64,000 nucleotides of DNA from Tubiluchus corallicola (taxonomy: Eukaryota > Animalia > Priapulida). The translations under genes were made by a program, and so were the position numbers. Under the pieces are notes generated by a model, which saw only the letters and a list, made by a program, of their open reading frames with translations, was not told the origin of the DNA and ran no database searches. Positions within the stretch are counted from its first letter, which is position 1, and each line of letters begins with the position of its first letter. Shown here piece after piece: positions 1 through 64,000 of the stretch. The stretch spans positions 1 through 64,000 of the forward strand of contig JAQGDQ010000042.1 in NCBI GenBank assembly GCA_030141605.1, written 5' to 3'.

Positions 1-113
1 AAGGCAAAATATGTATTCGCGTAAGTGAGAGGGAGAGAGAGATCACATCGAAGAATATGACGGTAAGATAACGTTTTTATGTGTAAAGGCAAAATATGTA
101 TGCGCGTAAGTGA

Positions 114-203
<90 letters not shown>
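1..203. repeat. ~85-bp tandem unit whose second copy ends in an expanded (GA)n microsatellite
   Basis: aaggcaaaatatgtat.cgcgtaagtgagagggagagaga occurs at 1 and ~86; the second copy runs into ~40 GA units ending near 203. Confidence 0.85.
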
Positions 204-206
<3 letters not shown>

Positions 207-899
207 TCATCAAACTTTTTAAAAAAGATTTTGACTGCCTTCCAAGTAACCTTTCATCAACATTCAGTCAGACTTATCATTTCACGGTAGACTCATTCAT
301 TTTCGTAGCTGAGATTGTTTGAGCATGCGTATTCAGAAGCCGCTGCGCCAGCGACATGGTTTCTTCAACAGAATATTGTTGAAAAACGTGCGCTTACACC
401 ACATGTGACCAAATCGCAAATGTATAGCCACGAAACGATCGAAAGATTCTTTAGTTAACCAGAGGAGTCTTTTGTAAACGGTGTGTCACATGTAGGTTTA
501 AGTTAACCTGGGAAAATCAGTGAAGTCTTGAAAGTTTTGTGTAAACTTCCACATCGTAACGTAGAAAATTCGACATAGTTTGTTTCATCGCAACTTACAG
601 GAGTTGGTAAGACTACCACAATTTTTTAAATTAAATTATCGTATTTTGTTATCACCTTTTATATGTGGGCTATATGACGTGAAAAAAGTGTTTTATGAAA
701 ATATTTTTTTCTTGCTGTAACCTGTAAGTTAATAGAAAATGCGAACCTATTTTAGTTTTTCTTATTTTTATTCATAGAAATAGTAAATCATGCAACACCA
801 TGTTACAAATAAATTCCATGAATAAATTTCGAGTTTAAAATATTATATTTAATGAAAAGAAAAAGTCCACCAGACGAACTCTCTTGCGAAGATTAACAA

Positions 900-1190
900 G
901 ACTTACAAGATTAAGATATTAGCTATCTGTCAAAATAGCAATACATCGATAAATCAAAACCAATAAGTTTCCTGAAAAAGGCTTTAAACATTGAACAGCT
1001 TGCAATTTCCGGTAGTAAAGTGTTCCATATAGGTACAGCGAAAAGCAGAATTTGTGTATATTCAGTTTGGAAAATCTTGTTAAAAGCTCAAAACTATGTT
1101 CTTTTAATCCCGGACGTGGTGCAAAGGGAAAAAAGTCAGCAAAATTCAAGCCAACAAAGTGATTACACATTTTATTCGTCATCTTCAAGT
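900..1190 (-). mobile_element. Decayed 3' end of a CR1-like LINE
   Basis: Minus strand reads FADFF..APRPGLKEHSFELLTRFSKLNIHKFCFS, resembling the CR1 ORF2 C-terminal RGH..KL....R...RK.FFS pattern. Confidence 0.45.
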
Positions 1191-4100
1191 CGAAAATAAT
1201 GCTTCATTCTTCCATTGACTGGATATTTAAAAATCTTAATCTATCCCTATCCGTCATCTATAGCTCACGTCAAATTACAATGAATAAATAAACGTTTAGA
1301 AATATAACGTTACGCATTCTCAGTGAGATCAATCAGCGCCTTTTGGTAAGGACTCCAGACTGATTCTAAGGTACATTTGCTGTGATGCATGAGTATTTGT
1401 ATAAATTACGATCGCCGGTTGTTTAACACAATTTGCACCGAAATAATGTTGCCCACCAACGATCACAACATATTTTGACATATCGGAAACCAATTACAAG
1501 TTAATTTTTTCTAATTCGGCGAAAATGTGTTTTAAAAAACCTTTACGAGATGGCAAATCTGACCGGCAGCCATTGGCTGACTCAACTCAAAATGAGTCGT
1601 CTTTGTGACTTGGCTTAAACGTAGTTTTATTGAAACTGTAACATCAGACAAACTAGGTTTGAAACAGTGATTTGATCGGATTTCCTGTCTAAACCCACTT
1701 GAATGGATTTCCTGTTTAAACGCATTTAAAACCTTCAACATGTTTTTCAAGAGAAGTTTTCGCAGTTCATTTTTAAGAAAAAGAACAAAGGACAATCACG
1801 TGATATATTATGAAGTCGGCTTTGGAGTGTTGCTTGCTTAATGGTTCTTTTATTCCAGTGGCCATGGGATAGAATTTGTGTATTCGCGCCGTTAGTGGAG
1901 CAACAATAACCCCAACGTAAGGTGCAAAACATAATCCATAATCCGTCGCCCATGTTCCATAAGGCGTATATCATAATCCACGATATACTCCTTATTCTGC
2001 GTAATTAGTAAAGCGTTTTGCCATAATCCATTTCGGCATGGACGATTATAATTGCAATATTACTGAAACGTCGTGCTTAGAAATTGCTTTTTCATGTTTG
2101 TGAGACCATTCTGAATGAATTCTTCTGATATAAATAAACTGCGCACTGTAAAAACCACAAACATGCTAATTATCGCATTAGCCATGATCCAAAACGCTTT
2201 ATGGCAAATGAAATTAATGGCCAAATTCATCTCGCAATAAGGCGCCTTATGAACCGCTCAAAACGACTTGAGGAACCTACCGTAGATTCCAACTGACGGC
2301 TTACGATAGGCAATCCGCAGTAGGTGCACGATGGCAAATGGAATATCTGTATGACAAAGACCATTAGTTAGCATGCGTTTATTTTTCATGAAGCGGCATT
2401 TTTTCCTCATGACTTACGCTTACGGATTATGTTCAACTCTGTGGAACACGGGTCTTATACTTAAACTTTCTCCAAGAATCAGTAAATATAAGGAACTTTA
2501 TCATTTATGATACCTCATTCGTTTTAACCATAAAATGTCCTGTGCTACATGACGAGCAACGACTCTGGAGAAAGTCCAGGGCATTTTGTTGTTTTTCCTG
2601 ATTTTTTGCGGCAGAAGCCAAATATCTGGTAAATGTCGAGGAACGAACACCCAAGACCTGCGGCGTTTCTCGTAATGCGGGTCCCACCAGAGCAAAAACA
2701 GATGCGAAAACACAGAGAGAATAAATAAATTTTAGGTTCACGTCTCTTTATTTTAAATATCAGTTGAAAGTAAACTTGCCATAATGGCTTTAGGCAAATA
2801 AAATGTATAGTAGAACTAAGGCAAAAGAAAATGTCAGGTTCAACTCAGATAACTAATTCCTCGGAGCTTTATTGAAAGCAAAATAAATAGTTTTTTAAAT
2901 GTAGAAATACATTTTTGCGTTGCAGGAATTAATTTGGACAAAGAATTAAGAAGCCGTGATAACCGAAAAACGGTCGAGCTTGTTAATTTATCTATCTGGA
3001 CGAAATAATAATAGAAAAAAAACCTAGATGGAAAATAAATCACTTAGTTATTAAAATAGTCAAGTAAACAATTTGGTATTATTAAGGAACAGTGTTTAGA
3101 AGAATTTTTCGTATTTGCTCTTTAAATATTTAAAGCTGCTGATTTGAATTTGTCTAAAAATTTGTCTTCGTTCTTGATTAGGGGAGGTCCTCGGTCAGTT
3201 ATAGGAGGACCTTTTGTTATTTTAGTTATTGAAAGTGAAAAGAGGTTTTTACGTTTTCTTTTGTTGTGTGAAATTATGATCAACAAGGTGTCGTAGTAGT
3301 CCGTTTTATTGCAGCTAAATAACCGGACAAAATTGGTAAATCAGAAGCTTAATTTTCCTCTAAAATTGCCACACAATTGATCTTACCAACCAATAACTTT
3401 TTGTATGCGAAATTTGCCTTGTACTAAAGTACGAAAGTAATCTTGCAAAAGATAGGATGAAAGTAATTTCTAGACGCACAAATCTATTCCCAAACCTATT
3501 CCCTAAGCTGGAATGGCCGTAAAACCAATGCCATTAGTCTCTGTCACCAATCGTTTTGCATTGTGACATGTATCCTGCATAATTCACACATGTCAGCTAT
3601 GTTAAGAATTACAATGAACACAATAATCGTACGAAAATCAAATCACGTCGTTTAAACAGCAATGTGCTTTTCCAGTCGACGCATAGAACGTTCCTAGGAC
3701 TTCACTTACAGCACATTCCTAGTAAAAGGTAGCGAAGTAATCATGTGTGATTTATTTACTTGGATCTCATTCGAGTTTCTTACCCATGCAGTATGCTGAT
3801 GATTATACATGGGTAGCAACTAGCATTGGTGAAATTGAGGTTCTAAAACAACATGCAACCAGCCGTCTGTGAAACTCAAACAATGACGCTTAAACAAAAC
3901 AATGCGCAATACAACGAGATTTGGATACGTCTTGGAAGAATTGACGTCTAACATAATGTCAATCATTTTCGTTGACTGCCCAATCAGCGTGCAAGTTATT
4001 TCGCATCCCTGCAGAGTTTAATTAATAAAGCAGGTATGTTCGGGACATTTAGCTACAGCTGCGTCTAATACTGTTATGAAAAATTAGTTATTTCATTAGT

Positions 4101-5199
4101 TAGCGGGATATTGGCCTGGCTCTAGGTTTTATGATTGTCAATTGAAATTGCAAGTGAATTAGCGGAAGTATATAGTTTTGTTTCGTTTATAGGAAGAAAT
4201 GGACAACGCTTATGTCTATGAATAGCTGATTAAACCATTTCGCAATCAAGAAAACACGCAGTTTAGTTTAGTTTATGGTTTTGCAAATTCGACAAAAACA
4301 ACTATTTGATTAACTTTAATTAAGAACAAAACAAAATGTTTTCTTTTCTGGCCAGTTTTTATAAACCTTAATGAGATCAAAATTAATTCAAATGTGGTCA
4401 AAACTTATATTATACATCAATGTAATTTTACACTATTTTTCTGGTTATAGGGACTTATGTGACTCGGGCATTCAATATAAGGGTCGTCTATGGATCGGAA
4501 CTATCAAATTTATTCCATTTCCGTAGCTTGACAAACGGAAAAATAGAAAAACTAAATAAATCTTGCAGACGAGCACATGGTCAGTTAATATAGAAAAATA
4601 CATCGCAGGCATGATGTTTGTGCCTTAATGTTTCGCGCGTAGAGACTTTATATTTTTGTTGCTCATTTATTGTAAAGCAAACTGGGTTAGTTTCTTTATT
4701 ATACTTATGTCTCTGTATTTTGTGGTGGTTTGAAACTTCGTCTTTACATTCTGTTTAAATTGAAAAGTCTTTTTTGGCTACCTGAAGAGTTAATTTCGTG
4801 TAAAAATAGCTGCTACTCTCCAAATTTGTGTTTGTGAAAAAGTGCAATAAGTTTATCTGCTGATTAGACATTAGTTGTGACTGTCATGATGTTTAGTTTA
4901 GTTTAGTTTAGCTTGGACAGTTGTTGTCCTGCGTGAGCTGTTGTCCCGAATGCTGCTGAGCGTGCTTACGTTATAGCGGGGGCGGAGCGATAGACCAATA
5001 CGTTTGACGTCAATTGTAAACTTGAAAGTTTACTAGGCACTGAAGCTGACATACCACGCATTAAAATATTGGCTTTGGCTGCATATTCTAAGCTCACAAA
5101 CATTTTATAAAATCCGAGTCTTAGCTTAGAAACTAACTATATATTCTGTTATCACGTGTAGAACCTGTGTACTTCTATAATTCTGTATTGTGGACAGTC

Positions 5200-5480
5200 A
5201 AAGTTACCCAGAAGAATGAAATCAATGCTTTCCAAAGACGTCTGTACAGAAGGATTTAACAAAGGAGAAGGAATGGAGTGAGGTCATACAAAAGCGTCGA
5301 CTTAGATGGATTGGACACGTCATCAGATTACCACAGGATTCTCCACTTACTAGCATTACATAAAATAATAATACCCGGGGAGAAACAAAGAGGAGGGCAG
5401 CAGCGTGAATACTTCGCACGTGGCAGCAGGTCGGGGAACATGGCATCAAATTATGAGCGGTGCTGTGATGCATAAAGGAA
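5200..5480 (+). mobile_element. Decayed RTE-clade LINE C-terminal fragment
   Basis: Plus strand reads EWSEVIQKRRLRWIGHVIRLPQDSP, matching the RTE RRLRW.GHV.R motif; stops nearby. Confidence 0.6.
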
Positions 5481-8400
5481 GCATCTAAGATGAGATATTT
5501 ATTATACACAATGTAAATTATGTAGTTAAGTATGTCTTCTTTAAATTTGATTGGTATTAATGTTTTAGGTTTCAATTGAAAAGCATAATTGTAAAAATTA
5601 ACTTTACTCTTTGCTTTACTTTACCTTACTTTAGCTTTTCGACTCTGCATAAAACGGTAAACACTTTTAACCTTGAAATTTAGCGGATTTAACGATCTGT
5701 TGAATTCTGACAGAAATTCGTCAGGTTGATCAGGTCTGAAGGATTAAATCGTTTCACATCGTTTACTGAGTAATGTAATTTAATAAACTACTCCAAAATT
5801 AAATACGCATTTACTGATACTAATTGATTTCAAAAATCAGAAACAACCTAATTCCTAGACGGGAATTAATTTTGCTGGTCATTTACATTGGTCAAGTCTT
5901 CGAGTGAGAATGAAGAACAGCCCCGGGTATGTTATTCAGGATATAGGCGTCTCAATTCCCAAATCCAGTTTAATTTCGTGCTTTCCGAATTCGGGATCAA
6001 GGTTTGTCTTTTACGCCAAGATCGGAATTGTAAAATGAAAATTATTCGTCATGCACTCGTATTAGGCGCAACATTTACAATGTAAGCTTTTGGCAGGTTA
6101 AAATTCATTAACATACTGTTTTTAAAAAAACTTCGATTGGTGATTTCGAATAGCAGTATTATGTTATTAGGGTTATACAATAGGTAATATATAATAAGTA
6201 AAACTAAAAAAGATTGGTAAACATTTGGGTTTGACCTAGATTAGCTTGAAAGACGTGAAAGTCAACATTAGATCACACCAATTAGTGAAGCTGCGTGACG
6301 TCACAGACGACTACTGTGTTTTTTACTGTGTACTAATCTCGAAATCCCGCGATAACAGCAGTTGTGGGGTCCCGGGACTGACTGTGGCCATTTTGGGAAT
6401 TGAAAAATAAGTCCTGAGTACCAGGGTTCCATGAATCGCGATCGCGGATTTGAGACCTCTAAAAAGGGTATTTACCGACCAATACTTCTAATTTCGTTAC
6501 TCGACTCTGTTATTTTATCAAAATGTCTCAGTATCTGTACCGTGTATGTTTATTTCACAAATTGCGAATTGTGACTTTTGAGAGCACCTTAACCTTCAGT
6601 TTTAAGCTTTCATTGCTTTAATTAGAGGAACCCATGTGAAAAAGATGCTAACAATTATTTACGAGTCGTGCAGTTCTATATTAAGCAAACTTTAAAAGAG
6701 CTGTTAACCGAAAGGTTGCAGCCAGGCTAGATGAGATTACCAGCAGCGCACTGAAATTACTTGTTATAAATCTGGATGATTAAATTCTTTGTTTTGCGGA
6801 ACGAAAAGTCTGCAAGATAAGGTGGACTGTTTATTTGCTAGGCGCATGGTCATGTTTACATTGTACACAGCCGCCTTTCTAGTTTGGTTCAACGTTTTTA
6901 CAAAATTACCATTCTATTACCACCTTCATTGCCATTTTTCTTTCCGGAATCATCGTGGCTTCATCATGTACTTTTACTGCTTCTGCAAACCGATACAATA
7001 TTACGTTAGTTCACTGAAGCGTAAGTGAAAATTTAGGCTAATTTCGCAAATAATCATTTTGCAAATTTTGCAAGAACAGCACTATTTAGTCTACAGTAAC
7101 ATGTGACAAATCTCAGAAGCGCTGTTACAGGCGTAATTCTGAATGTTTGCAGTTTATTGTTCTATGATTATATTATTCACGACTATTTTGCATAACAACA
7201 CCTTGTGGAAGAATATGTGCAGAGATCTTAATTTGTGGAACTCCGTGAGCAATTTGGAAATATAGGTAAAATACGACTGTCATATTTCCAAAGCGCCCAC
7301 AATTCTTTGTTGACACGAAAATGTAAATGTTCTAGAAGAGCAGTCAAGCTATTACAAAATTCAACTCAGCATTCAAACAGTGATTTGTTGAGCAAATTAT
7401 TTTGCTTTAGAAGACTTCAAAATTTTTTATATTTTCAATAACCCTTTAATGCGCAGTATGGCTGGTTAAGGTGTAAAAAATTTGCACAAGCAATTTTCTC
7501 GTGAGAGATTCTGTTTAGATAGCTAAATAGTAACCATGTTTTGTATGAATTAAGTGTACGAATTCTCAATTAACCTAAGAAAGAAGCTAATAAAGGCTTA
7601 TCATCGTCATCATCTATTCTATTTGATTTTATTTTATTTTATTTTATTTTATTCTGTTCTATTCCATTCTATACTGTTCTCTGAACCAACATCCTAAAGA
7701 AATGATCTAGAAAACACCATAAAAATCGACAATATGACTTTCCGATAATAATTGTATAAACAATAAAATCATAGTTACAGTTGTATTTCTGTGCCTGATG
7801 ATTGACATCTAGGACGCGCAAATTGAAAGACTTCAGTGAAAGTTGTTGACCATGGACACTGTCTTGATTTACACGACATTTACGAGTTGAAGTAGGCTTA
7901 TCTCTCTGTTGAGATAAGAAAGAATCTTTTGAAAATTTCTCAAACACTTCCATCACCAAACCGTCACTTTAAAGACAAACTCAATAAAGCAGTGGATGGC
8001 AATAAATCCTGTCGTCAGCGCCCAAAGACAAGTCAATAAAGAGAAGTAAAAGTGCTGATAGTTTGAGATAATTATGTGGTGCTGCTGTTGTTTAATACAA
8101 GTACAATAGATAGCCTTAATAAAAGATTTTTAAACTGCATAAAATTGTTAATCATGTGCACTTTTTATAAATTTTTTGGTAGTATAATCTGATTGTTTAA
8201 CAAACATTTAGTTCAATGATTGTAAAATATACAAATTATGCACGTGGTAGTCCTCCAATTGGCTGGTAATGTGTACCGCTAGAGGCCTATTCTTTATTTT
8301 GGCTAAGCTTTGCTGCATACTTTGTACGTATAATAGTGTATTCTTTATCTTACTGCTTATAGTGTTTTTGCATATCCATCAGTGTACATATAGTGTATTA

Positions 8401-8550
8401 ATAGGTAGACATGCGTATAGATAAACACAGCTTTTATGGTAACAGAATCGAAGTGGAGTTATCGGTTTAGCCTGTTTAAAGCGCTTAGGCTTTAAATGAA
8501 GATTTTAAATTTACAAGGAGAGTGTGGTAGCCAGGTGATATCAACTATTA

Positions 8551-8746
8551 AGTGGCGTTTGGAATGCGTATGCGTTATACAGATGCGGAATAAATAAAAT
8601 CGGTTTATGTTGTTTTCAATGCACCCGTTTATCAGACCTGCGTTATGCGCTATTTTTTTGCAGGAATTTCCTATTGATTTTTTATACGCAGCTATTCCGA
8701 AGGTGGATAACGCATAACGCATTCCGGATGCCAGGTAAAGGCCACT
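8551..8746 (+). mobile_element. PIF/Harbinger-like MITE, copy A
   Basis: Termini AGTGG...CCACT flanked by TTA on both sides; interior (aatcggtttatgttgttttcaatgcacccgttta...) matches the reverse complement of 44262-44486. Confidence 0.6.
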
Positions 8747-9749
8747 TTAACGAGACTATCCTAAGTGTCTCCAAAGTTTTTAGAGTTTATTTAAAGACGA
8801 GTTATTGTGAACACGTTCATGTCGATAAATCACGATTCAGTAATCACATTCATTGTCTGGCTTCTCATCAAACACATTTGTCACGAAGTCTGAGTGTGTC
8901 AACTGTTGCAGAGTCCGTAATCATTCATTGTAATAAAGACATGTAATAATAAAAGTGACATTAACAGAATTAGTAAATCGTCCCATAAAGTAGAAGTATT
9001 GTATGAGAAATATTACATAGACAGGTGTGGTAAACTTGCCAGGAAATAATGTGTGCTTGAGTTAATTTTAATGTAAAATGGGAATAAGCTTAAACAACTG
9101 CAGATTCAACAACTTAGCAATGTTGGAAAAATGCATCCCTACGTAGCAAAATATAAGTCTTTGGACTACGTGTGATTAAAGTTACATAGCGACTACGTAA
9201 AAATCTCTGTAATGTTTATTATTTGGCTTGTTGTCAGCTGCAGAACAGAATTTGTACTTTACTGTGACCTACGCCTACTGAATCTTGCCGCATTAAACTT
9301 AATCCGTAAATATACTAATTTAGCTTGTCGTTTTCGTTCTGGGTAGACAATTAATGATGCGCTCGCTGTATAGAAGCCCCGTAATTATATTACCCTAACA
9401 TTAACCTACATCACACAGTACAAAACTGACGCGTCGTTGCTGCATGGTTTCTTGACAAGGATTCTTTCTCTGTGACAAATAGCTAAATTAGGTAACAAGA
9501 AGAATGCTATATTTGTTACGACATGCTTATTCAAATAAGGAGTCGCTTCTTTACCTATCAGGTGCCTCAGTCTCTCACTCTAAGAAAAGTTCCCGCACGC
9601 CTCTGCATTTAGCTACAGTCGGCTACATATGTCCGGCCTTAAGCTAACAATTTGTGCTGGTACTGAGTCAAGCGCCGCTGGGATCACTTTTCAATTCATT
9701 TCATTTCAAATTTATTTGTCTCGTACAATTCAACAGAAAATTTGTTTAA

Positions 9750-10350
9750 AGCAAAACAGGACTCAATCTTAAACTGTAGGGCAAAACAATCTACTCTTTA
9801 AAATATTGAAAGGAAACATACTATTTTTTCAAAAATGACTTACGTGAAAGAATTATTACCACACAAACACAATTTCAAGTTTGGGCCGCTAGTTCTTCGC
9901 TGTTACATGCATTTCGCCATTTGCTAGTTAGACGGGCACTGGCGCTTGCATTTCGGAAACGCATTGCACGAAAAACAGGTGCTGTACCTCTCAGTTTAGA
10001 TGTGTTAGTTTGTGACGAACTACACAGGTTCAACAGCTTATGCGTGAGCACAGCGTGAATTTTTATCTTAAAACTTGTGTAATTTTAGTACAACGCACTG
10101 AATATGTTACAGTAGCACAGTATTTCAGTTTTCGCTTTCGCAAATACCTGCAATACGCTCTTTGAATGTGTTTGTTATTGAAAATTATGTTTGATGCCAT
10201 GAATAAGTGAGCTCACCTGCCGTTAATTAAGTTTTTAATCTATAATTTAATTATCAGAAACGCTTTTGTAGTATTAATTGTGTTAAAATGCATGTTTTTA
10301 CCGGTTTTGAAAATGTGGTAGTACATTATGAAAAATCATAATGTCAACCT
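9750..10350 (+). mobile_element. Kolobok-like non-autonomous DNA transposon, copy 1
   Basis: TTAA at 9746-9749 and 10351-10354; AG...CT termini; ~600 bp homologous to 19585-20875 and 34463-35073. Confidence 0.75.
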
Positions 10351-11224
10351 TTAAATATGGTTAGATCGCCTTAGAAAATAAACAGAAAGAGGCGGGGCGG
10401 TGAAAGACCATTGGAGAGAGACTTTTGATTAGAAGATACATTTTCTCATAAGGAAATTATTCAACTATTCAAGAAAAAATATTATAAGTAAGGATTAAAA
10501 ATAAACATTAAGTACTATCAACTGTTGTTCGTCATAAGATTCTTCCTAGTAATACACTGTTTTGGCAAACTCTTCTTACCATTCCCAAATAAAATAAAAA
10601 AATGTCCATTTTCGGTTGATTCATTGGCGTGTTTGTGCTGACTACCAAGGGGCTTAGAACATTAACGTTGTCTGCCGGGCAACAAACCCAATTATAGCCG
10701 GTTATATGATAGACCAACCTTTTCGGGATTATAAAATTAATGTAGGTCAGGCTACTAGATTCTTTAACTTTTTTGTTGGAGAGAAAATAACAAGAACAAT
10801 TACTTTTGGTTTATCTCGAATAATCGTAAATTCTTAGAACTTGGAAGTTGAATTGAAGAACTAATGTGCTTGAATCCGCATGTCCTATTTGTTCATTTTT
10901 TGAGAGTTAATGATTTTCATAAGATAATCACGGGTAGAGCTTACCATTGTTTGAAAGCCGTTTCTTTGTAAAAATCATACTACGCATTACTTGGACACCT
11001 TAATTTATTCATTAGATGAAAGAAACCACGTAATGTAACAATGTATAGGGCAGCTTAGTTTAAAAGGCCGGATCCATTTCATGGATGTATTTAAGGCTCA
11101 TTTTAGGAAAGTAGAAAAAGGACTCCGTTACGGTCTGGGTAATGGTACGTAGTGTCTTCAAACATATTTTCAACGTTCTAAGATGAAAACTGTCACGTGA
11201 TAGCTTTCAAAGATAAATGTGACA

Positions 11225-11355
11225 TTACTACCGAAACTGCCACTACCACCGCCAACAACAACAGCAACAGCAACAACAACAGCGACAACAACAAGCAACA
11301 GAAACAGCAGCAGCAACAACAAGAACAAGAACAACAACAGCAACAACTGCCACAG
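11225..11355. repeat. Degenerate (CAA/CAG)n microsatellite
   Basis: caacaacaacagcaacagcaacaacaac... tract. Confidence 0.85.
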
Positions 11356-14300
11356 CATGACTGAGTTTTAAGAATCCCGCACGTCTTTCCGAAAGCGCAA
11401 CAGTACGCAACTCTGTGACTTATTCAGAACGAACTCTCAATGAACTCTGGTCGCGAGTCCCATGGCGTCTTTTCCTAATTTCTATAACGAAATTCCTAAA
11501 AATGGTTTGTCAATATTAGGTTGAGTTTATTTCATCACTGAGGATATTTGCAAACAGTGAGAGATTGTTTTTAATACCTTGTTTACCGTCGCCATGGGAT
11601 ACGCTGTTTTTCGCATGTCAAGCAGGAATAACTGATGGTTTCGGTTATTGCTGTCAGTCCCGTTCGGAAGGGGTACTGATAAATTATGAAAAAGGTGCTG
11701 ATAAGCTTCATCTGTCTAGCTTTAGTTGAAAATCAGGTTTTATTATACATGTAATTCAGCTATTTTTCGACTATAAATCGTGCTGCTTTCAATAAAAAGT
11801 ATTATGAGCAATACTCGCGCATTATTGATCGTTGATAGGTGCTTGTTGGGATGTTTTACAGTGATGAGGCATACTACACAAGCGAACTCGAATACGTTCA
11901 GCAGAATCGGAAAAGCCTTTAATTTAGTCAATGTTAGACTAAAGAAGGCAGTTTTGATTTTGGGCCGCATCGCAAGATTGGTCATGTGACTGCTTCTATT
12001 GTCAAATCACAATGCACAATTAATGCCAACTTTGATTACGGCTTTTTCTAATATATGTTTTAATGATTCATTTTGCTCACGTAAAATGTACAGTTAATTG
12101 ACTATAATTCTACCTAATTCAAGCTAATACACTATAGGAATGGGTAACCAGAAAAATACCTATAGTCGAAAAGGACACTACCAAAATGTCACATCGAGAA
12201 TAATCAATAATTATAATGTCTTTTATAATTATTATAACGACTACTATAATTATAATTATAATAACTACTACGACTCTCACGTATTACAACGTAATCAGTA
12301 ACTCTGCTGTGGCGAATCTCGCTTTTTGGAAAACTCTTTCCGCACAGACAGTGTGACGTCTTCATTTATCTCTAATTAGAATTACTTAAACGGAAACATT
12401 TTACAAACTTTCTCTTTCGTTTTGCGAGTAGCGGTTGCCTTCACTTGTTTGTGAAATCATTCTCACAGTCATTAAGCACAAACAATTACACTCTTTGGCA
12501 AGCGTTTTATGACTAACAATACAAAAGTGTGGAATGCCATTTGTATTAGTAGTAATAAATGTTCAACAATATTCAAAAAAGCTAAACTTCGTTCTACTAG
12601 TAACTTTAACAGCAATAATGCCAACAAATTTAAACGTATCAATACCACATACCATAAGGCTTCTTACTCACTATGTAATTGCACATGGTACTGTAGGGCC
12701 AAAACACCAGATTTAGTAGAGAGATTGAAATATGCACTAGGATTGATCAATTTATATCTTCGACTTAATTTTCTTTTTGAAATAGGTCGAACAGTGTTTA
12801 AGAAAACTTGATGACCCTACGTGATGTATTAATAGTAAACGAATTATTTTAACGACGTCATTTACCAACAGGACAGTAAATTGGTTTTTGCAAATAAAAA
12901 CACGTCGTTCTTGCATAAACGCAGTTTTGTGTAAATGGCTTTCCGCTATAGTGAAATATGAGATAAAAATTGAACGCAGTGAACCGTCAAACTCATTTGA
13001 ATAACATGGCGGACCGTAACAGAATGCAGGAAAAGTAGTAAATTCAACACTGGGATTAACTCACCGTGAAAAATAGCATTTTATATCCTGAAACAAGATT
13101 AGTTATTGCAATTTTGCTCTGGCACGCCAAGCTATAGTTTCATGAGTAAAAGTGTGTGGTGTCAAATACTTCTGTGCCGAGTACCGGTACGAATAGATCC
13201 GATCCACGCCGAATCGTAAAAGCGGCGACTGTTTTTTATTGCATCACTTGATGAAACTGTTAGCGGGATCGTTTATTCAGAACTCGGGTACTGCGCTAAT
13301 AAATCAAGTTATAGTGATTTAACGCCCAAGTGTACATTTTTCGTAATGTGACGGCGAAGTTTTTCTGCATTTCGCAATTAAAGGCGCTGGCTTTGTACAA
13401 GTCGGCGCCTCACATTTTTCCAGCAATGTTCAATTATACGTCTTTTTGAGGGTAATATAATCTTATTGATTTCGACTTTGCTATTAACGTCTTCAATTCT
13501 GTCTCAATCTTGAATAAAAACGAAACGACTAAACCAAATGACTGTAATAAAGAGGAAGGCTTGGCACTATAATTTTTGCTAGATTTACACTTGTATTGTG
13601 AAAGAAAATTAACGTTTTTTGCTTTTAAAACCATTTATGTGTGAAGCCAACGTTTTTTTAAGAGTATAAAATGTAGTACAAATTAAAAATACAGTTGCCA
13701 GATATATTGTCAAATATCTTCATGTTTGTACTGTTGTTATAGTAGATATTTTAACTAACTATATAGGCGATCGTTAGGCGGAAACAAGTTTAGATAACAT
13801 TGGGTAAAGTTTGAAAAAATGATCAGAGCATGCGTAGAAGACTCTTCGCCAACTAAGCAAAAGTATAAATTGCTTTATATTGTCAACATGAATCAGTAGT
13901 GTGCTTTTGGTGAATCAGTGGCGTCTGTGGCGCCTGGAACGGCAATGCAACGCCGTTTTACCAGGAGGGATGAACATTTTAAATGACTAAGAATTCTTTT
14001 CCAATTTGCTAAGCGTTTCAAACAGGTTTAACGTAGTTAAGTGTAATACTAAGTGCTATAACTTTGCATGGAAAGTTCTTTAGGATATACCTTAAATTTT
14101 CCTTTTCTTCCCCTTTAAATCTTTTGAAAGAACACAAGATGTTTTTCTAAACTAGTAAACCTGACTAACTTGGATAAGTTTCAGTTTAATTAAATAGTTC
14201 ACTTATTTTGCGCTTTTAAATAAGTTACATTTTTCTATTGTGCTCTTTTCTGGCATTGCTACAGAGAAAGGGATTAGAAAAACACGATTGCTGTCACGAT

Positions 14301-16239
14301 TGTGAAAGTTGCAATTATTGCATAAGTAAAACTTTGCGCCCACTAATATTGTTTATATGCTGTAGCGACCAAAAAGTTGGTCAATGTAGGGTGACCACAG
14401 GGTTCGATACTCCCGCTGAGATTTCATTCATCAAACTGATTCTGGTTGTTTACCTGAAAAAGGAAGGATTCTTGCATTCATATCTGAAAGTACTATTAGG
14501 GCACATCTGCCAGCTCAATGTTTCATCTTAGAGGCATAAATTTGATAATGTGCTAGGCTCTGGTCTCTCCACAACCATCCGTACGTACTGACTTACCGTT
14601 GAATTATGGATTTTAGCTAGAAGATTACATACAGGCTGGTCATGATTACCAAACTTTGTACAAGTTGATTCTATCTGATGAAAAGAATCATTGTATCAGT
14701 TTGTTGTTTTATGGACATCAAGCTGAAGCCAATAAATAACAAAAGCACCAGTCTGACATTCTCACTGATAGCCAGTCTCTCCATGGGGCGATTTAATAAG
14801 AGCGCAGAACGCATTTTGCTGCTCCTAATTTCGGCCAGTTATCTACTCAATGACAGATTCTTCATCTTAAATAACAAAATATCTATGATCTATTCTAGAT
14901 TTATAGAATAGATCAATGGAGTAATCTATTGTAGATCTAAAATAGTGAAAAGTTTTTCCACCACGAGATGAGGAAATAGTCGCACGGTCACCGTCATAAG
15001 CCCTGGATACCAGCTTTATGTAAGTAAGTATCTTTATTTATCACCTTTTTATGGAAAAAACACAGTGCATAAAACAATGATATGATACAATGTAACAAAA
15101 TTATCATGATGATTAGTATATCTGAAATATGATGTTAGACTGATTGGCTTGCATAGTCTGAAACGGTGCAAACAAAAATCTACGCCAATCTGACATCACG
15201 ACACCTCGACACCGCGCATTGAATTTTCTTCGCTTTATATCGGCTGATTTTTGCAGAAACTTGAAATTCTACTGATCTGATCTGCGATTTTCTGAAGTCA
15301 TTCCGACAACATGGCACTCAGCAGGATGTCACAAGCAAAACGGAAATTCATGGACTTTGCATTGTTGTCCATTCACACCCAGCTATGTCTGGTAACAGGA
15401 GGCATTCCCGTTGCACTCTCTCTCTACAAAATCAAGCAATTAATTTGGTCGTTTTTATTTTCCTACACTTATCCCAGTTTTTTACGATTCCTTAATTAGC
15501 ATGCATCACTGAATAGAAACCGTAACAATTACCGATGAAAATCATATATAAAGGATATTGTTTGTACCCGCTCAGTGGTACAGCTAATAGGAGAGCTCTC
15601 CCTGAGCACATTTTTCAAAATTGGCGCCTTCTCAACAATTTTTTAACTCTTTAGTTCACTTGTGTGGTAAAAGTCGAATCTTTTTAATCTCACAGCATTG
15701 GAAGAATTTTTTGGAGTCATTACTTTATTTGACCAAGCTGCCTCCTGTGTTTCTGAAATGAGCGTGCATTTACACAACTCATTTGTCAAGGTCGATTGAT
15801 TGAAACTGTATCTTCCTCGTGTTTTAATTTTAAACACAAAATTAAAATGTATAATCAATGCGTTAAAATTGTTTGGTATGTGTCACAGCGCCCTTTTATG
15901 TGCTTGCTCCGTCTATCTTTGCTTGGCTACGCCCTTGTAACCCACTTGGTTTCTTCACGATAAGCATGACGTTGTGGCGTTTTTTTATCTTCTTAAAAAT
16001 CCCTTTGATCGTCAACCTGCTATTCATCAGTTTCCTATGTGCTCTTGAGCAAAATATTTAGGATAAACTTGTTTGAGAGCTTGATTAGGACAGTCGTGCA
16101 ATACAATCAATTGTCCATTTGTTTTTTCCAGAATCTTGTTGCACAGCTTGCAATAAAACATCAGCCATTGCGTAGGGTTACGTCACGAACACTCATTGCT
16201 TTAATTGTTTTTGAACGAGTGACTTGACGTAAAAAAGCC

Positions 16240-17100
16240 TAGGGCTGCATGAGTTCGCAATGGATCGCCATAAAACTTCTCAGGAGTGTACTTGAATGAA
16301 TTCTGCATTGAGTAACGGAGCCGTATTTTCGATGAGGCATTTTGAAGTTCAAGATTGCGGGGACAGCAGCATTTTCGATAAAAGTCTAAGGCTGCGAAAA
16401 ATCCCCCAATTTACAACGTTCACAACGAATCGTTACAAAGCTTTACAGGAAAATATTAGAATTAATTTCCGCCAACTGACGGAGTTGTATTTTCGACCAG
16501 CCATTTCAAATTCAAGATTTTGACAATAACATCATTTTCAAAGAAAGCACAAAACGCTGCTAATTTGAAGCGGATCGTCCTGAAACGTTATTGAAATATA
16601 CTAGAACAAGACTCGCAAATTCGCAAACATTGTAGGGCTATACTGGAACGAATTCTACATAGACTACAGCCAGATTTTTGATAAAGGTGGTTTGTATTCA
16701 AGGTGATAAAAGCAAAAGACAATTTAAATCCAACGTGAATAGTCATGAAACTTTGCAAGAATATAACAGAATGAATTCTGTATCATCGTCATAATCGGGC
16801 TTTTTGATAAGGCTTTTGATCCATGTTTTTTAATTCAAGGTGGCGGCGATTTCAAAAAATACTAAGGCTCTGCTAGTTTGCAACAGATCGTCATGAAACT
16901 TTACAGGAACATGCTAAGGCAACTCGCGTCGACTGAAAGGGAACACATTTTTTTTTTATTTGCCATCTTGAATTCAAGATAACGGCATTATCGTAGTTAT
17001 TTTCTAAGAAAAAATTAAAAACCTAAACTTAACCTTCCAGTGGAATATAGCAAAACAGATTTTGTATCTATTGACGGTGTCAGGTCTTTGATTCGTTGTT
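16240..17100. repeat. Degenerate tandem array of ~145-165-bp units, possibly internal repeats of a non-autonomous element
   Basis: Motif resembling gatcgtcatgaaactttacagg recurs at 16263, 16428, 16573, 16738 and 16886; ttcaag(a/g)t motifs recur between them. Confidence 0.55.
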
Positions 17101-17732
17101 CGGATTCAACCCTCGACCGCTAGTTCGAGTCGAACTTGTTTAGCCTTCGAATCGTATAACGTATACTGTATTTAACGTATTTATACTGTATTATACTGTA
17201 TATAACGAAAGCCTCATTTTGGTAGCTTTTTTGAGCATCATTCTACTTATTTTATTACTACTGTAGTATTATATTGTATGATAGTGTGCTACGTTTTTAT
17301 CACATCATTGTTGTGTTTTAAATTTCACATCTTTAATCTCTTATTCTATGAATACTATGTCCAGAGCTAGTGTTCATTGATGGTAAAACTGACTTTAAAA
17401 ATAAAATTTGAAAGTTGAAATGAAATGAATTGAAATGATACTGGGTGATACCACAAACACACGTGTAAATTCAGTTTCTCTTTAACTTAAATGACAATAA
17501 CGTGTAAAAGATTTTTCATTCGCCATTTCTCCCTTCTAAAGATTTAATGACTACCGCTTCTATCAAATTATTATTTAACTTATTTAATGCCGCTGCACAC
17601 AAAGTCCTAACGGGTTTTATAAAATACTTAACAAAGATTGTAGGGCTACGATAACTATGTAAAAGCTAATATAAAAACATTCATAAACATACGCATAATA
17701 GCGTGATAATTAGTCAATTTGACATTTAAAGA

Positions 17733-18006
17733 CTAACCTAAGCTAATCTAAGCTAAGCCTAACCAAGGAAGTTAAGCTAAGCCAAGCCAAGACAAGCTAA
17801 GCTAACCCAAGCCAAGACAAGTCAGGCTAAGCCAGACCAAGACAAATTAAGCTAATCCATGCCAAAACAAGTTAAGCTAATCCATGCCAAAACAAGTTAA
17901 GTTAAATGAGGGCCAAGACAAGTAGAGCTAAGCTAAATCATGCAATGCCAAACTAAGACAAGTTAGGCCAGGCTAAACTAAACTAAAGTAAACTAAATTG
18001 AGCTTA
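17733..18006. repeat. Degenerate pentanucleotide (CTAAG/CCAAG/ACAAG)n array
   Basis: Continuous 5-bp periodicity, with an internal ~25-bp duplication (ttaagctaatccatgccaaaacaag twice). Confidence 0.8.
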
Positions 18007-19584
18007 GTACTAATAAGTATAGATGTTAAGCAAAATACGCGTAAATAATTGCTTATTACTAGAGTACCTTGAAAACCTAAATATAGTAATACAACCGTTT
18101 CCGTAGTTGTACAGGTTACAAAAGTAATTCATCAAACTACAATAGTTGGGTTAGCACTTTATAACCAATTACGGACATGTTCAAAATGATGTGTAATTAA
18201 GATCAAAAGTCTATTTTAACATTACTTATTTCTAAATAAAACGAGCAATTTGTCTGCGTGGACCGCCTGCGGTAGGGTGAGCTGTAGTCAGTCACCTTCT
18301 TAGATCGCTTACCAGCGGCAAATTTCCAGTCACTTAATTTAGCATATCTCATTGCACTTGTCAATATTGAAATATTGACGAAAGAGTCCTGTTCAGAAAT
18401 CCATTTGCAAGTTAACTCAGGTCACTAAACTTTAGAGGCGATATAGATTACTATAGGTAAATGAGTCCATGTATAGTAAGCAAATTAAATTACCCTAGTT
18501 CAAACGGCCTGTTTAACTTACCATAAGAAAACCATGAAATCCTAGATTTCGCGCTTAAACAATCTAAGAAAAGTGTCGAATTTTAACTTCCTTTCCTATA
18601 GCGCTTTACACGTATCTTTTCAGTCTTTGTGTCACAAAATTTATTACGAATAATTCTGTACTTTCTCGTGTAAAAACATATTATTATTGCGAAATTTATC
18701 ATGTTAAAACGCATTTAAGTTAAAGCACTTTATATTTAAATAGGAAACGCATGAACATCTGTCCTTGTAACTGCAAATTGCTTATCAATCAAACTGAGAT
18801 ATTATAGTAAACCATCTAAGATTTGCACTGGCATACTGATGTGATAACTGCTGGTTTTTTAACGGGTGCCGTATTGCTTTAATTCTGTATATATTTCTTT
18901 TTTTATTATCTGCATTTTTGATAGTGCCAGTCATTAGTTTTTAACTGGTCTAACGGAAAGCATCACGTTGAAAGTGTGGTAATGTTCGACCATTTGGAGC
19001 TGAAGTCTTCTTTAAGATTTAAATTAAAAAAAACTATATGTGACATTACGACGCACACTAGTTCAACGGGTTTGATATGGTAACGACGGGGTGGAGGCAA
19101 TATGTCAGCGTGTGGCAAGAAACTCAATAGAACGTATGGCAGTTAGTTTGGAAAATTACGGGAGAATTTGTAAAAATGTCTATAAGCAAATCGTGTTATG
19201 TGGACTAATGCAAATAGCTTAATGCAAATTTGCGAGTGGAACATTAGATCCTGTAAGGTCATGAAAATAACCAGAGTCACTGGAAGTGGCATTTGCAAGA
19301 CTGAAAGTAAGAAAAATCCAATTATAGTACTAGTGGAGATTTGCTTGTGCTTGTAATAGTATTTGCAGTGACGGTAACAACTTACTTAACTAAACAATAG
19401 AGCAAATACAGCTTATATGAAAGCGTGCGCTGAATTAGTTCAGCAAAAGCCTGTACAAATTGCCCAACAAAGAAGTGTACATCTGTCTCCACCGTAATTC
19501 AAATTTGATATTTTTGGTATGTTTAACTTCGGTTAGTTTATGTTATTCTGTTACTCATTTATTAGAATGACTATTAAAAGTTAA

Positions 19585-20875
19585 AGGAAAACCGGACTCA
19601 CTCTTAAACTGCAAGTCAAAACAATCTATTCTTTAAAATATTGAAAAGAAACATTCTATTTTATCAAGAATAACTTACGTGAAAGAATTATTACCACAGA
19701 AACATACAATTGCGTTCCCGCAGCTAGTTCTTCGCTGTTACACGCATTTCGCCATTCGCTAGTTAGACGGGCACTAGCGCCTGCATTTTGGAAACGCGTT
19801 GCACAAAACACAGGTGCGGTGCCTCTCAGTTCAGATGTGTTCGTTTGGGATGTAGTGCAAACGTTCGAAAGCTCATGCGTGAGCACAGTGGTAGACTCGA
19901 AATTTGAATTTTTGTCTTAAAACTTGCCGAGTTTCAGTACAACACACTGTATAGTACAACAGTCTTACAGTAGCACTGTACATTCAGTTCAGTTCTCGAT
20001 TAAACTATTGTAATAGCACACTTTTTGGCATTCCTCAGTATCAGATTGATAAACTGCAACATGTACACAACACAGCGGCCCGAATTATTACAGGCACTCG
20101 TAAATATGATCACACAACTCCTGTTCTCGTGCAATTGCACTGGTTGCCCGTTTCTTTCAGAATAAAATACAAAATTCTCTTATTAACACTCACAGCTCTG
20201 AATGATTTAGCGCCTTCCTATATATCTGATTTTTTGAAGCCATATGTGCCCAATCGCAATCTTAGATCAATTAATTCATCGACACTTTTTGTACCGCGTT
20301 ATAATCTAGTCACATATGGTTCTCATAGTTTTAGCGCAGAGGCACCAAAATTATGGAAGATTTACCAATTCATGCACGTAAAATCAATAATGTTCAAAAG
20401 TTTAAATCATTCCTTAAAACTTATTTTTATAAAGAAGCCTTTTTAATTAATTAGAAATATGGACTTATGGATTTAATTACAGCCGATTTTATATACATGT
20501 ATTAAGATCTTAGTTTTATTTATAACAGCCTATTGTGTATGTACTATTTACGTGTTAATATTTTAAGTATGTAAAATGCATTAGTTCATTTTTAATGTTA
20601 ATGCATTTTAAATATTCAATAAATTATTATTATTATTATTATTACTTTAATCTTCGCTTTTGTAAATACGTGCAACACGCTCGTGGAATGTTTTTGCTGT
20701 TGAAAATTATGTCCATTTCTAATGTCATTAATAGTTGGCCTCGTTTGCTGTTAATTAAGATTTCAAGCTATTATTTAACTATCAGAAACGCTTTTCCAGC
20801 ATCAATGGTGTTAAAATGTATGCTTATACCGTACTTGATAATGGGGTAGCATATGAAAAATCATCTTGTCTTCCT
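19585..20875 (+). mobile_element. Kolobok-like element, copy 2, interrupted by an L2 fragment
   Basis: TTAA-AGGAAAACCGGA...TGTCTTCCT-TTAA; colinear with copy 1 on both sides of a ~660-bp insert. Confidence 0.75.
19982..20643 (+). mobile_element. 5'-truncated L2-clade LINE (ORF2 C-terminus, 3'UTR and (ATT)n tail)
   Basis: Reads SRLNYCNSTLFGIPQYQIDKLQHVHNTAARIITGTRKYDHTTPVLVQLHWLPVSFRIKYKILLL...APKLW; ends AATAAA then (TTA)n. Confidence 0.8.
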
Positions 20876-23049
20876 TTAAAGAACAAGACAGTAAAAAGAT
20901 AAGAACGTGAGTTATATGGCACTGAAATATCTGAAATAATAATGTATGGATTATGTGCTACTGCTAGATTGCTCATAGTTTGGAAGTTTAGGTCAAGATT
21001 ATCGTAATGAACCCTAATGAAAACGACTCAGCTGTTACGTGTGACGTGCTATATCACACGTGCTTCATTAAATCTACCTTTACCGCCGTCTTGATTTCGG
21101 AAAACATAATTACAACGAACCTTGCTCAGCGAAGATGACTTTTAACATGTAGGTGTTATAGCAGGTAATTTCCATTTCATAATCACTGGGATTGACAGAA
21201 TCAGCAATACGTTGCGTACCAGGTACGCGTCTTAATTTACCTGCTATGATAGTCACTCTGGCGGCTGTAAGCTTGTATAAGGTGTTCCATAAGCGGCAAT
21301 GTAGAAGAATAATTATTGTGTGCAAATATAATTGCAAATAAATAATCAATTGTGCCCGCAAAATTTTTGCATTTTACTGTTAAATATCAATCAGGTGTAG
21401 GATGTAAAAATCACAAGTTAATCAAAAACTTTTCATTAAAAAATTTCATTAATCTACAATGTCGTTTATATTTATTTGCCTTTTTAGCTTTAGACGACTG
21501 ATGTGCGTTAATTTATTCCAAGAATTAACACTCTTTTATGTCTTTATGCTCATGTAGGTTTTTTCACGTTTACAGTATTAGCTTTATTATTGTAGCAATT
21601 CCATCAGTGTAGCATGAAGCTATAGTGGACTGGTTATACTGACATAGTACAAACCTAGAAAAGAGTGATTTAACTCTTGAAATGCATTTTTATACCGCGC
21701 ATTGCTTATTTTTAACAACATACTTTGCACACATTGTAAATAAAAATAGCTGCATGGACAATGGGCCGGTTGACGAGACGAATTGGTATGTGGGTAGCAT
21801 GCAAGCAGGTAGGTAGGCAAATAAGCAGATAGACAGTGTGACATATAATTAGGTAACTAGAGGCAGAAAATCGAACAGTCAGACATACATAATTTTATAC
21901 GGTAAATAAGATTTTGAGTTAATTTTTTGTACTCTATTTTATCCTTATATTTATGTATTTGTGTTCTATGGACTAAAATCACTAGATTCCGAAATAAATA
22001 AATTATAATTGTAATGCATGTAAATGCATTACAAAAGAAAATAAATAAGCCATGAAATAAACAGTAAATAGAAAACAAATAAGCAAACAGTAGATGAACA
22101 AACGCTTTTGACACACAGACAAATGAAAAAACAAGTGTAACAAAGTGAGCAAACAAACAAACAAGCAGACAAACACATAAATAAGCAAAACACCTAAATA
22201 GTTAATAGATATGCCTAAATAAATAAATCAAATAAAATTAGCCTGTCCGTAATGCGTGTAAAATTAAGGCATAATTGCAGGCTTGAACGACACTAATTGA
22301 GACGCCCTAGGCCGCACTGCAGCTTTAATATTAGCAAAAAAGGTGATTGAACGGTTTGCTTCCTAGCTCTGTGTTGATAGCCTAATAACGATTATGCAGA
22401 TTATTATGTGTCATTTGCAAGTCAGATCCGAAGACTGAAGCATTCCGCAGGACATTTCCATCGGCAATTAATAGTGACAATCTCTATAGCCAATACACTT
22501 GGGCCTTGGCTTAAATCAAGGATAAATTATCACTGGTTAAACAGCGTATATTCTACTGGCTGCTTTAATCAAAATTTTCGAAATGGTTCGGGGAACTTCA
22601 ACTTTTTTATGTTTAAACACAAGTAATTTAGTTCGATCAAATAAGCTCCATCATTGCGACCATTTCTTCAATGGTATAGAACTATCAATTTCTTTCGTGT
22701 CTTCATCTATCCTAAAATAAATACACGTGACTTTGCCCAAATATCCTCCTTGCAAAAACTTATTGCGCCACACTTTATTGCGTCATGTCCGTATTTGCCA
22801 CGAATGAAAGTAAATTTTAGTAAAATATTTGACGAAAGTCAGCTGTGTTTTAAATAAAATAAACCCGTTAGTAGATTTATTAATATAGCACACAAAATAA
22901 ACGTCAGATGTAAGAGTGAAGAATATAAGACAAGTACTATTAGTAAAATAAATCCAGTATAAATCCAGCAAAATCGTTGAAAACGTTGTTTTATGAAAGT
23001 GTGAGCAACATCTTATAACTACTCATGCCCAGTTTAGCTGCAAGGAAAG

Positions 23050-24810
23050 GGTTGGAAACCGAGAAGGAGGCCATTTTTGTTTGCAAACAATTACTTCAAC
23101 ATTATGTTGATCTGTATACGCATGTATGTTAGATGCCAGTAAGGTAGAATAAATCACAACAAATTGTTATCTAAGCTTAAATATATTGTTACGCCAAAAT
23201 ATATTGTTAATTTACTTCAAAGTTTGCAAAGTATTGGAGTGGTGTCTGATAAATGGAGGCGATGTTATTTCTTAAGATTTTAATGGCAACAATGACTTGA
23301 GACAGGGCAGCGTCCTGCGACTGTTTTGTTTTGTATTTTTATTGATAAACTTATCGAAAAGTTGAGTAAATTGAATGGGTGCTTCCTCGGCAAAGAGCTA
23401 CTAAATCACATTTTGCTTGCGGATGATTTAATTTTGTTTGCGGCATCTATAGCAGACTGATAAAGTGTTGTGCTATTGAAAATAACTATTGAAGTTTTTT
23501 GGTTCTTTTGTAATGTTTGCTTATACAATAATGTTGTCCCCACTGGTGCTCTGAAAAGTACTTATGTTACATCATGTATTGCAGAACTGAACGACAATAC
23601 TTATAATTGTTAATCAAACTCAGCTATTGTATATTAGAGTGAATTCTTTCATTAGAAATGTTAGCAGTTGCACTGATAATGTGAAATAACCTTACTTGTT
23701 TATCAGCAACTGTGAAAACTTTTACAGTCTTTCTCTTTGGGTAAATTTTGATAGGTGACTGAGAAACTTTGAGTTGCTTACATTAAGGGTAAATTAATTT
23801 CTCGCAGATTTTATTATTGGGCATCATAAATGCTGCAGTAATCTATTTCTCGTTTCAATGCATATGCAGGCGAAGCTATTTCAGTTTCCAGTATGATTAT
23901 AAACTCTGACACTGTTTTTATCAGCGATTGGGAACTGTGATTTGAGATATGCGTAACTTTATTTTAAATTGTAGCATATAAATTTGCAAATTGGGCGGAA
24001 TCGTCCGTGCGATCAACCTAATGTACAGTGTTTTTAATTCATTTTATAAACTTTTTATTGCTTGATGTGCGCATATGTGCATGTTATGATACAATTGTTT
24101 GCTTGTTTGTATATATTTTTATATGGCATTTGATGCCGAAATACATTCTATTGCTTTTAAGCAACGAAATACTTGTGATAATAAATTTAATTTTATGACA
24201 TTTTGTGCAAAATTTCGCCGAGTATGTTACGCATCCTCTAATTGTACATTTCATCGTGCTGATGTACAGCATGGAAGAAAAAAGGTAGCCACAAACCCGA
24301 AAGTGAATGTATTTGAATTTTTAAGCGAACTAGTCAGCCTGGCAAATCTGATTCTATGTTGAATTGCAGCGCATCTAGTATGTATGTGTACTACTCTTAG
24401 ACGCGTATGTACAAAGAACGGCAGCATGTCTGGCACATTGTCTGACATTCAAAATGCATTGTTTTTAACATTAAAAATGAGTGACCGATTCTATAAATCG
24501 CATTTTTTTAAAAAGAGGCATTTTTTACTGAGTCGTTGTAATGCGTCTTTATTGTAGAACACAGTCATTATTTCGGTGAATTGATTTCGTGTATATTGTC
24601 TTATGCATGTAATTTTGTAAATAGCTTGTCCTGTTGTATGTGTATTTTTTGTACTTGTATGCGCTGTTTTATTGTAATTTCAATAATTTTGGTTGTATGT
24701 TTTAATGTTTAGTCTTAATGTCTTATATATATTTTATTTAACTAACATGTGTGTTTTATATGGATTTTAAGTCTGAAATAAAAGTGTGAATTGAATTGAA
24801 TTGAAATGAA
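23050..24810 (+). mobile_element. Highly decayed LINE, RTE-X-like reverse transcriptase remnant
   Basis: Fragments LRQGSVL, FCIFIDKLIEKLSKLNGCFLGKELLNHILLADDLILFAAS and FIRNVSSCTDNVK; AATAAA plus (TGAAT)n tail at ~24777-24810; many stops and frameshifts; the link to the tail is inferred. Confidence 0.55.
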
Positions 24811-27800
24811 ATCCCTTTCAAAACAAATGTGGTAGAATTTTAGCATTTGGTAGAATTTAATCTTGGGTATAATGAAATTGTATATGCTAACGGGTCTTCC
24901 ACAATTTCTTGAAGTGTTTTTTCTTAAGTATTGAACTAGAGACAGGCTGAATCGGCCCTATTTGGTCAGCTGTGAAGCAAGACAACGTAAATCAGCTGCG
25001 AAGGAAAATCACTTAAAAGTTTTGAACAAATGGACTTCTTGGATTCTATTGACAGGAGCGTTCTTGCCTCATAAACTAACAGCCTCGTAAAGTTTCTACT
25101 AGAAAGTAAACCGTCGACTTCTACCGGCAAGACTGAGTACGAGGTTTCCTCTAAATTAGATTTGTTCTCTTTCGTAGAAAGTGCCTACTTATCTAGATAT
25201 TTCTGAAGCGGAAAATTTTCAACATCATTAAAGTTTGGACAAAGCCCTGTGTTAATAATAAAGAAAATCTTTGACAAAAAGTGATATCTGTTAGACAATA
25301 ATGATTGGCAATTTTTTTGCTTTGACTTTGTTAGCATGCTGAATGCAAGAGAAATGTTCAGCAATGTGACTTTTAATTTAAGCTAATGAGACCAAGAAAG
25401 GTAACAAAAGTTGCAAAAATGCAAAAGAAAATTGCTCTACTGAATCTACTCACACCAAAGGTTAATTTTGCCCAGCTTCCAGTTTTTTTGTGTGTCCACC
25501 CACAATGTTCAACCAGGGTCGGTCAGTTTTTCCTACCCATGAGGTAATTTGAAGTAAAATTGGAGTTCTTGTTTTTTTCTCTTTTTTTTCATGTTTGTGC
25601 TGGTGAATAAATGATGCGCGTTCAAGTATTTGACGCGTAAAAATAGTTCTAGAGCTAATATTTGATTACAGTTGATTCTTTGTGAAATCTGGAAACACCT
25701 TAGATCGTCTTGAACTAATTCGTACGACAAGTAGTTAATTATCCGCAATGTGGGTGTGTGCGTGCGTCCGTGTAGGGAGGGGGAAGGAAACATTGTGGAG
25801 CTAATTATCATGTCGTCAGTGCCCATTTTAGTAACCGCAAGCTCATGTTACTTGAAGTTTAACTCGAACAATTATAATTACTTCCTTCTCTTTGACGTCA
25901 TTCTCGGTGAAAACTTTTGACGAAACGTTTTGTTGATTTCCATTTAATATCTTGGCTTATCTACTTTCACTTTAACGTTAATTACAGCAAGATTATTACT
26001 CGGGGGAATTACCATTTCTACAATGAAATTTGTTCAGTCTATAAAATTGATTGTTTTCCCACTTAATTTCAAATGAGTGAAAAGTGGAATTTCCCATTTC
26101 ACTGTGCAGTTTTTCTTGTTCACTTCAGTTGTAAAGCTCGGGACGTAATTTTCAAAAAAAGTATTTAATTAGTAAACGTTAGACAGCCGTAAATTAAAAC
26201 AACGTTTATGGTAAGTTTTTTTTTATAAATTAAAGACATCAAATTACTTCCGCAACTTTGCTAATATAGAACAAACTGAAACAGGAGGCCTACTGCTAAC
26301 AGAAGTTCAAGTATAAAGTCTGGCATTTTGGTACACGTGTATGTCTGATCCAAGTGTCACTTTGAGCAGATCTATAATCATTAATAGTAACTAAATATTT
26401 AATCAATTCCTACGCTTAGCAAGTCAACATACACTACAGGAATGGTTGAAGTTTTTTGCAAATGTTTTTTTGTATAAACATATATATTTAAATATAGAAT
26501 TGTCAATTAAACAACAAGCTGCTTAACTCAAGATCCTTCTGTATAGTATTAAAAAAATTAATATCCACTCGCACCCACTACAAAGACAGTTAAATAAGAT
26601 ACACTTACAGTTATAAAAAGAACATCACATACTTTTACAAATAAGCATTGTAATAAATGAAATAACTGATGTCAATCGGACAGATTATATAAGAACAATA
26701 AGTAACTGAAAAGTAAGCTATTAAAATCATACGACTAGCCAGGCATAACTTGAACAAGATTGATAACAACAACATAGTTTAAGAGAATGAAAAACAACAT
26801 CACACAAGCTATCATAGCCAAATATGCTTTTCGAAACATTTCGAAGATATAATATACACCTGTGTTTCAAACAAAAGCAGATAATTTTCAGAGTCAGAGA
26901 GATCATTAGACCCACAAAAAGGAGCAAGCATTAAAATTCATAAAATGTTGAAGAACAGCAACATGAAATAACAGCAACATTAAAAAGCAAAACTAGGACG
27001 GAGTTATCAGGGAAAATAAATTTGGATAATTTCAGCTTTCGGCTGCCAGTTACTTAATCCTGCTTGTTATGCTTGCTAGTGAGTATTGATGTTTATTCTA
27101 CATACTGTTCGTCCGTTATCCAATACACGCAACAATGAAGCAAGTAACATTGACCGTACTATCGTGCTACAAAACTACCTCAAAGCGTTAAATTGGATTA
27201 TCTTTTAATCCGTATATCTTTTGGTTTCTTTTTGAGGATATCTTCAGCTGTTATTGATAATTTTTACTAAGTCAATCACGGAAGTTAAGCCGCAGAGTTC
27301 TGAAAAGGAACAGAAGTCTTTGATCATGTGCTTGGTGTAGGAAAAGATTGACTTTTATGAAGCCGCCATGGAACTGATTTATTTCATTTTGATTAACTGT
27401 AATCATCATCTTTCATTCGTCATAAATTTTACAGAAGAAATTTGGGATCTCAAAGTAATAATGAATCTTACTTATTGTTAGTCTTTTGCCAAGGATGAAT
27501 TTATTAACTGCTTAATCTATTTCATGTTAACACCTGAAAACGTTAATTAATATTTACTACAATAATTAATATTTAACAATTAAATGTTAGTTATTATGTA
27601 CCCACTAGAAGTGATTGCAAATTTATTTGATTTAGTTTCTTTTCAAAAGTGAGTTTTAGACTCCAAAGTGTTACACCAAAAAAATTGATAGGATCATCGC
27701 AACCATCATTACTACCACCATAACCATCAATATCATTACCATCATCAGAAACAGCAGCTACAGCAGCAGCATTATCATTGTCATCACTATTATCATGCTC

Positions 27801-29539
27801 ATTGTTATTATTGTTGCTGCCCTATTAAATTAAAAAATTAAGTGCCAAAGTTGGCATATCCAATAAAAGTAAAAAGGCCAATAATTTTGCTCATACTGGA
27901 TGCTAGATGTAATACATGTAATCGTGGGTTTTTGCACAGAACACGAAACAAGCTGTGTATGCGTCAATGTGCTCAAATGTAGATTTTATTAGCCATTACG
28001 GGTTTTGAAAATGTTAACGGATTTTCGAATTATACGATTTACAATTATATACGAGACAAAGTGCATTAAAAGCGTTGGATTTATTACTCAACGTGTAAAT
28101 AACCTGAGCCAAACGACAACGATTCAAAGAGAAGCATATATTTGCACTGATTAATTGTTTGTATTTTAGTTTAGTCAATAAACTGAATTTATTCATCAAG
28201 ATTTCACAAATTTTGTGATGGAAAAACAAGAACAAGCGCAGTTTCGACGAGAATTGACATTTGCAAATTAACTGTTTATGCTTTAATATCGTGAAATGAA
28301 AGAAATGCATGCGGTGGAGGTAGGTGGAGATATTTCCCCAATGAAGATGTATGATCTATGACGTCGACCACCCACTCGAAGCAATATACACACACGGAGC
28401 CGCAGATGTATTATTAAGTCTTATTAAGCCTATAAATTTAATAATGACATTAATTATTGAAAGCATGGTGTGAGTAGCTGATGACTATTCTTAAATAGAT
28501 GATAATTTGTTAATTACATATTTACCAATGTGTTTTTTTTAATAATTATTATCCTTTGCGGTAATGAGTTGGAGAAACTGTTAATTTTCTCCAATTTGGA
28601 AAAAAGGAAACGCTAAAAAACTGTTGACTAGTCGGTATTTGAACCTAAGACCTGGGATTAGTGCCCCCATGCGTTGCCACTAGTTCAACATTTCCTTCTT
28701 ATAGCACACAATCCACCAGTGCCCACGACTGTAGAGGATACTTGCAGTGCTGTATGGCGCAAGCATAGTATTGATACATTATAATTTGTACTATAAATTA
28801 CAGTGAAAACAACTGCTGAACTACCCTCTTCCAGTAAGCCTGAGTTTAAATTTAATATACCGTAAAGTCTAGGGCAAGAATATAGTCGTAGCGTACCAGC
28901 CTTTAATTCATTCTTGAGCTTGCAGGTTCTAGTGCAATCGTGTTTGCGTTTTATGGATTAAGGATTAAAATCCTGCTTAAAGAATAAAATAAACTGAAGG
29001 ATTTAAATCTGTAACCATCCTAATGAGCGCCTGAAAACATTAGTCAACTTCTCGTACGTCTGTATAGTATCAACCGAAACCTGAACGTCCAAAAACGACG
29101 TCTTTTTTCTACTATTCGACTACCTACAAGAAAGAGACGAGACCCAATATCCAACAGCAAAATCCTGGAAGTGCGATAAGCCGTATTATGAACGATAATC
29201 AATTAAGATGAGGCACTGAACCGGCAGTCGTGTCCCCTCCTTACTATATTTGGATGCGAATGAATCCTGCCTCAACAAGAGAAATAACTGATGGCATTAC
29301 GACAACAGCATGCAGAAGCGCTTTTCCCGGCAGTCACCCATCCATTTGCTGACCTGATTCGGCGTTCTTTAATTTCCGGGCCTGCCTTGCACTGCAACTT
29401 CTTAGCAATTCATTAGCCCGGGAATGACTTCTTGTTACCTGAATATCTACTTTCGTATCAATCCCCTTCTCTACTTTTTCTATCGTCACACCTTTTTTTT
29501 CTTTTTCTTCTACGTTCGCCTTCTCTTCATCATCGCTCT

Positions 29540-29589
29540 TTATTTTGGTTGGTTAGCCAACAGATCAGCTGCAGTTAAAAAGCTCAGGG
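29540..29589 (-). CDS. Tentative second exon of the EGF-repeat gene ((A)LSFLTAADLLANQPK*)
   Basis: ttgcag acceptor (exon from 29589; alternative ctgcag, exon from 29568) is phase-compatible with the phase-1 donor at 29718; TAA at 29542-29540. Confidence 0.3.
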
Positions 29590-29718
29590 CTGCAATTATA
29601 GTTTAGAAATGACAAAGCAGGCTATTTGTCGTATAATAGGCCTACAATATGTCCTACGATAGGACAAAAGGTTTTCTTTGGGTGTCTTATATTGAAAAAC
29701 TTGAACTTTTTGACTTAC

Positions 29719-30401
29719 CAATGGTTTCGTTGCAAATCGACCCAATGTATAAAGGATTGCAAATGCACACTGACTGTGATGGATTCTCTTCATGTGGAGT
29801 GCACACTCCATTAACACATGGATCGTTTTCTAAGCATGGATTCGAAATAATGCATACATCTCCTACATATTCCTCGGAACACTGGCACTCTGGCAGGGAT
29901 TGATTGTTTAAATTCGGAATGCAAGTGCCTCCATTCTGGCATGGTTCAGAGAGGCAAGGATCTACAATTTCACAGTCGTCACCTATCCAACCTTTGTTAC
30001 ACTGGCATTCACGCGCACTGTTATCTTGCTGAAAGCAAGTTCCATTTACACAGGGTTGCCAATAGCATATGTCTTCCTGGTCACAAACATTCCCAAGCCA
30101 ACCATCATCACAGATGCAAAATGGGTCCCCTGTCTCTACGTCTTCTACACATCTACCATGTGCACACGGATCTAGATAACACACATCGACTTTTGTACAA
30201 TTATCACCAGTCCAACCGTTACCGCAGAAGCAGTGGTATTGTTCGTCTGGTTGACGTACCTGACACGTGCCATTGTTTTCACACGGGTTGGGATGACAAG
30301 GAAACTCTTTGTCACAGTCTTGATGGATGGTCCCATCTATGCATTGGCATAGATAGGAATTGCCACTTGAGAAACAAATTCCTGCATTCAAGCACGGATT
30401 T
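29719..30401 (-). pseudogene. 3' part of the LINE-split coding exon of a secreted EGF-repeat protein (rest of EGF1 plus EGF2-6)
   Basis: NPCLNAGIC...CQC...C followed by five complete six-Cys EGF modules with no stops; ends ATTG|GTAAGT (phase-1 donor at 29718). Confidence 0.9.
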
Positions 30402-33068
30402 TGTAACAAAATAGAATCAATTTGGTACAATATCGAAAACTACATTGTAGGTGTCATTTATAAGCCACCAAATCAAAAATATAAGACTTTTCTAAAACAT
30501 TTTGAAATTGAACTTGAACGTGCTGTACTTGAAAATCAACCAGTTTTATTAATGGGGGATTTTAATATCGATATTAATGCAACAAATACTGCTCAGTGCA
30601 GAAAGTATAAAGAAGTCTTGGACCAATATAACACGCAAATACTAAACGCAAGTAATAAACCCACAAGAATCACTAAAACATCATCTACTACCATAGACCA
30701 CTTTATCTCAAACGCTAAAGACAATTTCCAAGTACAAGAAAACTTCTCCTGTGATTATTCTGATCATGATTTTATAATAATAGTAGACAAAACAAAACCA
30801 ACCAAAAACAATACAGGCACAGTCTGGAAAACAGTCAGAGATTATTCTACATATAATAAAGATATATTTCAAGATACTTTAACCAAATTGGACTGGAGTA
30901 ATATTTACACAATGACTGACATTGACATGCAAATAAACACATTAATAAATAATATGGAATACTGCCTGGATATCTATGCACCGTATAAAAAAATTAAAAT
31001 ACATCAGCAGCAATTTAATGCAAAATCTGCTTGCCCTTGGGCGGATACAGAACTCGCAAAACTAAGACACAATAAAAATGAATTATATAGAACATATTTA
31101 CATTTAAAAGGTAAAATCAATTACAATAATTACAAAAAGGCACGAAATAAATTTAATAGCTACAACAGGAAACTCAAAAATAAATATTATATTAATAAAT
31201 GCAATGATGCAACTACACCTAAACAAAAATGGCGTTTAATTAATGACGTACTTAACAGATACAGAAACGATCAATTACAAATAAATAGTTTACGAGAAAA
31301 TGACAGTATAATATCTGATCCAGTTGACATTGCTAACAAATTAAATTCCACATTTATCAATCTCGGAAAATTTGACAACTTGCCACACCAACATAATGCA
31401 AATATACACAATATATACAAAAACCAATCAGTAATACAATCCACTTTCTCATTTACTAGCGTCACAGAATATGACATCTTTAGAATATTAAACAGTTTAA
31501 ATATAAATAAAGGAAGTGGACCCTCAGACTTGCCAATAAAGATCTTAAAAGACTGTGCCAGCATCATTACTCCTCATCTAACATATATCACAAACCAAGT
31601 CTTAATGCGCTCAGAATTTCCAGCAGTGTGTAAACAAGCGAACATAACTCCAATATACAAGAAAGATGCTAAAGATGATGCTAAAAACTACAGACCAATC
31701 TCAGTAGTGCACGTACTAGCCAAAGTATTTGAAAGAGTTATCTACAACCAAATAAACCATTACATTGAAAATAATAAGTTACTGTCAAATCATCAATTTG
31801 GTTTTAGAAAACTACATTCTACAATAGACGCGATAATTGATGCCACTGAAAAGTGGCGTTACAACTTAAATAAAAATAAATATATACCAGCAGCATTTTT
31901 AGATCTAAGTAAAGCTTTTGACAGCCTCGATCACAATTTACTACTAGACAACTTACGCCAACTAGGATTCGATTATACTTCTCTCAAACTAATTAATAAT
32001 TACCTACACAATAGAAAACAAAGAGTCAAACTGAACAAACACACTTTTTCAACATGGGACACACCACAGAGAGGCATCCCACAAGGTACGATATTAGGTC
32101 CATTACTCTTTTGTTTATACGTTAATAAAATTCATTTAGTTTTACATAATTCAGACTTAACACAATATGCCGATGATACAACACTCTATACAGCACACGC
32201 AGACTTTCTAACATCAAAAAATAATCTAGAAAAAGACATAACAAATATAAATGCAGCATTTAACTATTTTAGTTTAAAAATGAATGATGATAAGACAGAA
32301 TTTATGGTAATATCACCCAAATCCAATGACATTACTTCTAATGCAACACTAAAAGTAGGTGACTGTTCCATAGAACAAGCAAAAACTGTAAAATTTTGAG
32401 GCATTACTGTCGACAATAAACTCACTTGGGATGAACAGTTTCATCAAATACACAACAAGATGGCATTAAGCACGACATTCTTACGCCAAACCAGAGGCCA
32501 TCTAACCAAGAAAACAAAAATTCTCATCTACAAAAGTCTAATATTACCACATTATCTATATGGTTGCACTTTACTTCAAAACGTTAAATATGAAAACTTT
32601 AGAAAACTAAATACAATGCAAAACTACGCACTTAGATTAATTCATGGCTACTCTAACAAAACTGCTAAACAACATGCTGCTTCTGCAACAAGCTTAAGAA
32701 CGTCCACAAAAATACCAATATTAGAAGCCTATCGAGATTACAAAACACTGATATTTCTTTATAAATATATAAATAAACTGAGCATTCCATTTATAAACAA
32801 TCCCTTAGCATTTATTCCTGATACCACATTGAACACTAGAACATACAATTTAAAGCAAATTACAGTAAACAATAAATTTGGGAATAACTCTATATCAAAA
32901 CAGGCCATACATTTATGGAACTTACTACCCAGTGAAATAAAACAAATAGAATCTCTCCATCACTTTAAAAAGAAATTAAAAGAATATCAATATAACAGGT
33001 TTCAACTTCCACATTGTGCATCTGATACTAATTACACGGACTCCACTTTCATCTACCCCCGCCCCTGA
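30402..33068 (+). pseudogene. LINE ORF2 (endonuclease-reverse transcriptase) with one in-frame nonsense codon
   Basis: ORFs 30360-32399 and 32460-33068 share a frame; the junction reads KF*GITVDNKLTW (TGA 32397-32399 where K(Y/F)LG is expected). Confidence 0.88.
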
Positions 33069-33425
33069 CTCCATATAATGATAAAAAATGAAATTTTTTA
33101 AAAAAAAAATTATGTAATGTAATACGTGTTATGTTAGTTTCGTGTTTCGTAATGTTAAATGTATAAATAGTGTGCACTAATGTAATGTAAAATTTAATGT
33201 ACTTTCCTATAATTGTTTGTAAAAATATTTTAATATGGTATCTGTAAATATGTTCATTATATTGTATATAGTTTGCACTTTAGTTTTTTTAGTATGCACT
33301 GGACGCATTTGTCTTGAACAGTGTTGTTATTTTAACATTACGCTGAGGCTAACTCAATTTTATTATAATGAGGGAACCGTTTTTATGACAAATAAAGAAT
33401 TAATATATATAATATATATATATAT
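30402..33425 (+). mobile_element. Young 5'-truncated CR1-group (Crack/Daphne/L2-like) non-LTR retrotransposon
   Basis: APE endonuclease motifs (VIYKPP, LMGDFNID, PTR..TIDH, SDH) lacking the N-terminal part; RT motifs (NYRPIS, QFGFR, FLDLSKAFD, GIPQGTILGPLLF, YADD); 3'UTR, AATAAA at 33391 and TA-rich tail; ATTT at both junctions (30398-30401 and 33426-33429). Confidence 0.93.
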
Positions 33426-33429
33426 ATTT

Positions 33430-33536
33430 GGAACACACGGATCTCGTTCAGTTGTTATGCTCGCCACAGAAAACTTTTCTAATGCAATCAGTATAATTAG
33501 ACTACATTTCATTATCCAAAACATTTGCATCGGCAT
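33430..33536 (-). pseudogene. 5' part of the LINE-split EGF exon: signal peptide and start of EGF1
   Basis: ATG at 33536 gives MPMQMFWIMKCSLIILIALEKFSVASITTERDPCV(P), which joins in frame to NPCLNAG at 30401 once the LINE is removed. Confidence 0.85.
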
Positions 33537-34011
33537 CTTTAAAAAAACTAGATGATTATTGATGTAAGATAGTTAGGGACGAATGAAATGACTTGATAAT
33601 GTTTAAGCGCAGCGGATATTATCCTCTCTGTATATATAGAAATACTTGGCGCTGAAGAATCGTTTTTATACCTTCGCTTTCTATCGGCATAAGCTCGAGT
33701 ATGACTAAAAGTGGTCTCAAATAGTCTTATCGGCATACCACTCCTTTGTCATATTGACAAAAAAGAACATTAAGTTTCCAATGTAAACGGAAGTCTTTTG
33801 CGAAATATTTTTGTAGCCTTCGTATAAGATCTCAAAATGTGTCGAGAGATAATTTTTCGATCATTTTTGCCCAGACTAGTCTTTACGACAGTTTTAGATA
33901 GATGTTCTTCAAAGTTTCTTGATGATTTTAAATAAATTTAAGAAAGAAATTAAAAATTATTTGTTCAGTGCTAACTACCTGTGTTTTATTTTTAAATTTG
34001 TTAATGTCTGA

Positions 34012-34021
34012 TGTGTGTGTG

Positions 34022-34053
<32 letters not shown>

Positions 34054-34083
34054 TGTGTGTGTTTGTGTGTGTGTGTGTGTGTG
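34012..34083. repeat. (TG)n/(CGTG)n microsatellite
   Basis: Direct reading. Confidence 0.95.
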
Positions 34084-34462
34084 TACATATGTGTTCCCTA
34101 GTTGGTTACTTAGTTTACAGAGTTCGCTCTATGAGTTGAAAAAGGATTCCGAAGCACCCGAAGCACCGAAGAACAAGTATTTACATTGCATGGAAACCAG
34201 ATGACGCTATTTTTTTGTCTAAAATGAGCGCGCTCAAGCGTAAAGTAATCACGACTTTAAATTGATTTTACTAATTACATGAGGTGCTTATTGCAATTTT
34301 ATTGCCGCTACAGCCATTGTCGCCTATTATATGTATTTTGATGAGCAGCTGCGTAACGTATAATGTATTATGTATGTATAAATAATGTAACGCATTTAGC
34401 TTACATGTATTTAGACAAACAATATATAATGTATGATATATGTATTATGTATATAGAATTAA

Positions 34463-35073
34463 AGGAAGACAGGATGATTTTTATTATACTACCCCATTTT
34501 CAAGTCCGATAAAAAGTATACGTTTTAACACAATTAATACTACAATAGCGTTTTTGATAAATAAATAATAGATTAAAAACTTAATTAACGGCAGGCGAGC
34601 CCAACTGTTGATGACATCACAAACTAACATAATTTTCAATAGCAAAACATTTCACAAGCGTGTTGCACGTGTTTGCGAAAGCGAAAATTGAAGTACAGTG
34701 CTACTGTAAGATATTCAGTGTGTTGTAGTAAAACTAGACAAGTTTTAGGATAAAATTCAAACTTCGAATTTGCCGCTGTGCTCACACATGAGCTGTCGAA
34801 TGTGTGCACTTCATCACAAACTAACACATCTGAACTGAGAGGTACAGCACCTGTTTTTGGCAGTACATTTCCAAAATGCAAGCGCTAGTGCTCGTCTAAC
34901 TAGCGAATGGCGAAATGCATGTAAAAGCGAAAAACTAGTGGCGTGAACGTCAAATTGTGTTTGTGTGGTAATAATTCTTTCACGTAAGTCACTTTTGAAA
35001 AATAGTATGTTTCTTTTCAATACAAAGAATAGATTGTTTTGACCAACAGTTTAAGATTGGGTCCGGTTTTGCT
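34463..35073 (-). mobile_element. Kolobok-like element, copy 3 (inverted)
   Basis: TTAA-AGGAAGACAGGA...TCCGGTTTTGCT-TTAA; the reverse complement aligns to copies 1 and 2. Confidence 0.75.
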
Positions 35074-36522
35074 TTAATGTAAAGTATTTAACCTCGGGAG
35101 CTTTCTTGTATATAATATACAAAATTTGTACATATTACATTATTTATCTTCTCTTGACTAACCTGCATCTTTAATCGCATTCTTCTCTACACAGACCTGA
35201 TTTTACACCCTCCTTATCCTGCCTATCCCTTTCTCACTATCAATGTTGTGCTTACAAGATTTTCTTTCAACACACATTGAAGCACTTTATTGTAAGTAAT
35301 TAGTTTTTTGCCAAGCCATATTTTTGTTATTGTTGCTTGTCATTGAATGTACATTGCTTTTTGTCACAAATAAATCTAAATCTAAATGTATTTTTTGGGA
35401 AAAAGTTCTCTTGCATTCACAAAGCAAATTCTAAAATATTTATTGCACTCAGGTTTAACGCGGTATTTAAAAATTAGGCAATTTTCTACGAAATTGTAAC
35501 AAAATCTTATTTCAATTAAAACTTCTTTGACGATACATATCGATACGCGTTAAGTATTGTTTAGCTATATTGAATACTGACCGTTTAATATCACTGCTCA
35601 GCTGCTTAGCTATAGAAATTTTACGAGCATGTTTGGCTTGTATTTATTTTTCTACTTTTTATCGCTGCTATTTTCTCCACAAAATTTAGTTAAATCACTG
35701 AGTTATTTTACTTCGACCTTTGGTAAAGTAAAGGTCTAGACCCCTGCAATATTTATTAGTGAGTGAAAAGCTATGATGTAAAAAATAGACGTTCAACCCA
35801 ATGAAGTTTAATTCTTCGGGGTACTGTTTTGCTTTTCTGTTTATTAAAGTGAAAAGTAACTTAAGTATTTTTAGCCGAAGTTCTACTTGAATTTTTTTGT
35901 AGGGCGAAATTTGCTGGATTAGTTATCAGCACCTTTGTTAAAAAGGTTAATTCACTATTCGCGATTCGAAAAGTTTAATATCAGATGTGTGGACGTTCAT
36001 TGTACAACGTGAACTGTGAATGTAGTTCATACTTTGCATGCTGTTCGTTGAGTTATTTATTAAGGAGTGCACCTGTGCGTGATTAAAGCGTCGAAATGGG
36101 TAGATATCGTTCATTATAGCGCTAGTCTACCTGTCGCACAGTTTAAATAATAATTACTTAAACTGTGCCCTGTGGTATAGTGACGTGTCTGATTGACAAA
36201 ATCACTTATTTACTTTTTAACCTTTTATTGAATGCGCCGTCATGTATTAAAAGACGCCATTTTCCTCTCTGTGTCTAAAAGCAGAACAGATTTTTCGTAT
36301 TTATCCAGCCTAACCACCTAATTACTATGTGAGAAACTATCAGTGATATTTTGTTGTTGGTAATTTGTACCACCTGACTGCATTTAACAACTCCAAAAAA
36401 GTGAATCCAAACAACGAAGATTTAACTCTTTTTGAAACTAATATGAAGCCATGTGAAATCTCACAATTTTAATATGTAGCGAAACGGCACTAAATATTAC
36501 TTTTTGCTTACCAGTGTAATAA

Positions 36523-36678
36523 AAATTGACGGACACAATATTTGTTTTGCAGATATAGTTGCAAAAAATAAAGGATTTTTGCACTACTATAATACGTAGA
36601 AAATTGACGGACACAATATTTGTTTTGTAGATATAGTTGCAAAAAATAAAGGATTTTTGCACTACTATAATACGTAGA
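36523..36678. repeat. Near-perfect 78-bp tandem duplication
   Basis: aaattgacggacacaatatttgttttg(c/t)agatatagttgc...atacgtaga twice, with one mismatch. Confidence 0.9.
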
Positions 36679-37777
36679 AACAAAATTTGGGATGGTGGGG
36701 TTACGTTAATAATGGCTAGTCAATTTAGGGTATCTTGTGTATTTATAAAGCGCACTTCCTCCTTTCATTTAAGTGGCAAAAAACTGGAACGGGAAAACTT
36801 TCCGGATGATTTTCTCTGCAGGCTGCGTAAATTTCAAACACTTTTTTTCTAAAGCGGATCATTGAAAAAGCTTCGTCGTTACTCGTTAACCGGATGTACA
36901 CAGGGATGCGAGTATTAAATCTTCCGCTCAAAAACCGCCATTTTTGTTAAACCACAACATTTTAATAAAATACATTTGGCATTTGTGTAAAAAGAATTTT
37001 CTCTGACTATCCTGTTTATTGTTCTTTCGCGTATATTTTCGTCTCATTTAAAATTTGACGTTTATGTTGGTAGGACAAGATTTGTAGCAAGCAAATTCAG
37101 CACTGCCCAGACCTAAATTGTGGCGCATCCCATTAACGTAACTTCGACCACAGTATTTGCATATTATAATAATAGTATAATATCGTAGTAGTAGCCTATG
37201 CAATAATACTCTTTAAACTGTGCTTCAACACTCTCTTTTCGTAAGTGATATTTCTAATTGTTTTAACTCTCGAAGATAGTATGACATAATTAGACCTGAA
37301 ATTAAAGTGAAAACAGAATTAGCCAAAAACTTACAGTCAAGTACCAAAAGACAAAAACTTCGTGGACTGGTGGAAATTCTCCTGCTTTCCACAATGTCAG
37401 TTGACTATTAAAGGCCGCTATTCTACTCTTCTTTGCAGTTTTTTCCTCATTGAAGATGTTGCTTTATTAAGGAAGGAGTTTGTTTCTTGCTGTTTGTTTT
37501 ACTGCTGCTTGAAATGACTTTTTCATTAATTTATTGCTGCTTCTCAAAATTTTTTTCTTTATATTACAAATCATCTATTAAAGATCAGGGCTTATAATTT
37601 GGTTGAGTAGCACTCTTCATTTTATCTCTTGTTTAGTTTCCTAGCGGATTGAACTTTCAAAAACTTTATTGAAATAGTAGCGAAGCTTGATCTACACACG
37701 ACTTTAAAACGCTGTTCTGTACAAAAACCCTATTACTATATATGTGGTTATTTATTGTTTTGCAGATGGCGTTATAA

Positions 37778-38074
37778 ATGGCTCCTGATGACGTCACTCT
37801 TTTGTGTAACGAGAACTTTACAAACACCCATTGTTATCCCGTCCAAAACCCAGAAGAGTTAGCAGATCCACTCGTCCAGACGCCAGGGTTTGTTCCTATA
37901 ACAACCGTCTACTCCATCACTTTGGTTCTGGGGCTGTTTGGCAGTACTGTGGTCATCTTTACTCTTCTAGTGGACAGAAAGTCCAAGAATGTCACTAGCT
38001 CCTTCCTTGTGAGTTTAGCCGTGGCAGATCTGCTCATGTTGCTGATCATTGTTCCGTATGAGATAACATACATG
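37778..38074 (+). CDS. Class A (rhodopsin-like) peptide GPCR, coding exon 1 (N-terminus, TM1-TM2)
   Basis: MAPDD...VYSITLVLGLFGSTVVIF...NVTSSFLVSLAVADLL..VPYE; tttgcag acceptor ending 37765; donor ATG|GTAAGA, phase 0. Confidence 0.92.
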
Positions 38075-38689
38075 GTAAGATAGATATGTCATACAACAGA
38101 TTAATTCTTAATGAATGGAATATTGATATTAAATAAAAAAATCCGACGGTTGAAAAGCTAGGAAAAAGAAAAATGATAGAAAGGGAACGTTTTGCGTTTC
38201 TCACTAGTGTTTTTTCTATGCGCTTGCATCTTTTCAGTGTGATATCCTCTTCGTGTTAACAATATAGCAAAATATTTGTTTGCTAGTTTTAGTGTTCTTT
38301 GCGATTTTTTGTCTTTTTTTGTTCACTCGAAGAAAAACTAATGTGTTGGTTCGAAACGTTGAGACTTTTTTTGGCTTTTAACTGTGGGATTTTTACTTAA
38401 CGATTGCGTTATTTTTATCTAGAAAACTTTTACTGAAGAGCACGTATTCTTTCCAAATATAGTTAAGCTGTGGAAGAAAACGGAGGGGAATTTTAGAGTT
38501 AAAATGTAGATGTTCTCATAATATTTATGAAGTTTGTTTTGAGTTTTGTGTCTACTTAACATGTGAAAGAAGATTTATTTAGTTCTATACGTAATTTACA
38601 GATGACTAGATTTCTTCAAATTTTATAGTAAGTTTATATAGCTGCTTTTAATTGAATATCTGAAACATAGCGCTAATATTACTATTGGT

Positions 38690-39000
38690 TATTTTTATTC
38701 ATTTATTTATTTATGAAGATATCTATGCATACAATAAAAATTAACTCCATAAAACAATAAAATTACAATAATAAACGAGATAGGTTAACATGGATACGGG
38801 AGAGACACAAAGAGTAAAATTACTGTTTATATATGTCTGCAAAAATACAAATGTGTTGAAAAGTCAATTTTCATTAATCTTTGATTATATAATTTATTGG
38901 AGGCGGCATTTGCCAGTGAAGACCCATTTACATGTTCAGGAAGAGAATTCCAGCACTTGACAACTCTATTGGTAAACGAATGTTGATCTTCTTACGATAC
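38690..39000 (-). mobile_element. CR1-like LINE 3' remnant in GPCR intron 1
   Basis: Minus strand reads HSFTNRVVKCWNSLPEHV; (ATAA)n-type tail near 38690-38715. Confidence 0.55.
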
Positions 39001-39188
39001 AGATAGACTTTAGTAAGGTTAGGGTAAACCTAGTTACGGTTAGGTGAACGTAAAAAAACATTAAAGTAAATGTAAGGTTAACAACTCATTGGTATCTTTA
39101 CTATGCTACTGTTGCTTCTATATTTAATTTGTTAACTTGCTACTGCTGTTTCATCTTAATTATTCTAAACATTTGTTTTGTGTTTCAG

Positions 39189-39298
39189 TCGAAGCCAGAT
39201 CTAAAGCGTACTGACGTTATATGTAAGAGTCTGGCTTTTGTAAAAACTCTGTCAGCCATGGGTTCCGTGATGAATCTGACTGCTGTCAGTTTAGAAAG
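39189..39298 (+). CDS. GPCR exon 2 (ECL1-TM3)
   Basis: tttcag|SKPDLKRTDVICKSLAFVKTLSAMGSVMNLTAVSLE(R)|gtgaga; phase 0 to 2. Confidence 0.92.
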
Positions 39299-40125
39299 GT
39301 GAGAGCTGAGCTAATCACTGCTTGTCTTTTCTTTCTACTTGAGATGTTAATACCGACTGTGTTATATAAGCAGAGCACGTTTTGTATGTGTAGAGAATGT
39401 GCGCAGATTCACAAAACGTGAAAAACTAGAAAAGAAATTTAAAAAGTCAGTTATATAACAAACTTGTTTTGGAGTAAGCAAGCACACTCGAACAGCTTAT
39501 TTATTCAAGGAAGAAATTTTTTTCCCAAGACGTTAGCAGCAATAACTTTTATCGAATTCTAAGGCAAAAACTTGTTCACAGTGCAATAATTTGCGGTGAT
39601 GTTGGCTTACAAGTAGTTTATATTTTTGAAGGGAATAAATGCTTATAAAGTGAAACACGTTCGATTTTGATAATCAATTTAATTAATGATAATGTTTCTC
39701 ATCCCACTTCCGACACCATTGTCGGAAATTGGCGGATACTGGGACTCGGTGTCGAGACATCAAGAAAACTCAATTTTGCTATTTGTTTGTTTGCATATTT
39801 TTATGTAGGTGTATGTATATTTTTCCGTTTGTTTTGTTTTGTTTGTTTATGTATTCGCTCATTATTTACTAAAATGTGACAAACAGTGCTTGTGAAATAA
39901 AGGTGGAAAAATAGTTTTGGCGGCAGCGTAAATAAGACTGGTTTCTTCTTGGACCACATTCATGTTGCTTTCCGTTAGTGATATCCTCACAATCTGTATT
40001 ACAGATGTGTTCCTTTAGCTTGCTCCATTTAATGTTTTTAAAATAACTGATTAGAATATTGTTTAGTTTAGCTAATTAAAGTCCACTAAAGCCAGACAGA
40101 GCAGTAAAGCAGTAAACATTTTGAT

Positions 40126-40292
40126 CCTGGTTGGATAGCCGAGTGGTCTAGTTTTCGGACTGCAACTACACAGGCCTAGGTTCGAGACCAGCGACCGCCA
40201 ACGTTATTTGTGTGTTGCTCCCTTAAATCTTTTGTTGTAAATCGTTTTAACAGCCATTAGTGCTAATTTTGTGACGGTAAATAAATGTTGTC
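40126..40292 (+). mobile_element. tRNA-derived SINE-like element or tRNA pseudogene
   Basis: A box TAGCCGAGTGG and B box GGTTCGAGACC at tRNA spacing (40129-40200); poor cloverleaf stems; ttttgat on both flanks. Confidence 0.5.
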
Positions 40293-40493
40293 TTTTGATT
40301 CATTACGTAATATAATATGAAACAAACTCCAGCATGCTGTACCAATGACTGTTTCATTAGTTCTTCACAGAGAATTCGCTTTCTTAATTTCTCTCTTTCA
40401 TATGGTAGGCTAACTCGTGTAATGAATGATGCTAATGCTTAGTAGTTTAAATGTCGATACCATCAGACTGCATGTATTAGGCCTGCTTATTAA

Positions 40494-40931
40494 CCCTTTC
40501 ATACCCGTTGTATCCCGTGGGATACAAGAATATTTTCTGCCTTTAAAATTAGTAAAATTTTAAAACTGACAGCTTTTTATCTGTTAATAGTTATTTTGAT
40601 TTAAGCCAATAACAATAGACTAAAATGGTGATAAAATGGCAAACTAGAAAATCTACATAGCTTAAAAAACTGCTCAAGGTACAGTACTTTAGAGATGACT
40701 TTGTACAGATCAGCATAGCGTGCGTAATAAATGTCTTAAATATTTTAAAAAATTATCAGCAGTCACAAAATGGAGCACATTTTTTAGCTTTTGTTGTGTT
40801 TTTAAAAAAGTCGGACTTTGTTTTTTCGCATATGAAAAAGAATGTTGTGTATCCCACAGGATACATTGGGAACAAAAGTACCAAGCCAAAAATTTTTTTA
40901 TTATAAAAAAAATAATTTGGGACTGAAAGGG
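40494..40931. mobile_element. piggyBac-like MITE
   Basis: TTAA-CCCTTTCA...TGAAAGGG-TTAA; subterminal palindromes tgtatcccgtgggataca and tgtatcccacaggataca. Confidence 0.8.
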
Positions 40932-41208
40932 TTAAAAGTATTTCGTGAGATCTCTCTGCTCGTCAGGTTTCCCAAAATAATCTCAGTATCAATAAATTTG
41001 TACTTACATGCGCTAAGAATTTAGATACATGAATAATCAACTAAAAACAAATGTGTACTCTATGATACTTTCTTCTTCTGCTGCTGCCGCTTTGGAATAC
41101 GAAGAACAAAAATGGGTTGAAGCATTCGTGAAATTTTGCATCAATCAACATTCGCTTTGGCTTATACCGTTAAAAATAATTGGCATTTTTTGTTTTGCTT
41201 TAATTTAG

Positions 41209-41332
41209 ATTTGTTGTGATAGTATACCCCATGCATTCCAGAACCACGTGTACTATGAGGAATGCTGTAAAAAGTTTAATGTGCACTTGGATTCTTGCCA
41301 TGTTGCTCAGCACCCCTATGATAACATTGAAC
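41209..41332 (+). CDS. GPCR exon 3 (ERF motif, ICL2, TM4)
   Basis: tttag|(R)FVVIVYPMHSRTTCTMRNAVKSLMCTWILAMLLSTPMITLN|gtaagt; phase 2 to 0. Confidence 0.92.
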
Positions 41333-41752
41333 GTAAGTCAATAAATTTTTTAGCAGAATTCGGCACATTTGCAAACTGACATGGCAGGGCTACATAATGT
41401 GGATGTTTGTGGCGGGTTATCAGGTTAATAATCTGAGTTGAGACAGTGAACTCGACAGGGGTGTCTATAAGCAAGTTTGAAACTGAATAAAATTCAACGA
41501 AATAAAGAAGCAGAATCAGTATCGCGGATGAAACATCCAATGCAAGTATTGAACCAGCGTAACTTAAAAGTGTTTCATTCATATCTATGAAAGAAAATAC
41601 TAAAATAAATAACTAAATAAACAGTGTTCTAGTTCAATTTGCTCACATATAAATATTGATATAAAATTATACTGAAAAAATTAAAAATTTAAACTCCTTT
41701 ATGTTAAAAGCATACTGAGCTGAATATTACATTTTTAATATTTTTATTGCAG

Positions 41753-42006
41753 GGATTAACAGGGGTATACATCTTTTATAACAACGTCACAAGTGTATCG
41801 CTTTATCAGTGTAGTGCTGTGACGTTACCACCATGGCAAGAACAAGCTTTTGCATATTACTACTTATTTGTTATGTTCCTCATTCCAACTGTAGTGATGA
41901 CTGGTTGCTACATTGTCGTCATTGAAAAACTGTGGACCAGTACAAGGAGCGCAAGTGCTATGGCATGTGGTCGACACAACTTGCAAGCAACGAATGACAC
42001 AAACAG
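41753..42006 (+). CDS. GPCR exon 4 (ECL2, TM5, start of ICL3)
   Basis: ttgcag|GLTG...YQC...YYLFVMFLIPTVVMTGCYIVVIEKLW...TN AG|gtttgc; phase 0 to 2. Confidence 0.9.
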
Positions 42007-42012
42007 GTTTGC

Positions 42013-42701
<689 letters not shown>

Positions 42702-43067
42702 CAGTTATATGGCAATTACAATGCAATCTGAAGCTCAGGCTAAAATCGCGGTTTATTAGGAACTAAGTAAAAAGGATTTGGCTTTCCAGATGTTGGACAT
42801 TTCTAAAATTTTTCGTGTCGCGTGGAATATCGTTCTATTCAGTGGAACCGTTATATTTAATAAAATGCTTCAAAACATTTGTTTTGCACTTGGGAGCATG
42901 GGAGTCGTTTGCCTGTCTAGTTTTAGACATATTAAAGATGATAGTAGAAAAAAATTGTTAAAAGTATTTTGATAATAAATTGTTCGAAAATCTGTGCATT
43001 CTTAGGCATTTTCAAGATTAAAAAACATTGATTTTAAATTTACGCAATTTTGAATAGAGCATTAGAA

Positions 43068-43426
43068 TGTGCTCTATAATGAGAGTGGGCAATGAGTTTA
43101 ATGAGTCTTTTTTGGATTTTTACTAGTCTATCTAAGCTGTCATTGTAAGTGTCACCCAAAACGTGTGTTACAATATTCAAAGTACGAAAACGCCATTGAA
43201 TGCTATAACTGCAGTAGACACTTCTTTTCTTTTCTTTTCTTTTCTTTTCTTTTCTTTTCTTTTCTTTTCTTTTCTTTTCTTTTCTTTTCTTTTCTTTTCT
43301 TTTCTTTTCTTTTCTTTTCTTTCCTTTTCTTTCTTTTCTTTTCTGAACAATAATAGCCTAGACAGACTTGTCAGAATACAAAAAGACTCGTTAGATTCGT
43401 TGCCCACACTCATTACAGAATGCACT
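43068..43426. mobile_element. MITE-like element with ~75-bp imperfect inverted arms enclosing a (CTTTT)n tract
   Basis: taatgagagtgggcaatgagtttaatgagtctttttt... is the approximate reverse complement of ...aaaaagactcgttagattcgttgcccacactcatta. Confidence 0.6.
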
Positions 43427-43548
43427 GCAAGGTCTTTAAAATTTTATTTTTTTCGAAAAAGTTCAACAATTTTACTCACATTAGCCAAAAAATTTGGCGG
43501 AAATAACTTTTCCAGCGAGTATTTTCGTAAAATACACTCATTTTTCAG

Positions 43549-43768
43549 CCCAAAAAGAATTCCGGCAGTTGACTCAACGACGGCGCTGCAGTCGGCCGTT
43601 CCGTTGATGGTCGATGACAGTCCTTCTCGTCATTCCCATTCTGTGATGGAGGTGGTCCCCGTCTCGGAAAGTGGACAGTCAACGCCTGTGAAGACGGCGA
43701 GAAGCACGTCTAATTTCAACCCCAACCTTCCAGGGAGCGACGAAGCCATCCTCAAAGCCAGAAAACAG
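43549..43768 (+). CDS. GPCR exon 5 (Ser/Thr/Pro-rich ICL3)
   Basis: tttttcag|(S)PKRIPAVDS...DEAILKARKQ|gtgacg; phase 2 to 0, matching exons 4 and 6. Confidence 0.85.
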
Positions 43769-44261
43769 GTGACGAATTATTTTGAAGTAGCATTAACCTG
43801 TCTAATAGCCAAATGTATTTAGAATACGACATCCCTTACTTTGATGTTACAGCTAGACGTTCAGCTTTCTCTCTATTTGTTACGTTACGCTACAAAGTTC
43901 ACAAAACTTCTATGTTCCATGCATTTTGAATTCAGACATCTATTTTCAGTCTGAAATATTTAGACGCATTCGAAAGACTACAAATTTGACATTCGTTTAG
44001 GCGTTTAGCTATAGGCAACAGAAACTAGATATTAAGATAAAATGACAGACGTCCACTGAATCAATTGTTTTATATCTGTAATTTGTACTATTTTTACTAT
44101 TTCTTAACAATTGTAGTTTTAGGTGTTTTTTTAATTATAATTGTAAATGTACTTGTAGTTGCAATGGACAGTTGGTTCACTTATCTGTTTGTTTGTCCAC
44201 GAAGAAAAGTCTAGAAGTTAGTCAGCTTTAATATTGCTAAATCTACTGATGACACGTGTAA

Positions 44262-44486
44262 AGTGCGCTTATGTTTCATGCGGATGCGGATGCGGTTTCC
44301 AATCCTGAACAAACTGCGGAATATCCTGCGGAAAAAATCAACAGGAAATAGCTGCAGAAAAAGAATAACGCATACGCAGGCTACGTAAACGGGTGCACTG
44401 AAAACAAAATAAACCGATTTGATCTATTACGCCGCCCTCCCCCCCCCCCAAACGCATCCGTATCAATATGCTACATAAACACCACT
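44262..44486 (-). mobile_element. PIF/Harbinger-like MITE, copy B
   Basis: TAA-AGTGCG...CCACT-TAA; homologous to 8551-8746 in opposite orientation. Confidence 0.6.
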
Positions 44487-44822
44487 TAAGAGTTCAAAGT
44501 AGCCATTGCAAATTTAGGAGTTTCCAGTTCTTAATTAAAGCCACTTTTACACATGAATTTGGAAGGGAAAGATAAAAAATCTGAACTCTCAGAGATTAAG
44601 GGCATTGTAAGGTTGGTAATAGGTGATGCTAATTATTTTAGATTTAAATCAATAAATAAAGTACTTTACAAAATAAATAAGTGATGCAGATTATAAAACT
44701 ATATACACAAGATAAAAACTGTACAAGAAAAGCACAGGCTTGTTCATTAGCGGTTAGTAATGAGTTCCAATATTGACTTGTGTCGAATATCTGAATCAGT
44801 TATGCTAGATAAAATCATATTA

Positions 44823-45271
44823 CAGCATTCCCTCACTTATCTGTTCCAGGCCCACCCACGATAAGTGAATTTCCGCGAAGTAAGGACGCTATACTTATTT
44901 AATACTTACACGTTTGGGTGGCATCGTAGGGCTTGAATAAATTCAGTCTCTAACGAAAATTTCACAAATAGCGTACAAGAAAACAAATTGCACGGTATCT
45001 GAGCCAATCAGCAATTGGGATACAGAGCAGCATTCTCTGGTTGGTCGGTCTCCACCAATCAACCAATCGTGTGTTGTGTACAATCTCACGTCGGCAAGTA
45101 ACATCTCAAGCGGGCGAAAGCACTACATTTCGTTTTTGGTGTGCATTCATTCGCCGAATAAATACACTATTTACTGTAAATGGTATTTTTTTATTATTTA
45201 TAATGTTCTTTGAAAACCCACGAAATAGCGAGTCCGCGATAAACGAACCGCGAAGTAGCGAGGGAACACTG
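44823..45271. mobile_element. Tc1/mariner (pogo/Tigger-like) MITE
   Basis: TA-CAGCATTCCCTCAC...GCGAGGGAACACTG-TA. Confidence 0.7.
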
Positions 45272-45499
45272 TACTGCTATTTAAAATTCCATTTCTTAGG
45301 CCAAATATACATGGAATTCCCCACGTAAATATCCTGAGTCTAACCCTAACCCTAATCCTTATCCTAATCCGTTTCACGAACTAATTTCTTGTGTGTGGGG
45401 GAAATTGTAAACTTTTGCTGCCGAAACACATTTACGCAGTTAGACCTTAAAGTGATCAAACTGCACAAATTACAGACAAATGCATACCGTATTCATAAT

Positions 45500-45720
45500 T
45501 AAAAATTATACGTGTATGAAGCGCAAAGTTTTGCTAGACTGCCAACGTTTATACAATAGCCAGAGATTACTGCAATAGAAAGTAGAATAGTAAGATTTGA
45601 ACAAAAATGTCTTAACATTACGTGCGCAATAATAAAATTTTATGCACAGCATATTTGCTCTCACATGAAACAAACATAACTGATAAAGCAATACCTTTAT
45701 CATCAGTGTGGTCACATGAT
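45500..45720 (-). mobile_element. RTE-X-like LINE C-terminal remnant
   Basis: RANMLCIKFYYCARNVKTFLFKSYYSTFYCSNLW, similar to the remnant near 23650. Confidence 0.5.
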
Positions 45721-45822
45721 AATTTATGTCGTAAGTATTTCTCTACCCTACACACGGGTAGCTTACATAATATCATTAAGTGCAATAAAGCTGTTCAACT
45801 TTTATTTTATGGTTTTCTGCAG

Positions 45823-46386
45823 GTAATCAAGATGCTTATAGCTGTCGTCATCATCTTTGTCATTTGTTGGGGACCAAAACTAGTACTCGACGTCATACGC
45901 AAATCACAGACTGATGGCAAATCGTTCAGTCAAGTGGACTGGAGCATGCAGATATTGAAAGAATATCTTCCCGTTGTACATTCTTGTTTTAATCCATTTA
46001 TATACGCGTTTATGTCGCGCAACTTTCGCCACAGCATGGCGAGGGCCTTCACGCGATGCTGTCGACGGCGTACGGTCATTCGTCAAAGCACCAAGAGCAG
46101 AGACACAGGGTCTTTGAAATCGTCTCACACGTCTTCGAGCAAGGGTTCAACAGTCACTTCTAAAACTTCCTCGCATACTAGTGATCCTTGTCCTACTAGA
46201 AGACGCGCACACAGTGATGGAGTAAAGAATGCCAGAGACTGTATTGTGTGCCCTAGAAGTTCCTTACCATTAACCTACGCAGGTCAGTCAGCTGGTGGTT
46301 TGCTCAATGGGAACAGGTACAATGTTTCACGGATAGTGAAAGCTGATTCGCTTAGTTACGATAGCGATAAAATTACTAACCTGTAA
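45823..46386 (+). CDS. GPCR exon 6 (TM6, TM7, C-tail, stop); spliced CDS 1569 nt, 522 aa, neuropeptide-receptor type with subfamily unassigned
   Basis: ctgcag|VIKMLIAVVIIFVICWGP...HSCFNPFIYAFMSRNFR...TAA; CWxP and NPxxY motifs; CC after helix 8. Confidence 0.93.
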   Translation, partial: VIKMLIAVVIIFVICWGPKLVLDVIRKSQTDGKSFSQVDWSMQILKEYLPVVHSCFNPFIYAFMSRNFRHSMARAFTRCCRRRTVIRQSTKSRDTGSLKSSHTSSSKGSTVTSKTSSHTSDPCPTRRRAHSDGVKNARDCIVCPRSSLPLTYAGQSAGGLLNGNRYNVSRIVKADSLSYDSDKITNL

Positions 46387-46680
46387 TACTTTACAAAGTT
46401 GTCACTCTTATGCCCTTCTCGGTATAATGTACAGTATTTATATTTTTGGAATGCGACAACTATGTTTGAAAGATCAACTGTTAGGCAGCAGTGTGTGCCC
46501 AACTTACGTTGTCATACAGACTAATTTATTTCGACAGGGTTTAGAATTTCATGTGCATTTTGGACTGGTTATTGGAATTTTTTCTAGAAACTTGTTTTAT
46601 TGTAAAAAGGCATTTTGTATGAAGAAAATTTCTTTGAATACATCAGTAAATTATGAAAAACTATTATTTGTAATTGTGTA

Positions 46681-46717
46681 AATAAAACTATAAAAGAAAC
46701 TCCTTTATTAAAATAAA
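46681..46717 (+). promoter_or_regulatory. Candidate polyadenylation signals of the GPCR
   Basis: AATAAA at 46681 and 46712, ~300 nt after the stop. Confidence 0.45.
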
Positions 46718-47310
46718 ACATTGCCATTTTTATGCCTTTATAAGATTATTTCATAAATTTATCTTCCTTAGCCCTCATCACATGAAGTTCTAATTTAGTT
46801 CTTGAATTATAATTGCGTATTTTTCACGTAAGAAACAAATTTTACTTAAGTCTATCTCAGACACTCTGTGAAGAATCTACGGTTTCTCAAAATGCCACTC
46901 AAAACGGAGAATCGATTAAAAGACTTTCAGACTTGGTAAATAGAAGGCTGTTTGTTGAGTTATATTTTCTCTCATTGTGGTGATATTTATTCATCTATTA
47001 GGTGTTTTTACAACGGTAATTCTCTGTCAGCTACTCATTACACATAGGATCGCTTTCCAAATCCTCTAATAAGATCACATCGGATTTGACAGTGCTAAAA
47101 CCCATTATCGAATCGCTACAAAAACACAGTCTAACGCAGATATGAAAACAAAGAAGCCATGATAAATTAGACTTGTGATGCCAAGGTTTTTCGAGTTTAT
47201 TATTCGTTGCTGATGCAAGCAGTTTTCTGACTAAATACAGTCCACTATTTGGATTTTTGGTAGAAGGATCGACACACATCGGTGTTCATCCGGATCTTGT
47301 TGCTGTAATT

Positions 47311-47585
<275 letters not shown>

Positions 47586-49063
47586 TTGATAGCTGGTCAA
47601 ATGTTCCATGAATTAGCAATATATTGTCGTGAAACTTTACAAGAATATACTAGAACGAACGTATTCTGCATCGACTGGAGGAGTAGGATTTTTGATTTGT
47701 CATTTTGAACTCAAGTTAGCAGCGATAAAATCATTTTCGAGAAAAGCTCAAAGCTCTGCTAATCCGCAAAGGAACGTCGCCAAACTCTTTACGAGATATA
47801 TAATAGAATGTATTACACAGCAAGTGACTAAGTCGGATTTTTGACTTACCATCTTTAATTCAGTGAGGCACTCGACCAAATAGTTCCAGTCGAACTGGTT
47901 TAAAAAATTGCAGAAAAACACAGTTTTCACTTTATAATAGCAACGTTGAACATTATCGTCAAGCAGAGCCTATAAATGAACTGCACAAACTAGATTGCCA
48001 TAGCATTTAAGATCTGAACAAATGAATGTGCACTCGTTCCGCGTAATTCCGTTTATTCAACCGGACAGACATAATTTACAAGCAGATTTTGTAGCAGTCC
48101 TAATATAGGCAGATTCTTACAGGAAAACCTGTTGAAATGCTTGGTAAACAAAATCAATAGCTGTCTTCTCCAAACTTCCATTACAACTAACAAGGAGATT
48201 TATTTTATTATCTGAGCACAGTCGGGTAGGCGGTTACACGCCGAGGATCTTTATTTTGCATAATGGAATTCTGCTGTTTACTATGAATGCAATGTTTGTG
48301 TAATGATACCACTCTATACAGTAGATACTGAAGCCTTTGCGCAAACTTCTCCTTCTCTTGGTCCTCCTTTCCATCTCTTGCTTCCTCTTCTCTTCCCCCT
48401 GTGCCCCTCTCTCATTTCTCAACTATATTTGTTTGTAAAATACGAAGACCACGTACGGTGCTTCTTTTTACAATAGCACCCGCTTCGTGTTGTAGCGGAT
48501 ACGCCTCCAAGTCAAAATTGCCGTGCTTCGATATAAAGCAAACTATACCGTCCTGTTGAATTTGAACTCATCTCACGTTTACTGATGTCAGTGATTGCAG
48601 AGCTGAACAAAACTGACAAAAACTGCCAACATTGAAGATGATGCTTCAAAAAAATCGTTCGAAATATTGTACCTTGTTGCATTTACACTCGAAAAACGTC
48701 GCAATAAGCTCATCTATATAGCAACACTTTGGCATAAGAGGTTACAGAAGGTCGGTATTTTGTTTGTGTTACGCAGCCAGCAGTGTTATGAAGATCATAA
48801 TAAAGAGAACAAAACCTAACCACAATAACAAACAACATCGTCTTAAAGTGAAATTATGCTAATAATTTACCTATCCACTTTTTCGTTTTACAGTGTCAAT
48901 TCATGCAATAAAAAAATGAAAGATTGTTTTTGTCCACTTTGTGCCGCTGGTGATTGATATTCATTGTAAGTTAATTACTTCTTTTTAATGTGTAGTTATC
49001 GTCCAAACGTATATACGCCAAATCCGCCAATAGGTCGTGTTGATCGTAACAACTGTGACCATG

Positions 49064-49175
49064 CCTGTCTGTCTGTCTGTCTGTCAGTCTGTCTGTCTGT
49101 CTGTCTATCAACACGGATGGACGGATGGATAGACAGACAGACTGAAAGACAAACAGACAGAGAGACAGATAGATA
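49064..49175. repeat. Inverted (GTCT)n...(AGAC)n microsatellite pair
   Basis: Direct reading. Confidence 0.8.
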
Positions 49176-51228
49176 TGCTGTGGGACCTATAAGGATTGAA
49201 CAACCGTTATTATCACTGGGGTGCAATTATATCCAGGCTGTCCCGACTTTTTTGTATTATTTTCTTTCGAGCAAGTTTGTTTCAAAATTCAACAAGGGTT
49301 GGCTTGTTCCATCGCTATTAGCTTACGAACGAATTCAGTACGTAACGTGTTTTGTCTAAGTTATGTCAAGGTCAAAGCAAAGTAATGTTGAACTGGCTCT
49401 ACCATCCAACATGCAAACATGCCGTAATACTTGATACAAGCATGCTAGTTTTTTAATACATATTCTCGCCCGTTAAACGTATGTACTGTGTTTATAATCA
49501 ACTTTACATAGAATCATAAATGTGTCACCAACTCTACGTTGCACAACGTGCCGTGGTTTGCACTCTGCTACTGCCTGAGCTAATTTGAATTGATTGATAT
49601 TCTACTAGCTCAAGTCAAGCACAGTCGATGACCTGTGAATAAGTGACCCGCAATTTTACAACTCTACTGTGATTGCATTGTTAATTAGTACATGGACGAA
49701 TGCTGATACGGCTCTACTCTTCAATGAAATCACAACAACAGAACTCGAACAAGCGATGTTTATACAGCAAATTGATAGATGATTTATTGAGAAATGATAG
49801 ACGATACGGGAACAGAAATAAGAATACTAGCTCTTTGCAAGATGAAAAATGGCCTTTCTTTCATTACTGAGTAAATGTTCCTATTCTTCTGTGACATGAA
49901 ACTTTACATTTCGCGTTGACATTATTGAGTGAATAGCAAAGTGGTCGAATGACAGTAAAGCTAAATAAAAATGTCAAATAAAAATTAAACTTTATTAAGT
50001 AAAAGAGTTCATTTTACGTTTTTATTCTAGCAGCGTGTTCACACTTCACAGTACTTCTCATGTATACTGCGCCGACGTTGATTATTTCTAATGCGCCACT
50101 ACTTTGCCCCCCCCCCGCTGTTAATCTCATCTATAATGGACTGGGTTGTGATAATATTATTATTCTTGAATCTCTGAATGTATTTACAGGCCCCACATTT
50201 GCGCAATTTTATGCTTAGGGAGACCTGTTTTCTTTCGTCAGTAACTACTTGTAGTCCTCCAAATTCTGAGCACGCCTGTAAGGGCCCTTAGAGCCTTTAG
50301 TGAGCTAACAGAGAGGACTTGCTAATTCACTGCTTTTAATCTCATTACTACCAACAACGTGCTAATCAACAAGAGATGATTTAGTCACGGGTGAAGGTTA
50401 GGTAACGTGGGTCCTTAAAGACAATGTCCTTTTTGCGTCATGTATTTCTACGACCTTTACAGTCCACGTTTACATTGACCGATCACTTCGGCTAAAGGGC
50501 GATGGTCAACGCATTAAAAGTACTAAAACAAGTCTGTAATGGTCAGCAGTGGACTTGGCGGTTTTCCTTGTCAACTGAATTTTAAAGTTTCAAAAGAAGA
50601 GAGTCTAAAATTTCCGTATACGTAAAGTAAAGTGTTAGCTTTTGTAAGTCATCGTTATTAAAGATTGCTGCACTCACCTGAGATTACGAATATAGCTCAT
50701 TCAACCATGCAATTATTATTTTCGTTATCTGGCTAGCAGCTGTGAAGCCTGAAGGAGTCATGGGATTCACTGGAAGATCTTTGAATAGTGCTTGTGAGAA
50801 ATGGCTCGAGTAGATTAACCTGGAAGGAAATCTGATGCAAACGCTTGATCGTAAAGGTTTAAGAACCTCTAGGGATTTTCAACGCTTTGCTGACCTTTTA
50901 TTACAAATTACGCACATAATTCTTGTGCTCCTGAAAAGGCTCCTTTACCAAGAAGAGAAGGAAATTACGCAGAATACACTAGCCAACAGCAATATTTTAA
51001 TTGTATCTTCAACTAGACAAGTCAGACCTGATAAATATTGGCAATTAATTATATAGTGCAATAAGTTACAAATTAATGTGCTGTTCAATCAATAGTATGA
51101 TTTGTTTTTCTGCGTCTATTTTTAGTATCTTGTTTTTATATCAAGGTTGCAATGTTTATTACAACACTCGATCAAGATGCAAAGGAGTCGAATAACGTAG
51201 CTTGTTATCGAGTTAAAATAAATGTTTT

Positions 51229-51415
<187 letters not shown>

Positions 51416-52514
51416 TTGTCGTTTGTTTTGTTTGTTTTGTGTGTATGTATATTTATGTTATGCGGAATTCTCTTGTATTACTTACTCACTTACAAAAAAC
51501 AATCCTCAATAGGAAGATAGTCTATGACATTGACTATGATAGTCTACACCTAAGCCCTAACTCCGCCTGACGTCAGTATGAAGGCAGACCACACCTAGGC
51601 TCAGCCTTTGTATAATCTTGACCTGTGTATCTGTTCTTTTAGCTTGTATATCTTGGGATGAACAAGTGATTAATCTCATCAGGTCTCTCAACAAATGGTC
51701 GCAGAGCATGTTTAGCACAGAGTACAACAAAGTTAAGAAAACAGAGGCTAGAGAGTAAATGAACGGGTAGCCAACCGGTTCATCACTCGCTCTGGATAGT
51801 CTCATTTAACAAATTAATTCTGGCTGCTTATCTTGTTGAGGGAGAATGAATAACATGAGATTTGAACGTAACTAAGCCTTCATTCAGAGTGTGATGTTAG
51901 AAGATTAGACTTCGTAATGATAATAATCCACAGTAAGTAAGCTTTAGCACACGGAGAGCTGGATTCCTCTGTGTGCCACTCTGTAATAAATGACATTAGT
52001 ATCAGCCATTCTAAAGCTTTGCTCTAATTTTGACTTCTGATTTATAGAGAGGAATTAGAATATGAAAGAGCTCTCCCGAGACTTGCAATTTTAATATAAG
52101 AAAACGTTGAATACCCTTGCTTAAAAATAATTATACAGTCTAAAAATAAGTGAGACTGTATTTTTAAGTTTCTGTAAGATAAGGTAAAATATTTTTTCAG
52201 GCTACAAGTATTAGGGTATTCAATGTTTGTTATAGAGAGGAGCTTACGATAAACAGTTGCAACAGATGTGGCCTCTATTTACTTATTGTATTTTGCATGG
52301 GTAGGCAATTAGAGATTGAAATTTGTGCATTATGTGGAAACGTATTCGTGTTTTTTAAATGGATAAAAATAACCCACTAACCTGAGAACCGTGACATCGT
52401 TTACAAATTGTTTTTATTACTACATGTGCTTATTTATTTTTTGTCTGTTGTTGTATTAAACATTTTATACAATGTTCACACTGATGTACATATCGAGTCA
52501 ATCGAAAGTAAAGG

Positions 52515-52849
<335 letters not shown>

Positions 52850-53610
52850 CTTTGGACAAAAACGTTAGAAACTTTGTAGCTTTCACAACGTGAAGGCGGT
52901 GATATGTCAATGGCAAAGACAATACTGTCAATACAGTACTTTACAAAGTGTTGCATTAGCTGCTTGGAAAAGATGCAATAAAATACAACAAAAATAGAGA
53001 GCGAGTCCTTTACAAATTCAGAAACTGAGACTCACTTTTCGTTTTAACACGTAATAAAAAAAGTCTGCCGAAAAGTTTCATAATGCATGTTTAATAAAAG
53101 ATAAGATTTTCCATTAACCGTTCGGCATCTTCTAGCATCAGTGCTTAATCATTTCATTGAATCTTCTTGGTATTTGAAAGATAATACTGAAGTAATCTAT
53201 TGAATGCAGTGTATTGGGTTTGAAGCATCAGATTGTACGATTTTTCATAAAGAGAAAATTATCTAGACGTTGAACGATCTGAAAAACTGCCGATGTTCTT
53301 TTCTTGGATTTAGCTAGAAGAACCATTTTTATTTCTGCCATTGCTTATTTAGAATACTGCAGATTGTGTAATGGAAGCGCGAGAAACTTCCCATAGGTTA
53401 AACACGTTTATTGTGCCACCCATGTCGTCTGCCATTCAAGTTGAGCGGCGAAATGAAAATAGTTCTTAAAACTACATGATTCAGTTTAGGCTTACTAAAC
53501 GAATGTTCTCTGTACTATCGTACTATTCCCTGTAAAGACCAGCAGTAGCCAGTCTTAGGTTTGTAGAGAATCTGATCACATGTTTCTCTTAGCTCCACTT
53601 ATTGCTTTAA

Positions 53611-53688
<78 letters not shown>

Positions 53689-53810
53689 GAGGAGGAGGAG
53701 GAGGAGGAGGAGGAGGAGGAGCAGCAGCAGCAGCAGCAGCAGTAGTAGGTGGTGGTGGTGATGGTGGTGGTGGTGGTGGTGGTCGTCGTCGTCGTCGTCG
53801 TCGTGGTCGT
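53611..53810. repeat. Compound microsatellite (TAG)n(GAG)n(CAG)n(GGT)n(CGT)n
   Basis: Direct reading. Confidence 0.95.
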
Positions 53811-54381
53811 GGGATTACAGAGACAACAAAACAAGTTGTTTCAAAACAAAATACTGTTAAATACAAAACAATGTGTCCAGTGTAACAGTGTAAGACAAAT
53901 ACGTTCCACGATGTATGAACATGCCAGTAGGACGTAACTGGACGTTCGGTTACGAACTGCAATTATAACAAGAACAACTCTGTACTTCTGCCTGTCATGT
54001 TGAGATAAGAACAAATTCATGAATACGGCATTTGTTGAAAAACTTTGTCATGATGATGATAGGCTTTTGGGGGATAAAAACGTGGGTCTCTATTGACATT
54101 ATCGTTAATACTGGGCAAAACCTCAGTAGTAATGCCTAAATCTTCCGCTGTCATGATTATTGAGATAAAACGTTAAATATTTTGTTCAAATTCCATTAAA
54201 ATATTTTTTGTTTGATCGCAGGCTGATCTGTTTTATCGCACTTAACTTGCCGAGTTTTAATTCAAAAGTCAGAAAGGATCGTCATTTGCATGTTAACAGT
54301 CAGCATTCGGTTCACTGGCAAGAGAAAGAAAGATGATTTAAATATCATGAATCTGTCAGATATAAGAAGTTATCCTTCATC

Positions 54382-54461
54382 AAAATAAGCTATACGCGCT
54401 ATTGATATATTTATGTACCATAAAATAAGCTATAAGGGTTATTGATATATTTATGTACCAT
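54382..54461. repeat. 40-bp tandem duplication
   Basis: aaaataagctata......tattgatatatttatgtaccat twice. Confidence 0.8.
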
Positions 54462-54799
54462 ATTATATTAATTGCTAGAAATTAAAACTCTACTTCTAAG
54501 AGAATAAGCAAATCACGTAATAAAACGTATACCTTTGTTATACGAGACTTTCAAATTTTCAAGACTGTGTGCCAAAGTGCTTAGCAATGACCGATAAAGA
54601 TTTTTTGACAAGGTAGCTACAGGGATAAAAGTTTCGAATTAAATTGTTGTTTCTGATGCAAAAAAAGGCGACGATGCTGCACCTTGTCTTTTATCGTCTC
54701 TATAATCACTGGTTAGTAGATGTCCTAGATATTTCTCTTCATTAGAAGCACATATATAGTTATTAGACAACCACAGCCATCAATGCGTACATTAGCCAT

Positions 54800-55150
54800 C
54801 GAATTAGGTTTCAAAGAAGGAAGTTTAGTTTTCTTCGTGTTAATAGTGACTTCTAATTTATTTTATTCATGCAATTGATGTATTTATCAGTGAGCTGTTG
54901 CAAACCCTTGAAGGCAGAGGCGATTAAGCAAGTATCATCCGAGTAAATCAAGTGGTTTGCATATGTATTCGCAAGATAGCAACCTAGATGGGTGTTAGTT
55001 AGATTATTGTTGGCATCATACATATACGTATTGTATAATTTTGGAGACAAGAGACTGCCTTGTCTCCGTTAAGCCGTTAGAAACTGCGAAATTAGCAGAC
55101 ATAACTTCACCCCTCTTAAGCACATATGTTGTCTCGTGCACCATATATAC
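54800..55150 (-). mobile_element. RTE-X-like reverse transcriptase remnant
   Basis: RQGSLLSPKLYNTYM...GCYLANTYANHLIYSDDTCLIASAFKGLQQL (degenerate YADD). Confidence 0.6.
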
Positions 55151-57129
55151 AATATCTTACAAATCTTTACTGAACATATGGGCTTCCTTGGCTGTATTTA
55201 CCAATTTTTTTTGAAGGGATTGTCCAGCAAACAGGATTGTGTAGAGCTAAAATTACATTTTTATACAAGTTTTCGATGTTAAAACAGTGTTGCATATTGC
55301 AACAATTCAGCTACAGAGTCAAATGGGATTTGAATGAAGAAAAATAAAATACCACTAAGCACTTCGTATGAGGAGATTTCGTGTTGTTTAGCTTTTTCAA
55401 AATCAACCCGTTTTACATATTGAGAATTAGAGGGAAAACTTATAGAATCTTCTGCGGTATTGCTTTTTTGGCCAAAATACCATCAGCCATATTGCAAATA
55501 CTTAAAAAACTAATTGGCGTATGATCAGACGTAGATAATTCGTCGTGTACATTGATATTAGTGATAACTCGATCAAAAGCACGAGAGCACATGCTCAAGC
55601 CATGACGTTGTATTATGAGATGGGCAAACTTAAGTAAGAATAGATACTGAAAGTTCGTTTTTTATTTACAAAATATCACAGTCTTGTAAAATAAAAAACG
55701 AACCGTTCGGCAATTATATCATAAAAAGTGAATTTTTTAATCTCAAATTTCTGTGTTTGCTGTAACCGATGTCCGTGTCAAAGCTATCATGGATTATTAG
55801 CACCAAGCATCGTGGACAATAAGCTAAATCGGTTTCTGCATACATCAGGAAGAATGCCTAACCGGACTAGCTGCGTTAAATGCAAATCAGTAAATCAAGA
55901 CAATGCGATTCGAGATGACGGTCAGCTGTTGCGCAACAAGGTTTAAGACTGCACTTTTATCGTTCGGCTGATACCAAATTGATAACTTAATGAACACACT
56001 TAACCACCTATTTCGTGCAAAGTATCAGAGCACTTTATACACGTCATTACTGGGCAAACACCGGAGAGTTTATACACAGTCTACCACTCTCGTTCTATTT
56101 TTCTCCATTCTCTGTTGTAATTAACTTAATAGGTTGAGAAGTAGAGATACCTAAAATATACCTAAAACAATAAAGCAAAAACAACATATCCATAACATTT
56201 TTTATTACCAGACATGCGTAGTCAATAAAAATACGTGTAAAAGTAGAACTTTTCATAAATCTTTACCTCGAAATTTGAATAACGAACAGTAATTCACAAT
56301 AATCCAAAAAATCTTTCTAAGTAATGATAAGTACCATTCTTGACTGTTTGAAATACTATTTGAAAAATACTCGTAAATAAAAAAAAACTTTTTGTGCAAT
56401 AGCGTATTTCGATTACAAATAAGGCAACAAACTGAAACTAAACAAAACTGATAGGTACAGAATATAGGCAAGGCAATAGAACTAGCACAGTATTTTCGCA
56501 AAAGGCACGATTAGGAAAGCAAAAACTGACATATTATCAGCTTCAACAACACTGTAAGTATATTGTGAAACTAAAATTTTTTACTTTATTGCCTTTTTAA
56601 TTATAAATATACTTGTGGATTTTCTTTAGTATATTGTTATTATAGCATAGTGCTCAAAATTGCACTGAAGTAGTATGTTCAGTTTATTTGTGCATCATAT
56701 TTCTGCATCAAATTCCAGTTTTGTGGAAGTCCATTTCAGAACCATGGATAACTCCGGTTAACAATGTATGACTCTCGCTAATTCAGTCCAATCAGGATCA
56801 AACACTATCTAAGTATAATATAGCAACTTGTTAACAATTATTAAAAACATTTTAGCATTACATTCTCAGTTTTATTAAAAACAAAATAAGACAATTAGTT
56901 AAATGTATAATTATTATGCTATGTACATATAAAAATAATTTTATATTATTTTGATAAAAAATGAGTGGTATATAAAAATAAATTGCAATGTAGAAGACGC
57001 CAAGTACACTTGCAGAATATTTGTTTTACTTTTCTATGTATAGTCTAAGCATCAGGAATGCTTATACACTGCAGCACCTAATTGAAAGTCAAGAATATTA
57101 TCATGCATAATCTAAAGGGAATTCAGATA

Positions 57130-57591
57130 AATTTACTATTATTCATAAGAATCTCTGCAATGAGGCAAACAGTTATCATCAGCAGTTACCATGCTTCATG
57201 GGTTTTGGGGCTTAACTGGACCCTCCACATGCAATCCATTAGCCAAGACACTAGCTGGCTATTCTGCTATATTGCCATAACCTCAACAGAGGCAGCTTAT
57301 TCATCCCAAGCTGATTTAATGCAAAAGTTCTAATGACTAACAGTGGATTAATTTTTGTCCTGGGCAATGTTTCACTCCTTTGGTTGTTCCCTTGCTGGTT
57401 GTTGCAAGGGCATTCCAGTCAGCATGGGATGAATAATTCCACATTTGAAATTATGATAACATAGCAGAATAGCCAGGTATTGTCTTGGGTATAGAGCTGC
57501 CATGTGGAAGGGTCCAGTTAAGCCCCAAAACCTAATGAAACATGATAGCAGCTTGCCTCAATGCAGAGATTCATATGTATAACAGTGAATT
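57130..57591. repeat. Long imperfect inverted repeat (foldback), ~190-bp arms and 87-nt spacer
   Basis: 57130-57322 versus the reverse complement of 57410-57591; shared blocks ggttttggggcttaactggaccct, ctggctattctgctat and ttattcatccca. Confidence 0.85.
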
Positions 57592-58244
57592 AGTTTTTCT
57601 CCTACTTGAGGTTTCACTCCTTTGGAATTGAAATAAAATATCAATTACTGACCAACCTAGGTAACTTTGTTTTAAAGTATACAAAATTGTAGCAATATAG
57701 TCACCATTTGAGCCAAAATCTACAAAATTTCTAGAGATCAGAACAGTGACAATAATTGGAATGCAAACAATTAAACGGATGAGCTAAACTGACAAACAAA
57801 ACAGTTACAAGTATATAAACTTTGCAATCGTTCACTACAAAAATATAAATAAGCGGGAAACAAAGCATTACAAATAACATAGTTACTATAAAACAATAGT
57901 ATGCAAAATCAATGAGTCTAGTTGACAATGTACTTGTTAATGTAATACACACTTCTACACAATATGAAAACATAATCAATCTCCTGTGACAGTAAATAGG
58001 CAAGACATCTAAATCAGTTTAGCACCCAGACGAATATAATTAATAATCAACAAGCTTGAATACTACACAGCTGTAATTACTTCTAAATCTAAAAATGCTT
58101 TTCAACATGATTTGACATTTTCAAAAAGGCCCATGTCATTTCAAAAACAATCAATGACTATCTGCTCAGCTTTCTTTATTCAGTCACATTGAGAGATACT
58201 CAACATATATTACATAGTGAGCAGCAGAGAAGAAACATCCAAAA

Positions 58245-58557
58245 TTCATGCTTCATCTTCTATACACTATCCCAAATTCATGCTTATCTTCCATACACCA
58301 TACCAATTTCATGCTTCATCTTCTATACACTATCCCAATTTCATGCTTCATCTTCCATACACCATACCAATTTCATGCTTCAGCTTCTATACACCATCCC
58401 AATTTCATGCTTCATCTTCCATACACCATCCCAATTTCATGCTTCACCTTCTATACACTATCTCAAGTTCATGCTTCATCGTCCAGACACCATCCCAAGT
58501 TCATGATTCGTCATCCATACACCATCCCAAGTTCATGATTCGTCGTCCATACACCAT
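58245..58557. repeat. 32-bp minisatellite, 10 units, overlapping the TBC gene stop codon
   Basis: Units begin ttcatg at 58245, 58277, 58308, 58340, 58372, 58404, 58436, 58468, 58500 and 58532. Confidence 0.92.
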
Positions 58558-58631
58558 GCGTCTCTCTGTTCATCCGGTATTTCGCTGTTTCTCGCTTCTT
58601 CGCGAAACTTTTCCAACTGCTGCAGTTCCGA
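58533..58631 (-). CDS. TBC1D2B: TBC1D2/TBC1D2B-like Rab-GAP, terminal coding exon
   Basis: cttttag|SELQQLEKFREEARNSEIPDEQRDAWCMDDES*; resembles the C-terminal EL..LE..RE segment of vertebrate TBC1D2B as recalled. Confidence 0.75.
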   Translation of the reverse strand, partial: SELQQLEKFREEARNSEIPDEQRDAWCMDDES

Positions 58632-59599
58632 CTAAAAGAGTCAAATAAATAGTTAACGGTAGTAAATTGTCATGTATGAATACAGCCATCAAAATAGTAA
58701 ATTTTATTCAAAACATTTTATTTCTCCCTTTCAATAACAGTGTGACTGTTACTTAAAAAGTTGACACATATTTTGTGCAAAAACCACTATTGGGTGCACA
58801 GGATATAAATAAACAAGAATAAAAACAAACATCATAAGCAAAAAATGAAGTTAAACAGCTTACAGCTAGTTTATAAACAAATCATTCTCTTTATGAATTT
58901 TATACAGGTTTGCGTTTTCTAATGTGATAAATTTCCTTCGTTATCTGATTGTACTTGTGGCTGTTACAATCAACAATTCTGAAGTTCTTTTCAGAAATAG
59001 CCTTGTCATGTTTCAATGAAAGCACAAAATTTAACTGATTGTTTGGATTTTTATCTGGATTCATAGTTCACCTCTCAACTACATGTTGAAAAGGTGAATC
59101 TAGTGGATCTATGTTCAGTGGTCTTGTCTAACCATCTGCACGGTACTAGATACCTGATTACTGTGACACTGAGCACAATGGGGTAGAACACGATAGAGTA
59201 ATATAAACTAAGCGAAATGTAATTTTATTCACACTTAATAATGGCTCATTTCGTCACACATATCACTTCATTTGTCATGCATTAATAAATTAATTAATAA
59301 TAATAGACCCCTAATAATGAATTAGCCTAGTCAAGGTGCAGTTTGACGTAAAATTTCAGGGTAGATTGGTGTCGACCCATGAGTGACTATCAGTACAACA
59401 TTCAATTATGACACCATCATTTTTCCATCTGCCATCAATCGTGTATGTTCCACTGTTGTGAGCTATGTTAAAGATCAGTCTTAGCTCTCATCTTTGGTTT
59501 TTGTAGTTTCAGTCTAGTATTCTACATGAAGTAAATGCAGCTACATCTGCTTATAATTAATACACTTCAGCTATTTCAATGAGCTGATATAGAAATGTA

Positions 59600-59851
59600 G
59601 ATACTATGTATAACTCAAACATCTAGGGACCGGAAAATTTGTTCAGAGTCATGCGAAAGTAATAGAGCAAATCTTAGCATTTTTGCTGAAATTGTCAGCT
59701 AAAATCGTAATGTGGTGCACACTTTCGCTTAGGAGGCTGCTCGAGGTAGGCGAGGTAATTTCAATTAGATTAAAGGGAAAGATGAAAGGAAAAATCTATT
59801 CTACGAGATCTGTTCGAGATGCGCAAGAATTCGAGTTATACGTAGTTTACT
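59600..59851. mobile_element. Degenerate Tc1/mariner-type MITE
   Basis: Right end ttcgagttatacgtagtttactg-TA mirrors left actatgttataactcaaa. Confidence 0.45.
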
Positions 59852-60109
59852 GTAATTGCAAAACTGATATTCATTATTCACTGCATTTTAATCATTGCCG
59901 CTGTTGTTTTTCTTGGCAATAAAAAACCAAAAAAGAATCTATAAGAACAACAACAGATCTCTTATAACTAGTTGTAAGAAATACTTAGGTAGATTTATTC
60001 ATATTCATATATTTATTTCTTCTTTCTAGCCGTAACCTTTTAAATTGACTCATTTATAACTTGTTAAAAATACAATCACAATAGCAACTAATTATAATGC
60101 ATAAGCTAC

Positions 60110-60187
60110 CTTTATTGCAACCAACAGCGATTCCCGTTTAGCTTTGATGTACTTGCGAGAGAATGGATTAAAATCATTGAAAGCCAT
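60110..60187 (-). CDS. TBC1D2B: TBC1D2-like exon
   Basis: ctttgtag|MAFNDFNPFSRKYIKAKRESLLVAIK|gtagct; phase 0. Confidence 0.85.
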
Positions 60188-60696
60188 CTACAAAGACAAA
60201 AACTGAACCTAACAATATATGCTGAAGTCCTTAACATTTACAGAATTCCAGCACACACGATGCTTTATACTTGTGATAATTGTAAAAAGTTTTCAGTTAA
60301 TAACATAATTGTTTTACCATTTAGTTTGAAAAATTTTGTGCAAAAAGATAACTGAATAATGCAACCTTTTAATTTCAAACATCTTATATTCTTAGTTGTG
60401 GAAACCGAATGTTCAAATGCTGGCATTTGAATTTTTCTGCATTCAATTCAAACATGACTTTCATTCATTTGAATTAGCTCGTTGAACATTTATCTTGATA
60501 AAAAAACAATACTAACAAGAAGATAATTATTTTATGTTCGATTACGTCTAAATTAGAAAAACACAAACTGAGATAATAATTATTCTACGTGCATTTATCT
60601 TTAAATTAGAAAATTTGATTCTATCGCCTCCATCAATGCAGTGCGGCATAAATACATGTTCAGAACAATATTACACAATTTTCAGAAAAATTTCAC

Positions 60697-60831
60697 CTGC
60701 ACAATCTTGTCAACATCTGTTACACTATCATGCATGTTTTGCAGATATTCATATATCTTCATTTGATTGTTCAGTTTTAAGATTGTTGCCTCGTTACATT
60801 TTAACAATGCCAGTGCAAACCGAAACAAAAC
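60697..60831 (-). CDS. TBC1D2B: TBC1D2-like exon (end of TBC domain)
   Basis: ttctag|VLFRFALALLKCNEATILKLNNQMKIYEYLQNMHDSVTDVDKIVQ|gtgaaa; phase 0. Confidence 0.9.
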
Positions 60832-60951
60832 CTAGAACACAGGAAATTATGTACATGTCTAAAATTAAAAAAAAGATAAATACGAATATGCACCACTATT
60901 GATACCACAAAGTTAAATGGCTAATACTGCACTCTTCCATAGTAAAAGCAC

Positions 60952-61669
60952 CAGGGATGTTGCCAAAACGTTTTGGTTACCCAATAATTGCACTTTCATT
61001 CCATTTGGTCAAAAATTGTTAAGTTTCGTAGCAGAAATTCCAGGTAGCATTTTTGAGGTTTTAGTAGTATTTATTCAGCTTATTCTTTCTTTTCTCTTAG
61101 ATGTTAAAAACCACTGAAAAATCTTGGCCAAAAGTTCAAATAAAGCAAAAATAAAGGTTATCTAACTTTTTGTACCAAATGTAGCGTTGCTTTTTATGGC
61201 AATGCAGCATATCTGCAGTGCTGACGACTGTGAAACTTTAAGGACGCCTGGCATAATCAATCGTAATATCAAAGCATAATTGAATAAAAATAAGTTTAAT
61301 TTTATATTTTTTGAAATACAGGCAAGAAAATATTTTTAAATAAATAATAAAATTTTTTAATAAAATTTGTTAATCTTTTTGAATATTATGATCTTTAAAA
61401 ATAAATACTGTTCTACTATTTTGGTTAATATTTTTACCTAGCTACTTCATCAAGTTTGTGTAAGAGAGAAAATAAAAGCAAACAAGCACATAAACAAATG
61501 CAAAGTATTTTACTTATTTCAGAATTTCGTTGTTTTCAATTTCAATAGCACATGTTGTTGGTTTTACAAAAAGGATTTCGGTTCGGTTTCATTTAGGTAT
61601 CGGTTTTTCATGTTTCATAAATTTCGGTTTCGGGTTTGGCTTGTAATTTCAGTTTCGGTAATATCCCTG
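60952..61669. mobile_element. hAT-like non-autonomous element in a TBC intron
   Basis: TIRs CAGGGATGTTGCCAAAAC / GTTTCGGTAATATCCCTG; 8-bp flanks aaaagcac and aaaaacac (7 of 8 match); subterminal TTTCGG repeats. Confidence 0.75.
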
Positions 61670-61790
61670 AAAAACACTAAAGATTTTAATAAAAAGAATC
61701 ACTTTGATGAACATTTTTTTAATTTGCTGTTCACCACTTATTCAGGTCAATCCATTACACATCAGCATTTGCACAACGCATATTGCTCAC

Positions 61791-61973
61791 CTTGCTACCT
61801 TCGTATAGGAATGTATCCCATATTCGTAAATACAACTCAACAGGTACAGTATCATCCACAAAAATGCACAAGAACCAGCTAAACGTAAACAACGAAAGAT
61901 CCAGTTCCTCGTAGCAGCTGAGATGTTGATGCAACCGTGGTAACTTTTCAGCAATTAGTTCCTTTAAAACCCT
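61791..61973 (-). CDS. TBC1D2B: TBC1D2-like exon (TBC domain)
   Basis: ttttcag|RVLKELIAEKLPRLHQHLSCYEELDLSLFTFSWFLCIFVDDTVPVELYLRIWDTFLYEGSK|gtgagc; phase 0. Confidence 0.93.
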
Positions 61974-63137
61974 CTGAAAATGATCATTTTCTATAAATTT
62001 AAATTACGTACAATTTGTCAATGTTAACAGTACACGTGAACACTAGTAAAACAGCCTGGTATAATAACACAAAGGTCATAAAGCTGTTTGAAAGGCTGAA
62101 TGAGTAAAGCAATACACTGGAACTACTACATAACCCACTCACAAGAATGTCTTCACAAACATCAATATTTAAACATAACAAAATATCACCAGAGCCAGAT
62201 TACGACCTTTTGTTGCCCTAGGCTAATGAAATTATTAGGCCCTTCTCAGACAGAGTCACGCCCGAACTCGTTCGCACCCATCTTGCATATTTTTTGCTAT
62301 ATTTTATAGCGATTTGATATTCTTTAGTGACATATACATAAGTTGAAGTGAACTTATTGCAAATTCTTTAAATAAACTAGAATAGCTCTCTTCTGTTTGT
62401 CAATAAAAATATTCTTAAGAAATACCAGTAATTTACTATTCATTGCAAACCAAATTAGCACATGCTGCAACACAACCACTGTGAAAAAACAGATTTTTTA
62501 ACCAAATGTATATTTTTTAACCAGCCTATACTAGCCTGTAGGATAATCTAGCCCTGCATGTCATTAAGCTAGAACTAATCAACACAACAACATTCTTTTA
62601 AAATGATAAACATGAACATTTCAAGATACAGATGACAATTAATTAGTCTAGGCATGTCCTTAGAATTGTGAGACCCTAGACAACTGCCCAGTTTGTCCAT
62701 GCCTCAAGACAATGTTGACTCTGACTTTATCTGATCTTCTTCTTCTATTGATGGTGACAAGTTAATTTATTTTAAAACATTTCGCTGCAAAATAGTTGGA
62801 TTTGTTTTGATTTTAAGTCACTGATGACACTAATCAGAACTAATTTTCCTGCAATTAAAAATGAATGTTGCTGCAGCAATTAACTCTTTTGCTTTCTATT
62901 TCAATGACAGATTTGTTTTCCTGAATTCTCCAAGATACAGACTATGATGCCACCTTCAAAATTATGTTTCATAATTTGAAGAAGAAATGCTAAAGATGTT
63001 GATAATAGCCCCCTTGCAACCTCTTTGATAAACTATTTTCTCTTGCACAAGAAACGAAAAATTTTTTTTAATGACAGTTCACAATGAATTTGTATTTGTA
63101 AAATTGTTCCTCAGTTTCAAACTAGTTCCTCAATTAC

Positions 63138-63275
63138 CTGATCCACTTGAGCTGCAATGAGAGCTGAGCTATAGTACATTGAAGGCATAATGTGCTCTAC
63201 AATTGCTACTAAACACCAGAATGATTCCTCTTCATTGAGAAACAGCAATGCAATAGCAGCTAGTCGATTCAAACC
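63138..63275 (-). CDS. TBC1D2B: TBC1D2-like exon (TBC domain, after the YxQ finger); upstream exons not found in the window
   Basis: ttacag|GLNRLAAIALLFLNEEESFWCLVAIVEHIMPSMYYSSALIAAQVDQ|gtaatt; GLNRL is characteristic of TBC1D2/2B; paralog assignment uncertain. Confidence 0.92.
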
Positions 63276-64000
63276 CTGTAAAGTAATGGACAATAAAAAA
63301 CAAGACAATAAGGAGATGAAATTAACTGTTTAAAAAATGGAGTTTTGATGACCTACTGGTCGCGTTGCATAAAAACATAGTCGTAGTTCTTGGTGCACAC
63401 AGTTGGAAAATTTCTTGCCCACTCTTAAACAAAGTAATGCAAATAATACAAATTTTTGCCTATTATGGCTAGCTATATATCTTAACGCACCAAAAGACCT
63501 TCGAAGAAAAGAGAAGGCAGGGACGACGTCAATTCAGATCCTAAAAGATTGCAATAAGCTTAGCAACAGGCTGAAGCACCAGATCGGATGGCTGCCATAT
63601 GTGGTTCAAAAATTGGACAATTAATTTGTAAAGACACTACAGTATAAGGACCACAGATGTAAGTGTCTGAGAAAAATTGCTAGATTCAGTCAAGTGACGC
63701 AAATGATGTGCGCCTGTTGAAATGCAAATTCTGTAGATTGCTGTATGGTAAACAATGGATGCCCTATGGTACAGTACAAAAACCGTATAGTTAAACAGCC
63801 CTTGAGCAACAAATATTTGAAGCATTGTTCGATATGTAGGCCAGCAATCTCTCTATACATGTGTGGCATTTAACTCTACTCTGAGGATTTATATGTATTA
63901 TATATTTTGGAAAAAGACACAGGCATCCCACTTTTTGACATGTTCCTAGCTACTACTTCCTAAGATCAGAATACAAGTAATGACCAAGACATCGTCTCAA

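What the first reader, a model, noticed from the sequence alone, without database searches (positions are those of the whole stretch)
29719..33536. Hidden secreted six-EGF gene split mid-domain by a young antisense LINE
Seen: the minus-strand EGF ORF (29687-30430) appears to begin inside the LINE, but the minus strand beyond the LINE's 3' tail reads MPMQMFWIMKCSLIILIALEKFSVASITTERDPCVP from the ATG at 33536. ATTT sits at both junctions (30398-30401, 33426-33429). Excising 30402-33429 gives gat ccg tgt gtt cca aat ccg tgc ttg aat (DPCVPNPCLN), restoring a 790-nt open exon: signal peptide plus six EGF modules with all 36 cysteines, ending at a phase-1 GTAAGT donor. With the insert present, translation runs into the LINE tail and stops at 33365-33363 (57 aa). 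Inference: a recent insertional null allele, possibly polymorphic, of an undescribed secreted EGF protein that ORF-based annotation would mis-model as an EGF-RT overlap.
Basis: partly seen in the sequence, partly recalled or inferred. Interest (0 to 1): 0.8.

Follow-up and report, generated by a model that had tools for sequence, protein, structure and literature searches.

The report
Jumping gene breaks an EGF exon
In an invertebrate, a 3-kb piece of a common jumping gene (a LINE) sits backwards inside an exon that encodes a predicted signal peptide and six EGF repeats; another animal carries the exon unbroken, so this is a naturally varying insertion that likely knocks the gene out, an ordinary kind of event in a gene whose full product is still unknown.

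Summary
The decisive test also passed. A 967-bp contig from sample S1 aligns to both flanks with exactly the spacing of the empty site, and two more S1 runs leave the window at the same base. A contig from sample S2 crosses the filled 5' junction. The insert (30402-33429) is a 5'-truncated endonuclease-RT LINE of a high-copy family. It has a 4-bp target duplication and a (TA)n tail, differs from its family by at least 0.4%, and carries a private stop. The EGF exon is single-copy and is the target, not cargo. The filled allele is predicted null (57 aa). Still open: whether the product is secreted or membrane-bound. The phase-1 donor looks real, but no next exon was found in 29 kb. One empty S1 haplotype has lost the donor (GT>AT), and variants in the exon are mostly amino-acid changing, so the gene may be dispensable or fast-evolving. 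No ortholog was found (at most 44% identity) and no RNA data exist here. This is an ordinary mechanism in a new gene: new member of a known kind, interest 0.27.

The parts
33430..33536 (-). 5' piece of the EGF exon: ATG, predicted signal peptide (four Met in the first nine residues; hydrophobic core CSLIILIAL) and the first Cys of EGF module 1
   Evidence: translation; crude signal-peptide rule passed by this leader and by 2 of 324 other ATG frames; covered by the S1 empty-site contig
33426..33429 (.). target-site duplication, copy at the LINE 3' end (ATTT on +)
30402..33429 (+). 3,028-nt 5'-truncated endonuclease-RT LINE (including one copy of the duplication), antisense to the EGF gene
30402..30403 (+). 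two extra bases at the 5' junction that are not in the family sequence
   Evidence: family contigs in all 4 runs join at 30404 and continue upstream in other sequence; the S2 contig carries the window's junction with 0 differences
30405..32399 (+). LINE ORF2 part 1: end of the endonuclease domain and the RT domain, closed by a TGA private to this copy (32397-32399)
   Evidence: RVT_1 E=2e-32; Exo_endo_phos 21.8 bits, under its 24.5 cut-off
32400..33068 (+). LINE ORF2 part 2, in frame after the stop (222 aa, no Pfam hit)
33069..33425 (+). AT-rich LINE 3' UTR ending in a (TA)n tail. On the minus strand it supplies the premature stop (33365-33363) and an AATAAA at 33364
30398..30401 (.). target-site duplication, copy at the LINE 5' end
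29719..30401 (-). 3' piece of the EGF exon: rest of module 1 and modules 2-6 (227 aa, 35 Cys, 5 N-glycosylation sequons)
   Evidence: 88-90% identical pieces in the diverged run X5
29713..29718 (-). phase-1 splice donor GTAAGT; GT>AT on one empty S1 haplotype
29687..29689 (-). in-frame TAA 10 codons past the last exon codon (end of a 273-aa unspliced product); AATAAA follows at 29544
33537..33670 (-). upstream region: TATAAA at 33670, no ATG between it and 33536, and a T-rich AAG acceptor directly before the ATG (promoter and 5' UTR, or a 5' UTR intron; untested)

Best explanation
A 5'-truncated copy of an abundant LINE sits antisense inside the first EGF module of a single-copy 790-nt exon, between 4-bp target duplications; the site is empty in one sample and filled in another, and the filled allele is predicted to be a null that would make only a 57-residue stub. 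Shown: the insert, its ends, the family, the empty allele, the filled 5' junction in a second sample. Inferred: insertion by target-primed reverse transcription starting at the (TA)n tail, aborted inside the endonuclease region, with two untemplated bases added. Also inferred: a transcript of the filled allele would hit a stop 21 codons into the LINE tail, with an AATAAA on top of that stop, so it would be cut short or degraded. The intact exon is most likely the first coding exon of a spliced gene for an extracellular, non-calcium-binding EGF-repeat protein (signal peptide + 6 EGF, phase-1 donor to an unknown next exon), which most likely acts in adhesion or matrix binding. It evolves fast and tolerates disrupted alleles.
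For: Empty site: X1 contig of 967 bp = 29719-30401 at record 1-683 plus 33439-33713 at record 693-967. The nine letters between are exactly the length of 33430-33438. X2 and X4 contigs stop aligning at 30401 with 57 and 48 further letters, and the next X2 contig starts at 33457 as predicted. The X2 junction contig (depth 174.5) is unbroken at 30401, where neighbouring allele pairs sum to about 190-200, so both S1 haplotypes are likely empty. Filled: X3 contig 30084-30433, 0 differences, 32 letters on the LINE side. Family: depth over the insert is 871-30,194 in X1 against 13-21 in most flank bins, rising towards the 3' end; family contigs run on upstream of 30404 in 4 of 4 runs, in frame. Youth: 9 listed family-versus-copy differences in about 2.4 kb, a minimum, against 11 differences in 1,064 bp between flank haplotypes. 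No strong donor in 33536-33200 that could splice the insert out; 57-80 stops per antisense frame. Real exon: X5 keeps 8 of 8 covered Cys codons, and its only gap is 3 nt in frame. Haplotype differences drop at the donor, 6/78 outside against 3/295 inside, Fisher p=0.003. A GPCR gene starts on the other strand 4.2 kb upstream (37778), and no Pfam domain was found in the 17 minus-strand frames scanned in that gap.
Against: The nine bridging letters and the X2/X4 loose ends were not printed, and the tool listed no joint (repeat mask 33398-33438), so the empty junction rests on lengths. X1, X2 and X4 are one sample. S2 may be the window's source. The 3' junction was seen in no run. No RNA holder was listed. 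No downstream exon was found (0 of 135 minus-strand frames reach a Pfam cut-off). One S1 haplotype lacks the donor G. All 4 within-species codon changes in the exon are amino-acid changing (30014 and 30015 fall in one codon). The synonymous excess against X5 is not significant once transition bias is allowed (P=0.15-0.25). The signal-peptide rule was written after seeing the sequence; the hydrophobic core is short and is followed by Glu-Lys.
Confidence: 0.8

Rival explanations
1. Same insertion, but the intact gene has a single coding exon. Translation reads through the GTAAGT to the TAA at 29689-29687 and gives a 273-aa wholly secreted signal peptide + six-EGF protein, like the EGF-only adhesive proteins of marine invertebrates. 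The donor is chance or optional.
For: Open frame for 10 more codons, then TAA, then AATAAA at 29544. TATAAA at 33670 with no ATG down to 33536. No next exon in 29 kb. The donor G is lost on one S1 haplotype. X5 similarity extends past the stop to 29682.
Against: A perfect GTAAGT in phase 1 right after the last module has a chance of about 0.0045. The G is kept in X5. Extracellular modules are typically flanked by phase-1 introns (PMC8001218, passages; EGF itself is not named there). The 10-codon tail carries 2 amino-acid changes plus the donor change on one haplotype. Short or unknown-family exons would escape my searches.
Confidence: 0.3
2. The EGF exon was already losing function (a young pseudogene or a dispensable gene), so the LINE landed in neutral sequence and is a passenger, not a cause of loss.
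For: Two separate disrupting variants among the few haplotypes seen (LINE; donor GT>AT). 4 of 4 within-species codon changes are non-synonymous. dN/dS against X5 is about 0.4-0.6, compatible with partial relaxation.
Against: No stop or frameshift in any exon contig laid. All 36 module Cys are intact, and no Cys is changed in X5 (P=0.03-0.06). Variation is lower inside the exon than just outside (p=0.003).
Confidence: 0.15
3. The insertion is an assembly artefact, or the empty contig comes from a paralog or from cargo carried by the LINE.
For: No listed contig spans the whole filled allele; the 3' junction was not seen.
Against: X3 crosses the filled 5' junction with 0 differences. A target duplication and in-frame flanks are not expected from a mis-join. 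The empty contig differs from the window by only 3 letters in 958 aligned and has single-locus depth. At 80% likeness the deep run X2 shows no second long exon-like contig among the listed rows. Family copies continue into LINE sequence.
Confidence: 0.03

Closest known systems
Exonic L1 insertion alleles in mouse (PMC6466679, passages read; e.g. Scn8a med, a 180-bp 5'-truncated antisense L1 in exon 2)
   Same: 5'-truncated LINE in an exon, antisense orientation, loss of functional protein; the paper reports that half of 12 mouse L1 mutations are exonic.
   Different: Here a wild invertebrate, a non-L1-looking element with a (TA)n tail, no phenotype known and no transcript seen; exon skipping as in Scn8a med would here remove the start codon.
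Polymorphic LINE/TE insertions in wild populations (Anolis, PMC5389967; pearl oyster haplotypes, PMC9646362; passages read)
   Same: Abundant young families leave presence/absence insertions. Over 45,000 were found in anoles, mostly rare. The oyster has 75,012 insertions between two haplotypes, most of those over 199 bases matching TEs.
   Different: This one is in coding sequence; its allele frequency is unknown (two samples).
CR1/L2-group LINEs (PMC2653535, passages read; motif likeness recalled)
   Same: Endonuclease + RT ORF, 3' end in a simple tandem repeat rather than poly(A), short target duplication.
   Different: No reference elements were available for a tree, so the clade is not established; the tail unit is TA, not TAAATG.
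EGF-repeat extracellular proteins: fibropellin-like, Notch/Delta/Crumbs EGF arrays; mussel mfp-2 and PVFP-5 (PDB 7qab), scallop Sbp9, ascidian APAP-1 (PMC12817120, passages read)
   Same: Tandem six-Cys EGF modules behind a predicted signal peptide; matches to DLL1 (4xbm, E=3e-23), Notch1 and PVFP-5.
   Different: Only generic repeat similarity (28-44% identity among the 240 listed hits). No EGF_CA hit. Six modules in one exon. No DSL, CUB, LamG or other partner domain found in the window.

Membership tests
Non-LTR retrotransposon (APE-RT LINE) insertion | Reverse transcriptase domain | tested here: met
   RVT_1 113 bits, E=2e-32; Atlas top clusters RVT_1 + Exo_endo_phos
Non-LTR retrotransposon (APE-RT LINE) insertion | APE endonuclease upstream of RT | tested here: inconclusive
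   Exo_endo_phos positions 128-225 of 225, E=1.8e-4, 21.8 bits against a cut-off of 24.5; the domain is cut by the 5' truncation
Non-LTR retrotransposon (APE-RT LINE) insertion | 5' truncation, intact 3' end with simple-repeat tail, no long terminal repeats | tested here: met
   family continues upstream of 30404 in 4 of 4 runs and depth rises to the 3' end; (TA)n tail; no repeat pair at the ends in the self-comparison
Non-LTR retrotransposon (APE-RT LINE) insertion | Target-site duplication and an empty allele with one copy of it | tested here: met
   ATTT at both ends; contig lengths fit excision of 30402-33429 to the base; junction letters not printed
CR1/L2 group | RT phylogeny with named CR1/L2 elements | not testable with these tools
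   no named TE library; solved-structure hits are distant R2 and group II intron RTs only
CR1/L2 group | 3' tandem repeat instead of poly(A) | tested here: met
   feature taken from PMC2653535 passages; not unique to this group
EGF-like repeat protein | Six-Cys modules with C4-x-C5-x8-C6 spacing | tested here: met
   6 of 6 modules; Pfam EGF E=4.7e-23
Calcium-binding EGF (EGF_CA) | PF07645 match | tested here: not met
   not among the 5 families hit
Notch / Delta-Jagged / Crumbs / fibropellin orthologs | Partner domains (DSL, MNNL, LNR, LamG, CUB, avidin) and orthologous sequence | tested here: not met
   240 homologs searched against the window give no other exon; best identity 44%; exons outside the window not testable
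Secreted EGF-only proteins (mfp-2, PVFP-5 type) | Cleavable signal peptide | tested here: inconclusive
   crude post-hoc rule passed; 2 of 324 other ATG frames pass; SignalP not available
Secreted EGF-only proteins (mfp-2, PVFP-5 type) | No membrane anchor or further domains in the mature mRNA; gland expression | not testable with these tools
   no RNA holder listed; splice product unknown

The most novel reading that the evidence does not exclude
A lineage-specific, fast-evolving EGF recognition or adhesion gene segregates in three functional states: intact and spliced (possibly membrane-anchored), donor-lost (which would read through to a soluble 273-aa six-EGF form), and LINE-knocked-out. 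The states are kept by balancing selection, as in invertebrate self/non-self or gamete recognition loci.
Probability: 0.08. Interest if true: 0.6.

Novelty: new member of a known kind. Interest (0 to 1): 0.27.

Why it matters
For annotation: if this window is the reference haplotype, the gene would be missed or mis-modelled, although a working-looking allele exists in the species. For the organism: it marks an active or recently active LINE family and gives a natural, PCR-scorable loss-of-function allele of an orphan EGF gene, plus a second candidate allele (donor loss). Both could be used to learn the gene's function. It does not change how LINE insertion or EGF proteins are understood.

Tried and rejected
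No whole genome is held for this window, so paralogs, other LINE copies and exons outside the window could be judged only from run contigs. No RNA holder was listed; the one RNA-guess run X6 had 0 contigs laid, which is not evidence either way. Ortholog searches: 120 best of 1,489 longer and 120 best of 228 similar-length proteins, all generic EGF arrays. The Atlas gave generic EGF clusters, with recognition under its threshold. The metagenome scan gave 4 loci; the two I read (L001, L002) are unrelated EGF proteins at 31% and 25%, and L003 and L004 were short matches that I did not read. The 35-aa leader gave 3 hits among 1.84 billion proteins, all tandem-repeat sequences whose weak stretches add up; rejected as spurious. 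Downstream exons: 135 minus-strand frames of 42 aa or more in 260-29,700 gave 4 weak Pfam hits, all under cut-off; 11 phase-1 acceptor candidates, none convincing. Of 151 further frames listed I scanned 61 hand-picked frames, most from that list. Alternative acceptors inside the leader are all weaker than the one before the ATG, so a bare phase-1 EGF exon starting at 33442 is unlikely. The single-sequence fold was uninformative (pLDDT 50.6, pTM 0.20); no fold search was run. Rfam: 0 hits in 28000-38000. The bacterial promoter scan does not apply to an animal. The loose-end letters at 30401 fell among the cut rows in both read-laying runs. PMC4914847 passages were irrelevant. No supplements were read.
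Full report
1. Observation. Every stated feature is in the sequence. On the minus strand, 33536-33430 (107 nt) encodes MPMQMFWIMKCSLIILIALEKFSVASITTERDPCV plus two bases. 30401-29719 (683 nt) continues in the matching phase through 227 codons with 35 Cys to a GTAAGT donor at 29718. The total is 790 nt. ATTT lies at 30398-30401 and 33426-33429. With the insert the frame ends after 57 aa at 33365-33363. The six modules all show C4-x-C5-x8-C6 spacing, and the first Cys of module 1 lies on the far side of the insert. Pfam gives EGF E=4.7e-23 and no calcium-binding EGF. The window is animal DNA: it holds TBC1D2B-like exons 64-73% identical to ostracod, annelid and unnamed proteins and a rhodopsin-family GPCR gene. 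The phylum was not resolved.

2. The insert. 30402-33429 (3,028 nt, + strand) holds the end of an endonuclease domain (under Pfam's cut-off) and an RT domain (E=2e-32), a TGA at 32397-32399, 222 further in-frame codons, and an AT-rich 3' UTR ending in (TA)n. Contigs of four runs were laid on 28500-34000. Depth over the insert is 871-30,194 in X1 and 7,878-374,267 in X2, against 13-21 and 125-269 in the flank bins (the first one or two bins are higher, over a different repeat). It rises towards the 3' end. The tool warns that depth is no copy number; I take it only as showing an abundant, mostly 5'-truncated family. In all 4 runs family contigs continue upstream of 30404 in an open frame, so this copy is truncated inside the endonuclease, and 30402-30403 are extra bases. 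At 9 listed positions in 30601-32960 nearly all family contigs differ from the window: 4 silent, 4 missense, 1 the stop. I left out two rows seen in X3 only, and 42 rows of the table were not shown, so about 0.4% is a minimum. The stop is essentially private (other letter in 43,124 of 43,124 depth in X2, 350 of 350 in X3, 1,328 of 1,332 in X1, 1,452 of 1,508 in X4). The copy is young but dead. Its likeness to the CR1/L2 group rests on the simple-repeat tail (PMC2653535, passages) and on recalled motifs; no tree was possible.

3. Empty and filled alleles. X1 record 4 (967 bp, depth 13.3) aligns 29719-30401 at record 1-683 and 33439-33713 at record 693-967. Excising 30402-33429 predicts exactly 693 and 967. 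The nine letters between lie in the stretch the tool masks next to the TA repeat and were not printed, and no joint row was listed. X2 and X4 contigs leave the window at 30401 with 57 and 48 more letters; the next X2 contig starts at 33457, as predicted from a 30-letter overlap. X1, X2 and X4 are one sample (S1) and count once. S1 is heterozygous nearby (allele pairs at depth 94/109 and 89/103 in X2), yet the X2 contig over 30401 (depth 174.5) is unbroken there, so both S1 haplotypes are likely empty. X3 (sample S2, another study) has a 350-bp contig, 30084-30433, identical to the window across the filled 5' junction. S2 may be the source of the window, although its flank contig differs from the window at 10 sites and 2 gaps in 914 bp; zygosity cannot be read from these contigs. 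The 3' junction was seen in no run. The exon has single-locus depth, and at 80% likeness X2 shows no paralog-like long contig among the listed rows (26 rows not shown). Cargo and artefact readings are therefore rejected.

4. Effect of the insertion (inferred). A transcript of the filled allele meets a stop 21 codons into the antisense tail. An AATAAA overlaps that stop at 33364, and 8 more poly(A)-like hexamers follow in the insert. No 5-of-6 match to GTAAGT lies in 33536-33200, and the antisense frames hold 57-80 stops each, so rescue by splicing looks unlikely. The stub would keep the leader and one module Cys. Exonic antisense L1 insertions with loss of protein are well known in mouse (PMC6466679, passages), and polymorphic LINE or TE insertions number in the tens of thousands in wild anoles and between pearl-oyster haplotypes (PMC5389967, PMC9646362, passages).

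5. Is the exon a working gene? For: run X5 carries the same species label but shares only 0.01 of the words, so it is likely a diverged relative. It holds two exon pieces at 90% and 88% identity with one 3-nt in-frame gap in a loop. Of 37 differences on those contigs 23 were listed, 21 of them in the exon: 8 codons silent, 12 changed, and 0 of 8 Cys codons changed in amino acid (P=0.03-0.06). dN/dS is about 0.4-0.6; the silent excess has P=0.047 without and 0.15-0.25 with transition bias. On one S1 haplotype differences are 6 in 78 nt past the donor and 3 in 295 nt inside the exon (p=0.003; 0.011 without the donor base). Against: all 4 within-species codon changes are missense, and that same S1 haplotype turns the donor GT into AT (seen in X2 and X1; X3, X4 and X5 contigs keep G). 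X5 does not cover the insertion site. The picture is a real but fast-evolving or weakly needed exon.

6. Secreted or longer? The leader has a basic residue, a 9-residue hydrophobic core and small residues at plausible -3/-1 sites. A crude rule that I wrote after seeing it is passed by its four Met starts and by 2 of the 324 other ATG-started 35-aa frames in the window. A GPCR gene begins on the opposite strand at 37778, and the 17 minus-strand frames scanned in between show no Pfam domain, so this is likely the first coding exon. The donor is a perfect GTAAGT in phase 1 (chance about 0.0045), the usual phase for extracellular modules (PMC8001218, passages). But no next exon was found in 29 kb, and read-through gives a 273-aa product with AATAAA 143 nt after the stop. 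I put spliced at about 65%, single-exon at 30%, neither at 5%. No ortholog was found: identities of 28-44% to generic EGF arrays among 240 listed hits; solved relatives are DLL1, Notch1 and the mussel adhesive PVFP-5. Tandem EGF repeats recur in marine adhesive and matrix proteins (PMC12817120, passages), which makes adhesion or matrix binding the likeliest role; this is analogy only. Two recalled O-fucose motifs (modules 2 and 5) and one O-glucose motif (module 5) are present.

7. Verdict. The mechanism is ordinary and the gene is an uncharacterised EGF-repeat orphan: new member of a known kind, interest 0.27. The scan's notes held nothing on this locus, element or wording; one other EGF note in this genome concerns a different gene. 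The one unexpected point is the second disrupting variant at the donor, which keeps open a small chance (0.08) of a polymorphic recognition locus.

Noticed in passing
window 29718: One empty S1 haplotype changes the donor GT to AT: a second candidate disrupting allele, or a switch to a 273-aa unspliced product. The diverged run X5 keeps the G.
   Followed up: partly
window 37778-38080 and 45616-46383 (+): First and last coding exons of a rhodopsin-family (peptide-receptor-like) GPCR gene, head to head with the EGF gene, 4.2 kb apart.
   Followed up: partly
window 63278-63120, 61976-61788, 60831-60685, 60187-60107 (-): Exons of a TBC1D2B-like Rab-GAP gene, 3' part.
   Followed up: partly
window 19955-20443 (+) and 54856-55068 (-): Older LINE fragments of other families: a C-terminal L2-like piece (likeness recalled; no Pfam hit) and an RT piece (RVT_1 E=1.2e-5).
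   Followed up: no
window 9746-10354, 19581-19989, 20643-20880, 34459-35077: Three copies of a roughly 620-bp interspersed repeat at 77-84% identity; the middle copy is split by about 650 bp that holds the old LINE piece.
   Followed up: no
run X5: Carries the same species label as S1 but shares 0.01 of the words, even over the high-copy LINE, and is 10-12% diverged in the exon: a cryptic relative or a mislabelled run.
   Followed up: no
window 31007-31953: A family copy with a 945-nt internal deletion appears in both X2 and X3, so S1 and S2 share at least one derived LINE copy elsewhere.
   Followed up: no
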